This document shows positions 1 to 16,265 of a stretch of 16,265 bases of DNA, one piece after another. The DNA is taken from IMG/VR virus record IMGVR_UViG_2654587568_000017, one strand, 5' to 3'. The translations under genes were made by a program, and so were the position numbers. This stretch comes from a virus (Duplodnaviria > Heunggongvirae > Uroviricota > Caudoviricetes). A model generated the notes under the pieces. That model made no database searches. It was not told where the DNA came from and saw only the letters and a list, made by a program, of their open reading frames with translations. The first letter of the stretch is position 1, and every line of letters starts with the position of its first letter.

Positions 1-74
1 TCCGTAACGCCTCTGCCACGCGCGTAACGTGACAGGGATTAAGGGTAAACTAATTGATTTTGCAAGTTTTTATT

Positions 75-1361
75 TTACCCAGCTTTCTTATGGGGCATAC
101 ATGGGACACTTTCAGATAGTCTTTTGTTAAGGAGTTCTATCTGTTCGTGATTGTTGTCTTTCATCCATGCTCCGTAAACATTGAATACCATTTGTGCGTT
201 TGTGTGGCCCATCTGGCTTGCGATAAAACTAGGATTAGCTCCAGCGGCAAGTGACCAGCATGCATAAGTATGCCTGGATTGGTACGATTTTCTGTGTCTC
301 AGACCTGCGCGTTTTAAGATACTTGTCCATGACTCCCTGATGGAGTCAACCTTATAGTGCGGTCCGGAAAACTGCCGCTGTTTTATTACCTGAGGACTAA
401 AAACAAAAGTGCATTTATGCACAGTACTTCTCCCATATTCCCTCTGCTTTACCTCTACAGAATGTTGCTTTCCAAGCATGGTCATTTCCGCCTGACTTTT
501 AAGAGCATCAATAGCTGGTTGAACCAGATGAATTGTCCTTCCGGTGCCAGCATCGGTTTTTGGTGGAGTGAATTCGCCAAGTTTTGTATAATTCCTACGG
601 ATGGTTATAGTCCTTGCTTTAAGATCTATATCTTCCCATGCCAGCGATACCAGCTCCCCGTGACGAATACCCGTGTATACAGCGAGAATCCACAGGTTTT
701 TTGTTTGTTGATGACGGCAAGCTTCAATAAAACGAATAAATTCGTCACGGGTGAGAGGATCTGGTTTTACCTTGGACTTTTTTAAGGGTGCCAGACCGTT
801 AAATGGGTTTCCTGAGGTATAACCATTATCTGTTGCAAATTGAAACATTCCAGCTATGGTTGTCATATAGTAGTTTACTGTGACCACTGAGCGCCCTTTT
901 ATGGAAGAAATCTTTCCATTAGAAAGCTTTTGGTAACCGGTCAACAAATCTCTCCTTGCGAAAAGTAAATCCTCTTTTGTTATGGATGAAACCAGTTTTT
1001 TCTCACCCAACATAGGCAACATGTTTTTAATTACTGACTGGTAACGATTAAGTGCATTCGCACAAATCTCAATTTTCTTAAGGTCCAACCATTTTTCCGA
1101 AAGTGCCTTAACGGTTATCTCTCTTTTTCCCAGACCAAAGTGTTTCAGGTTAGGGGAATTAGGGAACTGCGCGGCGTAGTCGAAACTCCCCATTCTGATT
1201 GCAAAACAAACGGAAGTGCGAAGTTCACCAGCGATCTTCCGGTTTTTGGCTGTGTCAGGAACACCGAGGTTTTCTCTGACACGTTTGCCATTATAGTGAA
1301 ACCATATACGGAGTGATCCTCCATGGTTTTCAACGCCTGTCGGGTATGATGCGTTACTCAT
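75..1361 (-). CDS. int: Tyrosine-type site-specific recombinase (phage integrase)
   Basis: 428-aa ORF with ATG at 1361-1359 and GGGAGG 5 nt upstream. C-terminal region carries tyrosine-recombinase catalytic residues (R in TGIRHGEL, H/R in SRHTYACW, Tyr in VYGAW). Sits at the prophage end next to an excisionase-like gene. Confidence 0.9.
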   Translation of the reverse strand: MSNASYPTGVENHGGSLRIWFHYNGKRVRENLGVPDTAKNRKIAGELRTSVCFAIRMGSFDYAAQFPNSPNLKHFGLGKREITVKALSEKWLDLKKIEICANALNRYQSVIKNMLPMLGEKKLVSSITKEDLLFARRDLLTGYQKLSNGKISSIKGRSVVTVNYYMTTIAGMFQFATDNGYTSGNPFNGLAPLKKSKVKPDPLTRDEFIRFIEACRHQQTKNLWILAVYTGIRHGELVSLAWEDIDLKARTITIRRNYTKLGEFTPPKTDAGTGRTIHLVQPAIDALKSQAEMTMLGKQHSVEVKQREYGRSTVHKCTFVFSPQVIKQRQFSGPHYKVDSIRESWTSILKRAGLRHRKSYQSRHTYACWSLAAGANPSFIASQMGHTNAQMVFNVYGAWMKDNNHEQIELLNKRLSESVPCMPHKKAG

Positions 1362-1394
1362 TAAACCTCCCAGACGTCCAGGAGCATTAACAGG

Positions 1395-1649
1395 TTAACC
1401 GGAACTTGCATTTTTGGCACCTGGTTGTTTCTGGTTTTCGATCCATCGCATAATTTCTTCGATGTTGTACAGGCATTCACTGTAGTGCCCCGGATCACCT
1501 TCTACAGCGTAATGGCGGTATTCTTTTCCCTGCATCCATGACTTTCTTCTTGCCCGCTCAATGGTGCCAGGCTTTAGCCCTGTTGATGCAATGAGGACTC
1601 TCTCCGTACACCATTTGCTGGGGGTTATCTGATAGATGATTGTCTGCAT
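1395..1649 (-). CDS. xis: Excisionase-like small DNA-binding protein
   Basis: 84-aa ORF directly upstream of int on the same strand; ATG at 1649 with GAGGT SD. Basic, small, typical position for Xis; family assigned from memory, not searched. Confidence 0.6.
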   Translation of the reverse strand: MQTIIYQITPSKWCTERVLIASTGLKPGTIERARRKSWMQGKEYRHYAVEGDPGHYSECLYNIEEIMRWIENQKQPGAKNASSG

Positions 1650-1667
1650 GCCAACCTCATAAAATTT

Positions 1668-1802
1668 TCATCCACGGCAGTGGCACCACACTTCAAACAT
1701 TCGCTTCACAACTTCACGACAGTAGAAGCCGTCAACATCTCGCGTCAGGTCATAGCGATTGCCGTAACGCTGGTGGACCCATCGTTCAAATGCTTTATTC
1801 AT
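1668..1802 (-). CDS. Hypothetical small protein (44 aa, Cys/His-rich C-terminus)
   Basis: Below the ORF-track length cutoff; hand-translated as MNKAFERWVHQRYGNRYDLTRDVDGFYCREVVKRMFEVWCHCRG. ATG at 1802-1800 with AAGGAAG SD 7 nt upstream, three nt after the upstream gene's TAA; stop TGA at 1670-1668. Confidence 0.3.
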   Translation of the reverse strand: MNKAFERWVHQRYGNRYDLTRDVDGFYCREVVKRMFEVWCHCRG

Positions 1803-1805
1803 TCT

Positions 1806-2048
1806 TTACTTCCTTTTTATGGCTCGTAATTTTTTCAGGTGCTTTTCCTGCTCAGTGTCCGCGAGAATTTTGCGGTACTCCTGGTGGTCAATATGTTCGA
1901 ACAGGCAGTTTAACTCACCAATGCGTACCCGCCCGGATCGTCCGTCCATCCGTCGAAAGAACACTGAGTGCTCAGTGATGCGAGTAATCACCACGGGGTA
2001 TCCAGCTCTGTCCGTGTATATCTGACCGCGTTGAATCAAAGCGAACAT
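1806..2048 (-). CDS. Hypothetical phage protein (80 aa)
   Basis: ORF-track entry 1806..2084 begins with TTG; first ATG with an SD-like GGGGA is at 2048-2046. Sequence YTDRAGYPVVITRITEHSVFFRR resembles short prophage proteins of unknown function; recalled, not verified. Confidence 0.45.
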   Translation of the reverse strand: MFALIQRGQIYTDRAGYPVVITRITEHSVFFRRMDGRSGRVRIGELNCLFEHIDHQEYRKILADTEQEKHLKKLRAIKRK

Positions 2049-2132
2049 GTGGTTATCCCCATCGACAAATCGAGAACACAACAAACGCTGCTGCGAATAC
2101 CACCCCCAGAGTTACGATTGCATCAGGCCAGC

Positions 2133-2891
2133 TCATTGATTCACCTCCTGCCTGTCGTCCGGCATTCGCTCACTACAGCTTATCCAACCATCCGGAGTTA
2201 CCGGAGAGTTGCCCGATAGTGCATTCTGCTCCAGTGATGCTTTTACAAACCACGCTGCCTGAACTATAACGCCATGAATCCAGCGCAAATCAGCATCGCG
2301 ATCTTTCTTTTTCATCTTTTCGCCACTTAAGGCCTTGCTTATGTGGCTGCGTACCAGGTCTTCATGTAATTCCTTCGCCTCCTCAATGGTGAAACCACCA
2401 GGCAGAAGAGCCGGAGTTACCGGAGAGCTGGTTGACGCTTCCGGGATTTCCCGAAAATTATTGGTTGACGAATTCTTGCTTTCCCGAAAGTTTCCGGACT
2501 GAAGCATGGCGGTGCGGCAGGCGTTCCATATTTCGGCAGCAATATCGCGCTCGCTATCGGTTAATTTGTACGTGGAAACATAGCCAGAGAGCATTTCTAC
2601 GTTTTCCGGAGTTGCTTCTTCCGGCACTACCGGCGCTGGCGGGGCGGCAAATAGATATCCGCCAAAGTCAGGAAGCTCTCCAATGGCCTGTACGAACTTT
2701 TGTTTGCCTACGTCAACTCCTAATGGGTAATGAGCTATAATCTTTGCCACCGGCTCTGCTTCCAGCGATACCAGTGCAATTCGTGCCAGTTCTTCCGCTT
2801 CTTCTGCTGGCAGTACAACGTTGCTACCCGGTCCGTATGTTTCGCGCCACTGCTTGATTGTCAGCAGTCGCCCTTTGGTAATAGTGATCAT
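2133..2891 (-). CDS. Hypothetical phage protein (252 aa) with internal SPVTP repeat
   Basis: ATG at 2891-2889 overlaps the upstream stop (ATGA). Contains a perfect 17-bp direct repeat (2192-2208 and 2411-2427) encoding a duplicated SPVTP motif. C-terminus VTPDGWISCSERMPDD is reminiscent of a short conserved prophage C-terminal domain; unverified. Confidence 0.6.
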   Translation of the reverse strand: MITITKGRLLTIKQWRETYGPGSNVVLPAEEAEELARIALVSLEAEPVAKIIAHYPLGVDVGKQKFVQAIGELPDFGGYLFAAPPAPVVPEEATPENVEMLSGYVSTYKLTDSERDIAAEIWNACRTAMLQSGNFRESKNSSTNNFREIPEASTSSPVTPALLPGGFTIEEAKELHEDLVRSHISKALSGEKMKKKDRDADLRWIHGVIVQAAWFVKASLEQNALSGNSPVTPDGWISCSERMPDDRQEVNQ

Positions 2892-3403
2892 GCCGCGTTT
2901 CCTTCTTTCTTATTAACAATCACACCGTCATATATTTCATTAAGGTGCCCTCTCAACTCCATGCGCCTTAATGCAGATAACATGTAATCGCATTCAACCT
3001 GCTTATTCCCAGTAAATGGCTTATCGTCAGGATTACCCCAACAGCAATTACCCCTGGGCCATCCATGTACTTTCCGTACTCTTCCGTTAACAACGTGAAG
3101 TAATCCCCAGCCGGGAGGTAAATCCTCAACTGAAATAATTTCCGGCTCACTAATAAAGAATCGCCAGTCGCCCATGCCAAGTGAGGGATTTTTACGGAAA
3201 CGCTTTTTTCTATCTGCCAACAAGTCAGCACGAGAACACTTCGCCTCTATCAGGCATGATGCTGAATTTCTGAATCCCATAGCATCTGGCTGTTCTCCGG
3301 TACTGGTTACAGCAACAAAGCGGTCATGAAAGCAAACCTTGAACCCGTTGCGCTTAAGGAACTTGTACGCAATCTGACAGAGTTCGTGGTGTGTTAACGC
3401 CAT
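2888..3403 (-). CDS. Putative PD-(D/E)xK-fold nuclease-like protein (171 aa)
   Basis: ORF-track 2888..3436 starts with TTG; ATG at 3403-3401 has AAGGAGA 6 nt upstream and sits 1 nt after the Ea22-like stop. Motif GEQPD ... CLIEAK matches the PD...(D/E)xK signature; fold assignment is inference. Confidence 0.55.
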   Translation of the reverse strand: MALTHHELCQIAYKFLKRNGFKVCFHDRFVAVTSTGEQPDAMGFRNSASCLIEAKCSRADLLADRKKRFRKNPSLGMGDWRFFISEPEIISVEDLPPGWGLLHVVNGRVRKVHGWPRGNCCWGNPDDKPFTGNKQVECDYMLSALRRMELRGHLNEIYDGVIVNKKEGNAA

Positions 3404-3404
3404 A

Positions 3405-3890
3405 TCACTCTCCTTTGATGCGAATGCCTGTTGCAATGCTGTTTATGATGCTGTCAGTGCATGGGGTAGAAAGCTGGGCATCTCCAGCAATTTTCATGAC
3501 CTCAACATCTGCATATCGAATACCGAGGTGTATCAGACCGGCTATGCCTGACTTAAGCCGAGCATTTTCCATAAATAGAACTTTTGCCCGCTGTTTTTCT
3601 GCTTCAAGCTCAACGCGCAGCTTCCCTACCGTTAGCGCAATATCCTCGTTCTCCTGATCGCGGCTTTTGATGTATTGCAGGTTTCTTTCCCGTTCATCCA
3701 GCAGTGCCAGCACGGTTTCTGGTCCGGTCAGAAATTTGAAGGCGTTGAGCGCATCAATATCCACACCGTAATCTTTAAGTTCCTGTTCACTTAACAAGTC
3801 ATCATCAGCTGGCAACATTAACAGGCGTTCCATTGCTGGAATTGCACGTTCCGCCACCTCACGCAGTGCCTGGTAATTAATTTCGCTCAC
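3405..3890 (-). CDS. ea22: Ea22-like phage protein (161 aa)
   Basis: GTG start at 3890-3888 with AAGGAGG SD. N-terminus SEINYQALREVAE and C-terminal LLDERERNLQYIKSRDQENEDIALTVGKLRVELE ... GIRIKGE match my recollection of lambda Ea22-family proteins. Confidence 0.7.
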   Translation of the reverse strand: MSEINYQALREVAERAIPAMERLLMLPADDDLLSEQELKDYGVDIDALNAFKFLTGPETVLALLDERERNLQYIKSRDQENEDIALTVGKLRVELEAEKQRAKVLFMENARLKSGIAGLIHLGIRYADVEVMKIAGDAQLSTPCTDSIINSIATGIRIKGE

Positions 3891-4393
3891 TGGTTGCCTC
3901 CTTTGCGAAGCTGGGCAGCAAAGTCAACTAACCACTCAGTCATTTCAACCTTCCCTACCAGGTCTGAACCAGGGTACATACAGCAATCACTCTGCGCCGC
4001 TTTGAAATCCTTATACTCATATTCTTGGGCCACCAGATTTTTTGCAGCTTCTATAGCAGCATCCACCCCCTGCGCCCGGACTTCAGCCAGGAAAGCATCA
4101 GTGGTTGGCGTTTCAGGTATCTGTCTCCTCATCCGTTCTATTGCATGATTGAACCCGAAGTCTTCCGCGAGAGATACGTCATCCATATTGTCATTGTCAT
4201 CTTCAATATCCCGTGATTCTGGAATTGCAGACTTTATTCCCGCATTCTCCGCTGCCAGCGCCGCGCACTTGGCCTCAAGAGCGGCAACCACTTCCTGATG
4301 GTCTTTGTACTTAACGTATGAGCCGGAGATGTCATCACCTTCGGTGTTTAGCCATGCGTCATTGCAATTCACTGCGTAGGTTCTGATGCTCAT
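3887..4393 (-). CDS. Hypothetical acidic protein (168 aa)
   Basis: ORF-track 3887..4450 starts at TTG; ATG at 4393-4391 with GGGAGAG SD, ATGA overlap with the upstream small ORF and GTGA overlap with the Ea22-like gene. Asp/Glu-rich (DIEDDNDNMDD). Confidence 0.5.
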   Translation of the reverse strand: MSIRTYAVNCNDAWLNTEGDDISGSYVKYKDHQEVVAALEAKCAALAAENAGIKSAIPESRDIEDDNDNMDDVSLAEDFGFNHAIERMRRQIPETPTTDAFLAEVRAQGVDAAIEAAKNLVAQEYEYKDFKAAQSDCCMYPGSDLVGKVEMTEWLVDFAAQLRKGGNQ

Positions 4394-4575
4394 GTTGATG
4401 CTCTCCCGCCCCTGACAGACGCCAGGCCAGTCAATAAAGTATCCGCACAATGCCTACCCTCAGACGTGCGCGCAGGATAAATGCCGTTATGACCCGGCAA
4501 AATATATGCTACCCATTCATCTTGCGTTGCCTGTTCCGCCGCCTCGCGCAGTGCCTGATAGTCAATCTTGCTCAC
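4390..4575 (-). CDS. Short ORF carrying an Ea22-type N-terminal module (61 aa); possible recombination remnant
   Basis: GTG start with AAGGAGG SD. The 45 bp around this start (4541-4585) is a near-copy of the Ea22-like start region (3861-3905). Protein begins SKIDYQALREAAEQATQDEW then becomes low-complexity. Confidence 0.3.
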   Translation of the reverse strand: MSKIDYQALREAAEQATQDEWVAYILPGHNGIYPARTSEGRHCADTLLTGLASVRGGRAST

Positions 4576-4876
4576 TGGCAGCCTCCTTTGCCGGGATTTC
4601 TAACTTTTGAGTGGTTGTATCAAATTCAAACAACTTAACCACGTCATCAAACAGGACATAATCACCATCAGGATTTTCAGTCATATCTGCGCCACAATCC
4701 TGACCGCACGAGTCGCAACCATCCATATCAAGCTCGTATCGCTTCAGGTTTGCGATATTTGATAAATTCAGCGCCAGTACAGCCAGGTCATAAACCTCTT
4801 CGGCAGTGACATCGCTGTTCAGTCCCATTTCATGGCGATATATGATTTTTTCTACTCGTTGTTTTGTGATCGTCAT
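4562..4876 (-). CDS. Hypothetical protein (104 aa)
   Basis: ORF-track start 4900 is TTG; ATG at 4876-4874 has GGAGTG upstream. An alternative ATG at 4828 lies 1 nt after the upstream gene's stop. Acidic, with CDSCGQDC motif. Confidence 0.45.
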   Translation of the reverse strand: MTITKQRVEKIIYRHEMGLNSDVTAEEVYDLAVLALNLSNIANLKRYELDMDGCDSCGQDCGADMTENPDGDYVLFDDVVKLFEFDTTTQKLEIPAKEAASEQD

Positions 4877-5147
4877 TTTTCTCTTCACTCCGATATACAA
4901 GGATTACTACACCCCCTCTGCTGATTGCGCGAGCTGGATCCCCTGGTTCCATGCCGTCAATTCCGAAGGCTTCGGAAAACGCATTCATTGCCTTCTGGCG
5001 TTCATCCTGCTTACGGCGTTTATTCCATTTTTTCAGGAACAACAGCGACAGCCACCGTCCGCTGCAGAACACGATGTAAAAATAACCAAGGAGCGCCAGG
5101 CCGACATTCAGGGCCGTTTCTATGGTTAGTTGTGAGTCAGTTGCCAT
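4830..5147 (-). CDS. Small putative membrane protein (105 aa)
   Basis: ATG at 5147 with AGGT-type SD. One strongly hydrophobic segment (LNVGLALLGYFYIVFCSGRWLSLLFL) followed by a basic stretch KKWNKRRKQ, consistent with an N-in single-pass topology. Overlaps the next gene by up to 47 nt. Confidence 0.45.
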   Translation of the reverse strand: MATDSQLTIETALNVGLALLGYFYIVFCSGRWLSLLFLKKWNKRRKQDERQKAMNAFSEAFGIDGMEPGDPARAISRGGVVILVYRSEEKNDDHKTTSRKNHISP

Positions 5148-5385
5148 TTCTTACCTGTTTAAGTAACTGGTTGAACATAACACTTAGGGGATTGCTGTAT
5201 CCAAACGGCAGATTGTTTACGCAGTACAGAATCATTTTGTTTTTTTCTCCAGTTCGTACTATTAACCCATTCCACAATAACCGTGATAATTCATTACTGA
5301 TAGAAGTTGCGCTTCTTCCAAGTGCGAGGGATATATCTTCTCTACTGCAATCTGGATTTTCCTGGATATACTCGATAACGGTCAT
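5137..5385 (-). CDS. Small winged-helix-like DNA-binding protein (82 aa)
   Basis: ORF-track start 5427 overlaps the upstream gene by 32 nt; ATG at 5385 has AAAGGGA SD and follows the upstream TAA. EDISLALGRSATSISNELSRLLWNGLIV looks like an HTH/winged-helix recognition unit. Confidence 0.45.
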   Translation of the reverse strand: MTVIEYIQENPDCSREDISLALGRSATSISNELSRLLWNGLIVRTGEKNKMILYCVNNLPFGYSNPLSVMFNQLLKQVRNGN

Positions 5386-5395
5386 GTGGTCCCTT

Positions 5396-5977
5396 TTACT
5401 TAATATCTGTTTCGGATTGCATGCCATGAGTATTCATTTCGTTAATAATTTCATCCAGAAGGATTTCAAGCCCTTCTCGACCCATATCTGAAAGAATGAA
5501 ACCTTTATCAGGGGAAGTAGTGAGCATTTTCTGATAAAGAAACAGCGCTCTTCCCATTCCTTCAGCTTCGCCGTATTTTTGAATTAAATTCCATTCAATA
5601 TACTGTTGTAAGGCAAATCGAATGGGGCCGGGATATATCGTCATAAACCCATACATCCCGTTATATACCACGGCGTGTTCAGTTGTTCCGTGTTCATTCA
5701 GGATATCAATTGTGCCGTTCTTGTCTTCTTCTTCGTTGATGAATGTCGTCACATACAACCATCGCCACTGAGCAACCTTCATCTCAACCGGAAGTTTACC
5801 CAGTAATCCTGCTTCGTCGGCTTGCGCCAGACACTGAAGGATACGTAAACCTCGCACATTAGGAGTATCGAATTCTCCGGCATCCAGACGACGTATGGCG
5901 TCGTGATAATCAATCGTCATACTGCCAGTTCGTATACCATTGGCTGTTGCTTCAGCCTGGAATTCATCGTATTGCAT
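5396..5977 (-). CDS. Hypothetical protein (193 aa)
   Basis: ATG at 5977 with GAGGAA SD placed inside the end of the upstream gene; no recognisable motif. Confidence 0.6.
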   Translation of the reverse strand: MQYDEFQAEATANGIRTGSMTIDYHDAIRRLDAGEFDTPNVRGLRILQCLAQADEAGLLGKLPVEMKVAQWRWLYVTTFINEEEDKNGTIDILNEHGTTEHAVVYNGMYGFMTIYPGPIRFALQQYIEWNLIQKYGEAEGMGRALFLYQKMLTTSPDKGFILSDMGREGLEILLDEIINEMNTHGMQSETDIK

Positions 5978-5982
5978 GATAT

Positions 5983-6171
5983 TTATTCCTCATCTTCATC
6001 TTCATCTGCTGGTGCAATAACGTCATATCCTGCCTTTTCTGCAATAAACAGGAATGTTGAAAGAGTTCCTACAAGTTCATCGTCATGAACATGGAGAATG
6101 AATATTACTTTCCCGTTTTTGATGGTCAGCAATATTCTGGTTTGTTCGTGTTCTGCTGTTTTCTGATGCAT
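5983..6171 (-). CDS. Small protein with poly-acidic C-terminal tail (62 aa)
   Basis: ATG at 6171 with GGGAGA SD 6 nt upstream; C-terminus APADEDEDEE. Follows a 194-bp non-coding gap (6172-6365). Confidence 0.5.
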   Translation of the reverse strand: MHQKTAEHEQTRILLTIKNGKVIFILHVHDDELVGTLSTFLFIAEKAGYDVIAPADEDEDEE

Positions 6172-6365
6172 TATTATCTCCCGTATGCTTTACGCAGAAA
6201 TAAGCAGGCAATATGCATGTAATTTTCACCGTATTGTGCAATAAGGCAGGCGGTCTTGTGTGATGCCATATTCTTTATAAAAGTCACAATAAAGCCTCCT
6301 GTGGATTAAGGTTGTAACAATCCCCGGCGATAAAACCGCAATAAACGTTCAGGGCATATTTGTTG

Positions 6366-6731
6366 TTATTGCGCTAATTCTTTTTCGGCAGCAGCTTTTG
6401 TATACTCACATGCAAAACTCAGAATTTCGCTGCCGAGTGTTTTCGTTTCGTGATTACTGGACATATGTAATACCTGTGTTGCATGCAATAAATGATAAAC
6501 ATTTACCGCAAATGAATCAGGCTCCAGACAAATGCCTTCGTAATTATCTTGCTGTGAGGTTGTTTCTGTCATTGCTCCTGAAGTGCATGCGAGCCTGTTT
6601 TTGACAATTCTCTTTTCTCTAATCACTATATCGGCAACATCCATTGCCTTTACAACCTCCGGGAGAAGTTCCGGGTTTGTATAATCAAAGTCATCAACAT
6701 GGAGAACAGTTATGTTTTCGAACTTTTTCAT
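6366..6731 (-). CDS. Hypothetical protein (121 aa), second gene of cI-proximal module
   Basis: ATG at 6731 with GAGGAAG SD; preceded by a 128-bp gap carrying an inverted repeat; its stop codon lies within a possible hairpin (6337-6373). Confidence 0.55.
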   Translation of the reverse strand: MKKFENITVLHVDDFDYTNPELLPEVVKAMDVADIVIREKRIVKNRLACTSGAMTETTSQQDNYEGICLEPDSFAVNVYHLLHATQVLHMSSNHETKTLGSEILSFACEYTKAAAEKELAQ

Positions 6732-6859
6732 GGCTTCCTCAGCTGACTTATATGTTCTGCTATATAGCGAGTCTCAGAAGTGTTTTCATATTGAGACTGT
6801 TTCCGCAATGATTGATAAAAATGTTCGCATGTACCTTGAAGGGCGAAGCGGCGATTATG

Positions 6860-7408
6860 TCACCATTGGTATTGGTTCTTCCGCAGAAGAGCTTCGCGAG
6901 ATAAGGGGCAAACTTGTTGAGATGCGTCATGGTGTTGCTGCTCCTCACTTTTTGGTTGCTCCGGAGGAGTAACCTCACCAGTTAACAGGCACATCGGATC
7001 GCAGCCAAGAATATTTGCCAGTGGGATAAGCATACTGATAGTTGGTTCATACTCTCCGCTCTCCCACTGGATGATAATTTCTTCATCGAGATCGAGCAGC
7101 CTGGCGAGTTCGGCGGTTGTTAAGCCGCAGGCTTCGCGTTGGGTGCGAAGGTTAACCAGCCAGCTTTCAGGGAAGGATTGTTTTTGTTGTGCAGGAGAAG
7201 CAGCAGATAGAGCATATTCATGGATAAATTCCATTACCTCAATGCCCAGTTCCTTTGAGCGAGCACAATCCAGAAGATGGAATGTGCGTACAGCACTTAG
7301 CAAATTTGCAATATTTAATGCAAAGGAATCAAGTTCTAAGCCCTTAAGCGTAACACAGCCGCAGTTGATAAAATTAGTTGTTTCTGGAGTTGCTTTTAGT
7401 GTCTTCAT
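6860..7408 (-). CDS. XRE-family HTH-domain protein with ~90-aa N-terminal domain of unknown function (182 aa)
   Basis: ORF-track start 7438 is TTG; ATG at 7408-7406 with GGCGGA upstream. Central segment LRTQREACGLTTAELARLLDLDEEIIIQWESGEYEPTISMLIPLANILGCDPMCLL is a Cro/C1-type HTH; N-terminal part unrecognised. Confidence 0.6.
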   Translation of the reverse strand: MKTLKATPETTNFINCGCVTLKGLELDSFALNIANLLSAVRTFHLLDCARSKELGIEVMEFIHEYALSAASPAQQKQSFPESWLVNLRTQREACGLTTAELARLLDLDEEIIIQWESGEYEPTISMLIPLANILGCDPMCLLTGEVTPPEQPKSEEQQHHDASQQVCPLSREALLRKNQYQW

Positions 7409-7461
7409 ATATCCGCCAACAATTTTAAATTGAATCAAATCAAGTTATAATTGATGGTGCG

Positions 7462-7490
7462 ATATTATGTTTTGGGAAACAGGCTGTCAA
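7462..7490 (-). promoter_or_regulatory. Putative sigma70 promoter (PL-like) reading leftward into 6860-7408
   Basis: On the minus strand: TTGACA (plus 7490-7485), 17-nt spacer, TAATAT (plus 7467-7462). The ACTTGATTT motif shared with the cI-cro region lies just downstream (plus 7436-7444). Confidence 0.45.
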
Positions 7491-7520
7491 GAAAAAATTG
7501 ATATCGTATATTTCAGGCAG

Positions 7521-7543
7521 AAAAAAAACGGGCAAAGCCCGTT
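7521..7543 (-). terminator. Intrinsic terminator downstream of the repressor gene
   Basis: Minus strand reads AACGGGC-UUU-GCCCGUU followed by eight U; lies 12 nt after the repressor stop (7555-7557). Confidence 0.6.
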
Positions 7544-7554
7544 AAAATCAAAGA

Positions 7555-8244
7555 CTAACCAAATCTGTTTATGTTGAATGGTACTGATGAGATCACTTTA
7601 GACTGGATATAAAGCAGAGCTAACCCCTCTTTTTCGATGCTCCATGGTTGATAATTGGGGTTATCAGATAACACCATGATTTTGCTTCCAATTTTTTGAA
7701 GCCTTTTCACGTAGCATTCTCCATCAAAACAAAATGCATAAATACCATCGCCATCAAAATAAGTTACTGTCTTATCAAGAAAAAGAAGGTCGCCAGGTGA
7801 GATTGTGGGAGCCATACTGTCTCCTCTGGCGTTACCTATTTCTATATTTTTGAATGCCCGATTTCCAACAAGACGTCGGGCATATTCAGGATCAAGTTCT
7901 ATTGAGCGCACTACATCTATCAAGTCACCACGGACATGAGTTCCATCACCGCAACTAAACTCAACATCAAGGACATTAAATACGACGCTATCTGTTCTTG
8001 TCTGGTGTTTCTCTTGCGAGGAAAAGGTTGGTGAGGAGTCTTCACCTAAGAACCAGGATTGTGGATAACCGCTAATCTCTGATAAATGCGCGAGCTTATC
8101 ACTCCGTGGAAATGTTTTTCCTGTTGTCCAGTACTGCACTGATTGCGCACTCACACCTAACTTGCGGGCCAGTTGAGCCTGAGTCCATCCTTTTGCTTTC
8201 AGCATCGCGGCTATTCGATTTTCCGTGTTTTTGACGTTCTTCAT
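7555..8244 (-). CDS. cI: CI/LexA-type prophage repressor (HTH plus S24 peptidase domain)
   Basis: ORF-track start 8250 is TTG; ATG at 8244 has AGGA upstream. N-terminal HTH (GWTQAQLARKLGVSAQSVQYW), C-terminal Ser/Lys dyad (GDSMAP ... YVKRL), possible Cys-Gly autocleavage site (SCGDG, UmuD-like). Confidence 0.85.
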   Translation of the reverse strand: MKNVKNTENRIAAMLKAKGWTQAQLARKLGVSAQSVQYWTTGKTFPRSDKLAHLSEISGYPQSWFLGEDSSPTFSSQEKHQTRTDSVVFNVLDVEFSCGDGTHVRGDLIDVVRSIELDPEYARRLVGNRAFKNIEIGNARGDSMAPTISPGDLLFLDKTVTYFDGDGIYAFCFDGECYVKRLQKIGSKIMVLSDNPNYQPWSIEKEGLALLYIQSKVISSVPFNINRFG

Positions 8245-8377
8245 GACCAAATCCTGTGGGTTTCTTTACAAGGATAAATCTTTACTTGATTTTAGTGTAT
8301 TCGATCCTTTTGTAACTTGCATGTTAATTTAAACTTGATGTATTCTTGATTTATAAAGTTAATATTGGTGCTTTGTT
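8245..8377. promoter_or_regulatory. Divergent promoter/operator region between the repressor and Cro-like genes
   Basis: 133-bp AT-rich gap between divergent genes with three CTTGAT copies (8286, 8335, 8346), two of them 11 bp apart, and a TAATAT hexamer at 8361-8366. Exact operators and promoters not resolved. Confidence 0.55.
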
Positions 8378-8668
8378 ATGGAAGGAAATGATTACGACAA
8401 ACTTCGTGCATTAATTGCGCAAAATGCCATAGCGCGAAATCTTGGTGTGACGCCGCAAGCGGTGAATCAGTGGTTTTCAAAAAGCACAATTCCTGCTCGT
8501 TTCGTTTTACGAGTATGTGAAGTAGTTGCATGGAAGGTTACGCCTCATGGCTTAAGGCCAGATCTTTATCCTCACCCTGAAGATGGAATTCCTAACTTGT
8601 TACGCAAAAGCCTAAATCCAAGTTCACCACACAGAGCGGATGGAATACACGCAGGAGATAAACAATGA
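8378..8668 (+). CDS. Cro-like small HTH regulator (96 aa)
   Basis: First gene rightward from the operator region, divergent from cI; HTH-like segment NAIARNLGVTPQAVNQW; stop overlaps the next start (ATGA). Confidence 0.6.
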   Translation: MEGNDYDKLRALIAQNAIARNLGVTPQAVNQWFSKSTIPARFVLRVCEVVAWKVTPHGLRPDLYPHPEDGIPNLLRKSLNPSSPHRADGIHAGDKQ

Positions 8669-9372
8669 ACACCGCAATTTTTAACGGCAAAGCATCCATG
8701 ACCAGCGTTGAGATCGCAGAGCTGGTGGGAAGCCGACCAGATAGTGTTAAGAGAACTATTGAAACACTGGCTAAAAAGGGAATCATCCAATTTCCACAGA
8801 CTGTGGAAATTGAGAATAAACAATCACTTGGGCCTCGCCGATTTTCTAGCGCGTATGTATTCGAAGGTGAACGAGGTAAGCGCGACAGCATCATTGTCGT
8901 CGCACAGCTCTGTCCTGAATTCACAGCTCGCCTGGTAGATCGCTGGCGCGAACTGGAAGAACAGATCCGTAAGCCAATGAGCGAAATCGAAATGGTTGCC
9001 GCGATGGCTCTTGAAGCCGTTCGCCAACAGAAACGGATCACTCAGGTGGAAGAAAAAGTCAGCCACGTTGCTGAAACAGTCGAGCAAATTAAAAAGGGCA
9101 CTATTCGTGAGGGCTATGCCGGATATCGCCAACTGAAAGCAAAAACCGGTTTGTCAGATGATAAATGCCGCAATCTGGTGAACGCCTATCAAATTCCTAC
9201 AGACACACATGAGTTCATGACGCCGGACGGATTGTTGTCACGTCGCGCAATTGTTGCTGTGGAACCGTTTATGGCTGCTTTTTATCGGGTTATGGAGGAA
9301 GCAGAACCGCGAGGGACTCGCTGGTATCACCCGAAAATGGGGTTATTTCAGGTTATTGGTTGGCAGCGATGA
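8665..9372 (+). CDS. Phage regulatory protein, divergent Rha-like N-terminal domain (235 aa)
   Basis: ATG at 8665 with AGGAGA SD. N-terminus MTSVEIAELVGSRPDSVKRTIETL ... GPRRF ... IIVVAQLCPEFTARLVDRW loosely parallels the Rha pattern; assignment from memory. Confidence 0.55.
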   Translation: MNTAIFNGKASMTSVEIAELVGSRPDSVKRTIETLAKKGIIQFPQTVEIENKQSLGPRRFSSAYVFEGERGKRDSIIVVAQLCPEFTARLVDRWRELEEQIRKPMSEIEMVAAMALEAVRQQKRITQVEEKVSHVAETVEQIKKGTIREGYAGYRQLKAKTGLSDDKCRNLVNAYQIPTDTHEFMTPDGLLSRRAIVAVEPFMAAFYRVMEEAEPRGTRWYHPKMGLFQVIGWQR

Positions 9373-9395
9373 AAAAAAGCCGGGAGTAACCCGGC
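9372..9395 (-). terminator. Intrinsic terminator-like hairpin oriented for minus-strand transcription
   Basis: Plus strand AAAAAAA-GCCGGG-AGTAA-CCCGGC; on the minus strand this is a 6-bp GC stem followed by seven U. The plus side has no U-run. Confidence 0.5.
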
Positions 9396-9591
9396 TCACT
9401 CAACATCAATAACGGGGAGCTGTTTCGCATAAAACGGCTCCGAAACATCCAAGAACAGTTCTAAAGATATCAGCAGCTATATGATCATTTCAAGACCAAA
9501 TATTGATTCTGCAATTTCGGGACGTTACACTGTCTCCGCACCTTATAAAGCGGGTGCCGGGATTGGCGTCCTGAAATTCGCACATGCGCAT

Positions 9592-9614
9592 AACCGCGCT
9601 TCAGCGGTTTTTTT
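9592..9614 (+). terminator. Intrinsic terminator-like hairpin for rightward transcription
   Basis: AACCGC-GCTTCA-GCGGTT followed by a T7 run, inside the 9373-9777 non-coding gap. Confidence 0.45.
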
Positions 9615-9777
9615 GCGCACGTTTCCTCACATCCAAATTATGGTGGGGCGTGCAGGGGCATCGAAAGATGCGCCGGGGTCATGTGCGACCGGTTACGCCA
9701 ACCCTGTACGTCTCACCACCTCTGTGATTGGCGTCCCATGTGGTGAGTTTTCAAAATTCGCACATGAGGATGTCACT

Positions 9778-10329
9778 ATGGCAACCACCCCTACCCAAAC
9801 TCACTCTAAAATTGATGTTATCCATGGGAAGGCTGTTACCTCTTCTTTGGCCGTTGCCGAATATTTCTGCAAGCAGCACAAAAACGTTATTCAAAAAATC
9901 CAGACGCTTGAGTGCTCTGTTGAATTCACTGAGCTGAATTTTCAGCCCAGTGATTACACCGATTGCACAGGCCGCAAACTACCTTGCTATCAAATCACCC
10001 GCGATGGCTTCGCGTTCCTTGCTATGGGCTTTACTGGCAAACGTGCAGCCCGGTTCAAAGAGGCATACATCAACGCCTTTAACCAGATGGAGAAGAATTT
10101 ATCTGGTGCTGACGCGGTTGATATGTCAGCTGTCGCACGAAACGCCAGAGGCGTATACCTGCATTTGCGTGAAATCCATCAAATCTGGACAAGCCAGCTT
10201 TATCCAATGCTTAAGGCCGTTGAATCTCCGCTGGCTAGCAAACTGTACGACCGTGTTGGTGATGCTGTTTTTGGCGCTGCACTTGTTGATTCCAGGCTGA
10301 ATGGTTCTGACAAGGAGGTTCGCCCATGA
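9778..10329 (+). CDS. rha: Rha-family phage regulatory protein (183 aa)
   Basis: ORF-track 9481..10329; ATG at 9778 with GAGGATG SD is the likely start. KAVTSSLAVAEYFCKQHKNVIQKIQTL and GFAFLAMGFTGKRAARFKEAYINAFNQME match the Rha signature as I recall it. The upstream 99 in-frame codons are low-complexity. Confidence 0.75.
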   Translation: MATTPTQTHSKIDVIHGKAVTSSLAVAEYFCKQHKNVIQKIQTLECSVEFTELNFQPSDYTDCTGRKLPCYQITRDGFAFLAMGFTGKRAARFKEAYINAFNQMEKNLSGADAVDMSAVARNARGVYLHLREIHQIWTSQLYPMLKAVESPLASKLYDRVGDAVFGAALVDSRLNGSDKEVRP

Positions 10330-10520
10330 TTAGTTACGAAATCATCATCTCCACTACGGAATACAGAAACGATGTATCAGTTCGCACGGATGTATCTGTC
10401 TGGCACCGTCGCTATAAATCCAGAAAAACAGCGGAACTGAAAGCGGCAGAGATGTGTGAAACCATCTCAATGAAAGGTAGCCCGGTTAAATACGTAACTA
10501 CGGCGGAGGTGCGTCCATGA
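10326..10520 (+). CDS. Hypothetical small protein (64 aa)
   Basis: ATG at 10326 with AAGGAGG SD; ATGA overlap with the Rha stop. Confidence 0.45.
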   Translation: MISYEIIISTTEYRNDVSVRTDVSVWHRRYKSRKTAELKAAEMCETISMKGSPVKYVTTAEVRP

Positions 10521-10741
10521 TCCGCCACATCGTTAATTCCCTGTATCACCGATACAACCGTTGCCCCCGTGTGGGGCAGTGGTTCGCCACCAGCAACGGT
10601 CACGTTCTGCGGGTTTGCCTAGTCAACGCTGAAAGCCAGAAAGTCGTGTGCGAACTACAGGGGCGTAGCTACACCATCAGTTACCCTCTGGCGGTATTTC
10701 TGTCTGGAAAAATGTTTAAGCGTCTGGGAGGTGTGGCGTGA
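10517..10741 (+). CDS. Hypothetical small protein (74 aa)
   Basis: ATG at 10517 with GGAGGTG SD; ATGA overlap with the upstream stop. Confidence 0.45.
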   Translation: MIRHIVNSLYHRYNRCPRVGQWFATSNGHVLRVCLVNAESQKVVCELQGRSYTISYPLAVFLSGKMFKRLGGVA

Positions 10742-11037
10742 ACTGTTTTCAGTTTGTGTGCGGATGTGCTTTCGATAACCCGATTCAGCGCCTGATTATG
10801 TTGCGTGTTTTGATGTCGGGTTCTTCAGACGGTGAAGGCGAGAGAGTTATTGATCATCGGGTGCTTGCTGATTTCTGCTGTTGTTCTAAGCAAGCGATAT
10901 TCAGGGAAACCCTGGCACTGGAAAGAGCTGGTTATCTTCATATCCGAAAAATTGCAACGCTTACTATTGATGCAAAAGCCAGACTACAACCTGCGCGTGG
11001 CTACACAATTCTCATGCCGCGGAAGGAGGTTGTATGA
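10738..11037 (+). CDS. Hypothetical protein (99 aa), possibly DNA-binding
   Basis: GTG at 10738 with GGGAGGTG SD 6 nt upstream; GTGA overlap with the upstream stop, ATGA overlap with the downstream start. Confidence 0.45.
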   Translation: MNCFQFVCGCAFDNPIQRLIMLRVLMSGSSDGEGERVIDHRVLADFCCCSKQAIFRETLALERAGYLHIRKIATLTIDAKARLQPARGYTILMPRKEVV

Positions 11038-12026
11038 GCCGTTACGCCCCCACACCGGAAGTTATGGCTATTGGTCAAATTAATATTTCCGGCAATGTTA
11101 CACCTGCGAACTGGTGGAAATATATTCGACTACCCAGTGGGCGTCCGGATGCGACGGCTATCGCTCTGCTTTCAGAGATCGTTTACTGGTACCGCCCGAC
11201 AGAGGTCAGGGATGAGCACACCGGAGCGTTGCTGGGATATCGCAAGCGTTTTCAGGGCGACAAACTGCAAAGAAGCTACCAGGCGTTTGCTGAGCAGTTT
11301 GGTTTCGGGAAAAGGGAAACCGCAGATGCGCTGAAGCGTCTGCGCGATGCAGGGTTTATTACTCTGGATTTACGCACGGTGGAAATGCTCGATGGGGTGA
11401 AATGCAGCAATATTTTGTTTGTCGGGATCAACCCACAGGCAATTGCGGCCATCACCACACCTTCTTCTGTTTCGCCAGAAAGTAACAGCAATAATGCAAT
11501 CAGCGATACAGCTATTACGTTAAAACGGAACACCCCCCGACGTCATAACGGAACAGGGGATACGCCGAATGTTGATACAAATACAGAGATTACTACAGAG
11601 ATTACAACGGAGACTAAAAACACTATTGATGCATCCGCTGACGCGTCTGCGCCAGCGCGTTCTGCCCGACAGGAATATTCACCGGAATTTGAACAGGCCT
11701 GGCAGGAATATCCCAAACGTGCTGGTGGCAATTCCAAGTCAGCAGCCTTCAAAGCCTGGAAAGCCCGTATCAGGGAGGGAATAAAACCGGAGACCATGCT
11801 TGATGGCGTGAAGCGGTATGCCGCCTGGGTACGTGCTACAGGAAATATCGGCACACAGTTCGTGAAGCAGGCTGCGACGTTCTTTGGACCCGATCGTCAC
11901 TTCGAAGATTACTGGCAACAGCCAGCCGCTCACGGAGGTGGGCGACAGCGACAGGTCGATGTCCTGGCTGGCCTGGGAGCCATGTCTGACAAATTCGGTA
12001 AATCCAGTAACAAATTGACATTCTGA
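11034..12026 (+). CDS. Putative replication initiator / replisome organiser (O-like, 330 aa)
   Basis: ATG at 11034 with AAGGAGG SD; directly upstream of the DnaC-like and DnaB-like genes; iteron-like tandem repeats in the central linker (11584-11619). Family not verified. Confidence 0.65.
   Translation: MSRYAPTPEVMAIGQINISGNVTPANWWKYIRLPSGRPDATAIALLSEIVYWYRPTEVRDEHTGALLGYRKRFQGDKLQRSYQAFAEQFGFGKRETADALKRLRDAGFITLDLRTVEMLDGVKCSNILFVGINPQAIAAITTPSSVSPESNSNNAISDTAITLKRNTPRRHNGTGDTPNVDTNTEITTEITTETKNTIDASADASAPARSARQEYSPEFEQAWQEYPKRAGGNSKSAAFKAWKARIREGIKPETMLDGVKRYAAWVRATGNIGTQFVKQAATFFGPDRHFEDYWQQPAAHGGGRQRQVDVLAGLGAMSDKFGKSSNKLTF
11584..11619. repeat. Three tandem 12-bp iteron-like repeats (candidate ori) inside the initiator gene
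   Basis: ACAGAGATTACT / ACAGAGATTACA / ACGGAGACTAAA in an A+T-rich stretch, encoding TEITTEITTETK. Confidence 0.4.
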
Positions 12027-12036
12027 GGTGACAGCG

Positions 12037-12936
12037 ATGATGACGATTGACCAACGTGAGAAACAAACAAGACTACAGGCGCGAATGGATGAGTTACGGG
12101 CAGAAATGGATGAGTTACGGGCAGAGATTGCATTTGCTCAGAAGGGCGAAAAGCCATGGCCTTATCGTTCCTGCCTGATGCGTGAAGGTCGCGGATATTG
12201 CGAAAAACACGGTAAATATCGTACGCATATACTGGTGTGGATCGATCGTAATGGCGAGGACAGAGAAAAAATTTCATGCTGCCCTGACTGCTTGATCGCT
12301 GAGGCCAGTGATTTGACCATGGAACTGTCGTCCCTCAAGGCGGAAGAACTGACTGATAACGCCGGAATTGCTCTGCGTTTTCGGGACTGCGAGTTTGATA
12401 ATTATCTGGAGGTTAATCCTGACGCAGCCAGAAATCTTGCGGCCTGTCGCCGCTATGCGGAGAACTGGCCAGATATGCTGGAGAACGGTACCAGTCTTGT
12501 TATGACCGGCAGTTGCGGTACCGGGAAAAATCATCTGGCGGTATCAATGGCAAAACACATCATCCGTAACTATCTGGCCAGTGTGGAGATCACCGACGTG
12601 ATGCGCCTTACCCGGGCTGTGAAAAACTGCTGGCGGAATGACAGTGAAAAAACAGCGGATGACGTCATTGAGCATTATGCGTCACTGGATTTGCTGATTG
12701 TCGACGAAGTCGGCGTTCAGTTTGGCAGTGCGGCTGAAATGGCCATTTTGCAGGAAATTATCAATGCCCGGTATGAGGGTATTTTGCCAACTATCCTGAT
12801 CAGCAACCTTTCACCGGAAGAATTGTGGGCGTTCATCAGTCCCCGGATTGCCGACAGGATCACCGATGGCGGGCGCAACTGGTTGTCGTTTAACTGGCCC
12901 AGCTACCGTTCTCGTATCGGAGGTGTTGCCGCATGA
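12037..12936 (+). CDS. DnaC-like helicase loader (IstB-type AAA+ ATPase)
   Basis: ORF-track start 12028 is GTG; ATG at 12037 has GAGGTG SD. Walker A (GSCGTGKNHLA) and Walker B (LLIVDEVG). N-terminal region has a perfect 21-bp tandem duplication and a Cys cluster. Confidence 0.85.
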   Translation: MMTIDQREKQTRLQARMDELRAEMDELRAEIAFAQKGEKPWPYRSCLMREGRGYCEKHGKYRTHILVWIDRNGEDREKISCCPDCLIAEASDLTMELSSLKAEELTDNAGIALRFRDCEFDNYLEVNPDAARNLAACRRYAENWPDMLENGTSLVMTGSCGTGKNHLAVSMAKHIIRNYLASVEITDVMRLTRAVKNCWRNDSEKTADDVIEHYASLDLLIVDEVGVQFGSAAEMAILQEIINARYEGILPTILISNLSPEELWAFISPRIADRITDGGRNWLSFNWPSYRSRIGGVAA

Positions 12937-14333
12937 CCAGCCAGAACACCCCGGCATGGCGTAACGATGACCTGGAAGGCGCTGTCATCGGTGCGTTTTT
13001 TCTGCGTGGGGCCGATCCGGAAGTGATGGATATTCTGGCCACACTTCCGGCGGATGTATTTTTTGTGCGTCAGTACCGGGATATTTACGCGGGGATTTGC
13101 AGACAGGCTCGCATATCCGGCGTCATTGACCCCGTACTGCTGTGCAATGAGATGCCGGAACTTGCCCCGGTGATTACCGACACCGGACGCAAAACCTGGG
13201 TGAAGTCTTCACTGGAGCACTATGTCGCAGCGTTGCGGCGCAATGCCGCACTGCGCGATGCAGAAAAAACACTGACTGAAGCATTACAGAATTTACGTGA
13301 TGCGTATACCTGTGAAGCAGCCGAGGATGCCCTGAAGGATGCGCAGAACATGATGGCCTCACTGTCGACCGGAAAGGGCGTCATTCAGCCGGTTCACATT
13401 GATGATGTCCTTCCGGAAGTGGTCGACCGTGTTGAATGCCGCAATCAGGGACTGGAGAAATCCAGGGCGCTGATGACCGGTATTGATGAACTGGACGCAA
13501 AAACGGGCGGTATGGAGCCCGGAGACCTGGTATTCATTGCCGCCCGTCCTTCGATGGGGAAAACCGAACTTGCGCTGGACATCATCGACAAGGTGACTGA
13601 GCAGGGGCATGGCGTGCTTCTGTTCACCATGGAGATGGCGAACATCCAGATTGGTGAACGTATGGTGTCTGCTGCCGGTGGAATGCCGGTATCCCGTCTT
13701 AAGTCTGTTGCCCGTTTTGAAGATGAAGACTGGGCGCGTTTCTCGCAGGGCGTGGGACGAATGACGGGGCGTAATATCTGGATGGTGGACCAGGCAAACC
13801 TGACCATTGATGAGATATGTGCAACCACGAAGCACCACCGGATGAAACACCCGGAAACGGCGCTGGTTGTGGTCGATTACCTCGGCCTGATTAAAACCCG
13901 CAGCACGGGGCGTCACGACCTTGCTGTGGGGGAAATCTCAAAGGGACTTAAAAGCCTGGCAAAATCCGGCGGTTTTCCGCTGATTGCTCTGAGCCAGCTC
14001 TCCCGCGGCGTGGAATCCAGACCCAATAAACGCCCAATGAACTCGGACCTGAAAAACTCCGGGGAAATCGAGGCGGATGCCGACATCATTCTGATGCTTT
14101 ACAGGGATGAGGTATACAACCCGGAAACTCAGGCCAGAGGCATAGCAGAAATCAACATCACGAAACAGCGTAATGGCACGCTCGGGACCATTTACCGGCG
14201 TTTTCATAACGGACATTTTCTGCCTGTGGACCAGGAGAGTGCCCGGGTTCTTTCCACACCCATGACGCCGGGCAATCCGCGCAGATACAGCAATAACCGC
14301 ATGTCGGGCAGTAAAACGGAGCGTTTATTTTGA
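12933..14333 (+). CDS. DnaB-family replicative DNA helicase
   Basis: ATG at 12933 with GGAGGTG SD, ATGA overlap with the loader stop. Walker A (ARPSMGKTELALD), Walker B (VVVDYLGLI), and ALSQLSRGVESR ... DLKNSGEIEADADIILMLYRDEVYN typical of DnaB C-terminal domain. Confidence 0.9.
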   Translation: MTSQNTPAWRNDDLEGAVIGAFFLRGADPEVMDILATLPADVFFVRQYRDIYAGICRQARISGVIDPVLLCNEMPELAPVITDTGRKTWVKSSLEHYVAALRRNAALRDAEKTLTEALQNLRDAYTCEAAEDALKDAQNMMASLSTGKGVIQPVHIDDVLPEVVDRVECRNQGLEKSRALMTGIDELDAKTGGMEPGDLVFIAARPSMGKTELALDIIDKVTEQGHGVLLFTMEMANIQIGERMVSAAGGMPVSRLKSVARFEDEDWARFSQGVGRMTGRNIWMVDQANLTIDEICATTKHHRMKHPETALVVVDYLGLIKTRSTGRHDLAVGEISKGLKSLAKSGGFPLIALSQLSRGVESRPNKRPMNSDLKNSGEIEADADIILMLYRDEVYNPETQARGIAEINITKQRNGTLGTIYRRFHNGHFLPVDQESARVLSTPMTPGNPRRYSNNRMSGSKTERLF

Positions 14334-14587
14334 ACAACAGAGCAATCACTGTTTCACCGGAACAACTTCGTCGGCAGGCGCAGGAGATGCTTCGTTGTGC
14401 TGAACAGATGGAAAAAACGAGCGTGGCAAAGGATACGCTCCGCAAGCAGCTTACTCCGGCGCTGCGTGATCTGCTGCTGGCAAAACACCGCACACAAAAG
14501 GCGGTGGATGAGCTGGTGGATTGCGTGGCGGAACTGGAAGGCCAGGTAAGCCAGTTTGAAATACTGGTGAAGGAGTTTACTGCGTGA
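14330..14587 (+). CDS. Hypothetical small charged protein (85 aa)
   Basis: TTG start overlapping the helicase stop (TTGA), weak SD; composition looks protein-like and helical, but the non-ATG start lowers confidence. Confidence 0.3.
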   Translation: MNNRAITVSPEQLRRQAQEMLRCAEQMEKTSVAKDTLRKQLTPALRDLLLAKHRTQKAVDELVDCVAELEGQVSQFEILVKEFTA

Positions 14588-14726
14588 TGGCTGAATTTTT
14601 TCTTCTGCGTTCATGCAATACCGTTCGCTGAGGTGACCGTGAGAGCACTACTGACCCCTGAAATTGCCCCGCGTATGGGGATCGTATTGTTCAGGCCCGG
14701 TTCAGAGCTGATGCCCCTGTTTATGC

Positions 14727-14745
14727 CTGTCTCTTATACACAAAT
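14727..14745 (+). repeat. IS terminal inverted repeat (left, outside-end type)
   Basis: CTGTCTCTTATACACAAAT compared with the Tn5 outside end CTGACTCTTATACACAAGT, recalled from established knowledge. Confidence 0.7.
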
Positions 14746-14891
14746 CCCCACCCGGGGATTTGTGATGTCTGTCAGTCTGCTTTAGGGGGACTCTTTCCAT
14801 CCGGTAGTTTCCTTCCTCCCCGGCAGCGATTTTTTGAACTTTTTCCTCACCCGTTGATCTTCTCTTATATTTCATTTTCTTCGGGTCTGTT

Positions 14892-16265
14892 ATGGTACTT
14901 TCTGATTGTTATTCATGGGCTAACGAGCAGTTTGGACATGCCCGTCTCGGTGATCCGCGTCGTACACGACGCCTTGTGTCACTGGCCTCTTCTCTCGCTC
15001 AGCATGCAGGTCTTTCTATTGTGAAATCATCCCAGTCCACTGCTCAGGTTGAAGGTGCGTACCGCCTGATACGTAACCCGTCTGTGTCCCCGCAAGCCAT
15101 TGCCGAAGCCGGATTTACCGCCACTGTAAGGGCATGTGAGGCTCATCCGCTGCTCCTCGCGCTGGAAGACACCACCACCATTAACTTCAGTCACAGTACG
15201 GCATCTGATGACCTGGGGAATACCACCACTAACCCGAAGACGCGCGGGCTGCTGGCTCACTCTGTCCTGATGTACGCCCCCGACAGCGCCCTGCCAGTCG
15301 GTCTTATCGAACAGCAGCGCTGGAGTCGTGCCACGGACACCTACGGTGTTAAGCACCAGCGAAAAGAACGTCCCTATGAAGAAAAAGAAAGTTACCGCTG
15401 GCAGCAGGCTTCGGAGCGCATGGCCGAACGGCTGGGGGAGATACAGAAACGGGTAATCACTGTCTGTGACCGGGAAGCGGATATCTGGCATTACCTGCAT
15501 TATAAAGTCAGCCACGGGCAGCGCTTCGTGGTGCGTGCAGCACAGAATCGCCGGCTGGAAGAAGCACCCGGCAAGCTCTTCGAACTGCCGGAAGTCCTGG
15601 CAACCGCGGGAAGCCACACGCTGAATGTGATGCAAAAAGGCGGGCGGGCAGCCCGCCAGGCCCGGATGTTCATCAGTTACAGCGAAGTCAGCATAAAAAA
15701 TCCCGACAACAGCGGCCAGGCGCTCCCGCTCACGTATGTCTGTTGCCGGGAGCAGGCAGAGGACGGCGCCTGCTGGCATCTGCTGACGTCAGAAAAAGTG
15801 GCGAGTGCCGCCGATGCGCGACGTATCGTCAGCCATTACGAGCGACGCTGGCTGATAGAGGAATACCACAAGGCGTGGAAAAGTGGTGGTACATGTGTGG
15901 AATCGCTGCGAATGCAGACCCGGGATAACCTCGAGCGCATGGTGGTTATCAAGGCGTTTATCGCGGTGCGGGTGCTGGGCCTGCGGCAGGGCGGTATCAG
16001 TGAAGAAACACAAAATGACAGCTGTGAGAAAATACTGACGCCGACAGAGTGGAAACTGCTGTGGGTTAAGCTGGAAGGAAAACCGCTTCCGTCACAGATG
16101 CCGACACTGAAATGGGCCTGTCTGAAACTGGCGAAACTGGGGCGATGGCATGACAGCAAACGCACCGGTCGCCCCGGTTGGGTAGTCATGTGGGATGGCT
16201 GGTTCAGACTTCAGGATATGGTTGAGGGTTACCTGGTGATGAAGTCTCTTGATCAGGAGATCTGA
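14892..16265 (+). CDS. tnp: Transposase, IS4 family, IS50/Tn5-like (457 aa)
   Basis: Collinear similarity to Tn5 transposase as I recall it: GDPRRTRRLV, VITVCDREADIWHYL, RFVVRAAQNRR, YERRWLIEEYHKAWKSG, NLERMVVIKAFIAVRVLGLR, GRWHDSKRTGRPGW. Confidence 0.9.
   Translation: MVLSDCYSWANEQFGHARLGDPRRTRRLVSLASSLAQHAGLSIVKSSQSTAQVEGAYRLIRNPSVSPQAIAEAGFTATVRACEAHPLLLALEDTTTINFSHSTASDDLGNTTTNPKTRGLLAHSVLMYAPDSALPVGLIEQQRWSRATDTYGVKHQRKERPYEEKESYRWQQASERMAERLGEIQKRVITVCDREADIWHYLHYKVSHGQRFVVRAAQNRRLEEAPGKLFELPEVLATAGSHTLNVMQKGGRAARQARMFISYSEVSIKNPDNSGQALPLTYVCCREQAEDGACWHLLTSEKVASAADARRIVSHYERRWLIEEYHKAWKSGGTCVESLRMQTRDNLERMVVIKAFIAVRVLGLRQGGISEETQNDSCEKILTPTEWKLLWVKLEGKPLPSQMPTLKWACLKLAKLGRWHDSKRTGRPGWVVMWDGWFRLQDMVEGYLVMKSLDQEI

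Follow-up and report, generated by a model that had tools for sequence, protein, structure and literature searches.

What fills the early-left region of a lambda-like prophage in which neither an N gene nor a recombination function can be recognised? The question is raised by positions 3405-6171 of a Caudoviricetes sequence (IMG/VR record IMGVR_UViG_2654587568_000017), the 16,265 nucleotides of which are here called the window. The whole window is 100% identical to NC_017656.1, being the prophage adjoining mlrA (yehV) in E. coli O55:H7 RM12579, and its left arm is ordered like genes L01-L11 of the Stx phage phiP27, an arrangement also seen in PhiR49_2 and in Stx1a/Stx2a phages. We consider it very probable that the block is the middle portion of the leftward early (PL) operon of a phiP27-like temperate phage and that, judged by comparison of related loci, it splits into two parts, a conserved PL-proximal core that accompanies the immunity region, and a mosaic 'ea'-type cassette that can be dispensed with. 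Because the block layout is already known for the phiP27-like group, the finding is an ordinary one, and the sequence itself is already in RefSeq. The features of the region are as follows.

7527-7543, minus strand: intrinsic terminator immediately behind the gene of the cI-like repressor (7555-8244); 7-bp G+C-rich stem, then a T run
7462-7490, minus strand: putative PL promoter, TTGACA - 17 nt - TAATAT, flanked by operator-like sites
7419-7502, no strand: putative OL, three operator-like TCAA-N7-TTGA sites (7419-7433, 7439-7455, 7487-7502)
6860-7408, minus strand: HTH182, XRE-type HTH protein related to phiP27 L10; first gene past PL
6730-6972, plus strand: opposite-strand 80-aa ORF; phrog_6104 over its full length, E 1.4e-49; absent from the RefSeq annotation
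6366-6731, minus strand: p121, phrog_5451 (4e-83), homologue of phiP27 L08
6174-6287, minus strand: p37, basic 37-aa microprotein; start AGGAGG-N7-GTG, end 2 nt short of p62
5983-6171, minus strand: p62, 62 aa, pI 4.6, acidic C-terminal tail; phrog_340 (4e-21)
5396-5977, minus strand: p193, acidic 193-aa protein, homologue of phiP27 L06
5137-5385, minus strand: wHTH, 82-aa MarR-like winged-helix protein (96 aa from an alternative start at 5427)
4830-5147, minus strand: DUF4752, small basic protein (pI 9.4) with one hydrophobic helix, residues 12-30
4562-4876, minus strand: p104, acidic 104-aa protein, pI 4.2; phrog_3126 (2e-63)
3887-4575, minus strand: Ea22b, one Ead/Ea22-family gene with a +2 frameshift, reading as ORFs 4390-4575 and 3887-4393
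3405-3890, minus strand: Ea22a, intact 161-aa Ead/Ea22-family protein; PF13935 (4e-31, full profile)
2888-3403, minus strand: p171, PD-(D/E)XK nuclease-fold protein, MmcB/SPO1766-like
75-2891, minus strand: distal operon, comprising the next five genes
2133-2891, minus strand: p252, with a truncated DUF551 domain
1806-2048, minus strand: DUF4222
1668-1802, minus strand: p44
1395-1649, minus strand: excisionase (xis)
75-1361, minus strand: integrase (int)

A sequence-only reading had described the block as an operon of ten tightly coupled small genes. A run of minus-strand ORFs does fill 3405-6171, and since every one of them matches a PHROG or Pfam family (E 1e-21 to 1e-90) they are real genes rather than chance ORFs. 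The count, however, comes to eight ORFs and seven genes (p62, p193, wHTH, DUF4752, p104, the frameshifted Ea22b and the intact Ea22a), two ORFs being the halves of a single Ea22-family gene. Junction gaps in the block, read 5' to 3', are +5, +10, -11, -47, -14, -4 and -4 nt, with p104 overlapping DUF4752 by 47 nt, so that the abutting and overlapping arrangement is borne out, except that the ATGA junction at 4390/4393 is a by-product of the frameshift: both of its ORFs are pieces of one broken gene, and it is therefore no evolved coupling. Neither proposed boundary of the operon survives. The putative PL lies at 7490-7462, with 6860-7408, 6366-6731 and 6174-6287 between it and the supposed start at 6171, while at the supposed end the gene 2888-3403 begins 1 nt past the stop codon at 3405-3407. 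Instead of two acidic proteins there are five, with pI 4.2-4.8.

The candidate PL is the best sigma-70 match within 3000-8800 (10/12). The TCAA-N7-TTGA motif has 12 matches in the window, 5 of which fall in the PL gap or in the cI-cro gap (8275-8289, 8324-8338), and the inverted-repeat pairs I1, I7, I13 and I16 join these two gaps. From these consensus matches we infer promoter and operator function as well as polycistronic expression. Once the repressor is lost, the repressor-controlled PL would start an early-left message carrying HTH182, p121, p37, the block, p171, p252, DUF4222, p44, xis and int in that order, as one mRNA whose short gaps and overlaps would permit translational coupling. 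In a simple pattern search, which does not reach Rho-dependent or weak terminators, the site behind the repressor gene was the sole strong terminator-like site on the minus strand from 8250 to 75, none being seen from 7460 to 75.

In lambda the first gene after PL is N, a position held here by HTH182, which unlike the small basic N is an acidic (pI 4.8) HTH protein matching PF01381 (3e-10) and phrog_4836, a 'CII-like regulator' family (4e-77). Its relationship to phiP27 L10 (76.5% identity by tblastn) covers the HTH part only, residues 67-147 or 45% of HTH182, and a near-identical copy is named L10 in the PhiR49_2 annotation. The first 47 aa of HTH182 and the C-terminal end of p121 are paralogous (43% identity, E 9e-10), and the 3' end of the HTH182 gene is overlapped by the 80-aa ORF on the plus strand.

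The failure of the sequence-only reading to recognise N, Exo, Bet, Gam, RecT/RecE, Erf or SSB was not an oversight, as no left-arm ORF matches any of these, or Sak, in the four profile libraries searched (Pfam, PHROGs, NCBIfam and PADLOC), and the profile searches assigned no ORF to a standard recombination or antitermination family. The right arm is likewise without N, recombination or defence families. Sites resembling boxA (CGCTCTTTAA) number 10 at up to two mismatches against 14.3 expected, and none is near PL or PR; in a six-frame scan for an arginine-rich motif, Arg-rich stretches occurred only out of frame and in no real ORF. Shuffled sequence folds as well as the RNA of 6172-6365 (z -0.15), and Rfam gave zero matches over 1-9500. 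As far as sequence comparison reaches, the phiP27-like group is without N/nut antitermination and without a Red, RecET or Erf module. N would probably be unnecessary here because no strong intrinsic terminator stands between PL and int. There is precedent among Stx phages for the absence of N, CII and CIII, in the Eru1 type (PMC8044961). Like TL-2011c and its relatives of that type, the present phage is temperate, lambda-like, resident in pathogenic E. coli and without a lambda-type N (PMC8044961), the LexA-like S24 repressor being a further point of likeness; the replication genes differ, with an SF2 helicase, a Toprim protein and a DUF1367 protein in Eru1 phages and a DnaC-like ATPase, a DnaB-like helicase and a 330-aa protein without assignment here.

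The closest known system is phiP27, a Stx2e phage reportedly sequenced in 2002, which has the same order: int, xis, small genes, L06, L07, a p37 homologue, L08, an opposite-strand ORF at the L09 position, L10 and the repressor. At the amino-acid level L06 is 65% identical to p193, L07 49% to p62 and L08 95% to p121, and the p37 homologue, unannotated in phiP27, is 70% identical; p37 is annotated in PhiR49_2 and Stx1_14040. PhiR49_2 aligns to 70% of the query at 99.2% identity, and repressor and immunity type vary among phiP27-like members. What phiP27 and the Stx2a yecE-type phages do not have is the wHTH-DUF4752-p104-Ea22 cassette, in place of which they carry a lipoprotein or serine-protease gene.

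This division recurs among 80 related IMG/VR loci, the synteny of which separates the conserved core p37-p62-p193 from the mosaic cassette. Each of the three core genes is present in 80/80, as against 55 loci with wHTH, 47 with DUF4752, 44 with Ea22a and 37 with p104, and 25 of the 80 pass directly from p193 to p44/DUF4222/xis/int. In the examples listed of more distant relatives, in which the p193 homologue is 40-46% identical, the order is cI ... p37 ... p193 - xis - int; of 75 such loci, 66 have p37, 53 int, 48 cI and 46 xis. Comparison with orthologues that have diverged gives pN/pS values of 0.18-0.28 for DUF4752 (0.18), wHTH (0.27) and p193 and of 0.21-0.26 for p37, so that these four genes are under purifying selection; the very few substitutions in p62 give 0.46-1.10, indicating weak purifying selection or none in the comparisons available. 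p62 also has weak similarity to anti-repressor PHROGs, in their C-terminal parts (8.5e-5 and 1.6e-3). The 193-aa protein, which had been noted as an unknown, is indeed one to which no function is assigned; its structural model is confident and has no neighbour in PDB or BFVD, and such a protein could conceal a regulatory or DNA-metabolic role.

Within the cassette, PHROG and Pfam profile searches confirm the winged-helix assignment of 5137-5385. The match to phrog_1687, 'MarR family' (E 1e-24), covers only positions 65-150 of the 162 in the profile, and Pfam MarR_2 scores 22.9 bits, under the 27-bit cut-off, the 82-96 aa corresponding to a bare winged-helix domain. The gene is annotated as MarR in Stx1a phages, yet PGAP/RefSeq leave its interval empty. 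The product of 4830-5147 has the one hydrophobic segment followed by a basic patch from which a small membrane protein had been predicted. It belongs to DUF4752 (PF15944, 7e-37, 125.8 bits against a cut-off of 27, entire profile; phrog_667, 3e-40), and the suggested likeness to Kil or SieB finds no profile support, as its only PHROG matches are phrog_667 and phrog_29388, two families with no assigned function.

The label of mostly uncharacterised accessory content is a fair one, save that it overlooks three ORFs of the described Ead/Ea22 family. Against a PF13935 (IPR025153) cut-off of 27 bits, 3405-3890 scores 108.8, 3887-4393 scores 43.3 and 4390-4575 scores 54.0, and the last two divide the profile between them, positions 1-45 lying in the first ORF of Ea22b and 48-138 in the second. 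The break is a TG insertion at 4446-4449. An intact 228-aa orthologue exists in strain NCCP 13905 (L007 601-1287, DNA 98.8% identical), and the SF-088 copy is marked as frameshifted by PGAP. Only 21 of 5426 complete E. coli genomes have this combination of two Ea22 genes at a coverage of 80% or more. The copies begin alike, with MSEINYQALRE and MSKIDYQALRE, and PF13935 spans the N-terminus and central part. Members of this family, the hallmark of the lambda exo-xis region (PMC7093339, PMC10834534), combine a short conserved N-terminus and a central coiled coil with variable, unrelated and swappable C-terminal domains (PMC10834534). When the lambda Ea22 C-terminal domain was sought with phmmer against all PDB chains (E<=10), neither copy returned an Ea22 entry, which is compatible with membership because the family carries unrelated C-terminal domains; by sequence both C-terminal domains are unrelated to the solved one. 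For Ea22, a pro-lysogenic effect and a tetrameric state are reported (PMC7093339, PMC10834534). By analogy with the Ea22 of lambda and Stx phages, the proteins here would probably bias the lysis-lysogeny choice through an oligomeric coiled coil with a swappable C-terminal domain, although the transfer of a pro-lysogenic function is weak given the unrelated C-terminal domains.

The lambda exo-xis region with its Ea22 protein and the ead/'ea' genes of P22 occupy the same place, ahead of xis and int in the PL operon, and the likeness to exo-xis extends to Ead/Ea22 (PF13935) proteins and to mosaic, non-essential, small and tightly packed ORFs (PMC10834534). Unlike lambda, the block has no exo, bet and gam upstream, none of orf60a, orf61, orf63, orf73 and ea8.5 was detected, and one Ea22 copy is frameshifted, with C-terminal domains unrelated to that of lambda.

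Just downstream, the sequence-only reading also missed p171, which starts 1 nt past the Ea22a stop. It has the alpha-beta-beta-beta-alpha-beta core and the conserved D...(D/E)xK motif of the PD-(D/E)XK class, and the D...ExK motif is shared with SPO1766 (PDB 3dnx), which we take to belong with the MmcB family. Against PDB sequences its profile reaches 3dnx at no better than E 0.55, and it has no Pfam match at E<=0.1 and no NCBIfam family. PGAP/RefSeq are mistaken in calling the gene a pseudogene, as its ORF of 171 aa is unbroken and widely conserved.

Under the preferred reading, of a PL-operon middle divided into core and cassette, the remaining block products would be accessory modulators. 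An alternative in line with the sequence-only reading takes the block mainly for a host-takeover, anti-defence or superinfection-exclusion island, in which p62, p104 and the Ea22 C-terminal domains would be inhibitors or DNA mimics and DUF4752 a membrane exclusion or Kil-like protein. The early position of the genes, a mosaic and dispensable cassette with pieces also on P1-like phage-plasmids, the five acidic proteins, the helix and basic patch of DUF4752 and a weak match of wHTH to 'Ren-like exclusion' phrog_142 (E 5e-5) all suit that view. It is nevertheless doubtful, as the PADLOC defence models matched generic HTH domains only, none of the PHROG matches is to a Kil, SieB, Ral, Gam, Abc or Ocr-type family, and the Ea22 proteins, the sole relatives studied experimentally, affect the lysis-lysogeny choice and not defence (PMC7093339). 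One might also regard the block as DNA that is decaying and no longer functional within a defective element, with the tight packing a relic, in view of the frameshift in Ea22b, the truncated DUF551 domain of p252, the IS4/Tn5-type transposase in the right arm from 14892 and the pseudogenes that PGAP marks in the region. This is unlikely, however, as every other ORF is intact, with an identical or almost identical counterpart in PhiR49_2 and Stx-converting phage genomes, family-level pN/pS is below 0.3 for four genes, and the pseudogene call for p171 is mistaken. Because of the same lesions, the RM12579 copy may no longer be expressed as proposed.

It is very unlikely, finally, that p37, p62 and p193, with or without HTH182, form a non-homologous stand-in for the lambda early-left functions, whether as a new factor for antitermination or processivity, as a host modulator of the CIII/Kil type or as a protein for end protection or recombination. 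The core is always linked to the immunity region, beside PL, at the place of N, cIII, kil and gam in lambda, in a phage group without any of the classical genes, and p193 combines purifying selection with a confident model lacking PDB or BFVD neighbours. Yet no sequence or fold similarity to such factors was found, neither an arginine-rich motif nor boxA is present, no terminators were seen that would require antitermination, p193 and p62 are acidic and ill-suited to nucleic-acid binding, and co-conservation in related phages can be mere common descent. There is a correspondingly slim chance that p37-p62-p193 is a new early-function module, for example an early-transcription regulator or a host-factor inhibitor, which does the work of N, CIII or Kil-type proteins; p193 would in that case have a fold so far absent from solved structures.

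The preferred account of a core and a cassette within the PL operon changes little, since the layout matches the phiP27 family and many Stx-converting phages. Its practical value is one of annotation: what looked like two genes is a single Ea22 gene split by a frameshift, and RefSeq misses the winged-helix gene and the opposite-strand ORF and wrongly marks the intact p171 as a pseudogene. Some potential for new biology is confined to the core p37-p62-p193, and the separation of this core from the cassette shows where experiments on N-less phiP27-like and Stx phages may start.

The minus-strand block at 3405-6171, which the sequence-only reading had treated as a single run of ten genes, appears on comparison of loci to be a conserved PL-proximal core (p37-p62-p193, ORFs being named by their length in amino acids) merged with a dispensable, mosaic cassette. 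Its minus strand carries eight ORFs representing seven genes:

5983-6171, minus: p62, phrog_340
5396-5977, minus: p193, phrog_1515 (E 3e-90)
5137-5385 (or to 5427), minus: winged-helix protein (wHTH), phrog_1687 'MarR family' (1e-24), Pfam MarR_2 below cut-off
4830-5147, minus: DUF4752, PF15944 (7e-37)
4562-4876, minus: p104, phrog_3126
4390-4575, minus: first Ead/Ea22 piece of the frameshifted gene Ea22b, PF13935
3887-4393, minus: second Ead/Ea22 piece of Ea22b, PF13935
3405-3890, minus: intact Ead/Ea22 gene Ea22a, PF13935

The tight packing noted earlier is borne out by successive gaps of +5, +10, -11, -47, -14, -4 and -4 nt. The profile matches, together with pN/pS against diverged orthologues (0.18 for DUF4752, 0.27 for wHTH and 0.25-0.28 for p193), argue that the block ORFs are not chance ones. 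The exception to these low ratios is p62, at 0.46-1.10 on very few substitutions, and purifying selection is therefore not demonstrated for it. The wHTH gene (5137-5385, minus) lacks annotation in RefSeq despite its PHROG match and its pN/pS. DUF4752, for which a literature search found no papers, has the single hydrophobic segment (residues 12-30) and the following basic stretch that had been described; the likeness to Kil/SieB did not extend to family membership, which was found for Ead/Ea22 and DUF4752, and five acidic proteins were counted in place of two. A common N-terminal domain of p104 and p252, both of which touch phrog_3323 and phrog_60, was considered and rejected, as BLASTP of the pair gave no match.

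Close relatives of p193 were located in 80 IMG/VR loci. All 80 have p193, p62 and p37 together, and the other PL-proximal genes, p121 and the XRE-type HTH protein HTH182, are in 78 and 68. The cassette genes are found less regularly (wHTH 55, DUF4752 47, Ea22a 44, p104 37 of the 80), p193 is followed directly by p44/DUF4222/xis/int in 25 of these loci, and phiP27 and the yecE-type Stx2a phages are without the cassette. It follows from these counts and from the cassette-free phages and loci that the block as originally drawn lumps two things. In a further 75 loci the p193 homologue shares just 40-46% identity, yet the order in the printed examples is still cI ... p37 ... p193 - xis - int; of the 75, 66 have p37, and int, cI and xis were found in 53, 48 and 46 respectively. 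The microprotein p37, for which no PHROG or Pfam family was found, is basic, has a strong Shine-Dalgarno and a pN/pS of 0.21-0.26, and is kept even in company with these distant p193 homologues.

The other conserved protein of the block, p193, belongs to a family of about 104 clusters at 50% identity, of which 48 members scanned against Pfam gave no family. Its AF2 model is confident (pLDDT 84.8, pTM 0.82), with short beta-hairpins packed on long helices. Neither phmmer against the PDB (nothing under E 1.5) nor Foldseek against BFVD (nothing at E<=0.001) returned a match, and a scan of genome contigs found no relative. With a pI of 4.6 the protein is acidic, a property that speaks against a role in binding nucleic acids.

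Within the cassette, the 61-aa ORF of Ea22b corresponds to positions 1-45 of Pfam Ead_Ea22 and the next ORF, read from an internal Met, to positions 48-138. The intact counterpart is a single 228-aa Ea22-like gene in NCCP 13905, 98.8% identical in DNA, relative to which the window has a TG insertion at 4446-4449 that shifts the frame after codon 43. Ea22b is thus one gene broken by a frameshift, of which the ATGA junction at 4390-4393 is a by-product. The Ea22 gene of PhiR49_2 was discarded as the intact form, being a different mosaic. The Ea22-type proteins of the window keep the family N-terminus and central region, with C-terminal domains of their own; those of Ea22a and Ea22b gave no PDB sequence match to the solved C-terminal domain of lambda Ea22. 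Segments of the P1-like phage-plasmids MH422554.1 and MH445380.1 are ~95% identical to the Ea22 part of the block (3300-4566), and plasmids account for 356 of the 1532 E. coli matches to Ea22b; lambdoid prophages and P1-type elements exchange this cassette.

The block does not delimit the operon, for the following features lie around it:

7555-8244, minus: cI-like repressor (HTH + S24 peptidase)
7543-7527, minus: terminator-like hairpin, the only strong one on the strand, directly 3' of the cI-like repressor
7490-7462, minus: putative PL, TTGACA-17-TAATAT, best sigma-70 match in the region
7419-7433, 7440-7454 and 7487-7501: putative OL, TCAA-N7-TTGA sites clustered around putative PL
8275-8289 and 8324-8338: TCAA-N7-TTGA sites in the cI-cro gap
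6860-7408, minus: HTH182, XRE-type HTH, 'CII-like' in PHROGs, first operon gene
6366-6731, minus: p121, second operon gene
6174-6287, minus: p37, 37-aa microprotein, AGGAGG-N7-GTG start, ending 2 nt before p62
2888-3403, minus: p171, first gene below the block

Judged by consensus matches only, 7490-7462 with its flanking repeats would be PL/OL; five of the 12 TCAA-N7-TTGA matches in the whole window fall there or in the cI-cro gap. A start of the operon at 6171 does not hold, as HTH182, p121 and p37 precede the block after putative PL, nor does an end at 3405, as p171 starts 1 nt past the stop codon and is followed by p252, DUF4222, p44, xis and int. Between putative PL and int the minus strand showed no strong terminator-like site. 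Residues 69-115 of p121 are paralogous to residues 24-70 of HTH182 (43% identity, E 9e-10), and the counterparts in Stx1a/Stx2a phages are of 66 aa and ~216 aa, so that the common domain moves between the two genes. An opposite-strand 80-aa ORF (6730-6972, plus) that overlaps the HTH182 3' end by ~110 nt matches phrog_6104 over its full length (1.4e-49) and is absent from the RefSeq annotation. At the other end, p252 (2133-2891, minus) appears to be a mosaic 'ea'-type gene cut short at its C-terminus, where residues 235-250 match only the first 16 of 68 DUF551 profile positions.

Within the reach of sequence methods, the reported absence of N and recombination functions was confirmed. No left-arm ORF matched N, Exo, Bet, Gam, RecT/RecE, Erf, Sak or SSB in Pfam (E<=0.1), PHROGs, NCBIfam or PADLOC, and membership of lambda-type N or recombination families was likewise not found in the right arm, which encodes a Cro-like protein, Rha/Ash proteins, a DnaC-like ATPase, a DnaB-like helicase and an IS transposase. 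The search for boxA gave 10 matches against 14.3 expected, which is not above chance; arginine-rich stretches were found out of frame only, Rfam returned nothing in the left arm (E<=1), and the 194-nt gap upstream of p62 (6172-6365) has an unremarkable RNA fold (z -0.15). There is precedent in the Eru1-type Stx phages, reported to be without N, CII and CIII (PMC8044961). One qualification, with regard to recombination, is p171, a PD-(D/E)XK nuclease-fold protein (AF2 pLDDT 78.9) conserved across Enterobacterales, with D40, E53 and K55 invariant in 28 homologues: it is a candidate nuclease outside the known recombination families. Its ORF is intact, and the RefSeq label of frameshifted pseudogene is wrong.

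In the right arm, Rfam matches over the gathering score to C4 antisense RNA (75.1 bits, 9636-9723, plus) and isrK (62.3 bits, 9538-9614, plus), with a sub-threshold match to the c4-a1b1 target (9525-9577, plus), all lie within the 5' portion of the ORF annotated as Ash/Rha (9481-10329). They suggest that an antirepressor is under antisense control of the P1/P7 type; the start annotated for this ORF may also be incorrect. An IS4/Tn5-type transposase (14892-16265, plus; Tnp_DNA_bind, DDE_Tnp_1 and Tn5 dimerisation domains) begins just 3' of the DnaB-like helicase gene, where G+C rises to 0.57-0.60, and runs past the window end; the prophage right arm thus appears to be interrupted by an IS element.

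Over bases 3300-6400 the window matches E. coli O55:H7 RM12579 at 100% identity (NC_017656.1; window coordinates equal those of the RM12579 locus, L001, minus 2201), in which the copy is a prophage whose integrase adjoins mlrA (yehV), the Stx1 prophage site of O157:H7. In RefSeq, mlrA is a 233-aa product immediately beside the integrase gene (window 1-75; L001 1554-2255). At least 80% of 3300-6400 is carried by 21 of 5426 complete E. coli genomes, and some part by 2656. The closest deposited phage genome is Escherichia phage PhiR49_2 (99.2% identity over 70% of the query), followed by several Stx1a/Stx2a-converting phages (~93%). The left-arm order L01 to L11 of the Stx2e phage phiP27 is that of the window, and the PhiR49_2 annotation uses the phiP27 gene names 'L08' and 'L10'. 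The closest known system is the phiP27-type left arm, and the closest characterised analogue the lambda exo-xis region; two Stx-phage genomics papers contain nothing specific to this left arm.

Most likely, and we think with good reason for confidence, the early-left operon would be polycistronic and repressor-controlled with no need for N, its central block supplying accessory modulators. An anti-defence or exclusion island, which can overlap with this model, is an outside prospect; a PADLOC defence/anti-defence search gave only generic HTH or wHTH overlaps. Plain decay in this prophage copy is improbable, and a hidden substitute for N or for recombination functions more improbable still.

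Public databases already contain the sequence and its families, and the layout has been described; real novelty, of which the chance is slim, could come only through the p37-p62-p193 core. Ea22 of lambda and of Stx phages is reported to favour lysogeny and to form oligomers (PMC7093339, PMC10834534); by analogy, the Ea22-type proteins encoded here would push the decision towards lysogeny in oligomeric form.

Follow-up and report, generated by a model that had tools for sequence, protein, structure and literature searches.

The closest described relatives of the locus analyzed here are the immI region of phages P1 and P7, the immunity region of phage P4 and the isrK-orf45-anrP locus of Gifsy-1, in which control is known to be exerted through RNA–RNA pairing and translation. 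The immI region has the layout P51b – a1 b1 – c4 – a2 b2 – icd – ant1/ant2, and we found it at 48.1–48.7 kb of P1 (the range 60–94.8 kb contains no immI); the P4 region is arranged as PLE – seqA – CI RNA (seqB) – seqC – kil, nested in eta. In P4 the read-out is Rho-dependent termination at timm, and translation of eta, in which kil is nested, prevents this termination and thereby gives immunity-insensitive expression (PMC10111431). At the Gifsy-1 locus some transcripts read past the IsrK terminator and the short RNA turns on translation in trans, with the short and read-through isoforms, the trans activation and the binding of Hfq having been described for the Gifsy-1 RNA only (PMC4825925). 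The repressive pairing differs between the models, being that of C4 on a2/b2 at the ribosome-binding site in P1, but that of a1/b1 on a'/b' in cis in Gifsy-1. One module is spread over three literatures, as c4 with a1/b1 and a2/b2 in P1, as seqA/CI/seqC/eta/kil in P4 and as IsrK/orf45/STnc1160 in Salmonella.

The stretch of DNA studied here, called the window below, comprises 16,265 nucleotides (IMG/VR virus record IMGVR_UViG_2654587568_000017). The prophage that carries the locus is lambdoid, possessing a CI/Cro switch, with the CI-like repressor at 7555–8250, and replication genes of the DnaB/DnaC type; in its early right operon the locus lies between the genes on the cro side and those for replication. 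Candidates for strains carrying this prophage are E. coli ECOR13/PhiR49_2, at 99% identity, and O55:H7 RM12579. As originally noted, the rightward genes are translationally coupled throughout, and a check of the open reading frames showed this coupling to be broken only at a gap of about 400 bp ahead of a Rha-family gene. The original prediction had described this gap as a structured regulatory region, which was borne out, but had treated it as anonymous, leaving unrecognized two known RNA genes, one IsrK/seqA-like and the other C4/CI-like. These correspond to the two Rfam families that scored above threshold in the gap, isrK at 9538–9614 (E = 1.6e-11) and C4 antisense RNA at 9636–9723 (E = 1.9e-13). 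With these two E-values and a z-score of −5.1 for the C4 fold, the features of the gap are beyond chance.

The segment 9495–9780 is very probably an ‘immunity’ cassette acting through RNA, of the kind found in P1 immI, P4 immunity and Gifsy-1 isrK, and controlling a Rha-family gene that encodes a putative antirepressor. The gap is hence a phage RNA switch of familiar type, with a c4/CI antisense RNA and its IsrK-like partner predicted to mask the Rha ribosome-binding site, and conceptually it holds nothing new. Its annotation provides a testable list of parts, including promoter, IsrK-like RNA, C4-like RNA, four target sites, ribosome-binding site and nested open reading frames (Table 1). Since the module controls an antirepressor-type gene in lambdoid and Stx-converting prophages, it may affect induction and superinfection immunity. 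Upstream of the cassette, 9372–9493 is a distinct mosaic module.

Table 1. Features of the Rha-proximal gap and its flanks, with positions in the window
Feature	Position	Strand	Sequence, basis and remarks
Intrinsic-terminator-like hairpin	9370–9397	−	Stem 9377–9397 GAGCCGGGTTACTCCCGGCTT, then T-run on the minus strand (U-run of the RNA); immediately follows the upstream gene's stop codon; terminator scan
Second hairpin of upstream module	9416–9441		GGAGCTGTTTCGCATAAAACGGCTCC; fold; on the plus strand 10 pairs, of which one is U·G and becomes a C·A mismatch on the minus strand
Promoter-like site	9464–9493	−	TTGAAA, 18 nt, TG-n-TATCTT; back-to-back with IsrK-like promoter; promoter scan
Long ORF, 282 aa	9481–10329	+	Frame of Rha; ATG 22 nt upstream of the internal promoter −35; runs through the IsrK and C4 sequences
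Predicted IsrK-like RNA promoter	9503–9531	+	−35 TTGATT 9503–9508, 17-nt spacer, −10 TACACT 9526–9531; read off the sequence
IsrK-like / P4 seqA-like RNA	9538–9614	+	5' hairpin, second hairpin presenting a1, b1, intrinsic terminator
a1 target site	9563–9569	+	TTGGCGT; inside IsrK-like RNA; 7/7 complementary to a'; covaries with a' in 47 modules
b1 target site	9578–9586	+	TCGCACATG; inside IsrK-like RNA; 9/9 complementary to b' loop
Intrinsic terminator of IsrK-like RNA	9592–9614	+	AACCGCGCTTCAGCGGTTTTTTT; terminator scan and 3' end of isrK model
C4/CI-type antisense RNA	9636–9723	+	Rfam RF01695
b' recognition loop of C4	9679–9688	+	TCATGTGCGA; in 12-nt loop of second hairpin (Rfam structure)
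a' recognition segment of C4	9695–9701	+	ACGCCAA; single-stranded, between second hairpin and basal stem
a2 target site	9728–9734	+	TTGGCGT; Rha leader; 7-nt perfect complementarity to a'
Alternative-helix segment	9740–9747	+	GTGGTGAG; pairs with 3' strand of C4 basal stem, 9712–9719, with a2 in the loop
b2 target site and Shine–Dalgarno	9758–9769	+	b2 9758–9767 TCGCACATGA, 10/10 complementary to b'; overlaps Rha Shine–Dalgarno GAGG 9766–9769
Rha-family gene, 183 aa	9778–10329	+	Phage_pRha 2.3e-32, TIGR02681 2e-33; regulated cargo, nested short ORF

The IsrK-like and C4-like RNAs

The isrK model (RF01394) matched along its entire length, positions 1–77 of 77, at 62.3 bits against a gathering score of 50. 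Ahead of it we predict a promoter with counterparts in PLE of P4, P1c4/P51b of P1 and PisrK of Gifsy-1, from which its activity would follow by analogy. This site was not called by the promoter scanner because only 8 of the 12 consensus positions match, falling under the cut-off; it is invariant in all relatives even though their upstream flanks differ, its −10 element ends 6 nt ahead of position 1 of the isrK model, and the distance of 32 nt from the −10 to a1 equals that in the annotated P1 record. The plus-strand terminator that had been pointed out from the sequence was found again in the terminator scan and is the terminator of the IsrK-like RNA. It had been likened to a regulated, tR1-like stop point, of which the leaky or regulated nature is supported by the read-through at the homologous Gifsy-1 locus, while the likeness to tR1 did not hold, with the terminator having no nut twin in the window and being intrinsic and part of the small RNA model, unlike the Rho-dependent, N/nut-governed tR1 of lambda. 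By the same homology, transcripts passing 9592–9614 would provide both a C4 precursor and the Rha mRNA.

The match to the C4 family was likewise complete (model positions 1–87 of 87, 75.1 bits against a gathering score of 45), and the predicted fold has a free energy of −46.5 kcal/mol. The mature C4 RNA is predicted to span about 9642–9720, its 5' end being generated by RNase P within the AUG at 9640, as judged by homology with the boundaries of c4 in the annotated P1 record. The antisense regulator of this locus is the co-transcribed plus-strand C4 RNA, which would act by way of two short complementary stretches, and not a minus-strand RNA of the lambda oop type.

Comparison with the described loci showed the window to be collinear with those annotated in P1 and P4, and its layout to follow that of isrK-orf45-anrP in Gifsy-1 as well. 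The P1 record annotates promoter, a1, b1, c4, a2, b2 and icd in the order seen here and at almost the same spacings, with b2 at the ribosome-binding site of the first downstream gene in both, and the P1 C4 scores 68.8 bits on the family, compared to 75.1 in the window, with an identical 5' part, AATTATGGTGGGGCGTG. P1 differs in that its a1/b1 region matches RF03163 (c4-a1b1) instead of isrK, in its cargo of icd and ant in place of Rha, and in being a plasmid prophage with a C1 repressor and Op51 operator. P4 has the same two Rfam families in the same order, its seqA matching the isrK model at 60.8 bits, and the context of the kil ribosome-binding site and start, GGAGGCTGCCATCATGGCTAC, is nearly identical to that of Rha in the window family; the start context GGAGG(N8)ATGGCTAC is common to the two genes. 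P4 is nonetheless a satellite with a 65-aa Kil as cargo, whereas the window element is a lambdoid prophage carrying a 183-aa Rha-domain protein. Gifsy-1 shares with the window the IsrK family match, an identical a class (TTGGCGT/ACGCCAA) and an AUG in the 5' stem of C4 that opens a reading frame, and a C4-like RNA lies downstream in it, evidently the processed STnc1160, though not named C4 in PMC4825925. The Gifsy-1 locus is found downstream of the Q-like antQ, whereas that of the window is in the early right operon, and its orf45 ends at an ATGA overlap with a separate, coupled anrP, whereas the frame in the window is fused to Rha. A comparison of the Rha protein with Gifsy-1 AnrP revealed no sequence similarity.

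Target sites and their covariation

A duplicated element at 9561–9586 and 9726–9766 had been noticed in the gap, the second copy being about 15 bases longer and overlapping the Rha ribosome-binding site. The repeat was confirmed, with shared blocks GATTGGCGTCC and AAATTCGCACATG, and once the IsrK-like and C4-like RNA genes were recognized it could be explained as the a1/b1 and a2/b2 pairs of C4 target sites, with b2 on the Shine–Dalgarno sequence. With respect to C4 and b2, a2 occupies a position collinear with that of its annotated P1 counterpart, and the distance of 11 nt from b2 to the ATG is the same as that from b2 to icd in P1. Within the extra bases of the second copy lies the segment of the alternative helix, in which all 8 pairs were formed in 47/47 modules, with 2 pairs changed on both sides. 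Its function is inferred; a corresponding helix, between the C4 3' strand and a segment after a2, was seen by eye in P4.

Conservation of structure across related prophages was examined in 47 distinct modules, using 500 shuffles and slid alignments as controls, and it revealed three-way covariation of a', b' and both target copies. For the pairing of a1 with a' and b1 with b', 96.8% of the cells were paired compared to 65.1% in shuffled data, with a covariation score of 0.812 as against 0.225 and none of the 500 shuffles reaching as high; the slid controls gave 32–49% paired. The corresponding values for a'–a2 and b'–b2 were 92.0% against 64.1%, and 0.717 against 0.213. Of the individual helices, b1–b' was paired in 97.6% of cells with 7/9 pairs changed on both sides, and b2–b' in 97.2% with 7/10. 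The structure of the two RNAs as such was also kept (91.7% paired, score 0.236 compared to 0.124 in shuffles), the C4 basal stem being paired to 99.9% with 4 pairs changed on both sides and the first C4 hairpin to 99.1% with 4/5 pairs covarying; the second hairpin was invariant. In Gifsy-1, the compensatory mutants G28A/C162U and G31A/C159U validate the a1–a' helix (PMC4825925), and in our comparison they map onto that helix in the same 7-mer class as that of the window.

We propose the following mechanism on the model of the homologous systems. The internal promoter at about 9503–9531 would start a transcript at about 9538, and most transcripts would end at 9592–9614, yielding a 77-nt IsrK/seqA-like RNA bearing a1 and b1. 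Those reading through would hold the C4/CI-like RNA, which RNase P presumably excises, as it does in P1 and P4, whereupon b' in its hairpin loop and the single-stranded a' would pair with a2/b2 in the Rha leader and leave Rha untranslated, this translational block being proposed because b2 overlaps the Shine–Dalgarno sequence. Pairing of a1/b1 in cis with the same C4 segments would lock the read-through RNA in an inactive fold, and the short RNA could in trans compete for C4, thereby switching translation on. Finally, the long ORF from the ATG at 9481, running in frame into Rha as eta of P4 does over kil, would allow ribosomes on upstream early-operon transcripts to melt the RNA structures and thus make Rha expression insensitive to C4.

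The 47 modules contained 6 classes of a and 9 classes of b in 15 combinations, with a', b' and both target copies changing jointly. The cognate a'–a2 match was 7/7 in 47/47 modules, whereas full-length b matches between non-cognate partners amounted to at most 0.5%. Among the six a classes of the relatives of the window is that of P4, TTCTCAC/GTGAGAA. A broader reading, which we put forward as tentative, would be that a and b in C4 serve as a combinatorial ‘lock code’ written in RNA, of at least 6 a and at least 9 b classes in 15 combinations, reassorted by recombination and diversifying among E. coli lambdoid prophages; with some phages stacking two or three cassettes with different codes, the result would be an inter-prophage network of RNA-based antirepressor immunity, including, in the variant carried by the window, a putative minus-strand RNA at 9460–9370 that diverges from the cassette promoter. 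If true, a resident prophage would silence only those antirepressor genes that bear its own code. Besides the b class of the window itself, the relatives include one having b' CTATGTTGA with b2 TCAACATAG.

The upstream module at 9372–9493

In lambda, the oop RNA is antisense to the 3' end of cII. A terminator hairpin with its U-run on the minus strand, recognized already in the original prediction together with an imperfect hairpin next to it, had led to the suggestion of an oop-like antisense RNA. Both hairpins are present. Like lambda, the window may encode in its early right region a short leftward RNA that ends at an intrinsic terminator, and it likewise has a terminator in the rightward operon. 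The putative RNA, from about 9460 to 9370, would nevertheless touch no coding sequence other than, at most, the upstream stop codon at 9370–9372, which the T-run reaches, and is for that reason not oop-like.

What the module could still contain is a small RNA gene of its own on the minus strand, about 85–90 nt long, extending from the promoter-like site at 9493–9464 to the terminator at 9397–9370, divergent from the IsrK-like promoter and coexisting with the C4 cassette without replacing it. We consider this possible but rather doubtful. It would combine a canonical intrinsic terminator with a promoter-like site having an extended −10, which could drive such an RNA, and the fold on the minus strand has a z-score of −3.4. 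The module occurs in 211 of 5426 complete E. coli genomes, and its four variants, although differing by about 25%, keep both hairpins with compensatory changes. At the terminator an invariant run of seven A accompanies a stem that is retained throughout, with T-A and C-G alternating as its loop-closing pair; the second hairpin is kept with varied stems (CTGC/GCAG, CTTC/GAAG and GGAGCTGTTT/AAACGGCTCC); and the promoter-like site retains its hexamers, TTGAAA and TG-n-TAT(C/T)TT, including the TG, at the 18-nt spacing. Against this, the scan found as many promoter-like sites as chance alone would give, the conserved ‘promoter’ bases are also those flanking the conserved ATG at 9481, and the second hairpin is better formed on the plus strand, which its U·G pair weakly favours. 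The Rfam search of 9300–9560 at a permissive threshold matched no family, giving only sub-threshold, terminator-driven hits such as sroD (24.5 bits against 50), and a search within the window for targets of the conserved single-stranded stretch AACATCCAAGAAC gave no match beyond chance. An 8-nt match, ACATCCAA at 9627–9634 just 5' of C4, was considered as a target and dropped, as it does not track the presence of the module. A minus-strand ORF of 31 aa at 9353–9448 was judged spurious; it runs through the terminator.

Less probable again, and in our view improbable, is that the hairpins between 9377 and 9441 act on the plus-strand early transcript, either as a 3' stabilizer or processing site behind the upstream gene or as a boxA/boxB site of the nut type, in which CGCTCAAC would be followed after 9 nt by a hairpin whose loop is A-rich. 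The plus-strand fold has a z-score of −4.7, the U·G pair of the second hairpin forms on that strand only, and CGCTCAAC is found about 9 nt ahead of this hairpin in 3/4 variants, an arrangement that we take to resemble the boxA–spacer–boxB layout of lambda nutR. In the window, however, CACTCAAC stands at that position, so that the motif is disrupted, and a search of the whole window found no second copy of the 9395–9420 sequence or of either hairpin that could be a nutL-like twin; a cursory look identified no N-like gene in the window. The first hairpin, moreover, lacks a plus-strand U-run and has an invariant A-run, for which a minus-strand terminator is the better fit.

The Rha gene and the long open reading frame

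The gap had been placed between two Rha paralogues, of which the downstream one was verified, and its counterparts are kil in P4, icd-ant in P1 and anrP in Gifsy-1. The upstream gene (8665–9372) scored below the Pfam threshold for Phage_pRha, with 25.6 bits against 29.9, and carries in relatives the PGAP name ‘Rha family transcriptional regulator’. The start codon of Rha is the ATG at 9778–9780, correcting the earlier 9779, and that the protein is an antirepressor is assumed from the naming of its family.

The description of the gap as non-coding had to be qualified, with the frame of Rha being open back to the ATG at 9481, and this ATG conserved, in 43 of 44 distinct relatives, but with codon-position bias absent. 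This frame contains no stops, compared to about 3 and about 5 in the other two frames, and indels come in multiples of 3. Diversity by codon position is flat over 9481–9777 (0.246/0.261/0.253) and becomes 0.111/0.089/0.245 in the Rha part, the signature of purifying selection beginning at 9778, which fits ribosome transit being of importance but not the protein sequence. Like eta of P4, the long ORF has its start a short way ahead of the internal promoter and shares the frame of the short regulated ORF; unlike eta, it is not coupled to the upstream gene, the ATG at 9481 having no Shine–Dalgarno sequence and being separated from that gene by 109 nt, and the eta-like bypass suggested by P4 may for this reason be weak or vestigial in the window. 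Many relatives have, at the same ATG, a GGAGG Shine–Dalgarno and an ATGA overlap with the upstream gene. P1 lacks a through-ORF, since stops follow the AUG of its C4 stem at a distance of 14 codons. More distant copies of C4 were sought in a scan of genome contigs with ATTATGGTGGGN7GGGG (15 specified bases), which gave 121 matches, about 7 of them C4-like and the rest mostly chance matches in unrelated phyla, and the through-ORF was absent from these distant C4 copies.

That Rha really begins at 9481 and the region is coding, as considered at the outset, would imply a 282-aa ‘Ash-Rha’ protein with only incidental RNA-family matches, and this is highly improbable: the open frame with its conserved ATG, the signals for translation at that ATG in many relatives and a match to Pfam Phage_ASH (4.4e-14; PGAP label ‘ash family protein’) speak for it, but the window itself has no Shine–Dalgarno there, codon-level constraint starts only at 9778, the variation clusters in segments that covary as RNA pairs, and P1 and other distant C4 loci hit stops 3–15 codons on, at the same place. 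In P4, furthermore, Phage_ASH matches residues 22–146 of Eta (3.8e-23), and this part of the ‘Ash’ ORF covers the RNA immunity region, from seqA via CI to the start of kil, which is experimentally established (PMC10111431). With the gap read as an RNA cassette, these matches suggest that what databases list as Phage_ASH or ‘ash family protein’ is for the most part a translated RNA regulatory cassette, which matters for the annotation of lambdoid and Stx-converting prophages.

An isrK–C4 cassette upstream of the Rha gene

The window was found to come from an E. coli prophage of the lambdoid type, 99% identical over this region to phage PhiR49_2. Beyond the gap, the strong Rha-family gene is followed rightward by small coupled ORFs and then by DnaC-like and DnaB-like replication genes, and ATGA-type overlaps were seen at all other rightward gene junctions, in line with the translational coupling claimed everywhere but here. 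A terminator scan recovered both terminators of the original prediction, one for each strand, while folding agreed with its description of a further hairpin, and the duplicated element (GATTGGCGTCC...AAATTCGCACATG) was present in both copies. The start codon of Rha, however, had to be corrected to the ATG at 9778, and since the Rha frame can be read upstream without a stop as far as the ATG at 9481, the gap is not ORF-free. Directly 3' of the CI-like repressor gene lies another intrinsic terminator, with an architecture like that of the minus-strand terminator of the gap.

Searching the entire window against Rfam at curated thresholds gave exactly two matches, isrK and C4 antisense RNA, both on the plus strand and both within the gap; the plus-strand terminator is where the isrK model ends on its 3' side. 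C4 also accounts for the duplicated element, which represents two copies of its target sites. The C4 recognition segment b' is perfectly complementary to b2, which extends over the first two Shine–Dalgarno bases, and complementary also to b1, while the segment a' is complementary to both a2 and a1. These C4-complementary sites are those known from P1 immI as a2/b2 and a1/b1. The original observation was confirmed and its interpretation was partly right, in that this is a regulatory RNA region with a meaningful repeat and a probably leaky terminator; its known identity as isrK and C4 in Rfam had been missed.

Features of the gap and its surroundings (window coordinates)
Feature	Position	Strand	Remarks
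Terminator 3' of CI-like repressor gene	7522–7541	minus	CGGGCTTTGCCCG, then minus-strand T-run
CI-like repressor gene	7555–8250	minus	S24 peptidase domain
Cro/YdaS-like gene	8378–8668	rightward
Weak Rha-like gene	8665–9372	rightward
Upstream module	9372–9493
Terminator stem	9377–9397	minus	U-run on minus strand
Second hairpin	9416–9441
Long ORF	9481–10329	+	Rha frame
isrK (RF01394)	9538–9614	+	62.3 bits (gathering score 50)
Duplicated element	9561–9586; 9726–9766
a1	9563–9569
b1	9578–9586
Terminator	9592–9609	+	then T-run
C4 antisense RNA (RF01695)	9636–9723	+	75.1 bits (gathering score 45)
b'	9679–9688	+	loop of second C4 hairpin, TCATGTGCGA
a'	9695–9701	+	single-stranded C4 segment, ACGCCAA
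C4 basal stem, 3' strand	9712–9719
a2	9728–9734
GTGGTGAG	9740–9747		conserved GTGGTG block
b2	9758–9767
Shine–Dalgarno GAGG	9766–9769
Rha-family gene	9778–10329	+
Rha 3' junction	10312–10332		GGAGGT(N6)ATGA, Shine–Dalgarno and overlap for next gene

In the most likely mechanism, drawn from the homologues, an internal promoter would give mostly the short IsrK-like RNA, and read-through would add C4 and the Rha leader. C4 would then pair with a2/b2 and block the Rha ribosome-binding site, with a1/b1 competing for the same C4 segments, either in cis or in trans as part of the short RNA, so that the block would be tuned or relieved. On early-operon transcripts, translation of the long ORF would let ribosomes override this RNA control. 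An IsrK/C4-type cassette is a kind of element already well described, and both the c4 antisense RNA and the c4-a1b1 motifs have been catalogued in proteobacteria and phages (Weinberg et al. 2010). Of modest interest here are the eta-like in-frame fusion to a Rha cargo, the combinatorial a/b classes, the tandem cassettes in relatives and the minus-strand module.

Covariation and comparison with P1, P4 and Gifsy-1

Conservation of structure across relatives, an analysis proposed in the original prediction, was assessed using 80 viral contigs that each encode a relative of the Rha protein, from which, together with a few phage records, 47 distinct cassette sequences were aligned. The C4 and IsrK secondary structures were supported, with 91.7% of cells paired and a covariation of 0.236 as compared to 0.124 in shuffled alignments, and covariation was much stronger for the intermolecular-type pairings. 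For a1–a' and b1–b', 96.8% of cells were paired (65.1% shuffled) with a score of 0.812 (0.225 shuffled) that none of 500 shuffles reached, and moving one partner by 1–3 columns left pairing at only 32–49%. The corresponding figures for b'–b2 and a'–a2 were 92.0% (64.1% shuffled) and 0.717 (0.213 shuffled), these including a local a2 misalignment in one class, regardless of which the result stands. Counted directly, the 47 modules held six a' and nine b' classes in 15 combinations; the cognate a'–a2 pairing was 7/7 in all 47, and b' gave a full-length match to the target of another class in at most 0.5% of comparisons. Such three-way compensatory variation is the signature expected of specificity-determining RNA–RNA contacts, and P1/P7 heteroimmunity is known to rest on it.

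A conserved alternative 8-bp helix, in which the C4 basal stem (its 3' strand) pairs with GTGGTGAG in the block between a2 and b2, was formed in 47/47 sequences, with two pairs covarying. The latter strand sits within what had been described as a 15-bp insertion in the second repeat copy, and a P4 counterpart of the helix is visible (GCTATCGCC / GGCGATAGC). The helix probably belongs to the alternative folds known from Gifsy-1.

The P1 record is annotated in the order promoter P1c4, a1, b1, c4, a2, b2 and icd, identical to that in the window, and spacings are nearly so: 32 nt in both from the end of the –10 element to a1, 29 nt in P1 and 30 nt in the window from a2 to b2, and 11 nt in both from b2 to the start codon. 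P1 and the window also agree in all of the first 17 bases around the 5' end of C4. In the P4 immunity region both Rfam families were found in the same order, with CI matching C4 (74.9 bits) and seqA matching isrK (60.8 bits), and the start region of the window's Rha family is very nearly the same as the kil start, GGAGGCTGCCATCATGGCTAC.

The published Gifsy-1 IsrK locus has an a class in common with the window. Numbered from IsrK +1, G28 and G31 are positions 3 and 6 of a1, and C162 and C159 are positions 5 and 2 of a', so that the compensatory mutants reported for this locus by Hershko-Shalev et al. (PMC4825925) constitute a direct experimental test of the a1–a' helix. The same study described STnc1160, a stable processed RNA downstream of IsrK, comparing it only with P4 and never mentioning P1 c4; aligned by eye to C4 (Gifsy-1 34040–34400, minus strand), STnc1160 is evidently the C4 homologue. 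Gifsy-1 orf45, in the same segment, is the ORF opened by the AUG in the C4 5' stem, and by P1 homology RNase P cleavage would be predicted inside this AUG.

The upstream module

The upstream module, of about 110 nt, is a mosaic element separate from the cassette. It was missing from many relatives, in which the upstream gene abuts the long ORF. Among the 5426 complete E. coli genomes searched, 211 carried it, 203 of them with at least 99% identity. Three further, diverged variants (loci L087:1998–2112, L210 and L211:401–524), making four in all, retain the seven-A run as well as the terminator stem, in which the loop-closing pair switches from T-A to C-G. The second hairpin is kept with differing stems (CTGC/GCAG, CTTC/GAAG and GGAGCTGTTT/AAACGGCTCC), both hairpins showing compensatory changes among the four variants. 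With a promoter-like site on the minus strand (TTGAAA-18-TGnTAT(C/T)TT) retained as well, the module fits a putative minus-strand RNA of about 85–90 nt, although the count of such promoter-like sites equals chance expectation, a U.G pair in the second hairpin favours the plus strand, no Rfam family matched and a target search within the window found none. The analogy to oop drawn originally was abandoned, since the putative RNA would overlap, at most, the upstream gene's stop codon. For a nut-like reading of the module, a twin site was sought in the window and none was found.

The open frame through the cassette

A Rha ORF that really begins at 9481, with the region being coding, had been named as a refutation; we found the frame to be kept open, but saw no amino-acid constraint. 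In 43 of 44 distinct relatives the Rha frame stayed open over 318 nt or more of upstream sequence, with ATGs kept at positions equivalent to 9481 and 9640, and it held no stop codon, as compared to about three and five in the other two plus-strand frames. Length differences among relatives were all multiples of three or compensated, and stop triplets in the variable a/b segments, as read by eye, were always out of frame. Codon-position nucleotide diversity was flat over 9481–9777 (0.246/0.261/0.253) and showed the usual third-position excess from 9778 on (0.111/0.089/0.245). Taken together, the open frame in relatives and the flat diversity show that the frame is maintained while its amino-acid sequence is not conserved. 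At distant C4 loci such as those of P1, Kluyvera and Izhakiella, stops occur after 3–15 codons at the equivalent place, which is further evidence against constraint on the protein sequence. The sole exception among the 44 relatives, L037:2251–2506, has lost a single base immediately behind the Rha ATG (ATG-CTAC), so that the frame is broken; this is a pseudogene or else an error in the sequence.

The same situation has been described for P4 eta. As Forti et al. (1999) are summarized in PMC10111431, this long ORF runs from upstream of the constitutive promoter PLE across seqA and CI with kil nested within; only transcription from an upstream promoter leads to its translation, which prevents termination. 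In many relatives of the window the ATG of the long ORF overlaps the upstream gene in an ATGA and is preceded by a GGAGG Shine–Dalgarno sequence, further evidence that the frame is maintained; in the window it has no Shine–Dalgarno sequence and lies 109 nt from that gene, and here an eta-like bypass may be weak. Residues 22–146 of P4 Eta, which run from seqA across CI as far as the kil start (P4 8329–8704, minus strand), match Pfam Phage_ASH, as does the window's long ORF (PF10554; 9526–9810). On these matches, Phage_ASH and the PGAP 'ash family protein' correspond to the translated isrK/seqA–C4/CI–a2b2 cassette, in the window as in P4 Eta.

Among relatives, IsrK–C4–antirepressor cassettes also occur in tandem, two or three per phage with spacings of about 650–860 nt (L045:1393–3356, L017, L025, L047, L059, L034 and L066). 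These are mostly of different a/b class, although a' and b' are identical in the second and third cassettes of L045; the C4 loop of the third (CTATGTTGA) is mismatched to the b2 of that cassette (class CTTTGGTGA), suggesting that it is recombinant. In L020:2256–2511 a deletion joins the upstream Rha-like gene (equivalent to window ~9173–9210) directly to the IsrK terminator, with the internal promoter and a1/b1 gone and C4 and a2/b2 retained. Finally, where relatives carry cassettes in tandem, the junction sequence seen here at the Rha gene's 3' end also stands ahead of the long 'ash' ORF, and therefore looks like an inter-cassette recombination joint.
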